A stretch of 64,000 bases of DNA from Octopus sinensis (Eukaryota): positions 148,924,001-148,988,000 of the forward strand of contig NC_043000.1 of assembly GCF_006345805.1 (NCBI RefSeq), read 5' to 3'. Below the pieces are notes generated by a model. The model was not told where the DNA came from, searched no databases, and was given only the letters and a program-made list of their open reading frames with translations. Shown here piece after piece: positions 1 to 64,000 of the stretch; the stretch's first letter is position 1, and every line of letters begins with the position of its first letter. The position numbers were made by a program, and so were the translations under genes.

Positions 1-303
1 CAGCCAGTCACAAAGCTCACTACCAGTATTACCTACTCTTGATTTTTATATTTAACTAAGCCTATTAAATATAATAATATTTATAGTGGATTAAAGAACT
101 AACACAGCTTTTAAAGTAGGCTCTTTGTTTCAGAGAAAATACACCAACAATAGAATTTTAAGCAGTTGCTTTTCAATTTTTTCGATACTGAGGCACATGA
201 GATCAAACATATGGAAGTGTAGAAGAAATTACTTGCAGATTTGGTGTTCAAAAAAAAAGTTTAAAATTTAGGAAAATATAGGAAATTAATGCTTATATAG
301 GTT

Positions 304-1010
304 CAGGTATGGCTGTGTGGTTAAGATGCTTGCTTTACAACCACATAATTTCGGGTTCAACCCCACAGCACAATATCTTGGTAAAGTGTTTACTGCAATA
401 GCCCTGGGCTGACCAATGCTTTGTGAGTGAATTAGGTAGACAAAAACTGAAAGAATGTGTGTGTTTATGTTGTGTTTGTCCCCCATCACTGCTTGACAAC
501 TGGTGTTGGTTTGATTATGTCCCCATAACTTAGCAATTTGGCAAAAAAAAACCAATAAAATTAGAAACAGGCTTTAGAAAATAAGTACTGAGGCGCATGA
601 CTCAGTGGTTAGAGCATCGGGCTCACAATCACAAGGTAGTGGGTTCGGTTTCCAGACCAGGCTGTGTATTGTGTTCTTGAACATGACACTTTATTTCACA
701 TTGTTCCGATTCACTCAGCTGTACAAAGAATTGCAACATCACTGGTGCCAAACTGTATTGGCCTTTACCTTTCCCTTGGATAACAGCAGTGGCATGGAGA
801 CAGGGAGGCTGGTATGCATGAGCAACTGCTGGTCTGTCATAAACAACCTTTCCTGGACTCATGCCTCGGGGAGGAACTTTCAAGGTGCAATCCCATGGTC
901 ATTCATGACCAAAGGGGGTTTTTATCCTCTTTTCCGAGGGTCGATTTGTTTGACTAAATCATTCAAGGTAATATCTTAGCAGGGCTGCAGCCATTGACTG
1001 AAGCAAGTTA
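304..1010 (+). mobile_element. Two adjacent old SINEs (family A-like then family B-like)
   Basis: Diverged tRNA-like heads at about 304 (ggctgtgtggttaag) and about 590 (gaggcgcatgactcagtggttagagc). Confidence 0.7.
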
Positions 1011-1183
1011 ACGATAAAATATGTATGTATATATATATATATATATATAAAATGAGATAGGGGTTGGAAATTCAACCCACCATGGGATAACATATATCCA
1101 ATATACTGCTGTATTGATTGGGTATCATCTGATGGTTGATGTTTGATTGATTTAAGTATGTTTCTCCATTTTCTAATTTTGTA

Positions 1184-1233
<50 letters not shown>

Positions 1234-1240
1234 TATTTAT

Positions 1241-1546
1241 TTATGCGCCCTTTTCAAGTCTAACCAGGCTCATGGTCCCGGTTTCCCAGTTTCTGTGGCA
1301 TATGTGTTCCCCCCAGCTGGATGGGACACCAGTCCATTGCAGCTTTACCCAAGAAACAAGAAGAAAGAGTGAGAGAAAGTTGGGGCGAAAGAGTACAATA
1401 GGGGTCACCACCACTCCCTGCCGGAGCCCCATGGAGCTTTAGGTGTTTTTGCTCAATAAACACACACAAAGCCTGCTCTAGGAATCGAAACCGCAATCCT
1501 ACGACCGCGAGTCCGCTGCCCTAACCACTGGGCCATTGTGCCTCCA
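1241..1546 (-). mobile_element. tRNA-derived SINE family B
   Basis: Reverse complement begins GGAGGCACAATGGCCCAGTGGTTAGGGCAGCGGACTCGCGGTCGTAGGATTGCGGTTTCGATTCC. Confidence 0.88.
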
Positions 1547-2927
1547 CACACACACACACACACATTTATATTAATCATACATGTGAAGTACAAAATCTTA
1601 AATTACAAAATTGGGAATAATAAATTTCAAGATACTCAAGTTACAGAATGGATTTTCTAAAGAATTAAATTATATTTTAAAAAATGTAAAGCATATCAAT
1701 GCATTGCAGCTTACCATATAAGAACCAATCGTTTAAAATATCTGATATAAACTATTTTGTGTTTATTTACTTTCAAGTGTTGTAATCTGTGGAAGAAAGT
1801 TGTGGGTTAAGTTGATAGAGCACTGCATTATCTCAAAGAGTTAATGACTTGCATTTTGCTCATGGTTTCATAGTGTTTTTATGGCCCTGACACTTAAACC
1901 CTGATTGCTTGTCCGAACTAGATCTAAATGAGGTAAGAGATTTTCTGAAAGCTCAATAAAATTTGGCAGCTAGCAAATTTTTGCTCATTTACTGCTTTGT
2001 GTTCAACTCTCCTTATAAATACCTATAATCAAAGCATTCCATTCATGGCCATCTCATTTTATTTTCAAGCAATTATATCCAATGATGTCTGTTCTTTTTT
2101 TAATGATATGATAATAAAGTGTTCAAATTACGCAATAGTATCAGCTCTGGAGTAAAATCTTTATCTATAATACATGCTCAATGTAAATATATTTTTGAAA
2201 AGTTTGACACTGCAGTGGTCATCTTGAGAAAGGATCCCTTTATAGACATAGTATGTTTAACACACCACATCCATAAAGGGATCCTTTATGATATGACAAC
2301 TGCAGCTTCTGACTTTTCAACAATATACCTACATTGATTGTGTCATATAGATAAAAGATTATAATACAGAATATTTTGAGATGAAATTGGTTCCTCTTTT
2401 TAGCAGGCTGAACAACCATGTAGATGGTCCTTCATTTGATTAATAAGGCTTGTTCATCTGGGGATGGGCTCTATGAAGCTGACTCTTCACTGTATGAAGA
2501 CGAAACATTTTTAGTGATATTTTTACACTTCAATGGATTACATGATGCATTGATCTACTTACGAAATATATCTATTTATTCATAGCTAATTAAGTTTACA
2601 TTGTAAATGATACATATTGCCATTTATGTAACACACACTTTGATATTATCCATTATCTTACATATCTGATTCTGTAAGCAATGATTTGTTTATTATTTTA
2701 TGAGGACAGAAATATCAATGTCCTCTGAACTATTCAGAGATGAAATTATATCAGTATGCAGCGATCTTCAAATTTACAATGATCATCCACATTTTGTACA
2801 GTAATGAAACAATGCCATAGAGAATCATGTAAAGTTTAATTTGATTTCTTTCTATTTTCGTTCAACTAACACAGAATTATCAATAAATTTATTTCAAATT
2901 TGTATGCAAATTTGAAATAAATCCTGT

Positions 2928-3315
2928 AGGCGCAGGAGTGGCTGTGTGGTAAGTAGCTTGCTTACCAACCACATGGTTCCGGGTTCAGTCCCACTGCGTG
3001 GCATCTTGGGCAAGTGCCTTCTACTATAGCCTTGGGCCGACCAATGCCTTGTGAGTGGATTTGGTAGATGGAAACTGAAAGAAGCCTGTCGTATATATGT
3101 ATTTGTGTGTATGTGTGTGTCTGTGTTTGTCCCCACCAGCATTGCTTGACAACCGATGCTGGTGTCTTTATGTCCCCGTCACTTAGCGGTTCGGCAAAAG
3201 AGACCGATAGAATAAGTACTGGGCTTACAAAGAATAAGTCCCGGGGTCGATTTGCTCGACTAAAGGCGGTGCTCCAGCATGGCCGCAGTCAAATGACTGA
3301 AACAAGTAAAAGAGT
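2928..3315 (+). mobile_element. tRNA-derived SINE family A
   Basis: AGGCGCAGGAGTGGCTGTGTGGTAAGTAGC head with A/B-box-like motifs, central (TA/TG)n, tail ..GACTGAAACAAGTAAAAGAG. Confidence 0.92.
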
Positions 3316-3829
3316 AATTACTAAGATCAAGAGAAACAAGAACACCAAAAAATGTGTGGTGCTACTACTCTGTCCTTCCACTGGTACCATCTGTTGGTTA
3401 ATGATCTTGTTAGAACAGAATGGTGACATCGTGACTGGCTTGATGTCAGAAAGGTACAAAGTGTAACATATGTCACTCGAGTACCTAGAAGTAGAAAATA
3501 CTTTAAAATAGGTCACAGACGAGATTTTTTTATTTGCCTGTACTCCACTGAAGATAAAATTTCATGTTTACTATCATATCCAATAATTCCTGTTCCAATT
3601 TCAAGCATATTGATACAACTGATTTTGAATTTTGATACATCAATCCTGGCTTTCACGAAGGAGTCTTTTTTTTTTTAGGTAAATGGCATCAAAGATGAAC
3701 TCAGTAGATGAGTCTGACTACAACTCTATACCATGCAGAAGAAAAAGAAAATAATTTTGGATTATTTTTCGAGGGTGTCACAATCTCAGTGTCACCATAG
3801 TCAGTTGCAGAGTCTGAGTGTGATTTATC

Positions 3830-4365
3830 AGGAGCTGCCAGCGCCACCCCGACTGGCTTCGTGCCGGTGGCACGTAAAAAGCACCGTCCGTTCGTGGCCG
3901 TTGCCAGCCTTGCCTGGCCCCAGTGCCGGTGGCACGTAAAAAGCACCGTCCGTTCGTGGCCGTTGCCAGCCTCGCCTGGCCCCAGTGCCGGTGGCACATA
4001 AAAAGCACCATCCGTTCGTGGCCGTTGCCAGCCTCGCCTGGCCCCAGTGCCGGTGGCACATAAAAAGCACCATCCGTTCGTGGCCGTTGCCAGCCTCGCC
4101 TGGCCCCAGTGCCGGTGGCACATAAAAAACACCATCCAAGCGTGGCCGTTCGCCAGCCTCGTCTGGCACCTGTGTCGGTGGCACGTAAAAAGCACCCACT
4201 ACACTCATGGAGTGGTTGGCGTTAGGAAGGGCATCCAGCCGTAGAAACATTGCCAGATCAAACTGGGCCTGGTGCAGCCTTCTGGCTTCCCAGACCCCAG
4301 TTGAACTGTCCAACCCATGCCAGCATGGAAAGCGGATGCTAAATGATGATGATGATGATGATGAA
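3830..4365 (+). mobile_element. RTE 3'UTR tail with expanded 62-bp minisatellite
   Basis: Ends ...aacccatgccagcatggaaagcggatgctaaa(tga)n, as in the LINE end at 54400-54701. Units start at 3861, 3923, 3985, 4047, 4109 and about 4172. Confidence 0.9.
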
Positions 4366-4399
4366 TAACAAGTGTAAATAGAAATGAACCAGATGAAAT

Positions 4400-5600
4400 T
4401 AGTCATAAACATCCACCAGGTGGTATTCCTGTGTGAATCATAAAGTATGATACATCTGTTAAAGTGAAATATCAGAAGATATTCCTGCCAGTCACAAAGA
4501 AAGTATTTCAGAAACACGATTGTGAAATTTCAGAAGTAGACTGTGAAATGACAATACTGGAGTTCTTAAGGCATGAAAATTATCCCCACTGGCTGTCTAC
4601 CCATATACACAGATGAGTGAACCAAATATTAAAAAGTTGTTGAAAATCTCATCCAGAGCGATGTTAATCAAAGATGCTTGAAAATTTCTTCAAGAAAAGA
4701 AACTGAAAAGGCATCTGAAGTTCAATGGGTGTGTATAGTAAGCAATTAAATAGTGCAAACAAACAACTTTGTGACAAAATTTGTGGACCAATGATGCCAA
4801 ATCACATTTGTGACAAACAACTGGCCATCCAACTGTAATAAGCCATTTACTCCATATAATACAATTGATTTTTGAACTTCAATACATTAATCCTGTCCTT
4901 CACAATGAATTCTTAAGAGCTATTATCCAAACTGATCTATACTGATTTTTACAGCAAATCTCTTCTATTCAAGCTACCTCCTTCAAATATAATGATTCAG
5001 CTGAGAAAATACCCAGGTTCTAAAGCTGAAAATTATAGTCAGTTATAGTAAAGAAGGAAATTTGATTAGGAATTGGTGAAATAATTGAATCTAGTGCAGC
5101 AGGGCATGAACAAACATTTTTCAGAGGCACGAGCAGTTTATGCAGTTCAATAATGGTCAGTAAAGCATAAATCATTTAACAACAAGTGGAGACATTAAAA
5201 ACACAGGAAGATACATTGGTATGTGTGCAAAGATGGATTGCCTGAAGGAAGAGCTTGGTGTTAAGCATCTTAGGTTGAAATCAGTATATGCAACACATAA
5301 CTGAGCAGCTGTAGTAAAGGACATTGTCAACTCAGTTGCAAAAATTCAAAATATTGTAAACTGCTGGTAGAATTGCTATATTTTTTTCCCACAAGTCACA
5401 ACGACAAACTTCAGAACAAATACAAACTTAATAACTCAGAAAAGGGTTACAAACTAAAATAGTTTACAAAACATTTAACGCCTTTGCTTGACCTGTGTAT
5501 CAGAAGTGATACACAAGACATTTCGCTGGCGTTGATGCATCGTATATGATATATAATCTCAATTTTTTTCACCCACCAGAGTAACAGGGGACTTATGAAA
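4400..5600 (+). mobile_element. Probable decayed hAT transposase remnant
   Basis: Short motifs YINPVLHNEFLRA (4883) and ELGVKHLRLKSVYATH (5251) resemble hAT DUF4371 and LK....TRW motifs. Many stops; boundaries uncertain. Confidence 0.35.
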
Positions 5601-5859
5601 AGAATGTTTTATATTACTCAAAAATCTATGAAACAAGGATTAACTAAAATTCTGAAAACAAACATGGACATTTAGTGTAAACTTATGAAAATGCCTTAGA
5701 TAGGTAAAGAGTTAAATTTGACCAAATTGATAGAAAAGCTAAGAGATAAAAAACAAACAAAAACAAAAATACAACTATCTGAAGTTAGATCTTACCACTT
5801 TTCCATCAAAAGAAATACATTTTATACAAATGTAATAAGGATTGACTATACATAGGTGT

Positions 5860-6270
5860 TCTCTTTGTATCAAAAAGTTGGCCCAAGTATTGTATGTGGC
5901 AGATGTGTAGGAACAATAAGCACTAAGGGCACACAGGAATTAGATTCTCTCAAATGCCCAGGAGGCTCTCTTGAGGTTATAGATAGTTTCTGTTACCTAA
6001 GTGACCAAATTAGCAATGGTGGAGGATGCTCTGAAAGTATTGTTTCTAGAATAAGAATAGGGTGGAGGAAGTTCAGAGAGCTATTACCTCTGTTGGCAGC
6101 AAAAGTACTCTCTCTCAGAGTGAAAGGTAGACTGTATGATGCTTGTGCATGAACGATTATACTCTGTGGTAGTGAGACATGGGTTATGAATGCAGAAGAC
6201 ATGTGTAGACTGGAGAGAAAGAAAGGTAGTATACTCTGTTGGATGTGCAACATCAGTGCACGTGTACAAT
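5860..6270 (+). mobile_element. RTE LINE RT C-terminal fragment
   Basis: DSFCYLSDQISNGGGCSESIVSRIRIGWRKFRELLPLL..VKGRLYDAC is paralogous to 53720-53990. Confidence 0.9.
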
Positions 6271-7010
6271 TATTTACTAAATGCTTGCAGACTTTGTGTA
6301 ATATTTGTTAAAGTGAGTACTTTTCAGTGAATACTGGAACACAAATTCGCTTGCTTGCTATCAACATTCATATCTGATTCAAGCTGTTTGTTGTTGCTGA
6401 CAATGTTGTAAGTGTATAGGATAAAACAGTTTTCTAGACATTAAACAGTTTTCAATAAGTTTTCTGATATTTTTGTTACGCTTCCTTTTTTTAGACATAT
6501 TTTTAAGCGACAATCAAGTATACTTCTTCACTGTCTCATATGAGTTGGAAGATGAATGCATCCGAGACTTAAGTGATAGAAGTAATCAATAACCACAATA
6601 AAGGATTTCTGAGAAAATTCATAATATACTTAGCAGTACAGACATGATAGCATATATGCCTGAGTAAGATAATCATTGGAGCCAGCCAGGGCATAGGCTG
6701 AGCAAATTATGCAATGATCAATTTTTCTTATTTCATACCCTGAACTAAACGGTTACAAGACTTAGTCAAGCAGTCTAGCATTTCAGCCATTCATCTTTGA
6801 CCTAAGTCGTAAAGATGAGATAGATGAAATAGATAAACAGCAACCAGTTATTTCTATATGTGCATGTTTGTGTATGTGCATGTGTGTGTGTGTATACATA
6901 TGTAAATACAACCGAGTTTTGCGGACCATTGTGAAATGAAGCTGGATACTCTTCTGATTTCATGAGTGTTCTTATTTTTTTGCTTTTCTTTTTACAGTTA
7001 TGCTATATAA

Positions 7011-7588
7011 CTCTTTACTCTTTTACTTGTTTCAGTCATTTGACTGCGGCCATGCTGGAGCACCGCCTTTAGTCGAGCAAATCGACCCCGAGACTTATTC
7101 TATCGGTCTCTTTTGCCGAACTGCTAAGTGACGGGGATGTAAACACACCAGCATCGATTGTCAAACAATGCTAGGGGGACAAACACAGACACACAAACAT
7201 ATACACACTTATATATATATATATATATATATACATATATACGACAGGCTTCTTTCAGTTTCCGTCTACCAAATCCACTCACAAGGCATTGGTCGGCCCG
7301 GGGCTATAGCAGAAGACACTTGCCCAAGATGCCACGCAGTGGGACTGAACCCGGAACCATGTGGTTGGTTAGCAAGCTACTTACCACACAGCCACTCCTG
7401 CGCCTATATATATATATACATATATACGACAGGCTTCTTTCAGTTTCCGTCTACCAAATCCACTCACAAGGCATTGGTCGGCCCGGGGCTATAGCAGAAG
7501 ACACTTGCCAAGATGCCACGCAGTGGGACTGAACCCGGAACCATGTGGTTGGTAAGCAAGCTACTTACCACACAGCCACTCCTGCGCC
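7011..7588 (-). mobile_element. SINE family A with duplicated head, 5-bp TSD
   Basis: Reverse orientation, two tandem copies of the about 180-bp head, TSD tataa (7006-7010, 7589-7593). Confidence 0.92.
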
Positions 7589-8647
7589 TATAAGTTCCTT
7601 TGTTTTGCTAAAAGAATTTATCATCATCATCATCATCATTATTTAACATCCACTGTCCATGCTGGCATGGGTTGGACAGTTTGACCAGGACTGGTAAGCT
7701 GGAAGGTGCATCAGACTCCAGTTTGATTTGGCATGATTTTCTATGGTTAGATGCCCTTCCTAATGCCATTTTCACAACTGCTTTTTTCTGTAAGGTTTAG
7801 GTTAAGTGTGACTTCATGAGACAGTATTAATCTTTTAATCTTTTATTTGTTTCATTAATCAGACTGGCCATGCTGTGGCACCTCCTTGAAGGATCTTAAT
7901 ACTTATTTTTATTTTAAGCCTGGTATTTATTCTATCCACTAGCTCAGGAATGAAATTTGCTTAGGGGGTGCAATCCCAAATTTTTTTTTACAAATAAGGA
8001 GTTGTTTTATTTATTTATTTTTGTTCTTTGAGAAGAAACCTAATTTTAAGCTACTTTTACACATTGTTTCTTAAACATGAAAAATAGTAAGTAGGGTTGC
8101 AAATTTTGATTTTGCACCCACCAAAAATTTTAGGAAGTGTACTTGCACCCCCCCTTGCACCTGGGCCCATGATTCTATCAGTCACTTTTTACTGAACCAC
8201 TGGTTGTCAAGTATGGTAGTGGGGGACAAACACAAAGACACATAAATATACATATATATACATTCAAAAATGAGGGTGAAAAATTAGATATTAATTTAAT
8301 AATACCATCAGTTTAACACCAAGTGGCTTAGCACATAAAAAACCAGAGCACTAGAGTTAACCACTTAGCGGTAACTCTCTTATTTTAAGTATATATATAT
8401 AAAACATACTTCTTTCAGTTTCTGTCAACCAAATCCACTCACAAAGCTTTGGTTGGCCCTGAAGTTAAAGAAAAAGACTCTTGCCCAAAGTGCCATGTAG
8501 TGGGACTGAACCCAGAACCACGTGGTTAGGAAGCAAACTTCTTACCACACACCCATTCCTGCACTTATGTGTGCTGCAGACATGTATATGAATGTGTATT
8601 TGCATGTCTTTGTATTGAAACAACTTGGGTAGTGGTGAGTTTATGTC

Positions 8648-8900
8648 CTACATCGCCTGGCCCCCGTGCCGGTGACACGTAAAAGCACCATCCGTTCGTG
8701 GCCGTTCGCCAGCTCTGTCTGGCACCTGTGCAGGTGGCACGTAAAAAACACCAACTACACTCACAGAGTGGTTGGCGTTAGGAAGGGCATCCAGCCGTAG
8801 AAACACTGCCAGATCTGACTGGGCCTGGCGCAGCCTTCCAGCTTCACAGACCCCAGTTGACCCGTCCAACCCATGCTAGCATGGAAAGCGAACGCTAAAC

Positions 8901-8933
<33 letters not shown>
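8648..8933 (+). mobile_element. RTE 3'UTR tail
   Basis: gtggcacgtaaaaa..cactacactcac.gagtggttggcgttaggaagggcatccagc..aacccatgctagcatgg..(gat)n. Confidence 0.9.
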
Positions 8934-9054
8934 AAACCATAAAGTACAGCAGTTCAGTGGTCCAACAAGCAAAGGCATGGGATAAAGTATATTACTTGAA
9001 AAACTAATAAGGACTGTTGTCAGGAAGGGCATATGGCCATAGAATACTGCCTTA

Positions 9055-9265
9055 CCCTTTCGTTACCGTATTTATTTTGAGATGTTCTGTGTTTCTTTCA
9101 ATTATTTTAAATATAACAAAAAATTTAGTAAAATAACTTAGCTATCAGTAAGCTAGTGTTAGAAATATAAATTGCAACTAAGGTTTGGTGGTATATTTTG
9201 ATGCAAAACTTATGAAAACAAGACATTTGTACTACAGAGCCAGAGCCGGTTTAGTAACAAAAGGG
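9055..9265. mobile_element. piggyBac-type MITE
   Basis: CCCTTTCGTTAC ... GTAACAAAAGGG|TTAA; left TTAA degenerate. Confidence 0.75.
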
Positions 9266-9796
9266 TTAAGAAGTTTTATGCAACTCATGGTATAATAGTG
9301 AGGATTCTACAAAATGACAAGAAAAGATAGTTTGGTTAGGAGAAGGAACATGAAAATTAAAAGTGAAAATAGAAACAGTATGTGAAAGGGTAAGAAACTT
9401 TCTTTTGAAAATTTATCTATGGTGGGATAGGGAGAGGGAGAGGTGAGGAAGTAGTGAGTGAGAGTCAGACATCTGAGGATGCAATGTGAACAAAGCGAAG
9501 GGTAGGATTGGAAAGGAAAGACAGAAAAATTAGTACTTCAAACAATGTATGAAAAAAAACCCAAATAAAATGGTGGTGGGGACAAAGAATAAGAGACTAA
9601 CCACACCTAAAAATACCACAAATAGCAACAACTCTTTCAATTTATATAGAATATTCTAGATCTTGAATGAATAATTGAAAAAATATTTGGGAAGACACAT
9701 TCGCATGCCTTCCTTTACAGGCCCACACATTTTCAGATACATACACAAATATGTAGAAGTAGTAGTCTATATATACATGCCTATATGTGTGTGTGT

Positions 9797-10090
9797 AGAG
9801 GTGCAATGGCCCAGTGGTTAGGGCAGCGAACTCACGGTCAGAGGATTGCGGTTTCGATTCCCAAACCGGGCGTTGTGTGTTTATTGAGCGAAAACACCTA
9901 AAATATCCATGAGGCTCCGGCAGGGGGTGGGGACCCCTGTTGTACTCTTTCGCCCCAACTTTTTCTCACTCTCCCTTCCTGTTTCTTGAGTAACGCTGTG
10001 ATGGACTGGTGTCCCGTCCAGCTGGGGGGAACACATACGCCACAGAAACCAGGCCCATGAGCCTGGCTAGGCTTCAAAAGGGCGCATAGA
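9797..10090 (+). mobile_element. SINE family B
   Basis: Same head; same tail variant as 1241-1546. Confidence 0.88.
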
Positions 10091-10890
10091 TAAAATATAT
10101 ATATATATGATGGACTCACCCATTGAGGATGACATATGAGCACTCAGCTTTTGCAGAATGACCTGCACAAATGATTTGTTTATAGCAATCAAATCAACGT
10201 TGTCTGAACAGGTGCACTGAGTACTACGCATCAGGTGTTAAAGTGACTGCAGAGCAACATGTGACGAAGTATTTTGCTCAAGAATACAGTGCACCACCCG
10301 GTTTAGGAATTGAAATCATGATATCTTATCCTTTATTTGTTTCAGTCATTTAGACTGAGGCGATGCTGGGGCACCACCTTGAAGAACTTTAATTGACTGC
10401 ATTGACCCTATTAATTATTTTTTAAGTCTGACAGTTATTCCATCAGTCTCCTTTGCCGAACTGCTAAGTTATGGGGATGTATACACATCAAAACCAGTTG
10501 TCAAGAAGTGGTGGGGGAACAAACACACACATGGCTTCTTTCAGTTTCCATTTATCAAATCCGCTCACAAGGCTTTGGTCAGCTTAAGGCTATAGTAGTA
10601 AACACTGGCACAAGGTGCCACACTGTGGGACTGAACCTGGAACCATGTGGCTGAGAAGCAAACTTCTTACCACACAGCTTAACAAAAATTATACACATGT
10701 ATAATTATCGGAATATCATGTAGGAGTACATGTGAAATGAACATGGGAGGGAAGAATCATAAGAAGTTGAGGCTTATATTCATTCTCTGTAGAGCTGAAG
10801 TTTCCTGGTCTTAGATGAGATGCTTATTTTGTGCTTGTAGGAATAAGTTCAGCTATCATCATCAGGTTGAGCTTGCTCAAACATTTTTAA

Positions 10891-11111
10891 CCCTTTAGTA
10901 TTCATATTATTCTGCCAAAATTAATCCTTTTTTATTCACATTGTTTTGAACTAATCATGCATTATCTTGTAGCTGAGAGATTTTAATGAGGTAGCTGTTA
11001 ATTTTTAAGATGATATTGTAGGGCTGGTGTGAGAGACCAGATCTGGCCAATTTGTACATAAAACAGGCAGAATACTTTTGGCTGGATATGGCCGGTTTAA
11101 ATGCTAAAGGG
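10891..11111. mobile_element. piggyBac-type MITE
   Basis: TTAA|CCCTTTAG ... CTAAAGGG|TTAA. Confidence 0.85.
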
Positions 11112-11129
11112 TTAACCTGCACACACCTT

Positions 11130-11690
11130 CTATCTCAGTCCTGCATTAGTTGAGTGAGATCTTCAGAGAGACATCCGGTGTCTCTATAGAGTTGATCTAC
11201 ATACATTGTTTTCAGAGGACCTGCTTGAATACAGCCATGCTTTGGCATCCATAACAGTATATCGCTTACCAGCTCTTGTTTAGCTCACCAGCAATGCCCC
11301 ACAAAGTGCAGGTGCCTTTCCCTTATGATGGAGGATACAGGAAGATTTCCATACAGCTGATTCTTGGTGGGATGTGTTCTCCAAGATATGTTTAAGACTG
11401 CTCTTAGCATTCAGAGTGTAAGTTCCATTGAACTTGGATTCTAGTCTTTTGGTAAGCGACCAGGCTGCTATTCCATGTAAAAGGACTAACTTTGCTATTG
11501 CACAGAAAAGATTCTTTTTAGGGTTGTGTGATAGGATTGATATCCAGACATCTATTTTGTTTAGGAACGACCATACTAGGGTGTCTGAGTTTTTACATAT
11601 TTTTCAGTTGAGGCGTTCTCAGAACCAGTCTCAGAGGTGCAGTAAAGGATCATGGACTCTTAACTAAAAGACAAAATATATCAGGCATAG
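11130..11690 (-). mobile_element. Older RTEX-like LINE C-terminal fragment
   Basis: Minus-strand AWSLTKRLESKFNGTY..LNISWRTHPTKNQLYG..HFVGHCW, related to 61490-61837. Confidence 0.75.
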
Positions 11691-11960
11691 TAGCATAGTA
11701 AGAAGTCTGCTTTCCAACCACATGATTCCGGGTTTAGTCCTACCGCATGACACCTTGGACAAGTGTCTTCTACTACAGCCTCCAGCTGACCAAAGCCTTG
11801 TAAGTAGATTTGGTAGATGGAAACTGAAAGAAGCCTGTTGTGTGTGTGTGTTTATGTCCTGGTAACTTGGCAGTTCAGCAAAAGACCAATAGAATAAGTA
11901 CTAGGCTTAAAATAAGAACTGGGGCTAATTCATTCAATTAAGAATTTTCAAGGTAGTGCC

Positions 11961-12348
11961 CAGGAGTGGCTGTGTGGTAAGTAGCTTGTTTACCAACCAT
12001 ATGGTTCCGGGTTCAGTCCCACTGCGTGGCACCTTGGACAAGTGTTTTCTACTATAGCCTCGGGCCGACCAAAGCCTTGTGAGTGGATTTGGTAGACGGA
12101 AACTGAAAGAAGCCCGTCGTATATATATACGTGTGTTTGTGTGTCTGTGTTTGTCCCCCTAGCATTGCTTGACAACCGATGCTGGCATGTTTATGTCCCT
12201 GTTACTTAGCGGTTCGGCAAAAGAGACCGATAGAATAAGTACTGGGCTTACAAAAGAATAAGTCCCGGGGTCGATTTGCTCGATTAAAGGCGGTGCTCCA
12301 GCATGGCCACAGTCAAATGACTGAAACAGGTAAAAGAGTAAAGAGAGT
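11961..12348 (+). mobile_element. SINE family A
   Basis: Full-length match to 2928-3315. Confidence 0.92.
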
Positions 12349-12615
12349 ATGACTGCAGTTTGATAACTGAAACAAGTAAAAGGTATATTAATTGTAATAA
12401 AATTATCAGAAAAAATTATCTATCATTATGCACGTAACATACATGGTTCTATGTGGCTAGAACTATTACACTTTATATTATAGGAACTTTATCCCAAATC
12501 ACTTTTTGTTAAAATGTATTAACACTTTTTGATATGATTATCCATAGTTTAATTAGAGAAGTTGGAAGAGCAACATGTGCATGTGGAAGAACTTTTATTC
12601 TACAATCAGATCTGA

Positions 12616-12713
12616 TCAGACGTATTTAAAAACAACTTGTCTTCTTTCATAAAAATAGACGCCCCATCCAGTTTCAATTCTGGCTATATGAAAATTGTTA
12701 ACACTTTGGAGCC
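12616..12713 (-). CDS. Candidate alternative terminal exon for C15orf61
   Basis: Acceptor tcattccactttgcag|GG. The phase-1 frame reads LQSVNNFHIARIETGWGVYFYERRQVVFKYV*, with AATAAA at 12594-12599 just after the stop. Purely predicted. Confidence 0.2.
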
Positions 12714-14265
12714 CTGCAAAGTGGAATGAGTTGTTCAGTGTTCTCCCTTACCAGTTTCCAAAGCAATACCTTTTGTAGTCAGCTTTAGACTACAAAACAT
12801 TTGCAAGACTTGCAACAGTATATTTCTCAATAAACAATTTCGTGAGTGACTTTGCAAAAAAAAAAAGTTTCATTTTGTCAAATGTTGACTATCAGTTAAG
12901 TATTCAGAATGTAGTTTCTCAAAATTGTGCAGATATATTACATCCAAAGCAGATATGTTAAGTAAATTATCAAAGAAAAACAGCAACTTGTCAATAGTAC
13001 AACCATTCTCTCTCATTTTTTTTTAATAATCAATAAATTAATACAAGACATATATATACAAACTATTTTGGTTAGTATTTTCTTTTCAAAAATATCTGAA
13101 TGCAAACATGGATTCAATTCAAAATAGTTGTAATATCATTTTTATACAGTTATTTTGATTATTTTCATTTATGAATGAAAAACTTTATTTTTCAAAATTA
13201 CAACCAAAAATAGAAAAAGAAAAAAAAAGCAGCAATTTGAGTTGATTTTTTTTCTTTTTTGACAGAAACTTTTTGGATTACGTTTCATTAAAAAAAAGCA
13301 GAATAAATAAAAAAAAAATTATATCAAAACTATAAAGCTGAAAAAAAATAATTAAAAGTAAATTGGATAAAAATTATCAACAAACAGAGCAATGCTACAA
13401 ATTCTGTTACAATTATTATTCTTTGAAAAACTATGTAATTAAAATTAAAGGCGGTAAAGAAGCTATAATGTTAAGGAACTGGGCCACTGACCACATGAAA
13501 ACAATATCAACAAACTGTTGTACTCTGCAGCAAAGTACGAAGTTCTGTTACTCTCAGCATACTTAGCTGAAAATATTTAATACATACCCCACAATACATT
13601 CAAGTGGTTGAGCATCCAACTATAAATGTTAATCTCAATTATCCAAATGTAAATATACAAATTTGGGAAGAAAAAAAACCCCACATAATAAACTGTTTTT
13701 GATTTTTAAAAAATCTAAGAAATATGCTAAAACGTCTGAAATAGTTACTAGAAGTGAAAAAAAAAAATTTGCATATTCTTAGAAATAGTACAGTTAGAAT
13801 AGCAACTTAAGTGTTAGTAAAGTGTTGTATATATTTTGAAATAGTTTCTGATAAGCAATACTTGGTGAAATAATTCTAAATGGAAGAGAAAACTATAAGA
13901 TGTAAATCAAAATTTATTGAACAGTTTATAATTTTAAATTTGCCCTATAAATAAACATTTTAATACTAGAATATCAAGTAGGCATTGTATTAACAAAAAT
14001 GTAATGTGAAGAAAATGGTTAGATGAGACGTATGATATCAAAATAGATTAGAAATCTTTTTTTTTTAATTAAATGAAACCATTTCTTACAAGGCAATTTT
14101 TGTTATGGATGACAGCCAGAAATCTTGAAACAAAGTCGCAATATCTTAAACAGCTACATACAACTTTGTGTATTCAAGAGATTTCTTTTAATAAATACTC
14201 CTATATATTTGTGAGGATAAATATTTAGGATGACTTAGAAAATGGTACAAAATAAGTAATAATCC

Positions 14266-14480
14266 TTTCTTTTCTACTATTGGCAGAAGGCCTGAAATTT
14301 GGTGCGAGGGAACAAGTCAATTACATCAACCCCAGCACTTGACTGGTGCTTATTTCATTGACCCCGAAAGGATGATAGGCAAAGTCAACCTCGGAGGAAT
14401 TTAAACTCAGAACATAGTGAGACAAAATACTCCTAAGCATTTTGCCTGGCATACTAATAATTCTGCCAGCCCGCTGCCTT
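14266..14480 (-). mobile_element. Older SINE family C-like copy
   Basis: Shares gaccccgaaaggatga..ggcaaagtcaacctcggaggaattt core. Confidence 0.7.
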
Positions 14481-15078
14481 TACAAAATAACTAATACTAA
14501 TAAGTAAATATTTGACTCACTTATCATGCATTTTTGTTAATCTTCTGGCCATCTTCAGATGGTGTATTATTTTATATACTATTAAGGAGGGTTTGGACTC
14601 CGAAGCCAATTTTCTAATATGAGATTTCAATGCTCTTAACTGCTCTAATGATCAATGCCATTGAAACCATATATAAGAAATAAAGATATTGAGTTTTGAA
14701 CAAGCCTAGGGATACATATATAAGTTTTTGATTTCATTAAAAAATAAACCATAATTCAACAAGCTAACAACAAACAAGAACTAATTAAATATAATAATAT
14801 GATGCACATTTTAACAAAAGTTGTTAGTACTGGGAAACAAAAAAAAAAAAGATATGTCAAAATTAATGTAATTCATTCAGCAACAAAACAAATAGAAACC
14901 AATAAATGAAAATGAGTACAATATATATAACAATATATATGAAACTAAAGTAGAAGAGACTTGCTGGTGCGCCACTGCATGGTACATTGGCAAATGTCTT
15001 CTACTGTTGCTTCAATTGACCAATACTTTGTGAGTGAAACAAGCATAAATATGGATCTATATTTCTATGTTTACATAT

Positions 15079-15371
15079 CACGTGATCACGTGACCGACCA
15101 GTCCATCAGATGTAGTTACACATCGCTGGTCACAATGCATTTGCATTGTTTTAGCCTTCGAATGATGCCACCCCACTGGCTAAGCGAGCAGGCCAACAGA
15201 AGAAAGAGTGGTGAAAGAGTACAGCAGGGATCACCACCCCCTGCCAGAGCCTCGTGGAGCTTTTAGGTGTTTTCGCTCAATAAACACTCACAACGCCCGG
15301 TCTGGGAATCGAAACCGCGATCCTACGACCGCGAGTCCGCTGCCCTAACCACTGGGCCATTGTGCCTCCAC
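15079..15371 (-). mobile_element. SINE family B variant with 12-bp TSD
   Basis: TSD atgtttacatat at 15067-15078 and 15372-15383. Confidence 0.88.
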
Positions 15372-16556
15372 ATGTTTACATATAAATACATCAATGTATG
15401 CATATGATATATACACATACACACATATCGTTGCAAGCCAGATTATATGGTTATGAAGTTTGCTTCTCAACCATATGGTCTTAAGTTCAATCCCACTTTC
15501 TGGTAATTTGGGCAAGTATCTCTACTACAGCCTTAGGCCAACCAAAGTGGTTCTGGTTGACAGAAACTGAAACAACTCCATTTTCTTTCTGTCTGTTTGT
15601 CTTTCCCATTGTATCTATGTGTGTGTGTGTTCTGTACCACCTTGCTTGGACATCACCTGATAACTGAAAATGATTGTCACTAGAGACATTAAAAGATGAT
15701 GATGACGATGATGATACAAGCAATGTCATTCAGTACTAATATTCTGCGAGAATATGTGTGGCCAAAGGAGAAATATTACCTTGCTTGGAAACAGGTGAGA
15801 GCTGGCAATGGAAAGGGCATCTGGCTATAACAAATCTGCCTCAATAAAGTCTGTCTAATCCATGCAAGCAAGGAAAAGTGGACATTATGATGACGACATA
15901 CAGTATGTGTGCATGTGTGTATGTACATTTGTGCATATTTGAGTGTGTCTCTGAGTGTATTTTATTGGGTCAACCAGAATCAGAGTTCATCTACACTGTG
16001 TTTGCAAGCTTAATGATTGAGACAGAAATTTTGAAGTTTGTGAAACCCAGAATACTGATTCCAGTTGGCCTAATAAATTACACTGTACTTTAGGTAGAGA
16101 GTACTCTTCTTTACTACTACTAACCTTAATGATTAGGTATCTATGCACATACGCACATGCACACACACATATGAACTTCTACATAATTTCCATCTACACA
16201 GGCCAATCCAAGTCTATGTTACATTTTCCCAAAATGCTGTGCAGTGTGGTTGAACTAGGAACCACATGATTATGAAACAAACTTTTTAACCACACAGTCA
16301 TGCCTGCATCCATTTTAATGAGGAAAAAATTAAGAGACAGATGAAGTGTTTTGAGAACAACCGAAAATACATATAAGAATGGCTGGATGGAATTAGATAT
16401 TAATGCAAAGTTGAACGTGTAAAAAAAAAAACAAAAAACAAACATACTTTTAAATTATATAATTAAATAACATTTCAAAAAGTAAAATTACTTTTTTGTG
16501 GTTTAAATATAAAAATAATAAATAAAGCAAATTTACATAGGAATGTACAATTGTTG

Positions 16557-16730
16557 TCAAGAAGTTTTGTTGGCATGAATATCATTGCTGGCAAGTTTAG
16601 AAAGTTTGCTACATGCAAGAGCATAAGCTTTGCAGCTGCAATGACATATCATCGCAACAAAAGCTATCACTATAATTAATACAAATACTGATGCAACAAA
16701 GCTTAATTGGTATATCTGAGGGACAGACAT
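16557..16730 (-). CDS. Candidate 57-aa single-pass membrane microprotein downstream of C15orf61
   Basis: MSVPQIYQLSFVASVFVLIIVIAFVAMICHCSCKAYALACSKLSKLASNDIHANKTS*. It has an about 19-residue hydrophobic stretch, a juxtamembrane CHCSC and downstream lysines. ATG has G at -3 and is preceded by a T13 tract and acceptor (AG at 16741-16740). No homologue recognised. Confidence 0.4.
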   Translation of the reverse strand: MSVPQIYQLSFVASVFVLIIVIAFVAMICHCSCKAYALACSKLSKLASNDIHANKTS

Positions 16731-16860
16731 TTCTCTAGCCTAACATATATAAAAAAAAAAAAAGAGTCCTTTAGGTTATATTGAAATAAACAGCATCCGT
16801 ATGGCAATCCCAAATGAGAAGGATTTTGTTGGATTGGTTTATAAAAAGTAAATGGTTATT

Positions 16861-16988
16861 TCAGTACTGTGAATTTTTTTCTTCTTTATTCAGGAAGTAT
16901 ATTCGAACGGTGCCTTTTGTAGTTTCTACATCTTCATGATATCTGACCAACATCCAGCAAGCAATGCCATATGCCAATGTAGGAACAC
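16861..16988 (-). CDS. C15orf61: C15orf61 homologue, last coding exon
   Basis: Acceptor ttttatttttaaaccatag|GT, phase 1, in frame with the previous exon. Encodes (G)VPTLAYGIACWMLVRYHEDVETTKGTVRIYFLNKEEKNSQY*, aligning with the human C-terminus [42 protein letters not shown] as recalled. Total protein 147 aa. Confidence 0.95.
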
Positions 16989-17125
16989 CTATGGTTTAAA
17001 AATAAAATTAAAAAAATATTTAGACATTGAATCATTGTAACAAAAACTTGAAGATATATGTACACTCAAGCACTCAATGGCATTGATGTGTTATTGAGGG
17101 TTCTATTAAGTCAAGTACATCAACA

Positions 17126-17390
17126 TCAAAAAATCAAATGGAAATTGTAGTTGCGATACCTGTGCCGTTGGCACGTAAAAAGCACCATCCTAATGTGGCC
17201 GATGCCAGTGCCGCCTTGACTGGCTTCCGTGCCGGTGGTACGTAAAAAGCACCAACCAATCGTGGCCGTTGCCAGCCTCACCTGGCACCTAAGCCGGTGG
17301 CACGTAAAAAGCACCCACTACACTCACGGAATGGTTGGCGTTAGGAAGGGCATCCAGCTGTAGAAACACTGCCAGATCAGACTGGAGAAG
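17126..17390 (+). mobile_element. RTE 3'UTR fragment (C15orf61 intron 2)
   Basis: Same 3'UTR sequence with three GTGCC..GGCAC modules; 3' end truncated. Confidence 0.85.
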
Positions 17391-18132
17391 GAACCAACTT
17401 TTGTTAAAATCAACAAAAGAATCAGTTATATAAATTATCTGCAAATACAATGTCAGAGAAAAGCACAGCACTTCCAGTAATTAATGGTTGCTAAGCTGCT
17501 GAAAGTGCCAGAAAAACTTGGAGGAAACATTAGTGAACCAGATTATACAGTCAACTGGTATCTCTATATCTAAGTCTCTCTTTTAATTGTTACAAATAGC
17601 AAAAGTTATTACATTCAGGAAATTAAAATGCAAGTAATCAAAACTAATAGAATAAACCATGAAAATTGTAAAGTTAACAGAACAGTAAAAAATATAATTC
17701 AAGTAGACAGGACATAATTTTGAGTTTATCATACAAGATAGCTTACATCCACTTGTATACTAAATTCTTTATAGAATCTAATCTTAATTCAAATCAGTAA
17801 CTACAACTGTTCTTATGAACCAGACATCTGATTTTGGCAGAACTCTTCCAGATTAACAAAAACAAAGTTGTTTGTTCTTGGCTAAGGGCTATACTTGTAG
17901 TTATTTCATAGGTCCTTGCATACACTTTCACTGCATCGTCATCATTGTTTTATATCCACTTTTCCATGCTGGCATAGGTTGGAGAGTTTTTATTCAGAGT
18001 CACTAAGTTGGGACCATAAATCATACAATCAAGGAATTTAAGGTTGAGCAACCTGACAAATAATTCCACAGTAACTCTAAATATTCATGATACAGTTAAT
18101 CATCTCAAACATGAATACTGAATTCATAAGTA

Positions 18133-18366
18133 TATATTTCTTTACTACCCACAAGGGGCTAAACACAGAGAGGACAAACAAGGACAGACAAAGGGATTAA
18201 GTTGATTACATCGACCCCAGTGCGTAATTGGTACTTAATTTATCGACCCCGAAAGGATGAAAGGCAAAGTCGACCTCGGTGGAATTTGAACTCAGAACCT
18301 AACGGCAGACGAAATACTGCTAAGCATTTCGCCCGGCGTGCTAACGTTTCTGCCAGCACGCCGCTT
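18133..18366 (-). mobile_element. SINE family C with 17-bp TSD
   Basis: tRNA-like head (GGCAGAAACGTTAGC..GAGTTCAAATTCC on minus strand); TSD tactgaattcataagta at 18116-18132 and 18367-18383. Confidence 0.9.
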
Positions 18367-18686
18367 TACTGAATTCATAAGTAGAAACAAATTCTTGGTA
18401 TTTATTGAATGATAGAGAGGATGTGGTTATGTTTAATAATAAGTAATTCAACTATTGTGTGTGTGAGAGAGAGAGAGAGAGACGGAGAGATTTAACGGAC
18501 ACAAAATAGCAGCTATACATGATATTGTCAGAAATTTGTTTAAAAAGTACTTTTTGTCAATCATGTAATGAGGGATGGCACTGAAGCTGCCAGTATCCAA
18601 CCATTATCCTTATCTGATAACATTTGACTACTTTAAATCTGACACACTCTACCATCACCCTTTCTGTGTTGCTAGCTGACACTCAC

Positions 18687-18960
18687 ATTACCATGCCACT
18701 TATTATTGATGACCATCACTAATCTTTTCCATTACTCCCTGCAGCACAGTCACACTTCTGTAGTGACGTCATTTTCCAGTGTGCGTGTGCGGGGCTGGAA
18801 CCTTCTGGAAAGGCCTGAGGAAGTTCCCTCATGCACATGCGCTAGAGACTGGGGAAGAAAATTCTATCGCGTTCCTTGTTAGCGTCGTTGACTTGAGACA
18901 CGGCGATTGAAGCGAAAGGACGTGTTAAACATGTGATCAGCCTATTCTCCTGCCCCAGAG
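18687..18960 (-). promoter_or_regulatory. CpG-rich intronic patch; possible nested promoter/first exon
   Basis: Cluster of CpGs in otherwise CpG-poor intron, TGACGTCA (CRE) at 18764-18771, NRF1-like TGCACATGCGC near 18832-18842, and a minus-strand consensus donor GTGAGT at 18686-18681. Confidence 0.3.
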
Positions 18961-19384
18961 GCTTAGGATTTGACCTGCTCTGTTGCTGCTAAATTTGTTG
19001 TAAGAATCTTATAAATGTTAAAATTCAGCCTTGCTATATCGAACCAAGTGGATACCAATATACCAACGTGCCTCATTTGTAAATAAGAGAATAAAGAATC
19101 ATATATATTTTTAAAGTTGCGTTTTGTTCCTGACTGGTAGTTTCTAGAAACAAAAAGAAAGGAAACTGGTTGCACCCGAACAGTGTAAAGAATCAACCAG
19201 TTCCCTTTACACTTCTATCACATCCTTCTCTACCTTTTCTCTCCACACCCTTGATTACTTTGTTTCTCACTCCCTCTGCTATTCACTCTTATGGACTTGT
19301 TGCCACGAATGAAAGGAGACACTGTAAAATAGTGAAGGCTGTTCATTTAACCTTGCAAGGTACAAGGCAATCTCTCTAGTTCTG

Positions 19385-19780
19385 GTGCAACAATAAAATC
19401 GTACAAACAATAACTCTGAGCACCTTTTCAAACTCCACCCATCTAATACCCGTGGACATATTTACAAAGTCAGAAAACAGCACAGCTCCCATGACTTCAG
19501 GAAACATTTTTTCATGCTGAGAGTTGCTGAAGCATGGAACAAACTGCCAGCATCAGTTGTTAGTTGTCGGAGCACTGCATCCTTCAAAACTTCCATGCTT
19601 TCTGAGATTCGCCAACACTACACCTGATTTTCTCCCCTCCATACACACACAAGCATGTACCTGACTCATGCATTGTTCGCTTTCCAGACATTTGTACATT
19701 ACTGCATGTACTTTATATGCACTTTCTGACAAGTTGTGGTGCACCTGAGCACTGTATACAATAATTTCATTATTATTAAA
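19385..19780 (+). mobile_element. CR1-clade LINE 3' end
   Basis: TRGHIYKV..RKHFFMLRVAEAWNKLPASVV..FK, the typical CR1 terminus, followed by a 3'UTR and an (att)n tail. Confidence 0.85.
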
Positions 19781-20261
19781 ATGCACCTAATATGATCTGT
19801 AAAATAGCTGTCAAAAGAACAGAGAAAATGCAAATTGAAGAGGATCCTTCAGGCCAGGACCTCACTAATGTTGGTATAATGACAAAATGCACTTAGTGCA
19901 CTGTAAATTGTTCATGTAAGGAAGAGCATCCAGCCATAGAAACCATGTCAAAAATGAGATATATGATAAAGATCTCTGATCTGTCTAGGAGGGTAGCAAC
20001 TTCAAATTAAAAAACTGATTTGGACTATGGTGATACATCTACCTCAAGCCAGCATGGAAAGCAGATGTAAAATGATGATAGGTGATAAATTTGGGGGGAA
20101 ATCATAGATGTTAGATGTTTATTATTAATGTAAAATGGTAACTTCAGCAGAAATAAGCTGAAGTAAACTAATATAAAATGGGGAAGAGTAAATTAGATTT
20201 GAAGTGCTGTTTTTTCTCATTTATTATGCAAACTTGCAGTCACTTAAATTATCTATATGAA

Positions 20262-20590
20262 TTTTCATGTGCTACTGGCACGTGAACAAAACATTCGAGC
20301 GAGGTCGTTGACAGTGCCGCTGGACTGTCTCCTGTGCAGGTGGCACGTAAAAAACACCATTTCGAGCATGGCCGTTGCCAGTACCGCCAGACTGGCCCTC
20401 GTGCAGGTGGCACGTAAAAGCATCCACTACACTCTCGGAGTGGTTGGCATTAGGAAGGGCATTCAGCTGTAGAAACTCTGCCAGATCAAGATTGGAGCTT
20501 GGCGCAGCCATCTGGTTCGCCAGTCCTCAGTCAAATCGTCCAACCCATGCTAGCATGGAAAGTGGACGTTAAATGATGATGATGATGATG
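20262..20590 (+). mobile_element. RTE 3'UTR tail
   Basis: Same family; (gat)n tail at about 20574-20590. Confidence 0.85.
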
Positions 20591-21585
20591 AATTCAAGTT
20601 TTTGTTAATGTAGAATTTTTTAAAGGAAGCATTTTGCAAATATGTGAAAGAGAGCATGGTGTGAAATTATTATTATTGTCATTTTCTTTATATTGCTTTT
20701 CTACAAAAGATTTTCTTTTGTATAAAAAGTAGACTTACCAGTATGACATATTTGTAATGTTACTATCAACGTACTTCTAAATTATTTCTCTTTTATACAT
20801 TTTCTTAGTGTCATTGTTTAAACAAGATAATTATTTCATAAAACAATACTTGATATTTAATCATGTTCAGCACAGCTTACTTCAGTATTTATGGAATGCC
20901 ATGGGCGATTACTGTAGAAAATAGAATTTTTTTTTAGTTCTTGGGTTGAGGTCAGTGGAGTAAAGAAGTTTTTATTATTTTTTTTTTATCATTTATTATT
21001 ATAGATGTTGATGATGAAGAAACAGAATAAAACTAAATTTTAAAATGTTTTCTACTTTTTTTTTATAGGCACAAGATCTGACATTTTTGGAGAGGGTGTT
21101 AGTCAATTACATTGACTCCCAGTGCTGAACTGGTACTAACTTTATTGACCCTGAAAGGGTGAAAGACTAAGTTGACCTCAGAACACACAGATGGACAAAA
21201 TGACACTAAACATTTTGTCTGATGTGTTAGTGATTCTGTCAGCACACCACCTTTGCAACTAAATCTTAGAATGATAAGGAAAATGAAATTAATTCTTATG
21301 ATTGACAATTTCAAATTTATTAAAATAAGTTGATTTAATTTGAATGTAAGTTATTTTTAGACAAGTAAAAAAAATGGGTTGCAAATTGTGCTGTAGTAGA
21401 AAAGAGTAATTTTCAAACATATTATGAATAATCCAAGTTCATTTACATGCTGTATTTACTCAAGTACAATGTAATCTCAAATATAATACAAACCATACCC
21501 CTACTCTAAACAAAGTCAGTAATATATTAATGCTTCCTCAAATTTTGACTGCTATTTTGTATTAAATATCTCACATTGTAGACTT

Positions 21586-22350
<765 letters not shown>

Positions 22351-23399
22351 TTAAATAAAACCAAATATTTCCTCACTATAACAGAGAAATAAAGAAATTT
22401 TACCTTAAAATGTTATCTTTTACATATTCATGAAACAACTTTTAACAAATTTTAATTTCATGACAAAAAACAAAAATAAATTTCTAAAACTTTTAATCTC
22501 ACCCTCATTTATGAATTTATAAATTTAATGATGCTGCAGTAAATATTATATGCAGTATTCGTTTCCACTAAGTCTTACCATGCTTTTGGCGGGGAACCTG
22601 AATCACAACTATGTATGCAATCGATTGGACCGCATGGGTATTTGACACTCATGAGGGTCTAATAAATTGTATCAAAGACAAATGCCGCTGATGATTTATA
22701 GATAAATATGTGAGTATAATTGCATATTATATTAATAAAGAAACAATTGTTCAGCATTAATCTATCTTTTCGTTGTATTTCACTTTCCTTACGTTGAGGG
22801 TAATGTTATTTCTTGGTGGGAACAACTTTGGTGGCTATACCAGAAAAAGGAGCTATTTTTAGCACTAGAGTTAACCACTTATATTTAAGTATAAATTTGT
22901 ATTGTCTCCCTGGTTTTTTATGTGCTAAGCCACTTGGTGTTAAACTGATGGTATTATTAAATTAATATCTAATTTTTCACCCTCATTTATGAATCAATAA
23001 ATAAAGAGGTAAAAGTAAGTTCCCCTGTTGTTTTATATAAATCCTATTTATTATTTTCAAGGTATTCACCCGAGATCTAAGTTAACAAGTTAGTTACACT
23101 CACCCTTAAATTAGTAATCAAAATATTATTTCTTGAAATACTATCCAGAGTAAAGATTATATTTTTATTTGTTTGCTTAAAGAGAAAGGATTACACCACA
23201 CCTATAGCTAAACCAAGCAGTTAGTGTTTAATTTCTATTGTTGTACATTAGAAATTGGAGTGAACATAAAAGCAAGGAGGAATTTTCAGATGGATGCAAT
23301 TCTGTGAAGCTGAAAGTCAGAGCAATTAGGAGAATTATTGGCTGAGTCAGGAAAGTTGTCTTTCATAGAGATGAAGCTTACATTATAGCTTTTCAACAA

Positions 23400-23628
23400 G
23401 GAGGAAAGGCCGAAGCCAGTGCCGCCTTGACTGGCTTCCGTGCAGGTGGCACGTAAAAAGCACCCACTACACTCACGGAGTGGTTGGCGTTAGGAAGGGC
23501 ATCCAGCCGTAGAAACACTGCCAGATAAGACTGGAGCCTGGTGCAGCCTCTTGGCTTCCCAGACCCCGGTCGAACTGTCCAACCCATGCTAGCATGGAGA
23601 ACGGACGTTAAATGATGATGATGATGAG
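23400..23628 (+). mobile_element. RTE 3'UTR tail
   Basis: Same family, single module, (tga)n tail. Confidence 0.85.
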
Positions 23629-25334
23629 GAAAGGAGAAATGAAAACAGAATAAGAGAGTCTATAAAATTTACTTAGGAGGACTAGTAATTACCTATGACT
23701 GGTGTTAGATATTTTGTATACAAAAGCAGCATGACCTTTTGTAAGACATGGTGGGTAAATAAATTGACAAGGTTAAATAGTGACAGGTGGAGAATGGTAC
23801 CTAAGAAGTCGTCAGGAATGAATATATACTTCCTAAAACTGCACTATTTTTACTAGACCACCTACAAAATATTGAAGAAGAGTAGGTAGTAGTGTTTTAA
23901 TAATTCTTAGTCAAGCAGCAAGTCTAAATTTTCTAATATTTTCGATTGAGCATACCTATTATCAAGAACATTCCAGCTATGACCAACTTATCTTTTTGTA
24001 AATGTAGGGCCCTGTTAATCAATCTATCCATCCTTTTCCCAAAATTATAGAGTATGGGTTAGGAGAATTTCGCTGCTATTTCTAGCACAAAGATAGGTTT
24101 GTTATTACTAAAGTACATCTAAATTTCCCATAGCTAAATTGTGACTGTCTTTTGAATGAAGGCTGTGCTTTAAGTAATAAAACTTAGCACAACTGTCCAG
24201 CAATAAAGATGAAACACTGCTCAAATAATAAGATTTTTACTCAAATGAACAGACTGAACAATTTGAACAATGGATAAGAGAAAGGCAGGACTTGTGGTTT
24301 CTTTTAGGCATTGTATCACTACTTCTAAAGTCATAAACCTGTTTAGAGTTGACAAAGGTTACTGAAATATAAATTTCTAGCTGACTAAATCAAAATTGCT
24401 AGTGCTTACTTAACTAAGTTTCCATGCAATGGGCATTGCTGAATATCCCCACTATACACACCTAGTCATTCTTATTAAACAAAAACTGTCCAAATATATA
24501 TCACATTTCTAAGTCAATGGGTGACATTTAGAAAAAAACCAAGTTCCATACCAATTATACCTCCTACTTTTGCATGGGAGATATTACACTAATGCGATTA
24601 TAATAAATTTAAGCAATCAAGCCTTGTTTTGTATATGAACAAGAAGATAGACCTAACACTGTCCTAAAATGAAGTGCTCTGTAACTTGATTCACAGGTTT
24701 ATAAACTACACAAATTCTATTGAATACGAAAATGAAAAGTGGTTCTTGATTGAATTAGACCATGACAGCCTTAATGTGAATACAGAAACTGCTTTGAGCA
24801 AATATCAAGGAAGAAATGAGATATAAATAGAACACAGAAAAAAAATAATCTAGTTTTATTTAAATAAATGGTTTCTTATCTTGCCCTACTCTTGCTACGA
24901 ACACAAAGCTGTGTATGCTGTATAACTGGAAAACTGACACATTTTTGCATTCAATTCTTTATAAGTCAATAAATGAAAAATGTCTGTTCAGTGAAAGTTT
25001 ACAAGATCAGTCATTATTTTTTGATTATAATGATTTGTTAAAACATGTTAAATAGAGTCTCAGAATGGCTTTTACTTGTATTTTCCCTTGCTCTGCAAGA
25101 AATAACTAAGTTTTGTAAAGAAGTTTTATATCCCTTAAACTAGATTAGAGAGCCTTTTTATGCTTAGAAGGCTGTGTTGAAGTTAACTGCCATTTAACAA
25201 GGCCTCTCTCCTACAGCAAGACACCTGCACCTGTCTTTCTATCATACTTTAAAATCTCACCACCTGGTATAAAGCTACCTCCCTCAATTCTACACCCCTC
25301 AGTTGAAGGGTCTTGTAAGTTACCAAATGATTTC

Positions 25335-25525
25335 ACTGGTGCTATGTAAAAAGCACCCAGTACACTCTGTAAAGTGGTTGGCATTAGGAAAGGCATCCAG
25401 CTATAGAAACCATGCCAAAACAGATATTGGAGCCTGGTTCAGTCCTCTGGTTCATCAACTCTTGTCAAACTGTCCAACACATGCCAGTATGAAAAGCAGG
25501 TGTTAAATGATGATGACAATGATGT
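25335..25525 (+). mobile_element. RTE 3'UTR tail
   Basis: Same family; its 3' part is duplicated in inverted orientation at 26850-26926. Confidence 0.85.
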
Positions 25526-26441
25526 TAAACCAATTATTATATAAAAATGTGCATAAAAATTCCAATGAAGTGTAAAGGATAGTTTTGGAATAAGCACACG
25601 TCGTAACATTAAAAATTTCTTCAGATCTTTGTTTTAAACATAATTTTAATTAAAAGTTTAGATAATCAAATAGTGATGTCTCTAAAATTAGCAATTAGTT
25701 GAAAATACAGGCTTTAAATAAAATTAAATCATTAAAAATATATTTTAGTATAATCATTTCCTCTCAAATCAAATTTCTTTCAGAAGACTATACTCAGGTT
25801 TTCAGACAGCCTAATAGTAACGCATGTGAATGAATTTGTCTACAGATTATGCAATTATACCATAGTCTGTGCAAATGCAGAAATGACACCTTATTCTCGT
25901 GTCTAAGGATTCAATCTTGATAGTGTAAACTAATAAAAAGTTAAGACAGTTAGGCCAATAACTTGGACAAATATGTAACATCACTTAAACAAACTGAAAG
26001 CCAGAAAACAACAATTTTGGCCAGGTAAGAACAGCACATTTTTAAATAGTACTGAAAGATAGACAGATTGTAGGTAAAAAGGAAGGAAGCAAAATGTTTG
26101 TTAGAACAGTATGTCCATATTAACACACACAGAAAGAGAAAATTTCTTGTTGCAGAGGTTTACCAATGTCCTGTGGCGAGAGGTTCTTGCAAAGCAGTGT
26201 CAGTGCCAATAAAGACATTGCGAGATAGAAAGGTGTACAGAATGACGGTGGCGCATTTACCCTCACTGATGCAGAATTAAAGCAGTTTGGAAACTTTATT
26301 ACAAAAAGTTACAGAATGAGGAGTGGGTAGAAAGGTCTACTCCAAGTAGATCCAACAGAAATCTGAAGAAATTTTTAATGTTATGACATGTATGCTTATT
26401 CCAAAACTATCTTTTACATTTCATTGGAATTTTTATGCACA

Positions 26442-26829
26442 TCTTTATATACAAAAGTGAAGTTGTGTGCTGTCTGTCTCCTACGATTTACATTCCTAAC
26501 TACTCCCACATTTTGTGGTGCCGTGTAACCAAAAGCGGGTATCTTATAGTCGTGATTCATATCTAGCCCTTCTGGGTATTAGCGCATGTCTACGATGAGT
26601 CTACGATTTAAAAAAAATTTTACCATCATTTTCCCCCATTTTAATGCATTTTTTCGCTATTATATAAGGGAAGTAACTCTCTAAAAATGTCTACGATGAG
26701 TCAACAATAAAAAAAAAATTACCATCATTTTTAATGCATTTTTTTTGCTATTTTTTTGGCTATAACTCTAAAAATGTTTATATAGTTATTTCCCTTACAA
26801 ACCCGAGCAACGCCGGGCGATACTGCTAG
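26442..26829 (+). mobile_element. Non-autonomous Helitron
   Basis: 5' A|TC start, 3' hairpin cccgagcaacgccggg followed by CTAG|T, no TSD, internal duplication of tctacgatgagtc. Confidence 0.85.
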
Positions 26830-26934
26830 TTTTATATAATAATTGGTTTGACATCATTGTCATCATCATTTAACACCTGCTTTTCATACTGGCATGTGTT
26901 GGACAGTTTGACAAGAGTTGATGAACACAACCAA

Positions 26935-27250
26935 GGATTTAGAAGGCAGGGAAAGCAGCTGAAATGTCAAAGATAGTCATTGAGATGCTGGAAATATCCA
27001 GTGCACTAGTTACATAAGTAGGTGTCATACCTAATGAGTGGCATAGTAATATTACCAACAGCTGCTTTAAAAGCAAAGGAGATGCTCTAAAAAGCAACTG
27101 CAGAGGCATCAAACTGACAGGCCAAGTTACGAAAGAATTATACCACAACTGATTAGGATATTTTGAGATGAGATGCAGTTGAGTTTGTACTGGTTTGTAT
27201 CACCGGCGCCCTCTTCCCAGTGAGGCAACTGCAGAAGTTCTTCGTTAAAA
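26935..27250 (+). mobile_element. Old RTE RT fragment
   Basis: Degenerate similarity to 52680-53040 (GKAA.., KSKGDALKSNCRGIKL). Confidence 0.7.
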
Positions 27251-27339
27251 GTCACTATTATCTTGCACTCAGTGATCTAGAGAAGGCCTTGGTAGGGTAA
27301 CGCAAACTATAGTCTGATTGTTGCAAAAAAATACAAAAC

Positions 27340-27758
27340 AGGTGCAGGAGTGGCTGTGTGGTAAGTAGCTTGCTAACCAACCACATGGTTCCGGGTTCAG
27401 TCCCACTGTGTGGCACCTTGGGCAAGTGTCTTCTGCTATAGCCTCGGGCCGACCAATGCCTTGTGAGTGGATTTGGTAGACGGAAACTGAAAGAAGCCCG
27501 TCGTATATATGTATATATATATATATATGTATGTATGTATGTGTGTGTGTGTGTTTGTCCCCCTAGCATTGCTTGACAACCGATGCTGGTGTGTTTACGT
27601 CCCCGTCACTTAGCGGTTCGGCAAAAAAGAGACCGATAGAATAAGTACTGGGCTTACAAAGAATAAGTCCAGGGGTCGATTTGCTCGGCTAAAGGCGGTG
27701 CTCCAGCATGGCCGCAGTCAAATGACTGAAACAAGTAAAAGAGTAAAGAGTAAAGAGT
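27340..27758 (+). mobile_element. SINE family A (C15orf61 intron 1)
   Basis: Full-length match. Confidence 0.92.
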
Positions 27759-28260
27759 AAAAAAAAAAAAAAAAAACTGGGATCTTTTCATTTTCGAAGC
27801 CAGGACCCCAGATCTTTCAAAAACTGTTTGGCTGGATGGCTTGTAACGGCATGCAAGCCCTATACAGAGACACCGTCAGCAACGTGTGAGTTATAAAGCG
27901 AAGGTTTCAATGTACAGGAAGACGTTTATCGAGGTTCGGTTCAGATGACTGAATCTGTCGAATATTTATTTAGAGAAATTCCAAAAACCAAGCGGCTTCA
28001 AGTAGATCTAGCAAAGATAACAACAAGAAAGAAGACTGGACAAGAAACATTAGGGAAGTGCCTATGCTCAATAGAAAAGGAATAGATAGGAAAACTATGG
28101 GATCTACAAAAAATTATTTTTTGTAAATCTGCCGGGCAAAAAGGTAAAGATCCAAGCTATGTTATAGATTCAATGTAAACTATGAGTGCACAAGAATTGT
28201 AGAGAAATCGCTAGGTTATTGACAGAAAAGGAAAACTTGGTAAATAACAGATACACTGGA

Positions 28261-28345
28261 GTAGTCAGCAGATAGATACACAGGTAGTCAGCAGATATAC
28301 AGATGCAGTCAGCAGACACACAGGTGTAGCCAGCAGATAGACATG
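28261..28345. repeat. Short degenerate tandem repeat (about 22-24 bp unit gtagtcagcagata..)
   Basis: About four imperfect copies. Confidence 0.6.
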
Positions 28346-28798
28346 TAGTCATTAAGGTTAAACTAAAGCAACCCTTAGAGTTCAGTATTCCATTGTTACT
28401 TTTATCAATCGGCAGGTAGAAAAATTTTGTTAAGGAGGCTGGTGAAGAAATTTGTTTGTATGCCGTTCATTTTTCACACACAAATTCTAAGCAACCTGAT
28501 ACTATCATACTCTCCTCAGAGAGTTTGCACTGAATGAGTAAAATACTAGACGAAATAGAGTACTAAACTTAATTCAACACACATACATACACTCACATTC
28601 AAAACAACCTATCTTAATTACAAATCAAAATAGCCACTTCTCCAAAAACTAACAAAAGACCGTCGATCGCTAAACAAAACGATACTAAGCTGTTTGATTC
28701 ACATTTGTGAAAGTGGAATACTAAACTCAAAGATCGCCGACAAAGTCTTTCAAATCCTCGCAAGGATTCAGAAGTAATTTAATAATAGCTTACGTTAC

Positions 28799-28900
28799 CT
28801 AATTAGCAGGAAGGTGAGCTTCCAAAGCATCGTAGCCGGAGTTAGAACGGTTTAGATGAAATCTGCACGAACGACGAAGCAGAAATGAGTTAAGAACTAA
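28799..28900 (-). other. Putative first (5'UTR/uORF-bearing) exon of C15orf61
   Basis: Lies at the edge of a CpG-containing patch. Contains ATG CTT TGG AAG CTC ACC TTC CTG CTA ATT AG|GTAACG (ATG at 28830, A at -3), i.e. a donor at 28798. Upstream boundary and TSS are approximate. Confidence 0.55.
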
Positions 28901-31201
28901 AACGAAAGAACCTATGTCCAGAGCCTTTTCCCACTATTTATTTCCTTTTTTAAAGATAATAAAGTCTAATTTGAGGAATATTTGACTGCTATTTCTAGAA
29001 GGATGAGCGATCGCGTAACGCTCCCTTGTTGGTTCCTAATGATCGAATAGACCGAGACTCAAAGACATTCTAACCAAGATTATCCCATTTTTTTCCCCCA
29101 GATATATATTTTATTTTTTTCTCAGGCCTTCCCCCTTTTTTAAATATAGTAGGGTGTGCTTTGAGAGTTAGCTGCTGTTTCTACCAGATCCAGCAACGGT
29201 GTAAGAATACCAATGTAGGTAAATTTTCCCAGTGAGCATTATAAAGAACTGAAAGTAAGATTCTTTCAGTTTTCCGATTACATAATGCACTCAGCTTTGT
29301 GTGAATACATTGCAGATGTAAAGTTTGCACAAAATGCTGGTACTAGACATCGCTAAGAACGAATCATAACTGGAGATCTCATGGCATAGTTCATTCAGAA
29401 AGACATTATTCCTTCCTCGTGTCTAATAGAAACCTGTATCTGCAACCGTTTTAAACACAACCAATGAAATAAAATAAATATTGATTCAACCAGACAATAA
29501 GGAATTACTGGGACTTCGAAACATGTTTAAGTTGATACCTTTTTTTTGAGAATTCATAATAGGAAGGCGCGGAAAGGCACGCGCATTTTACCACCAACGT
29601 ACTCTACCCGTAAAGTTAAGGAAAGTATTTTAAAAATTAAACTAATCTAGTTAAGACAGGTTGTTTTGTGATTATATAGAAAATTGGTCTGATGATTGAT
29701 GTGTACAAATAACAAAAGAAATCTTACGTTTCGTGTCTGAATATAGTTTTTATCATAATTTAACGAAAACAGTTGGAAGTCAATAAACAAGAACGATAAT
29801 AACAAAAACAAACATCGAAACCAACGGTTAATCAAACCACGGTAATATTTTACCACGTTAAATGTGAAAGGCAACTTTTAATTAAGAATATATTATTATA
29901 TGATCGAAGGGGGTAGTTTTTAGTATTTATAATGTTGTTGTAAAATAAAATTTGCAAATTATATAAAAAGAAACTAATAAATTGAAATATTCTGCCCGTA
30001 ATACTTTTAAAAAGCTTAACAGACGACAGTGAAGGATTGCAGAGAAATGAATGAAAGAAAGATAAGCCCACTCAAATACAATTAAAATATCTTTGAGGTT
30101 ATAAGATGAAAGCTGTTTAAATTTCAAAAGTCAGTGGGTTACTCTACAAGTTAATGATTAGAATGAGAAAAAAGGTAATTGAAGATCAATAAAATACTTG
30201 CCGTGTGTGGAGGTCACGCTTGCATCGCTGACGGCTTCGCAGTGCATTGTGGGTGTTCAAACATCCGGTACAACAATTTCATGGTACCTCTCTCACATGG
30301 TACCTCTCACATGCAGTCAAATGATAGACATGCTAGAAATAGCAGCTAAAATCTTTCAAAATCCCACCGTGCTGTATTAAAATAAGGAAAGGCCAGTTGG
30401 ACAGTCCCAGTCGAATCCCTTATATACAAACAGAAGAATTAGTTTCGGCTGGCTTTTAATCGAAGATCTGCTCTATAAGGGCTGATGTAGGGCTAAGCAA
30501 CCACGATATCACGTGGTTGATTGTGAAATAGGGATCTTGATCTGTGGTTCTACAACAATTGTGGGCAATCTGTGACCAGAGAAATTTTTTCTATCGCACA
30601 CCTAATAAAAAAAATTATCGTAATTTTTCTTTTTTTTTTTTAGTGGTGCGACTCACCTAACGATGAACCATGTCACATGCAGTTCTTTTCTTGAAAAAAG
30701 GTTGCCCATGTCTGCTACGTGCTGAGAAAATGAAAATCTACAATTTACTTTATCATTATATCCATTTCAACAATATCTTTTGAATCTAGTGGAAATTGTA
30801 GATTCTGTGTTCAAATGTATTTTGTAATTGAATGTGAAATAGTTGGAGTTAGTCCTTGCAGCCTGCATAGAATTTCGATTGCAATCGGGTGGAGCAATTC
30901 GGCAAGTGAGGTTTCCTGCACTAATTGCCCAAAGTATAATTTCCTAGTTTAAATAAATAAAGATGAAATACCGCACGATATTTGCTTAGCATCAGACTAG
31001 GGAAGTGCGGCGACCTAGCGTAGGAGAAAGCTTTAAAATTTCGAACAGTAGGCTTTTCTGGACAAGAAAATGGAATCAATGGGATCAATATCTATTCTAC
31101 ATAGCATATTGAGCACTCTTTGCTTCGTAATATACACACACATATACATATGGCGGTGCTCCAGCATGACCGATATATATATATATATATATATAATATA
31201 T

Positions 31202-31236
<35 letters not shown>

Positions 31237-31768
31237 TCGAACTTTTTATTTTTTCTTTCTCACATATTTCAGTATTTCATTTTCTTTTTATAGTACACCC
31301 TAAACTAAAGGGTTTTTAAAAATATATATATATATTGTTAAATATTTTCAAGTAATTTCGAAAATAGTAGTTTGAAATGTCCATTTTATTTCTCTGGAAA
31401 TGAAAATTACTATATTAAATCAACTTCTAAATAGAAATAAGTTCAGCAGAAACACTAGCTTTGTATACACAGAGCAACTGTTGAAACCGAGAAAGGAAGA
31501 CAAAGAGAGGAACCAGAATAATCCCTGGTTCTTCTTTAACTTTGATGTCACCACGGTATATGTGATCATAGGCAATAAGCATTATTGAAAGAATAGACAA
31601 AGCTCTTTAATTTGATTACAAGTTAAAACCTAATATTCGACATAACGCATACACACGCGAACAAACACAAATACAATAATCATATTTATTATCTTCCTTA
31701 CTTTTCACAATTTCACTTTGAACGGTGAGTTGCGAACCAAATAACCGTATAAACCGAAGGAATAGAAC

Positions 31769-31775
31769 TCTATCC

Positions 31776-31819
<44 letters not shown>

Positions 31820-31921
31820 GTCTATGTATCTCTCTCTCTCTCTCTATCTATCAATCTATCTATCTATCTATCTATCTCTCTGTCTGTCTGTCTATCTCTC
31901 TCTCTCTCTCTGTCTATCTAT

Positions 31922-31967
<46 letters not shown>

Positions 31968-32030
31968 CTCTGTCTATCTAGCTCTCTCTCTGTCTGTCTG
32001 TCTATCTATCTATCTATATGTCCGTCCATC
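31769..32030. repeat. Compound (TCTA)n/(TCTG)n/(TC)n microsatellite
   Basis: Direct reading of the sequence. Confidence 0.95.
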
Positions 32031-32364
32031 CACCCCTCCCTCCGTTAGCTATACACACCCACATATATACACACGTAAATACGTAGGTGCGTATATAATG
32101 TATATGGTTCACGCCTGTCCACGTGGACAATCTTTCAGTTTTTTTCCTAACTCAAGTGGGATTTTTTTATCTTTCTATTCTACTACTGACTGGAATTTTC
32201 GACTTTATGAAGCCAGCTTCAAGAAATTACTATTCTGAAATCTATTTCATCCCTTAAACTATTTCTTAGCATTGTATGAAATTATATTTTTGGTTTTGAA
32301 TACATCAATTCATAATATCTATTATTTTTAACGCCGTTTTGAACCAGGACCAGAGTTTGACGGT

Positions 32365-32540
32365 ATATATATTTCTTTACTACCCACAAGGGGCTAAACA
32401 CAGAGGGGACAAACAAGGACAGACAAACGGATTAAGTCGATTACATCGACCCCAATGCGTAACTGGTACTTAATTTATCGACCCCGAGAGGATGAAAGGC
32501 AAAGTCGACGACGGCGGAATTTGAACCCAGAACGCAACGG
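32365..32540 (-). mobile_element. SINE family C, truncated
   Basis: Close match to 18133-18305. Confidence 0.85.
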
Positions 32541-32899
32541 AATGTGTGAGAGAGTTTGAGGCAAAATCATCCCAATATTGATTTCTGAGTTTCAATCACT
32601 TGTCAATTTGACAATTTTCGAAACAAATTCTTGACGATCCGAGTCATTTTAGTTTTTGCTCCTGCAAAAATACAGTTCATCACATTTTATAAGCATCGTT
32701 GATTAGGGGGCTTAAGTAGGATTATTTGGGTTCGGGGTTTAGAGTTTGGGGATAGAGTTTATAGTATACGCTTATGGAGTTTATAATTTAAATGCCAATA
32801 AAATGATGGGTGGAGTCATTTTTTTTTAAACAAACGTCACACGTATTTCCCGCCTGTATAAAAATTGAATGTTTTTAGGGAAACTAGAGACTGTAATGG

Positions 32900-33066
32900 G
32901 AATAATTTGTTTAGCCTTGCTTGATCAGTCCTCTTCGTCTTTTTGGTGTATGTGGACTACATTTTCAAATAAGCTCTTCCCTTTTTGAGACGACATCAGG
33001 GTGTTATTTGTAGTTTAGTGTGGTGGTTAGTCCTATATTCTTAAGCTATTCACAAGTTCGGTAAGT
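32900..33066 (+). promoter_or_regulatory. Putative promoter and non-coding first exon of an unidentified plus-strand transcript
   Basis: GACTACATTTTCAAATAAGC (32955-32974) resembles the ZNF143/ACTACA promoter motif. CpG-containing context and perfect donor TCG|GTAAGT at 33061. No downstream coding exon identified. Confidence 0.35.
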
Positions 33067-33346
33067 CGCGTGTGTTGACAACGACTACACTAAGTTTGAG
33101 TTGCCAAATATTTTATTAACCCTCGTCGTTATATTTACAAATGTACATCAAGGGACCAAGGTGCAATGGATATAACTTGCCGAATAATGTAATGAAGATG
33201 GTGTAAGGAAATTAATCACTACATATAATTAATGTGTTTAATTAGATATAAGTAAAGGTTAGTGCCGTTTGCTAACTACGACACAAGTATAATTAGAAGA
33301 GAAAGAACTAGCTGAGACAAGCGATATAGAATCCTCCAGATGAATG

Positions 33347-33592
33347 GTTCTGAACCGGAGTCCATATGGCCCTTGGAGTTCCAGATAAGATTTTATGAAA
33401 ATTTATCTGCAATAAATGTTATAATTTTACAATACACAAAATATTTCAACAGTTTTTATACGATTCCTAGTAATATTTAATTATAAAAATATGGTAAGAT
33501 TTTTTAAGCATCGAATGGCTAGGAGGGCCCATCCGAGTAAAATGAGAATCAAAGGAGTCCCTAGGTCAAAAACCGGTTGAGAAACACTGTTC
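33347..33592. mobile_element. Older hAT-type MITE
   Basis: Degenerate left TIR (tggttctgaacc) and right TIR ggttgagaaacactg followed by ttctagac. Confidence 0.65.
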
Positions 33593-33923
33593 TAGACGGA
33601 GCTTTGCGACTCTCTGGTCCATTTCTCTATTGCCTTACTACAGCAAGGTAAAAGGCTATCATATGAAGGAAGAGCAACATAACCTGCATAGTTCTGCCTA
33701 AAGTTGAATTCACTCATCTATTTATTACTGATGGTTTGAAAGTTCTAGAAACTTTGACTAAACTGTTTGGTGAGAAAACTCATATACTTCCTTTGAAGAT
33801 TGCCATTTCAGCCATACTAAGTCTATCAATGCTGATTGGTTAGGTCATATTCACATAGGCATTGATATATTTATGGTGACATTTTTTCTTTTAATGAGAT
33901 TACATTAGTTCAAGGTTCTAGAT

Positions 33924-34102
33924 CAGTGGTTTTCAACCAGGGTTCCGCAAGAAGTTACAAAAATGCTAAAATTGACAGTAATTTTTAATTCTCCTGTGCA
34001 GATATGTGTGCATAAGACAATTAAATTATTGCATAGGCGTTCCTCAAGCCAGTGAAATGTTTTCTTGGGGTTCCGCTCCAGCAAAAAGTTTGAAAAGCAC
34101 TG
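33924..34102. mobile_element. hAT-type MITE
   Basis: TIRs cagtggttttcaacc / tttgaaaagcactg with a perfect 8-bp TSD ttctagat (33916-33923, 34103-34110). Confidence 0.9.
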
Positions 34103-34216
34103 TTCTAGATCATGAAAATTTGAGACTAGGGTCTCAGAAGATTTTGTTGCTATTCCTAGCAGTTCACCTAGAGCACCCATCCAAATGCCTTTTGTAAATA
34201 AGTTGTAGATAATTAT

Positions 34217-35255
34217 TGTGGAGGAGTGAGGTGAGACATCAGGCTCAAAAGGGAAGGAAGAGTGACATTGGGACCAGAAGCAAACGGAAATGGCCTCATG
34301 TCAAGAAGTGAGGCATTTGGAGAGCCTCTTTCTTCATCAGGACATTGATGTGTGAAGGGAATTTCGAAGGGAGAGTAGTTTCTGGTCAGATGTTGGGGTA
34401 ATGGGCATGTGTAGGTATGACCAACAAGTTCTGCTGATCTTTGTGAAGTGAAGCTGGATACTCTGTTCTGATTTTGTCTTGAGGTAAGATTATTCTTATT
34501 TTAACCTCATTCCTTCTGCAAGCTATTTTGACTCGTTGATTGTCTGCCATGGGGACATATTTCTGTCTTTCTCTATTGCCTTACTACAGCCAACACTCAT
34601 GATTGTTATGCAGATAAGGATTAATAATGATGATTTGAGACCATTTTTAGGGATAGGTGATGTGGTGGCCTGAATCAAAATGGTTAAGCTTGTGGTGAAG
34701 TTGCAGGGCATTGAAGATGTGGCTGGTCTTATGCCACTTCTCTGAGAGGAAATTGTGCGAAATCTATATTTAGAAATGGATGAAGTGGATAAGCTGAAAA
34801 TAGAGAATATTGAAGTGTAACTGGAGGATGCATACACATGAAGAGCATTCAAAGCCTACAACAAGCTTGGGAGAGTGAGACGGACAGACAAGCAAGTTGA
34901 TGACTGTGTGAGTGGGATCAGGTCATTAACTGGGTTAGCTGAGTTTACTGGTGGAACAATGGAGTGGTGTGAAGATTGCTTTTGTGACTGGATTTCCTGA
35001 TCACATCTCAGTGAGGTCACAACAGCTGTTGGACATCAACACAATGTCAGTAGGCTTCAGTGGATAAAATGCAATTGTTAAAACAGACTGACACTGGCTG
35101 TGTGGTAAGTAGCTTGCTAACCAACCACATGGTTCCGGGTTCAGTCCCACTGCGTGGCATCTTGGACAAGTGTCTTCTGCTATAGCCCCGGGCCGACCAA
35201 TGCCTTGTGAGTGGATTTGGTAGACGGAAACTGAAAGAAGCCTGTCGTATATATG

Positions 35256-35286
<31 letters not shown>

Positions 35287-38200
35287 TTGTCCCCCTAGCA
35301 TTGCTTGACAACCGATGCTGGTGTGTTTACGTCCCCGTCACTTAGCGGTTCGGCAAAAGAGACCGATAGAATAAGTACTGGGCTTACAAAGAATAAGTCC
35401 CGGGGTTGATTTGCTCGACTAAAGGCGGTGCTCCAGAATGGCCGCAGTCAAATAACTGAAACAAGTAAAAGAGTATATGTGACAGCAATGATGACAGTGG
35501 GCATAAGTAGGATGAAAAGGTAGATGGCAAATAGTGGAAATATGTATGGCAAGACAGATGTTTAAGGGGTTGTGCTTTAGGTTTTGGGGTCTGCACATGG
35601 ACAGAGATTGTACAGAACCAAAATCTGAAGTGGTGTGTTACTGATGTATTCAGCTCAGGCATGTAGCAAGCTTTTGCATACAGAGAAATAATACAATTAG
35701 AGGTGCACCTACAATTGCTGCCTGTAATAAGGGTTCTGGTAGGGGCAAATGAAGTGCAAGCCCTTGGTTACCATAAAAATGGTAGAGAGTTGGAGAGGAA
35801 GAACTAGCCTCAGATAGGGAGGTTAAATGCAGGGGCATCAGTTGCAGAAGAGTTAGAGATACAATGGACATCAATGATGCTGCACAGGCAACTGTAGTTG
35901 ATGAAATAGTGGACATCATCAATTTAGTGCTGAGAATGGTCATGATTGTACACTGGGGCAGCTTGACTGTCGACAGGGTAGGAGTGGAATCTGGTGACCA
36001 TTGTGCTGCATGCTGTGAGCGTGGAGCAGAGGAAGAAGGTTGTAGGAATGATAGTTGCCATTAGAGAGAGTGAATACTGTAGCCAAGATTGAAGGTGAAA
36101 ACTTCTGTGCTGAATTCAACGGCAAAAGACAAGCAGTGGAGAAATTTTGGGAAAGAAGAGTCCTGCAAACTGAGAAACAGGGTGAATTGCTATGAGCACA
36201 TTCTGGAAAGAGAGGTTAGGAGTGGGTTCCTGAGTGAGGTGGATAGATGGATAGAGAAGGATATTTTGATACTGCGGGAAGAGGAGGTGACAAGTGATGT
36301 GCTGTTGATGATGGCTGTAGTCCAGCTGACAAAGAATAATGTTTGACTGGTGCTAGACTTTTGTGAGTTGAATGAACATGTGTCCTGCCATATGGGTAGT
36401 GAAGCATATGTGGGAGCGGAGGCAAAAGGCAGGAGCAACTATGATCATTGACCTTAAGTTGGCATACCTGCAGCTCCATGTGTTTGAGAAGTTGTGGAGG
36501 TACCAGCTACTGAAGAACAAGGGCAGAACGTACTGTCTGACTTGGCTGGGTTTAGGTCTGAGTTCAACACCAAAAAGTCCTGGTGAAGGTTTACAAGGAG
36601 ATTTTGGGGAAAGAGGCTAAGTTGGAGCAGACTACAAGTTCTTATATTGATGGCATCCTGGTAGATGAGAATTTGGGAATGGCAGAGGAAGTTGTGGGTC
36701 ATTTGAGAAGGTTCAGGTTGATGGCTAAATCACTGGAGGCTATAGAAAGATGTATAGCACTGGGGCTCAGGCTCAAAAGAAATAAAATGGGTACGCTTGT
36801 GTTTTGGAGAGGAAATGAGATCCTAGACCAGCACAAAGACATGAGTAGGGGAGAGTTGTTCTCAATGTGTGGGAAGCTGTTTAGACACTATCCTGTTGCA
36901 GGATCGCTCTGAAAGGCATGTAGTTACAGCAAGCAGTGAACTGGAGTGATAAAATGGGAGAGAAGACAATTACAATGATACAAGATGTCTTGGAGAGAGT
37001 GAGAGTGGAGGATCTGATGAAGGGCAACTGGTATGTGCCTGAAACAGAAAAAAGGAATGTATTGTGTGATGCAAGTGACATAGCAATAAGAGTCATTCTG
37101 GAAATGGAAGGTGTTGAGGTGGAATATGCAATAAGCCTCAGGAAGATACATAACTACAACCACATCAATTTAACTGAACTAGATGCTGTGTTAAAGGATG
37201 TGAACCAGGATAAAAAAGCACTGGCTGAAAGTGACAGAGTATTTATTGAGAAGATTGGCTGCAGCATGTCAGCTTGCAGGCTCAGAACTGAGGAGGCTGC
37301 ACAACATGCACAGGATATGAGTCAACAGGACTCTGTTTTTGGCCTGGATGATTGACCCTGATGTCACCAGGGAGAGTGTTCAGAAGGTAGTTGGGAGTTG
37401 TGAGAGGTGTCAGTCCATTGATCCCATGTCAAGAGGAGGAAGACTGGAAAATGCTGGTGATAGATGTGATGTACTATTGGGAAAGGTTGTACTTTTCAGT
37501 GGTTGATTGTATGCCAGGGTAAGGAGTAGTATAGAGGGAGACCAGGCTGAAATTGCAGAGGTGCTGAATACAATATTCCTAGGAAGTGGGGACCAGTGAA
37601 TGAACTCTTCATGGACAATAGCAGAGTGTTTCATTTGGAGCAGCTGAAGGAGATTCTTGAAAGATGGAACATGAGATGTTTCTTCAAAGCTGTATACAAG
37701 CCCAGTGAAAATGGGTTTGTGGAACAATGCCATTACACAATTAAAGCCATGACTGAGAGGGGCAGTTTTGTTGGGACAATATGTTGGCCAGGGTAGAACA
37801 AGCTGAAGAGTTGACTCTGCAAAGAGCTATATTCCAGTATGAATGGAGACACCCAAATGTGGCTCCGCAATAGTCAGAAGTGGAAGGGTCTGCATTTTTT
37901 TTTTCAGATTGGAGATGAAGTGTGCATGAAGCTCCCTAATGCATAGTGTATGACTCAATGGGGGAAAGGAAGAGTGATTGCAGTTAACACTTGGAATATC
38001 ATATCAGTGAACAGAATGCTGGGTCACATCTTGGAAGTTCATAGGGTTGCTAACACCTCTTATGATGAAGTAGAAGGAGAGGCCAACCCTGTGACCTTGC
38101 GAAGATCACAAAGGGAGCATTGTCCATCCAGGTAGATGAGCGATTTTGAAATGGAATAGAAGGGTAGTGATCTTTAGATAAAGTGGGGTGGCAGTATATG

Positions 38201-38481
38201 GGAGTGAAGGGAGACATTGGGATCGGAAGTGAGGAAGGAAGACTGTTGTCGGGACCAGAAACAAGGGGAAGTGACATCATGTCAAGAAGTGGGGCATTTC
38301 TTCATCAGGACATTAAGGGTAATAGACAGAGGGAGAGTAGTTTCTGGACAGATGTTGTGTAGTGTACATGTGTAGGTACAACCAACAAGTTCTGCTGACC
38401 ATTGTGAAATGAAGGTGGATTCTCTGTTCTGATTTCATCTTGAGATTATGAGTGTTCTTATTTTTTGCTTTTCCTTTTACA
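34217..38481 (+). mobile_element. Decayed full-length Gypsy-type LTR retrotransposon
   Basis: Diverged LTR pair (about 34217-34520 and 38195-38481), purine tract AAAGTGGGGTGGCAG before the 3' LTR, and a probable 5-bp TSD attat/gttat (1 mismatch). Interrupted gag with two CCHC-like knuckles (about 35570-35680), RT (LMAVVQ, IDLKLAYLQL, SSYIDGILV), RNase H (CDASD, NHINLTELDAVL) and integrase (PSENGFVEQCHYTIK) remnants with many stops and frameshifts. Confidence 0.9.
35095..35474 (+). mobile_element. SINE family A nested in the Gypsy element
   Basis: Nearly full-length match interrupting gag. Confidence 0.92.
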
Positions 38482-40304
38482 GTTATGCTATATAAGTTCC
38501 TTTGTTTTGCTAAAAGAATTTATCATCATCATCATCATCATCATTTAACGTCTGTCGTCCATGCTGGCATGGGTTGGACAGTTTGACCATGATTGGTAAG
38601 CTGAGGTGCTGCACCAGACTTCAGTTTGATTTGGCATGGTTTTTATGGCTGGATCCCCTTCCTAACACTAACCACACCAAGAGTGTAATGGGTGCGTTTA
38701 TGTGCAACTGGCATTTATAAAATGTTGGTCAATAAACCCCTCTACAATTTCATCTAAATAAAGAAATTTATTTGTGAAGAAATTGAATATTGCCTTTGGT
38801 CACATTTCTTCAATTAGAATTTCATTCATTTGTAGGCTGCTTTATAATAATATTGAGAAGCTTCCCATACTTGACTGGTACTTTATTTAAAGACCCCTGA
38901 AGGATAAAAGGTAAAGTTAAACACAGAATATAAAGAGAGATTCATAACTAAACATCGTCTGATGCTCTAACAATTTTGTTAATCCTCTATTTGGCCATAT
39001 TTTAAGGGCAATAAGAAATCAATGTCATCAATTATAACGAATCATAGAAACCATGTCAAAGCAGACTGGAGTCTGGTGCAGCCTTCCAGCTTACCAGACC
39101 TAGTCAAGCTGTCCAACCCATGCCAGTATGGACAATGAACATTAATTGATGATGATGATAAACAAATAGTAGAAGATACTTACCCAAGATACCATTGCAT
39201 AGTATCTCAGGCTAGTGTCTTCTACTATAGCCCCAGGACAACCAAAGCAAGTGAGATAACCTTTATGTAGTTGTTCAAACTGCTAAAAATAAGCACTGAA
39301 TTTCACTCAGATCACACACTAGCATCTTAAAAAAAGAAGTTTGCATTTGATAACAGAAACCTAGATACCTCTAGATCATGACTGTAATTTATTTGACCAT
39401 AGGTCAACAGTCCTATGATCAAATAGGTCAACAGACCTATGATCAAATAGGTCAACAGAACTATGATCTGGTTTCATATGATGCAAAACACTGATTTCAT
39501 AACAAGCTACTGAAAATGTGTTCGGTTCCTTAGTTAAATATCTCTCTTAATTGGCTTCAAGTCCTATAATTTATTTGGGGTGTTGAGTTCTGGTAGGGAC
39601 AAAGAATTTCTATGACAAATATATTAGAAAATGTTTCGTTTTCAGTTATCTAGTTCATGACTATTTTCAAAATTAATGAGATCCAGATCAGTTCTAGAAT
39701 TTTCAAGAGAAGTAAATTACCCTATGAAAAGGTAAATGGAAATGTTATATAGTTAACATTTTTCATTTGGAACAATTGCCCAGAAATTGTTTAAGAAGGG
39801 TGTAGAAAGTGATTGCAGAGAATTAAGTAATTAACTGCCCAGATTCTGCTTTCAGACATAACCAATTAAGATTTCATAAGGAAAGCTATTATTCTAATGT
39901 TAGTGGAGAGAACAGACCTAATGTTTTACAGTATTTTGTTCCTTTTCTTTCAGTTTTCTGAGTTATAAGTTCAGTGAAGTCAACTTTACCCTTCATCTGT
40001 GTGTTGTGATAAAATAAGTACCAGTAATATACTGGTGTCTATGGCATTGACTATGCACCCTTTCCCTACAAAATATTGCCATATCAATCTCAGTATTAAA
40101 AATTTACATTGTTTGCATGAATTTTCAGTGACATACTTCCAGTTGACACATGCATACACTTTTGATAGACTTCTTTAGGTTTCCATCTAGCAAATCCAAT
40201 CATAAGACTTTGGTTGACCTGGGGCTATAGTAGAAGACACTAGCCTGAGATACTATGCAATGGTATCTTGGGTAAGTATCTTCTACTATTTGTTTATCAT
40301 TATC

Positions 40305-41960
40305 AGCATTTAATGTCCATTGTCCATACTGGCATGGGTTGGACAGCTTGACCAGGGCTGGCAAGCTGGAAGGCTGCACCAGACTCCGGTCTACTTTGAC
40401 ATGGTTTCTACGGCTGGATGCCTTCCCTAATGTCAACCACTCTAAGAGTGTTAAGGTTACTTTTATGTACCACTGGCATGGGTGCCATTTGTGTGACATC
40501 GGTATCTGCTATGACTTGACTGCAATTCGACTTGGCTTGATGGGTCTTCTTCTCAAGCATGACATATTGCCAAAGGTCTCAGTCATTCATCATTACCTCT
40601 GTAAGGTCCAACACTTGAAAAGAGCTTCTCACATGCCACTGGCATTGGCCACTTTGCCCCTGTGAAACCCAACACTCAAAAGGTGCTTTGACTATGGTGC
40701 TTCTACACCATTCATTGGGTATGACTCTTTCATGAATCACCTGATTTAGACCATAACCACACTGGCAGATATTTTAAGTGTCTCAGCAGTGATTCCTGAT
40801 GGGCTGGGGACTTTTTCCTGTCTTCATATCCTTAATTGCTTTATCTATCTGGGTGCTGTTCATTTGGATAGCTGGTCCCTCAATTGGGTCAACATTTGGC
40901 AGACTCTCCTCCCATTCATTCCTCACATTCAGCAGTCTTTCATAATGGTTTTTCCAAGCCTCTTTCTTTGCAGAATCACTAAATGCAAGTGCACCATCAT
41001 CCACGCGGACACATTTCTCTCATCACAATTTTCTCTCACACACTGTCTTGCAATTTGAAACGCTTCAATGTGTCTGGCACCAGCCAGTCTATGCCTTCAA
41101 CTCCACCAGACGCCTGCTTACATTGTTTCTGTATGAATATCACACGACCAACAGACCAAAGTTCAAAGACCATGCTTCACCACCACGTCCCATGTCTTCC
41201 TGGGTCCACCTGTACTACAGGTTCTCTCCACAGTTAGAGATCAGTACTTCTTTACGCGCAATGGCCCAGTGGTTAGGGCAGCGGACTCGTGGTCATAGGA
41301 TCGCGGTTTCGATTCCCAGACCGGGCGTTGTGAGTGTTTATTGAGCGAAAACACCTAAAGCTCCACAAGGCTCCGGCAGGGGATGGTGGTGATCCCTGCT
41401 GTACTCTTTCACCACAACTTTCTCTCACTCTTACTTCCTGTTTCTGTTGTACCTGTATTTCAAAGGGCTGGCCTTGTCACTCTCTGTGTCACGCTGAATA
41501 TCCCCGAGAACTACGTTAAGGGTACACGTGTCTGTGGAATGCTCAGCCACTTACACTTTAATTTCACGAGCAGGCTGTTCCGTTGATCGGATCAACCGGA
41601 ACCCTTGTCGTCGTAACCGACGGAGTGCTTCCAGGTAAAAAAAAAACACAGCTGCCCTCGTCTATACACATCACATGTCCATACCAGCATAGTAATCTCT
41701 CTTGCACACCACAGCTGATTCCTCTTATGCCCAACTTTTCTCCCAAGATGTTTACACTCTGTCAAACATGCACACTGACATTGCACATTCAGCGAAACAT
41801 ACTGGTTTCATTTCTTTTGAGCCTACACATGTCCTCTAAACACCACCAGACTGTACGTCAGCTTTGCCTACAAAATCAGTCCAGCCTAACCAAGAAGTCA
41901 CTCACACATCTTTGTTGTAACCTGTTATTTTATTTGGTGTATGGCAATCATTGTCTTTAA
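40305..41960 (-). mobile_element. Scrambled RTE LINE fragments (interrupted by a SINE)
   Basis: Minus-strand pieces homologous to about 53850-54250, 52460-52730 (MDDGALAFSDSAKKEAWKNHYERLLN) and the 3'UTR, out of canonical order. Confidence 0.85.
41256..41633 (+). mobile_element. SINE family B (long-tail variant) inside RTE fragments
   Basis: Head gcgcaatggcccagtggttagggcagcggac, tail ..cgacggagtgcttcca. Confidence 0.9.
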
Positions 41961-42114
41961 TAACGGAGAATAAATCGTCTCTTACCAGTTTATTTCATCT
42001 CAAGTTATATATCCTTTCCACATTTCCCTCATTTATCGTCTATGTTATATATCTAAGAATCTTTTATCAAGTTATGTGTCAAACATAATTTTAATTTATC
42101 GATAAATAAAAAAT

Positions 42115-42530
42115 CAGGAGTGGCTATGTGGTAAGTAGCTTGCTAACCAACCACATGGTTCCAGGTTCAGTCCCACTGCGTGGCATCTCGGGCAAGTGTC
42201 TTCTGCTATAGCCCCGGGCCGACCAATGCCTTGTGAGTGGATTTGGTAGACGGAAACTGAAAGAAGCCTGTCGTATATATGTATATATATATATATATGT
42301 GTGCGTGTATATGTTTGTGTGTCTGTGTTTGTCCCCCTAGCATTGCTTGACAACCGATGCTGGTGTGTTTACGTCCCCGTCACTTAGCGGTTCGGCAAAA
42401 GAGACCGATAGAATAAGTACTGGGCTTACAAAGAATAAGTCCCGGGGTCGATTTGCTCGACTAAAGGCGGTGCTCCAGCATGGCCGCAGTGTCAAATGAC
42501 TGAAACAAGTAAAAGAGTAAAAGAGAGTAA
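42115..42530 (+). mobile_element. SINE family A
   Basis: Full-length match. Confidence 0.92.
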
Positions 42531-43256
42531 AGACTTGTTTTAGGAAAAATATCTAAGTTCATATTCATTTTAAAATTTAATCGAAGAACATAGGATGTAT
42601 AGTTTAGAAATATAATTATAAGGCAGTTAAATTTTTTTAATGAAATATCGTGAGATTACATAATGAGCTGAATATGAAATGACCTGATTGTGAGGCAGGC
42701 TATGAATGCCTGGCAAAAACTGGTTTAAAACTTTCTTGTGGGGGAAAAGGCTTGGAAAAATTGGGCCGCACCTTGTAAGCACATGTGTCTTATTAACCAT
42801 CAAATATGGTATAAATTTTCACTGCAAACATGTGCATCCACTCATAGGCAAACAGAAGCGGATATACCGAAACAAAATATGAACACACACACACTCATTG
42901 ACTAACGTACTTATACAGATTCACAGACTGCTACACATATATTGACAGACGTGCAGACACAAACCCATACATACACATGCACAAATCTTCATTGATATCT
43001 GTCTCTGGCAGGAAGCTCAGATTAATGGAAAGTCAGTCAACTTTAAGAACAGCAGTAATTTGTGTGTGTGTGTGTGTATATATCAGCCGAAATTGCGAAG
43101 ATGATCCGGTTCTTGACTGAAGATTGAAGGCTTCGAATGTCCCGTCCGTGTTTTTTGTATCGTCTTCTAAATGTTTTATGTTCTTGTCCCATTTTGTATT
43201 TTTATATATAAATATAGCAGCGTACGTACACCTTGTTTTATATGTAAGTACACATT

Positions 43257-43259
<3 letters not shown>

Positions 43260-43287
<28 letters not shown>

Positions 43288-43313
43288 TTCACTATATATA
43301 TATATATTTATAT

Positions 43314-43354
<41 letters not shown>

Positions 43355-43492
43355 AAGAATTTTATATGTATAGATTAAGCACATGTATTAGATGTTAACT
43401 TAAGGGTTAATATGTAACTGTAAATACCTTGCAACTACATACATACATACATGCATGCATACATACATACATACATACATACATACATACAA
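43260..43492. repeat. (TA)n and (TACA)n microsatellites
   Basis: Direct reading of the sequence. Confidence 0.9.
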
Positions 43493-43961
43493 CAAATGAA
43501 AGACAAGATGGAATATACAAGAATATATTATTAATCACAACAATTGTTTCGACACATCTGGCATCGACTCCTCTTGTGGGACACAAAAACTGGTTCAGGA
43601 GTATCCAGTGGTGCAGACGTATCTCATTGGGTGATAAATAGATAAAAAAAAAACTCATTAAAATGACTTCCATAATGCAGCTTTCATTTTTAATATAGAT
43701 ACATTGTTTCCCCCCCCCCCCCAGCACATTTTTGGAGGTGACTGAAAGGGCTGGCATCAGGCATGACACCAGGCCATAAGACACTGCCACAAAGTGTCCT
43801 ATCCAACTCATGCCAGCATTGAAAAAAACCAAACATAAAAATGATTATGATGACAGTGATGATGATGAGGAGGAGGAGGATGTTGTACAAGCACTCAGCT
43901 CTGAGAGCACTGCTTCTTATAGTAGAAACAACTATAAGCTAATGAAAGATTACTGAAAGAT

Positions 43962-44379
43962 AGGCGCAGGAGTGGCTGTGTGGTAAGTAGCTTGCTTACC
44001 AACCACATGGTTCTGGGTTCAGTCCCACTGCGTGGCATCTTGGGCAAGTGTCTTCTGCTATAGCCCCGGGCCGACCAATGCCTTGTGAGTGGATTTGGTA
44101 GACGGAAACTGAAAGAAGCCTGTCGTATATATATATATATATATATATATGCGTGTGTGTGTTTGTGCGTCTGTGTTTGTTCCCCTAGCATTGCTTGACA
44201 ACTGATGTTGGTGTGTGTTTATGTCCCCGTCACTTAGCGGTTCAGCAAAAGAGACCGATAGAATAAGTACTGGGCTTACAAAAGAATAAGTCCCGGGGTC
44301 GAGTTGCTCGATTAAAGGCGGTGCTTCAGCATGGCCGCAGTCAAATGACTGAAACAAGTAAAAGAGAGTAAAAGAGAGT
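43962..44379 (+). mobile_element. SINE family A
   Basis: Full-length match. Confidence 0.92.
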
Positions 44380-44908
44380 ATTACATTACTCCTATTCTTT
44401 TGTCATTCATTAATTGATATTATGCTCTCTTCTCTCCTAATGCATTCCTAAGCATAAGTATATTGAGTTCTAATAACTGGTTATTTGTATCGCTATGCCT
44501 TAGTGAAATCACACACACACACACACAGACAATAAAATTGCAGTACATACAAGCACATATTGTTGCTCCCCTCTCACCACTATCTTTAAGACATAATCTA
44601 TAAGTGCGAGTTAAAAAAAAAAAATCAATTATTGTTAGAGAAAATGACCTGAAACAGCATGTTCCAAATAAATACATAATAATAGGAAAAAATCTATTGA
44701 GGAACACCTACACTAAATTGACAGAACTATGTCATAATGACAGATATGAATATAAACTGTAACCTACATTAGCAACTCAAGCAAGAAAAGGTTAGAGGTC
44801 AAATTATCCAGTTTTAGGGTGGAGTACCTTAAAGGTAATTAGAAATTCCTTAAAAAAATAACAGTTATTATATTAATGAAAAACAATACATAAGTATGAA
44901 AGATAATA

Positions 44909-45295
44909 TCTTTATATATAAAAGTATGGTTGTGTGTCTGTCTACTCCTATTTAGATTCCTAACTACTCCCACATTTTGCGGTGCAGTTTAACTAAAACC
45001 GGGTATCTTATAGTCGTGATTCATATCGAGCCCTTCTGGGTATTAGCGCGCGTCTACGATGAGTCTACGATTTTAAAAATAATTTACCATCATTTTTTCC
45101 CATTTTAATGCATTTTTTTCGCTATTATATAAGGGAAGTAACTCTCTAAAAATGTCTACGATGAGTCAACGATTTAAAAAAAAATTTACCATAATTTTTT
45201 TTCCATTTTTAATGCATTTTTTTGCTATAACTCTCTAAAAATGCTTTATAGTTATTTCCCTTACAAACCCGAGCAACGCCGGGCGATACTGCTAG
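44909..45295 (+). mobile_element. Non-autonomous Helitron (second copy)
   Basis: Closely similar to 26442-26829, with the same termini (TC ... cccgagcaacgccgggcgatactgCTAG|T). Confidence 0.85.
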
Positions 45296-45589
45296 TAAAG
45301 TATATATTTCATGTTTCTCAGGTTCATAAGTAAAAAACTAACGAGTCCTTCTTTAGAGATTACACTCTCTGTGAAGTTCAGTTTCATTAGGATTGTAATG
45401 GTGAAAAGTTAATTTCAGACAAAATAAGATATGAAGTCTCTGTCTTATGTTAGGCGTGTAGATTAATCCTCTTGCCTATTGTTTAAGACAAGTTTTGAAG
45501 TTTTTTAATTGATAAATGAAGGAGATGAGAGAGGACCAAGATATGTGGTATATTTCTGTATTTGAGAAGGCCTACCCACTACAACAGAA

Positions 45590-45872
45590 GGGCGATCTTA
45601 AAACCAAGGTGCCATGTAAAAAGCATTGGTGTGGGTGCTAGTGCCACATGAAAAGCACTACTGCTGATGCCATTTAGAAAGCACTGGTGATGGTGCCATG
45701 TAAAAAGCACCTGGTACACTCTGTAGAGTGGGTGGCATTTGGAAGAGCATCCACCTGTAGAAACCAAACCAAAACAGACTATAGGACCTAGCCCCTGACC
45801 TTGTCAGTTCCTGTCAAATCATCCAACCAATGCCAGCATTGAAAACGGACATTAAATGATAATGATGATGAT
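45590..45872 (+). mobile_element. Older RTE 3'UTR tail
   Basis: Diverged copy with three degenerate modules and a (tga)n tail. Confidence 0.75.
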
Positions 45873-45949
45873 AGAAAAACAAAGTTGGACTCCATAACAT
45901 GTTTCTAGTTGCCATCCATTTCATTAATATATGCAAGAAACAGCAGGGG

Positions 45950-46780
45950 AGCAAGCACTAGTCACTTGGGCCTCTTTACCATAGGCCATTTGTGTGACAC
46001 AAAATTAAAGCCTTTGGTGAAGTCGAGATTGATCACATCCACCCATGAATCATCATCTGTGATTTGGGAGATGTCTTAAAGAATTCGATGAGTTGGCCAC
46101 ACAGAGTATCGAATAAAGTTATGAGAGTTCCAGAGTGTTTCTTTGACATAGGATTTTGGTAATACAGTTAGTGAAAGTGGCTGGTCAATAATTGACAGGT
46201 GATATGTGAATGCATTTTTTGAAGAGAGGAATAATGCTGGTAATTTTCAAGTGTTTTGGAGTAACACATTAATAAAGTCAGAATTGGAAGAGGAGTGGTA
46301 ATAGTTTCAGGAGCAGTGGTAAATAACAACTCCAAATTGTTGTTCTCTCTTGTGAAGGAGGTGATTTCTTGAGACCAGTTCACATCCTGCACTAAATCAA
46401 GAAAACCATTTGCATTTTTCTGTCAGTAAATGGTTTCTCAGTCAATCTCTGGGGAGTTGAAATCACCAGTAATGGAAACATAGATGGGTATTTTCTTAGA
46501 TGTAGCTTCAAGAATGTCAAAAAGCTGTGTGTCTTGGTGGTTGTTTGGGGAATTGTAAACAACTCAAAGTAAGTGTTGATATGCTTATACGGATGTTGCA
46601 GAAAAATAGCTCTTGTTGCAATTGGTTCAAATCATCTCATTGGTGAATGAAATTTGTTGTCAGCTATGCTAAAAACACCGCAACAGAATAAAGAATGTGT
46701 CTGGGTTTCTGTGACTAATGCAATTAATTTTAGCTCTTTCAACTAAGAGTTAAAAAGTGAACTTTGTTTGCATAAACTGT
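45950..46780 (-). mobile_element. Highly decayed CR1-like APE/RT remnants
   Basis: Minus-strand VDVINLDFTKGFNFVSH (RT motif) and VYNSPN / LVTET-like APE remnants. Confidence 0.6.
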
Positions 46781-47680
46781 AGGCATTTAAAAACTAATTT
46801 GTATTTGGATTTAAGACTATCATGATTCATAGGGGATTGTGTATTGCTCTTATTTAGTTTCCTGGAACTTTTCATTGCTGCCCTTTACAGGTTCAATATC
46901 CTCAGACCAGCTAGCATCCCTTTCTTGTGCCTTGACAAATTTCTGTGTCTGTTTATTATTGCATAAGCTAAAGCTCACATGTGCTGCTGTGTTATGATTG
47001 AAGGATGCTATAATATTAACTTCAAGCTTATGTAACAGATGTATGTCACTGATATACGCAATGAATTCTGCAGTTGCTAGTATTAATAATAGATTAAGTA
47101 AACTTTGTGGAACAGTGTGATATGCACCAAGTGAATCAAGAGAAGAAATAAGTTATTTCTTAAAGATTTTATTTTTCTGTCAATTTGTTATTAGGAACAG
47201 TATACTGTTTCACAGTGGTAGAGGGGTGCTAGTATTGACATGATTTGCACACTTGGTAGTATTTGTGTCAGCTGTAGATGTTAGAAAGATAAAGGTGTAC
47301 TAGAGAGAGAAATGTGTAGCATCTAAAAGCAAAAACAAACTGTCTTAGAATATTTGGAGTAGGCATCCTCCCCACACAAGGTGTCAGGTGAGAAATGGAG
47401 GCATATTTCCTCCAGTGAATGCTGGATACCAAGAGCAAGGTGCTCTTTCAGTGTGGTGCCAGATGAAAGAGGAAGAATTTTATTTGGTATTCTATATTAA
47501 TAAATGTTGAAAGTTGGATGCAAGTCTATATCAATACATGTTGAAAGTTGGAAGGTAAATAGAAAGATTAAGAACTGTGTTGTTGCACAATGAAAGGCCA
47601 CACTTGAAGTGAGAAAGAGAGATACTCTCTGACCAGCAGCCAAGGGACCAAAGAGAAAGAACTGACTTTTGGTTGCATAT

Positions 47681-48096
47681 AGGCGCAGGAGTGGCTGTGT
47701 GGTAAGTAGCTTGCTAACCAACCACATGGTTCCGGGTTCAGTCCCACTGCATGGCATCTTGGGCAAGTGTCTTCTGCTATAGCCTCGGGCCAACCAAAGC
47801 CTTATGAGTGGATTTGGTAGACGGAAACTGAAAGAAGCCTGTCGTATATATGTATATATATATATATGTATGTGTATGTATGTGTGTTTGTGTGTCTGTG
47901 TTTGTCCCCCTAGCATTGCTTGACATCCGATGCTGGTGTGTTTACATCCCCGTCACTTAGCGGTTCGGCAAAAGAGACCGATAGAATAAGTACTGGGCTT
48001 ACAAAGAATAAGTCCTGGGGTTGATTTGCTCAACTAAAGGCGGTGCTCCAGCATGGCTGCAGTCAAACGACTGAAACAAATAAAAGAGTAAAGAGT
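47681..48096 (+). mobile_element. SINE family A
   Basis: Full-length match. Confidence 0.92.
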
Positions 48097-48677
48097 ATAT
48101 TCATATTCTTCCTAACTAAATTAGGTCAGGCCAATCAAAGGATTTTTTCTCTGTACAAGCTTTGACCCAGGTTTAACTCAAAAAGATTAAGAGGTCAGTT
48201 TACTGCCCCAAATTTCCTAATGCAACAGATGAAACCAGTAGGCAGAGAAATTTTTATGAAAATGTGGATTTGGTTTCACATCCTGGCTTTGAAATTTAGT
48301 AGTTATTCGCAACCGATGTATTGCCAGTAAATGCCTGGCCTGTTTATCAGTAATTTCCTCAGAGACACAAGTAGTAATTATATCATGTGTGACAGAATGT
48401 TTGACAGTATTGGTGGGGGAAAACACAGACTAGGCACTGAAGAGACGGTTTAATAGTTGGACCATTTCTCAGACCCCATCCATCACAAAATCTTAGTGTG
48501 CCAATTTTTGACCTGGGATCTCCAAGAGTTAATGAAGGCAAATAGAAGTATGAAATTTGCCGCATTCAACCCATCTATTTTGAAAAGAGTTCAAGTTTAG
48601 CGCATAAATAGCAGACGTGATTCTCATGGCACGTCTGTATTTTAGAATGGCAACCAGTTTTGCTGCATAGTTCACCT

Positions 48678-49067
48678 GGATGGTGGAAGCACTCCGTTGG
48701 TTATGACGACGAGGGTTCCGGTTGATCCGAATCAACGGAACAGCCTGCTCGTGAAATTAACGTGTAAGTGGCTGAGCACTCCACAGACACATGCACCCTT
48801 AATGTAGTTCTCAGGGATATTCAGCGTGACACAGAGAGTGACAAGGCCGGCCCTTTGAAATACAGGTACAACAGAAACAGGAAGTAAGAGTGAGAGAAAG
48901 TTGTGGTGAAAGAGTACAGCAGGGATCACCACCATCCCCTGCCGGAGCCTTGTGGAGCTTTAGGTGTTTTCGCTCAATAAACACTCACAACACCCGGTCT
49001 GGGAATCGAAACCGCAATCCTATGGCCGCGAGTCCGCTGCCCTAACCACTGGACCATTGCGCCTCCC
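48678..49067 (-). mobile_element. SINE family B (long-tail variant) with 10-bp TSD
   Basis: Reverse match to 41256-41633; TSD tagttcacct at 48668-48677 and 49068-49077. Confidence 0.9.
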
Positions 49068-49464
49068 TAGTTCACCTACACACACACATACACATGAAAC
49101 CACGGCAATTTTATCCTATTTATCCTTCCGTACAACTGCAAAAAAATAACACACAAAGAAAAACAAACAAAACGAAAACGTCTCACATTTGAATGCTTGT
49201 TAAACAGATTAGATATAATGAAAAATTTTCCTGAATAATGTATAAGTGTATATGCAAACAACTCTGTTTACACACATATATATGTTAAGAAGGAAAGTAG
49301 TATATACTAGAACTGAAGTATATTTTTAGAATATATGCAGTCCACTGCGCAGACAAATTGAGTGCCTATATAAGTTAATTAGAGGATATATTAATCTCTT
49401 AAAGGAATGACTACACACACATACACATATATATGTATGTGTGTGTGTGTGTATATATATATAC

Positions 49465-49495
<31 letters not shown>

Positions 49496-49649
49496 TACAT
49501 ACATATATACGTGTGGATGCATTCGTGTATTGTGTGTATACACAGAAACTTGTGTGTATATAATTGCTTAAAAGGATCTGTGATGTAATCGCAATGGTAG
49601 CTGTAATGTCTGACACATGAGGCGATAGTTATATACATTCATTATAATT

Positions 49650-50110
49650 AAGAGGTGTGCTCATTAAAGATTTTTTCCTGACCCACTTCCGGTATAATGA
49701 TAAATGTCTCTACATGTCACATTGCTGAAATGAACTGAGATGTTGTAATGGACACAGTTGAATGCAGATCAGTGATCAGGTTCTTATGCTTGAAAGGTCA
49801 TACACCAAAAGAGACATTCGATGAGATGAAAGAAGTTTATGGCGACGATGCACCATCATACGATGTAGTCAAGCACTGGCATTGTCAGTTCAAATGTCGT
49901 TGGATATCGTTGGAAACGGATCCTATTCCAGGACGACCTTCGTTTGAAATATGTGTGTGTATAAAATTATTTTCGTTTGAAGCCGTTATTTGGAGGATTG
50001 CAGCATAACTATTCGGCATCTGGTCCAAGAAGTGAAGGTAAGTACAGGGTCTGTGGAAAAAATCATCCACGACCATTTGCACATGCAGAAGTTGTCTGTA
50101 CGATGGATTC
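49650..50110 (+). mobile_element. Mariner transposon 5' fragment (N-terminal HTH domains)
   Basis: MDTVECRSVIRFLCLKGHTPKETFDEMKEVYGDDAPSYDVVKHWHCQFK..GRPS and ITIRHLVQEVKVSTGSVEKIIHDHLHMQKLSVRWIP are typical mariner HTH1/HTH2-WVPH segments. No catalytic domain. Confidence 0.85.
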
Positions 50111-50141
50111 CCCTTAGTGACTTGACAAAAGGGACCGATAG

Positions 50142-50915
50142 GGATCTTTTCCGTTTGAACGGCACTTTTCAACACAATTTCTAGTTAACTAAACACTTTT
50201 AAACTTCGTATACTGGTAGAATGTGTCAAAATAAAACATTTTTTTCTCTTGGCTTTCTTGAGAAAATCGTAATTTGTTTATTTAACGTAGTTTAATTTTT
50301 CGAATTTTAACCAATCCTATTACCTCTATTTAGCTAAAATCATTTGCTGCGTCTAAAACTGAGACAACATCCTGTAACTAACCCTAAACCTCCCCCTAAT
50401 CCTAAATTTTAGCCTTTCGGTTTTTTTTTCTTAATTGTTAAATTAATTTAAGGATAACAATTAAGAAAAAAAAACGAAAGGCTAAAATGAAAGCAATGGA
50501 AAATAATTTTAATTTAACAATTAAGAAAAAAATAAACAAAAGGCTAAAACGGAAGCAAAAACTCAAAACAAAAACAAAACGAAAAATTTTAGACACGTGT
50601 AACAAATAAATTAATTTAACAATTAAGAAAAAAAAACCGAAAGGCTAAAATTTAGGGTTAGGGTGAGGATTAGGGTTAGTGACAGGATGTTGTCTCAGTT
50701 TTAGATGCAGCAAATGATTTTAGCTAAATAGAAGGCATAGGATTGGTTGAAATTCGAAAAATTAAACTTCGTTAAACTTACAAATTACAATTTTCTCAAG
50801 AAAGCTAAGAGAAAAAAATGTTTTATTTTGACACATTCTACCAGTATACGAAGTTTAAAAGTGTTTAGTTAACTAGAAATTGTGTTGAAAAGTGCCGTTC
50901 AAAAGGAAAAGATCC
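50142..50915. mobile_element. Fold-back MITE with about 309-bp TIRs and 8-bp TSD
   Basis: Ends GGATCTTTTCC...GGAAAAGATCC, TSD accgatag (50134-50141, 50916-50923), arms 50142-50450 and 50607-50915. Inserted into an old SINE tail. Confidence 0.92.
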
Positions 50916-51306
50916 ACCGATAGAACAAGTACCGGACTTTACAAAGAAATAAGCAGTGGGGTCAATAAGTTTGACTAAAAGGTGGTGTCCCAGCATGGCC
51001 AGAGTCTAATGAAAAAAAAAAATTAAGTGTGTTAAAAGAATATTCAGTTAATGTTTACAATATTACTCGGACACGAAAAAAAATTATATATATAGCGCAA
51101 TAATAAAAAAAGTGTAGGAAACAAATATGGAAACAAAAATGCGGAGAAAGCGACGGATCGTGGGAGGACTTCGGAAAAGATTACAATTATAAAAAAATTT
51201 GTGGGTAAAATATTTTTCAAGTCGAATCAAGCCACAATCATTGTATTACAAACTCTTAAGATATAGTCATCCTAGAATGTAGAACATTCCGTTTTATATA
51301 CGCTTC

Positions 51307-51702
51307 AGGCGCAGGAGTGGCTGTGTGGTAAGTAGCTTGCTAACCAACCACATGGTTCCGGGTTCAGTCCCGCTGCGTGACATCTTGGGCAAGTGTCTTC
51401 TGCTATAGCCCCGGGCCGACCAATGCCTTGTGAGTGGATTTGGTAGACGGAAACCGAAAGAAGCCTGTCGTATATATATATATATGTGTGTTTGTGTGTC
51501 TGTGTTTGTCTCCCTAGCATTGCTTGACAACCAATGCTGGTGTGCTTACGTCCCCGTCACTTAGCGGTTCGGCAAAAGAGACCGGTAGAATAAGTACTGG
51601 GCTTACAAAGAATAAGTCCCGGGGTCGATTTGCTCGACTAAAGGCGGTGCTCCAGCATGGCCTCAGTCAAATGACTGAAACAAGTAAAAGAGTAAAGAGA
51701 GT
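51307..51702 (+). mobile_element. SINE family A
   Basis: Full-length match. Confidence 0.92.
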
Positions 51703-51789
51703 TCATATATATAATCTATAAGCATTCAGGAATCACAAGGTTAAAATTATTGTTGCTTATGCTACAAACCCTAGCAAGACGAAGCAAAT

Positions 51790-54701
51790 GAATAATGTTA
51801 TGGACACTAAATATTTAACTTGTAGCCTTGTAATCTGGAACACTAACTTCAAGAAGCCAAATAGCCACCTGATAACCTACCAATCAAGTGACTCTGCTAG
51901 CCAGATTGATTTCATCCTCACCAGACAGTGGGATGCAGGGTTGCTCTTAAATACAAAGACCCTCTTGGGTGAAGAATGTACCCCCCCCAACATAGACTAG
52001 TGATTAGTGACTTTAGACTTGAGGCCAGAAGGATGCCAAGAAGCAGACCAATTCAGAAAAGAAGGATTTGGAAACTAAAGAACATTTCACATGGTCAGAG
52101 ATTTAGGGACATCCTCATCAAGAAATTTGATGAGAGGGAGGAGGAGCTACAGACCTCAGACGTAGAGGGTAGCTGGAAATTCCTATGGGACAGCTTGCTG
52201 AGTGCCACAGACCAAGTCTGCAGATAGTGCAAAGTCTCTTCCAGACATAGGGTAATGTGGTAGTGGAATAATATGGTAGACAAAGCCATTAGAGCAAAGA
52301 AACAGGCCTGGAAAGCCTGGAAGAGTTGAGGTAGCAGGGAACTGTACCAGATAGCCAGAAGGGAGGCTAGGCTGGGCGACAGGTATACATAGCTAAAGGA
52401 GAAGCAGAAAAGAAGTTTGTCAATGTCCAGCAACGTGAGGACCAAAGAACTGAAGTATTTCAGATTGCAAGACAGTGTGTGAGAGAAAATTGTGTTGTCA
52501 CAGGAGAGAAATGTGTCCACATGGATGATGGTGCACTTGCTTTTAATGATTCGGAAAAGAAAGAGGCTTGGAGAAGCCATTATGAAAGATTGCTGAACTT
52601 GGAGAATGAGAGCCTGTCAAATGTTGACCCAGTAGAGGGACCAGCTATCTGAATAGAGAGTACCCTGGTAGATAAAGCAATTAAGGGTATGAAGCCAGGA
52701 AAAGCCCCCGGCCCATCAGGAATCAGTGCTGAGATGCTTAAAGCATCTGGTGGGTTGGGCTATGGCCTAGTCACCCGCATTGTAAACCAGGTAGTTCATG
52801 ATGGAGTCATACCCAATGACTGGTGTAGCAGTACCATAGTCAACTGCTACAAGGGTAAAGGTGATGTTTTAGACAGAAATAACTACAGGGGTATTAAACT
52901 GCTGGTTCAAGTGATGAAGGTCATAGAGAGAGTATTAGCCCAACTAATTAGGGAGAGAGTCTGCTTGGGTGAGATGCAGTTCAGTTTTGTACCAGGTAGA
53001 AGCACCACTGATGCTATATTCCTGATATGGCAACTGCAGGAGAAATACCTAGCCAACGATAAACCCCTATACCTGGCTTTTGTGGACTTGGAGAAAGCCT
53101 TTGACAAGGTCCCTTGATCCCTTATCTGGTGGGCGATGCAGAAACTGGGGATTGATGAATGGTTAATAAGGGCTGTATAGGCCCTATACAGAGATGCTGT
53201 TAGTAAAGTTAGGGTTGGCAATGAGTATAGTGAAGAATTCTGGGTAGAAGTAGGGGTCCACCAAGGATCAGACCTCAGCCCCCTCTTATTCATTATAGTC
53301 CTCCAGGCAATAACAGAGGAATTTAAGACAGGTTGCCCCAGGGAGTTCCTCTATGCTGATGACCTGGCCCTCATAGCAGAATCACTTCCAGAACTAGAGA
53401 AGAAATTTCAGGTGTGAAAGCAAGGTTTAAAGTCGAAGGGCCTTAGAGTTAATGTTGTAAAAACCAAAGTTCTAGTAAGTAGGAAGGCGAACACATCACA
53501 CACCCTTTGAGGTAGGTGGCTCTGCTTTCTCTGTAGAAAAGGTGTAGGTAGAAACTCCATAAAATGTACCCCGTGTAAGCTATGGATGCATAAGAGGTGC
53601 AGCAATATCAAAGGAAGATTAACCAGGAAGATAGCTTTCGTGTGCAGCAGATGCACAGGGGCAATAAACACTATAGATGCTCAGAAAACAGATGCCATCA
53701 CATGCTAGGGGGAGAAACTAAAAGTAGTTGATAGCGTGCACTCCCTAGGTGACCAAGTCCGTAGTGGGGGTGGATGCTCAGAGAGCATTATCACTAGAAT
53801 AAGAATTCCCTGGGCAAAGTTCAGACAGCTTCTATCCCTACTGGTGACAAAGGGCCTCTCGCTCAGAGTGAAAGGTAGATTGTACGATGCATGTGTGCGA
53901 ACTGCCATGCTTCATGGCAGTGAAACATAGGCCGTGACTGCTGAAAATATGCGTAGGCTTGAAAAAATGAAGCTAGTATGAGCTGCTGGATGTGTAATGT
54001 CAGTGTGCACACATGACAGAGTGTAAGCGCCCTGAGAGAAATGCTGGACGTAAGAAGCATCGGATGTGGTGTGCAAGAGAGGCGTTTGCGCTGGTATGGT
54101 CATGTACTGCGGATGGATGAGGAGAGCTGTGTGAAGTACCATTTCCAAACAGTGGAAGGAATCTGGGGTAGAAGGAGACCCAGGAAGGCATGGGATGAGG
54201 TGGTGAAGCATGACCTTCGAACATTGGGCCTCACAGAGACAATGACGAAAGACCAAGACTTCTGGAGATATGCTGTGATTGAGAAGACCTGGCAAATAAA
54301 ATGAGATCACAGCCGTAGCCTACCCCAGTGTTGCATAACCAGTCCACTCAAAAAGTACCTTTGGATCGTAGGGCGACATGCCGTGCTTGAGGAGACCTAT
54401 TGAGTCAAGTAAATGAAATGGAAATTGTAGTTGTGGTCCCTGTACCAGTGGCACGCAAAAAGTACCATCAGAATGTGGCATGTAAAAAGCACCATCCGAT
54501 CGTGGTCGATGCTAGCCCCCTCTGGCCCGTAAAAAGCACCCACTACATTCTCGGAGTGGTTGGCATTAGGAATGGCATCCAGCTGTAGAAGTACTGTCAG
54601 ATCAGACTGGAGCCTGGTGCAGCCTCCTGGCTTTCCAGACCCCAGTCGAACTGTCCAACTCATGCCAGCATGGAAAATGGACGTTAAACGATGATGATGA
54701 T
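51790..54701 (+). mobile_element. Decayed 5'-truncated RTE-clade LINE
   Basis: End of APE domain (SQIDFIL), RT motifs (KAPGPSG, KGKGD..NYRGIKL, GRSTTDAIF, AFVDLEKAFDKVP, GVHQGS, YADDL), an embedded Cys-rich zinc-finger segment, C-terminal RRLRWYGHV..GRRRPRKAW, then a 3'UTR ending in a (GAT)n tail. Multiple in-frame stops. Confidence 0.95.
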
Positions 54702-55737
54702 ACTTTATATCAACATACAGAATCAAATTTGAGGAAAACTTCAGGGGATATAGTTATATACGCAAGGCTACACTCTTTATTTTCTTTAAGAAAAACTTCT
54801 TTTATTCCAGAAAATGTGATATAATGGATGTTTTACAAAGAATTATAGTTGCATATAAATAAAACAGCAATCTAATTTATCAGTCCTACATCACAGTGAA
54901 ATTAACAGCTCATGATTATTGTTTTTCCAATTAGTTTTCTTCACTCAAAGTGAACCAATTTTCACATTCATAACTAGTATAACGTTTTATATATACATTT
55001 TCTTCCAAACCAACTTAAATCTAGTCATCCTCATCCCCTTTATTAAAAGTACCTTAACAAAAAAAAAAAAAAAATGCTATAGGTCCCCAGCTGCTGAAAA
55101 ATAGAAATATTTACTGGCAGAAAATAAGCAGCTCTTGCATACTATATTGAGATGTTGGGGGCAGCCAGTGAATATCTATCTATTTGATGAAACAAACGCA
55201 TGTATATTTAGGGAACTATTTTATATCTTTCTTGTTCACCTTTCTTTTGTACATTTTAAATCTTCTGTTTCTTTGACCTGACCCCAGCTCCCATAACGAC
55301 CTTAATATTTAAATGTGATGTGATCTAAGCATAGTGGTCTTCCAGAAAGCAGAACTTAATGTGATTTACAATGTTTTCAAATAAAGTATAATAAAATCAT
55401 CTCTTTTATGAAAAAAGTGTAGCTCAGTCTTCATAACTAGTTGAAAACTTTTGAAATTTTCTGTTATATCTTTTGTAAAAAGGTTTGATCTGACAATCAA
55501 AAGTCAGAATTAGTGTTACATTACGATAGAGTAATTTTGACATCTTAGTATATACATATATACATGTACTATTGCATTCACTTTTAGTATTCTTTTTATC
55601 AATAGTATATAGTACTAATTATCATTCATCATAAAACAGTACATTTAATCACTGTCACTCCACTGTACTATTAAATATTTGATAAAAGGTGTGAAATGAA
55701 GTTGACTCATGAATAATTACAAAAATGATACTTTATA

Positions 55738-56003
55738 TTCTGTTGTGTCTAGGGAGAGTCCTTTTCTTTTTGTGCCTTATAATGTAGCACACTCACAGGT
55801 AAAATTTCCACTTATTTCTTATTTTTCTTATTTTCCTAAAATTTTCGTTGCGTCTTGCAACCTTTTCAATAGTCTTGACAAGGTTGCAAGATGCAACGAA
55901 AATTTTAGGAAAATAAAAATAAGAAATAAGTGGAAATTTTACCGGTAAGTGTGTTACATTATAAGGCACAAAAAGAAAATGACTTGCCCCAGACACAACA
56001 GAA
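55738..56003. repeat. Imperfect long hairpin / fold-back element
   Basis: About 125-bp arms (55738-55864 vs 55880-56003) with a 15-nt loop. Confidence 0.85.
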
Positions 56004-56449
56004 TGTTCTTCAACACACGAACTCATATAAAGAATCTTGCAAACCAAATCCAAAAATGATACGTTATAGTTTACATAGTAATCTATGTACATTTTGAGCT
56101 GACTAGATTTAAAATTATAAAAAAAAAAAAAAAAACTAGAATTTTATAAGGTTGCAATATAGAAAAATTATTAAAAGGAAACCAAACAAATTAAAAATTT
56201 AATATAAAATTGAAAGTTCATAATAAATAAGTTTAAGGCAGTATACACAATAACAAAGATATTTTATAGCAAAAATATATTAGTTATCATATAGTAAATA
56301 TTAAAATGTTGGTGCTAAAGTATTTTGTTGCTGAAGTAAGCTAAGCTGAGAGTCACTAACCAAATATTTGTTAACATATTTTTAGTTTAACTCTGGTAAA
56401 ATAGTTTCTTCTGCAACACTGCATTGCCTTTGTTATACTATATAAACAT

Positions 56450-56839
56450 AGGCGCAGGAGTGGATGTGTGGTAAGTAGCTTGCTTACCAACCACATGGTT
56501 CCTGGTTCAGTCCCACTGCATGGCATCTGGGGCAAGTGTCTTCTGCTATAGCCCCAGGCCGACCAATGCCTTGTGAGTGGATTTGGTAGACGGAAACTGA
56601 AAGAAGCCTGTCGTATATATGTATATGTGTGTGTGTGTGTGTGTTTGTCCCCCTAGCATTGCTTGATAACCGATGCTGGTGTGTTTACGTCCCTGTCACT
56701 TAGTGGTTTGGCAAAAGAGACCAATAGAATAAGTACTGGGCTTACAAAGAATAAGTCCCGGGGTCGATTTGCTCGACTAAAGGCGGTGCTCCAGCATGGC
56801 CACAGTCAAATGACTGAAACAAGTAAAAGAGAAAAGAGT
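56450..56839 (+). mobile_element. SINE family A
   Basis: Full-length match. Confidence 0.92.
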
Positions 56840-57599
56840 ATATTAATTTAAAATCTATGACATGGCTGTATAATTAAGAAGCTTGCTTTCCAACCATGTG
56901 GCTTTGGGTTCAGTTTCTGTGTGGCACTTTAAGCATGCATTTTCCTCTATTAACCCAGACTGACCGAAGCTTGTCTTCTAAGTGTGTGTGTGCATGCTTA
57001 CTCCTTGTCTCGACATCACATCATCATCGTTTAACGTCCGTTTTCCGCGCTAGCACGGGTTGGACGGTTCGACCGGTGTCTGGGAAGCCAGTGGCTGCAC
57101 CAGGCTCCAGTCTGATCTGGCAGTGTTTCTACAGCGAGCGAAGAGGGTGCTTTTTTTTTTTCTTTTTTTTGGTAAACAAGTGTCACCACATTGCTCATTT
57201 ACAATCTTCTATGAAAAACACATTTGGCCACGGGGGAATAGTACCTGGCTTGGAAGCAGATAAAAGGTTAGTGAAAGGAAGAGTATTGAGCCGTAGAAAT
57301 CTACCTGAATGAATCCTGACTGACCCACGCATGCATGGAAAAGTGGAGGATATTATAATGATAATGATGAATATGTTGTCAGTCAAGTCAATCAATTGTA
57401 CAATAATTGAGAAATAGTGGAGACAATGTAGAGAATATTTCACAACTTATTTACATTAAGAAAAAAGCAGGGTTGCTGTTGAGTTAATGTACTGGGCTAC
57501 TGAGAGTTCTTGGTCAAATGTTTAAACCACACAACAATTATTGTGTATAGCCATAGGAAAGACACATTACTCAGCTTTATTCAGGCTGTCTGGGTGACA

Positions 57600-57830
57600 G
57601 TAAAAATAATAATAATGATAATGAAATTATTGTATACAGTGCTCAGGTGCACCACAACTTGTCAGACAGTGCATATAAAGTACATGCAGTAATGTAAAAA
57701 TGTCTGGAAAGCGAACAATGTATGAGCCAGATACATGCTTGTGTGTGTGTATGAAGGGGAGAAAATCAGGTGTAGTGTTGGCGAATCTCAGAAAGCTTGG
57801 AAGTTTTGAAGGATGCAGTGCTCCGACTCT
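57600..57830 (-). mobile_element. CR1 3' end (same family as 19385-19780)
   Basis: Reverse-complement match to 19555-19780. Confidence 0.85.
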
Positions 57831-59384
57831 CAGCGTGAAAAAATGTAAGCTTTATTGTTATTTGAAACTTGGGTTCTTAACTGCAGAAAGTAGATGCAGT
57901 TGTGAAAAGATAAGTCTCGACATTATGCAAATAAACAAATATTAAAAATGCTTCCCTCTTATGCTAACATTGATATACAAACAGAACAATATATGAAGTA
58001 GAAAATAACTGCCCTATTTCAAACCGTATTGAAAATATATACTGGTGATTACCAAACATTAAGAAATGCAAATGAAGAAAAGTTACTGGAAATAAACTAA
58101 GACAGGTTTTCCTCAATTAATTATTTCAAATAATTACAACAGTGTAATATTAAAAATGACAAAGCAAGAGTAACACAGTAACACATAATTGTACCAGTAG
58201 CTAGGAAAAAATAAAAACCCCAAACATACCCCAAAAATTTAGAGAAGAAAAAAAATTTTATGAAGCAATGTATTTTATGTTGGATACTTTTAATTGAAAG
58301 ACGAATATATAGTTCTTTAATTGGTTTGAACAATTGTGGGCCTGGTCATGCTGGAGCACCACCACAAATACATGAATAAATTATAAAAACACGACTATTT
58401 AGCTGAAAATAATGCAACGATGAAATATGACATGATAAATTGATTTCACTGGTTAAACATTTTCAATGTAAAACTAGTAATGTTTCACATTTGAGTTTGT
58501 ATAGTAGCTTCAAAATTATAAATGTATATAGCTTTCTAAAGAAACAAAGCCTTAAGAAGGGAAATTCAAACTACATCATTGTAATTTTATATATGAATGA
58601 GTGTATGTGCATGTGTGTCTAAGAGTGGGAGAGGGTTAAGTGAACAAGTTCAGAAAAAGCTTTTGTGTTTGCAAATAGATTTAAACTGAAACCTTTAATT
58701 TTCAGAACATAAGGTTTCTGTACAAGTAGCATTCATTAAAAATAAGAGATTAATGAGCAAAAGCTAGAATAAGGCATTCAGGTGTTTACCTATGAATTAT
58801 TGAGGGTTCATTTTTCATATCAAATTATAAAGTAATGCTTAACTGGAATTATATGTTGAGGCTGATATTGGTACAGCTTATTAAAGTGTTGTCTCACAAT
58901 TCTTTCAGAAATAGTTTCTAAAGAATGTCTAGGGAGAAAAATGAAGTAAAATTTGCTAACAATACCAAGCTTTATCTTCCTATTTTTGAAATTTATAAAT
59001 AGTATAGGTTACTGATAGATTTCATAGGAAAAAATAAATAGTTAGGAATCCATATAAAAGTTTGGGTATATTTAGAGACGAGCAATGGGAAAGACAAGGG
59101 TCTTGCATAGAAAATTAAAGGAGCAAATAAAAAACAAACATTCTTGTAATATGTGTGTGTGTGTGTGTGTGTGTATTTATATCCAAGTTAACATAGATGT
59201 TTTGTTAGAACACCAAATACAAGGCTTAATAATGATGTATTCAGTGTAGTAGGAAGACATCCATGTTTAGCTGGATATAAAGATTATCTTTTGGAATTAA
59301 TACTGCTTCTGTCACTAATAACACTATATATATATATATAATGATAAATCTCAGAGCGAGTTATAAACAGTAGCGGTAACACAC

Positions 59385-59623
59385 CGTGACGCATATTTGC
59401 CATTTGAATATGGCTAACCCCTAAGGGTGGATGCTACTGTAGTTTGTAGCCCCAGGAAGATATCTCCTCCAGCTGGCTATAGACACACTATCTGTGCCCT
59501 ATCTGATAGGGCACAGATAGTGTGTCTATAGCCAGCTGGAGGAGATATCTTCCTGGGGCTACAAACTACAGTAGCATCCACCCTTAGGGGTTAGCCATAT
59601 TCAAATGGCAAATATGCGTCACG
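59385..59623. repeat. Perfect 239-bp palindrome (119-bp arms, 1-nt spacer)
   Basis: 59385-59503 is the exact reverse complement of 59505-59623 (checked by eye); the block 59341-59623 is flanked by (TA)n. Confidence 0.95.
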
Positions 59624-60061
59624 ATATATATATATATATATATATGTCGACTGGGTGAAACCTAACGACATTTGAGGACAAAATTAGGGAGGGGAGTTAA
59701 TCATTTAATTACTGTAAGACTTGAAGAATTAAACTTCAGTATTCAGAGCTGATTCATGCACAACAACGTGGTTCAGCCTGCAATGTAAATATCACAAGCA
59801 GATAACATAAAATATTGTTGCTGATTGGGTTTTATGAGTTTATTCTTTTACTAATCCTAATCCACAGATATTCACAAGGTATTTTAAGGATTGAAGCTGC
59901 AGCCACATCATTGGCAAATAAAATGCACATAATCTGTGGTAGTGCTGAAAAGGACTTTCATCCACTTAAGAGAGGCATGTGTATGAGTGTATGTGCATGC
60001 ATATACACACACAATATACACACCATGTTTTCAAAGCTGAGTCAACACAAGTCTTTATTCT

Positions 60062-60400
60062 CTAGAAAAACGATGACGCTGTGGTGATCTCATTCTCGCT
60101 CACAACATCATAAGTGGAAAGTGTAACCTCTCGAAAGAGCTGTTCTTCACTCCTGCTCCAGAGCGTCGGCTGCGGGGTCATTCCGAAAAGCTCTACCTGC
60201 GACGATTTCATCTCAATCGAAGGAGAGGAGCTTTCTCCGTCCGGGTTGCGGATCCGTGGAACAAGCTGCCAGACGAGATGGTGAAGATGTTGACGACTGC
60301 TTTGTTCAAAGTCTCCCTTGACCTCAAGTGGCCTGAACTCTTTACATGAACACCACCCTGTACTTAACTCCATGTCCCCCTACATGGCCTTGCTTTTTGC
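60062..60400 (+). mobile_element. CR1-clade LINE 3' end (second family)
   Basis: DLILAHNIISG..RLRGHSEKLYLRRFHLNRRRGAFSVRVADPWNKLPDEMV..FKVSLD. Confidence 0.85.
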
Positions 60401-61034
60401 TTTTGAGCCAAAAAATTAACTAACTAACTAAGTCTCTATTCAGAGTTATTCCTTGAATGGAGAATAAGAATAAGAAACTGAATAGTAACTGGTGCAAACT
60501 CAGCTTTGAACTAATTGAACTATTCTCCTTTAAAAGATATGTTTTTCATACCAGTGTGAACCCATAACCATGTATATATAACAGACAGATTGAGAGAGAG
60601 AGAGAGAGATAAATGAGATGGTACAGAATATAAAATAAAAAGCAATATAAATAGACAAAGAAATAGAATAGTGTCGAGAAACATTTTAATAAAACAACAT
60701 GCTTTCCCAATATTTCCTGAGTATTATTTAAGGAATCAAACCTGTTGCAGAACACATTTATTCTGGCACCTATAAACTTAGACCACTTTCTAATATTTCG
60801 GTTGGTCAGCCATTCCTTTATATAGGACAATCTTGGCTCCTGGATTTTTTTTGGTAAGACTACAGAAGAGTCTCCTATAAGACAGAAATTTAGGAGGAAA
60901 AATAAGTGAGGAAAACAAGATTGTTGAATTCGAATTAATAACTCTTTGTGTTTTGCTATAAAAAAAGTACTTTTTCTGTTTGGAAGAAATTTTTCTAGCA
61001 GTGTAAAGATTATATTAAATGTTTAGCACTAGTG

Positions 61035-61184
61035 TCAAGAAGTCAGTTTCTGTGGAACTTTGCCATCAACAATTGCTTTGACATCATCTGAGTCTAAAGT
61101 TTCATACTTCATAAGGGCCTGAGCGATTGCTTTGTGTTCTGTACTGTGAGTTTTCATGATATGTCGTGCTCGGTCGTAAGATTC
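61035..61184 (-). CDS. YME1L1: YME1L1 (mitochondrial i-AAA/FtsH protease), terminal coding exon
   Basis: Acceptor attattttcttggcag| (phase 0), then ESYDRARHIMKTHSTEHKAIAQALMKYETLDSDDVKAIVDGKVPQKLTS*, matching the peptidase M41 C-terminal helices of YME1L (DSYERAKHILKTHAKEHKNLAEALLTYETLD as recalled). No preceding YME1L exon found before 64000. Confidence 0.92.
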   Translation of the reverse strand, partial: ESYDRARHIMKTHSTEHKAIAQALMKYETLDSDDVKAIVDGKVPQKLTS

Positions 61185-61393
61185 CTGCCAAGAAAATAAT
61201 ATAATTATACAATAAAATTTTTAAAAAATACAGTATTTACATATTCATTTGCTACACAAACACATCCATCTATCTTCTATATTTTAAAACTTTGTTATGA
61301 CCACTTACATACTTTTCCGTTCATTCTGTCTTGTACTTTCCGTCTTTCTCACAACTTGCTTTACTATTTTTGTTTTTGGACATTAGATCTTTT

Positions 61394-62181
61394 GGATCTT
61401 TTCGGTTTGAACGGCAGTGTTTTTCTAGCGGTGTCATATGAAATTGTCACCCATAATTATGACCCTAGTATCGATCTATTGAGAGGCGGTTGGATGGAAC
61501 CTACACTCGCCTCCTTATGAGAGCTCAAAATATCTCGTGGAAGCGCCATCCAACCAAAATGCAAATATATGGGAAACTACCACCTGTGTCATCTCTTGTG
61601 AAAGGTAGGAGAGTCCAGGTTGCTGGACATTGTTGTAGAGCTGAAAAAGAAGTAATTTCTACTCTTCTCCTCTGGAAGCCATCTACTCACAATACCAGAG
61701 GGCGCACACTCTCCTACCCTGATGTAATCTCCAGGGATACAGGCATCCAGCAACAGGACCTCCGTAATGCCATGATGGACCGTGAAGTCTGGCGTAGCAT
61801 GGTAAATTCCATTGTCTCGACCACGGTCGAACAATGATGATGATGATCGATCTATTGCATTTCAATCTGTTTTAGGGTTAGGGGTGGGGGGAAGGGTATC
61901 TTTTTTTCTTCAGAAATGTAAATAAACCCAATCTGTTTCTTAAACGAGAGACATATTCATACGGCACAGAATGTTTTCACCTCAATAGACGTCATTGATT
62001 GGTTGAAATTGCAGAAATTGAAGAAAAAAAACAACAAATATGTTACAAACTATAGAATTTCCTCAATAAAGCCAAGAGAAAAAGATGTTTTATAAACACA
62101 TTCTACCAGTATACAAAGTTTAAAAGTGTTTAGTTACGTGGAAATTATTTTAAAAAACTTCCGTTCAAACCGAAAACATCC
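61394..62181. mobile_element. MITE of the same GGATC-ended family with 8-bp TSD
   Basis: TIRs ggatcttttcggtttgaacgg / ccgttcaaaccgaaaacatcc, TSD gatctttt (61386-61393, 62182-62189). Carries the nested LINE at 61482-61845. Confidence 0.9.
61482..61845 (+). mobile_element. 5'-truncated RTE/RTEX-like LINE inserted in a MITE, with 12-bp TSD
   Basis: DGTYTRLLMRAQNISWKRHPT..RRVQVAGHC..DREVWR C-terminus with a (tga)n tail. TSD atcgatctattg at 61470-61481 and 61846-61857. Confidence 0.9.
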
Positions 62182-62660
62182 GATCTTTTTATATTCTCTG
62201 TTTCATTCTGTATTTTTTTCTTAGCAAACTCATCTATACCCTTACAACCTTAATAAACTGTGGGTATCATTGAAATGAACAATATTGTCTGAGGTGTCAA
62301 AGTCGTGAAGATTTCCAATTGAAAAGTAAGTGCATAATTCCTTGTTTGTTTATGTCCTATTTTGCAATGACTGTGAGTGAATGAATATGTGTGTGTGTGT
62401 TTCCTTAATTTAATCTCTCTAGATTCAGAGATCATTCAATAAAAGTCATAGCTGTCAGCAGACCCTAGCTTTTATACTTCTAAAGTAACTACAGGCTCAC
62501 CCATAAGAGGATCTGACATCAGCCTTGCAACCTATAGAATATACATACATCAATAACAGGCTAGCGTACATACAGTGGCACAACATGCTTCTTGGACAGT
62601 TAATATGGTTGTTAGTGACATAACAAGATGTAAATAGAAATTACTTTTGTCACTGATGAA

Positions 62661-62793
62661 CATCATCATCATCATTGTTCGACCGTGGTTGAGACAATGG
62701 AATTTACCATGCTACACCAGACTTCACGGTCCATCATGGCATTACGGAGGTCCTGTTGCAGGATGCCTGTATCCCTGGAGATTACATCAGGGT
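62661..62793 (-). mobile_element. Second copy of the same RTEX-like 3' end, inverted
   Basis: Reverse complement closely matches 61715-61845. Confidence 0.85.
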
Positions 62794-62859
62794 GTTGTAC
62801 TGATGAACAGTACAACAGTCAAATATGGAAAATATGAGTATCTGACAATTGTAGGAAGT

Positions 62860-63200
62860 AGTCCTCTATGGAGCAGAAATGTAACTCCTCTCAAAGACCC
62901 TGGCAAATAAGATCAATGACTTTGATAGCAGAGTCCTGAGAACCATTGAAAACATCGGATGGTACCATCACATCAACAACAAAGAACTGCATGCATCAGC
63001 CTGCAGCCTCCCACCTCATAGCTATCTATTGCATGCGCAGGTACGGACATGTCGTCTTCCATCTGCTAGATCATCCTACCAGGGCTTTACTCTCATATGA
63101 TACAGTAGCCTCATGGGAGGCTCTGCATCAAATGGTCAGATGTGATTGGGGAAGATCTCCAGAGGCTCAACTTTGGCGGATACAGAGGGGCTGACACAGG
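62860..63200 (+). mobile_element. RTE-like C-terminal fragment (another family)
   Basis: KINDFDSRVLRTIENIGWYHHINNKEL..RRYGHV..DHPTR with frameshifts. Confidence 0.65.
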
Positions 63201-63859
63201 ACTGCCAGCGACAGAGAGCACTGGTGGGCCAGGTTGGCTCTACGCATGATGAAGTCTCTGGGACCACTAACCTGGATGACCCCAACGTCATCAAGCAAGC
63301 AGTCCAATAATCTTTACTTATCATCTAAGAAAGACTATTATGTTACAACATAAAGAGAAGTTCTTCTCTTTGACATACACAACAGCAACTAGCATATTTT
63401 GCATCTGAACTTGCCAAGATGTATTAAGAATAAATATGCTAATATTATTCCTGATCTCACTGTACATGGAGTAAACAATGATTTTATATGATACAACTAT
63501 TCAATAACTATGTCAAATTATTTTATAGTTCTACATTTAAGAAAAATTTTCTTTACATGGTACAACTTTGATAGTCACATGGTAAAATATTTCTGACACG
63601 AATATCTCAAACTGAAAATAGTTTAATACAGGTATAGTTGAGTATAATGAACTTCATTTTCACTTGTCCTTATCTTACTGATCTCAAAAGGAAGAATGTC
63701 AGTCAACATGGCTGGCATTGCATTTCAAATATAAAGGGACATAGCCAAATATTTCAAGGTAATTAAATTTTCTACTCATTCTGTTAGTCACTGTTTAACA
63801 AAAGCATTTTTATATTTGCTAAACTGTAAGCTAAGTTATTTTTTCATATTAAATAATAA

Positions 63860-63861
63860 TG

Positions 63862-63892
<31 letters not shown>

Positions 63893-64000
63893 AATTATTG
63901 TATACAGTGCTCAGGTGCACCACAACTTGTCAGAGTATATGCAGTAATGTAGAAATGTCTGGAAAGCAAACAATGTATGAGTCAGGTACATGCTTGTGTG
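63860..64000 (-). mobile_element. CR1 3' end (same family), truncated by window edge
   Basis: (taa)n tail then aattattgtatacagtgctcaggtgcaccacaacttgtcaga. Confidence 0.85.

Follow-up and report, generated by a model that had tools for sequence, protein, structure and literature searches.

The DNA directly behind C15orf61 in an Octopus genome raises the question of whether a short open reading frame (ORF) lying there encodes a protein and, if so, from which mRNA this protein would be made. A preliminary description of a 64-kb stretch of genomic DNA (hereafter named the window) had proposed an overlooked 57-aa ORF on the minus strand, 130 nt past the C15orf61 stop and behind a T13 tract and an AG. 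Our analysis confirmed this ORF, its translation and its position. It runs from ATG to TGA at 16557..16730 (−) (57 codons plus TGA; hereafter named the dORF, for downstream ORF), encodes MSVPQIYQLSFVASVFVLIIVIAFVAMICHCSCKAYALACSKLSKLASNDIHANKTS, and is separated from the C15orf61 stop by a spacer of exactly 130 nt. Both the T13 run (16763–16751) and the AG (16741–16740) are present 5′ of its ATG. In addition, an in-frame TAG (16742–16740) is located four codons upstream of the ATG, and thus the dORF cannot extend further 5′. The coordinates of the features are collected in the table below.

Features of the C15orf61–dORF locus, with window coordinates and the evidence for each
Feature	Position	Strand	Evidence
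dORF	16557..16730	−	ORF, dN/dS, codon-position differences, 13 transcript contigs
N-terminal motif, residues 2–10 (SVPQIYQLS)	16701..16727	−	alignment, tblastn, leave-out HMM searches
Predicted transmembrane helix, about residues 10–29 (SFVASVFVLIIVIAFVAMIC)	16644..16703	−	KD19 3.17; AlphaFold2
Juxtamembrane Cys cluster C29-H-C31-S-C33-K34 plus C40	16611..16646	−	alignment
C-terminal K-T-S	16560..16568	−	alignment
Intercistronic spacer, 130 nt	16731..16860	−	comparison with L001; counts of AUGs and poly(A) signals
C15orf61 last coding exon, 42 codons plus TGA	16861..16988	−	contiguous in the genome with spacer and dORF
C15orf61 first coding exon	22035..22350	−	start codon in weak context, T at −3
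ATTAAA hexamer, candidate 3′ end signal	16315..16320 (approximate, from offset)	−	first canonical poly(A)-type hexamer past the dORF

The length of the dORF is ordinary for this DNA, as the window contains 89 ATG-initiated ORFs of at least 57 aa, and length alone is insufficient to reject a chance ORF. Its Kyte–Doolittle 19-residue maximum (KD19) of 3.17 is the highest among the 122 ORFs of at least 50 aa in the window, with 2.64 for the runner-up. Since a single hydrophobicity outlier per window is no proof across a gigabase genome, the weight was placed on conservation. The dORF plus spacer is single-copy within the window, showing that the dORF is not part of the abundant surrounding repeats, and a repeat or transposon origin was thus ruled out. 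As for these other features of the window, a repeat of ~60 nt (unit GGTGCTTTTTACGTGCCACCGGC...) occurs as short tandem arrays at 17126–17340, within the intron of C15orf61, and at 3836–4221, 8657–8777, 20268–20448, 23408–23489 and 54411–54564, and yields long spurious ORFs (e.g. 3701–4517). A reverse-transcriptase-like ORF fragment at 52689–53117 (+) and two ORFs with near-identical translations on opposite strands, at 7158–7532 (+) and 47497–47916 (−), indicate dispersed retroelement or SINE copies.

The upstream gene is well defined at both exons. Exon 1 of C15orf61 ends with ...VINLG at a GT donor, exon 2 is preceded by a clean AG, and the spliced product of 147 aa matches Pfam PF15031 (DUF4528). 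This product shares 97% identity with the protein of Octopus bimaculoides, and an O. vulgaris entry matches its C-terminal 67 residues without a difference, indicating that the window belongs to an Octopus genome. A protein search anchored on exon 2 gave three matches, the contig of one of them (L009) being too short to inform. An AATAAA lies inside the C15orf61 coding exon itself (at about 16888–16893, ~25 nt 5′ of the stop, within ...CTGAATAAAGAAG...) and presumably plays no part in polyadenylation. The C15orf61 protein has been characterized very recently (2026 preprints). In human cells, it resides in the inner mitochondrial membrane, resists carbonate extraction, can be crosslinked to the c-ring of ATP synthase and limits the formation of dimers and oligomers (PMC12919160), and it has been described as a sub-stoichiometric (non-stoichiometric) regulator of ATP-synthase multimerization (bioRxiv 10.64898/2026.05.29.728872). 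The name ATP5MM has been proposed for this ATP-synthase regulator.

Searches with the dORF peptide in collections of 5.8 billion and 1.84 billion proteins returned a single entry, the unnamed gene call P0001, which is located on a Logan contig of 1 kb (L001) and is 98% identical to the dORF peptide. The expectation that standard annotation would miss the ORF therefore held in the databases searched. Because relatives of the peptide are not gene-called, the search strategy was switched to C15orf61 as an anchor and then to its 3′ flanks. L001 contains the end of the intron before exon 2 and is thus genomic, and it is 89% identical to window 16146–17105. The identity was 90% for the intron end (5 gap columns), 98% for C15orf61 exon 2 (no gap columns), 86% for the spacer (14 gap columns and 18 mismatches) and 94% for the dORF (no gap columns), and it was 90% both for the next 157 nt downstream (8 gap columns) and for a further 254 nt (4 gap columns). 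Within the dORF, 10 of the 174 nt differ, nine of them being third-position synonymous changes and one a Leu-to-Ile replacement (dN 0.007, dS 0.301), without any frameshift or stop. The resulting dN/dS is 0.025, far below the value of 1 against which the preliminary description had suggested to check it. The T13 run and the exact AG were not conserved in L001. It should be mentioned that the species of L001, and those of L002 and L010 below, are taken as cephalopods by similarity alone.

With the full C15orf61 protein as the anchor, Logan contigs encoding 76%-identical orthologues were recovered. Thirteen of these contigs (L002–5 and L010–18), from thirteen sequencing runs and two lineages, contain the complete 147-aa C15orf61 CDS, in which the two exons are joined, as well as an ORF of 57 codons located 185–186 nt 3′ of this CDS. 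Genomic contigs L006–8, in which the exon-1 protein sequence is identical to that of L010, read ...INFG and then enter the intron, showing that the 13 contigs represent spliced RNA. All 13 are collinear from the C15orf61 CDS via the spacer into the dORF. The dORF peptides of these two distant lineages are 65% and 77% identical to the octopus peptide at the amino acid level, with exactly 57 codons each. The differences from octopus at codon positions 1/2/3 were 13/5/43 (L002) and 12/4/39 (the other lineage), an excess at the third position with a P of about 1e-8 to 1e-9, where synonymous sites are saturated against octopus. Between L002 and L010, dN was 0.10 and dS 1.3, giving a dN/dS of about 0.08, again with no indels. 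The coding frame was the only frame open across all of the species compared. Furthermore, blastn of the octopus mRNA model against the transcripts aligned two islands, the C15orf61 CDS and the dORF, and did not align the spacer or the distal UTR.

The positions of the poly(A) signals agree with one shared transcript. Signals were found past the dORF stop at +181 nt in L002 and +363 in L010 (AATAAA in both, close to where the contigs end) and at +237 in the window (ATTAAA), and the L002 contig ends about 20 nt past its AATAAA. No AATAAA or ATTAAA was found in the window spacer, and there was no poly(A) signal between the cistrons in L010 or L020 (a transcript described below). Thus in two other cephalopod lineages both ORFs are carried by one mature spliced transcript with a poly(A) signal beyond the dORF, and in the octopus genome the last exon of C15orf61, the non-conserved spacer and the 57-codon ORF are contiguous. 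A block of ~28 nt right before the dORF AUG is conserved between L002 (790–817) and L010 (714–741), with the remaining spacer unalignable; this block could be a translation-control element.

Next, loci beyond the cephalopods were compared. The scan of metagenome contigs by C15orf61 alignment gave 80 loci, and exon 2 plus the downstream flank was readable at 60 loci, consisting of 58 of the 80 plus the Lottia gigantea genome (L019) and the transcript L020. An ORF of the transmembrane (TM) type was present within 700 nt downstream at five of the 60 (L019, L020, L055, L092 and L099), starting 9–158 nt past the stop. In Lottia, it is an unannotated ORF of 74 aa, 34 nt past the C15orf61 stop (MVPQTYELTFFSS...), with a very hydrophobic helix and an N-terminus (MVPQTYELTF) comparable with the octopus SVPQIYQLS. 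L020 carries a single-helix ORF of 69 aa at 158 nt. Among the metagenome loci, the dORF was found only in L055, L092 and L099, all starting with MASQ[SG][YL]QLSF, and the spacer is as short as 9 nt in L099 and 18 nt in L092. At the other 55 C15orf61 loci, neither an ORF of the TM type (within 700 nt) nor an HMM match in six-frame segments was found; these loci, the single vertebrate-like one sampled (L076) and 54 other non-mollusc-like ones, have C15orf61 and lack the dORF.

Of 9,725 six-frame segments, the window ORF scored best against an HMM built from the five non-cephalopod peptides (E 4.8e-4), and a cephalopod-only HMM ranked Lottia first (E 0.0095). When the Lottia peptide was used in phmmer, dORFs made up all of the first 14 non-self matches listed. 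The E-values are modest (5e-4 to 1e-2), and together with the position they support homology between the cephalopod and non-cephalopod dORF peptides. The ORF is thus conserved behind C15orf61 in the cephalopod lineages and in Lottia, and on this comparison the arrangement is at least as old as the limpet–cephalopod split. Two features of the metagenome loci are recorded here. The assembly JAAUYG01 contains two distinct C15orf61 copies (L055 and L099), each followed by a separate, diverged dORF of 80 aa or 103 aa, which would be either paralogues or copies from two host species. The L099 and L092 (JAAUXT01) peptides are alike in their long, acidic tail rich in Thr/Ser (DDEITDTTSD), which no other member has.

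Taken together, these comparisons suggest that the C15orf61 mRNA is very probably bicistronic, with the dORF as its conserved second cistron. Alignment extends over both coding regions but not over the spacer, and both the ORF length and the selection on it have been kept, pointing to a second cistron and not to an RNA-level UTR element. The preliminary description had left open a bicistronic mRNA or a separate interleaved gene, and the former is what the transcript contigs favour. The contrary reading, that the frame is untranslated and a chance ORF within a 3′UTR block conserved for RNA-level reasons, can draw on the fact that ORFs of this length are common in the window; it is nevertheless hardly credible, as nine of the ten substitutions against L001 are synonymous, the third-position excess is highly significant even with synonymous sites saturated, and length, start and stop have persisted between flanks that can no longer be aligned. 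The homologous ORF in Lottia and the purine at −3 of all nine dORF starts are also hard to reconcile with an untranslated frame. A chance ORF was thus ruled out by the codon-position and dN/dS tests.

It is less straightforward to see how the second cistron would be translated. In addition to the purine at −3, four of the nine dORF starts have G at +4. The C15orf61 start lies in the context atttaaATGA (window 22348–22356), and its T at −3, which two other cephalopod lineages have kept as well, would favour a degree of leaky scanning. Plain leaky scanning appears unlikely, because 6–7 AUGs inside the C15orf61 CDS and 1–2 in the spacer would intercept scanning ribosomes. Among the spacer AUGs, a mini-ORF of 5–6 codons (ATGCTG...) is seen in octopus (about 16795–16775), L001 (362–382) and L002 (667–684), and the spacer of the octopus lineage also has a 3-codon ORF just before the dORF (about 16746–16735). 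We infer that ribosomes would reach the second AUG by reinitiation after C15orf61 termination, or by internal entry. The very short spacers of L099, L092 and Lottia suggest coupling to termination, i.e. reinitiation, and the long pyrimidine-rich cephalopod spacers with their 28-nt block would also be compatible with internal entry or with an additional isoform.

The 6–7 upstream AUGs and the 147-codon first ORF make leaky scanning and efficient reinitiation both awkward, and a separate isoform may therefore be the real template. The protein would then be made mainly from an RNA that is spliced at a 3′ acceptor just 5′ of the ATG (the AG at 16741–16740 after T13) or that starts at an internal promoter. 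In each of the four cephalopod lineages, a pyrimidine-rich stretch and an AG lie no more than 12 nt from the ATG, and both the conservation of the 28-nt block before the AUG (L002 against L010) and the expected inefficiency of translation from the long mRNA with its many upstream AUGs would fit such an isoform. However, 13 of 13 transcript contigs are collinear through the spacer and no spliced variant was found among the contigs, which as short-read contigs sample isoforms poorly. Moreover, L001 has kept neither the T13 run nor that exact AG, and the spacers of 9–34 nt in L099, L092 and Lottia leave no room for an acceptor outside the C15orf61 CDS. We consider this explanation improbable, and a separate gene using the acceptor proposed in the preliminary description is unneeded. 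The second cistron of the C15orf61 mRNA thus remains the preferred reading, and the naturally varying spacers of 9 to 186 nt would make it a clean natural model for second-cistron translation after a long first ORF.

We then considered what the product may be. All nine peptides (57–103 aa) share the N-terminal motif [PS]-Q-x-[YL]-[QE]-L, a helix whose length does not vary and a Lys/Arg right after this helix, with a basic residue at position 34 common to all homologues. The Lys at −3 from the C-terminus is invariant (nine of nine) despite unalignable tails, and the ends read K-x-E in non-cephalopods and K-[TA]-S in cephalopods. The KD19 of the helix is 2.9–3.4 in the homologues. AlphaFold2, run with the nine-sequence alignment, gave one continuous helix over residues 5–56 with a mean pLDDT of 94 for residues 11–30. 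The dORF peptides have no N-terminal presequence. On these sequence features, the dORF product is a predicted microprotein with a single membrane helix, a short uncharged N-terminus and a net-positive tail ending K-x-[ES], and the claim of an overlooked single-pass membrane microprotein is well supported by the comparative evidence. From the basic residue after the helix and the net-positive tail, the positive-inside rule predicts an N-out orientation, with the N-terminus facing the lumen or intermembrane space and the tail the cytosol or matrix.

The preliminary description had also noted a Cys cluster followed by lysines. This part stands for the cephalopods, all four lineages of which have kept C29, C31, C33 and C40, and fails outside them, cysteines being absent or single in Lottia, L099, L092, L055 and L020. 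In cephalopods, the Cys residues thus lie at the end of the TM helix as in S-acylated single-pass proteins, on a side predicted to be cytosolic. A second Lys near the C-terminus occurs only in Lottia (KKGE, a full KKxx) and L092 (KTKEE, KxKxx). The octopus peptide does not belong to the dilysine (KKxx/KxKxx) ER-retrieval class, since its tail, NKTS, has no second Lys.

No relative of known family was detected. The octopus peptide matched no Pfam family at E up to 10, and Pfam searches with all nine peptides and a PDB profile search gave sub-threshold matches only (PsbM, HemY_N, DUF4834 and YMF19), which are attributable to TM composition. The octopus, other-cephalopod and Lottia peptides were not in a 15-billion-protein collection, which holds the L055-type and L020-type peptides as unnamed machine calls; altogether three database entries were found for the family, all of them machine-called and unnamed. 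A literature search found no paper tying C15orf61 to a bicistronic arrangement. The dORF would thus add a protein-coding gene that is listed in no genome annotation found in the databases searched, and a new microprotein family without relatives in Pfam or the PDB, with members in four cephalopod lineages, in Lottia and on four further contigs.

The preservation of the linkage from limpet to octopus suggests a shared function. Our working hypothesis is that the linkage has been kept because both products act in one membrane system, the microprotein being a small partner or modulator of C15orf61; we propose this tentatively, as possible rather than probable. Its most specific form, in which an ancient two-cistron gene is kept as a functional pair, with the microprotein a partner of ATP5MM in lophotrochozoans and made through coupled termination–reinitiation or internal entry, is doubtful. 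If true, the ATP-synthase regulator C15orf61 would have a small and so far undescribed partner in the membrane, produced by an unusual translation event after a 147-codon ORF.

On the other hand, the microprotein may be a secretory-pathway protein independent of C15orf61, inserted post-translationally into the ER, Golgi or plasma membrane in an N-lumenal/C-cytosolic orientation, with putative S-acylation on the cephalopod CHC[SG]C cluster and a C-terminal Lys used for sorting or retrieval. Such a protein would have the N-out/C-in, palmitoylated architecture named in the preliminary description. We regard this reading as a real possibility, somewhat short of an even chance. The helix is very hydrophobic in octopus and its homologues, and such KD19 values are much above expectation for a nuclear-encoded inner-membrane protein. 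The basic residue directly after the helix, the net-positive tail and the lack of a presequence are consistent with a secretory protein as well, as are the four conserved Cys residues next to the helix in cephalopods and the invariant Lys at −3 with its full dilysine forms in Lottia and L092. However, the Cys cluster is absent outside cephalopods, and S-acylation there would thus not be the ancestral function; the octopus tail lacks a dilysine motif, no known ER or plasma-membrane microprotein family was matched in Pfam or PDB, and linkage to a mitochondrial inner-membrane gene since the limpet–cephalopod split argues for a shared function. Mitochondrial and secretory-pathway localizations thus appear about equally likely. 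As a conserved membrane microprotein co-encoded with C15orf61, the dORF product is an obvious candidate interactor and a handle on C15orf61 biology outside vertebrates.

Among known single-helix proteins, ATP8/A6L (PF00895; YMF19, PF02326, in plants) resembles the dORF product in having about 55–70 aa, a P-Q ahead of one TM helix and a basic tail, and the genomic partner of the dORF, C15orf61, binds ATP synthase. The N-terminus of ATP8 carries an MPQ motif. Against M-P-Q-L of ATP8, octopus and Lottia have M-[S]-V-P-Q-x-Y-[QE]-L and L099, L092 and L055 have S-Q, a resemblance only. An identity with ATP8 is unsupported, as the dORF peptides gave no significant match to the profiles considered (PF00895, PF05933 and PF02326), the best being Lottia with 14.5 bits against PF02326 (cut-off 22.6), a score that does not stand out from those of other spurious matches, and no PDB ATP8 chain was matched at E up to 10. 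An atp8 gene is already present in cephalopod mtDNAs. Stannin and FXYD/phospholemman-type proteins have a single helix followed by a juxtamembrane Cys motif, and the likeness to the dORF product is in architecture only: a short extramembrane N-terminus, one helix, boundary Cys and a basic or amphipathic tail. In contrast, no member of the dORF family matched stannin (SNN) or FXYD (PF02038) in Pfam at E up to 10 or any such sequence in the PDB, and the Cys motif is cephalopod-specific within the dORF family. OST4 was absent from the match lists.

The closest parallel in gene organization is Sloth1/Sloth2 (orthologues of SMIM4 and C12orf73), two small mitochondrial peptides encoded by one bicistronic Drosophila transcript (PMC9681215). 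As there, one conserved animal mRNA carries two tandem ORFs, the second product is smaller than 100 aa in octopus, and C15orf61 is also a small inner-mitochondrial-membrane protein attached to an OXPHOS complex. Unlike in Sloth1/Sloth2, the upstream ORF here has 147 codons and the spacer is 9–186 nt; there is no sequence relationship, the mitochondrial place of the second product is putative, and the distribution seen covers molluscs plus further contigs. The dORF also resembles other microproteins of animal dORFs and alternative ORFs, as in multicistronic human genes (PMC5932603) and alt-RPL36 (PMC7820019), being a short ORF co-encoded with a canonical protein, located in what is annotated as 3′UTR and missed by length thresholds. 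It differs from them in being under strong purifying selection and positionally conserved from limpet to cephalopods. To our knowledge, most reported dORFs are poorly conserved, and few animal downstream ORFs pair strong purifying selection with positional conservation this deep.
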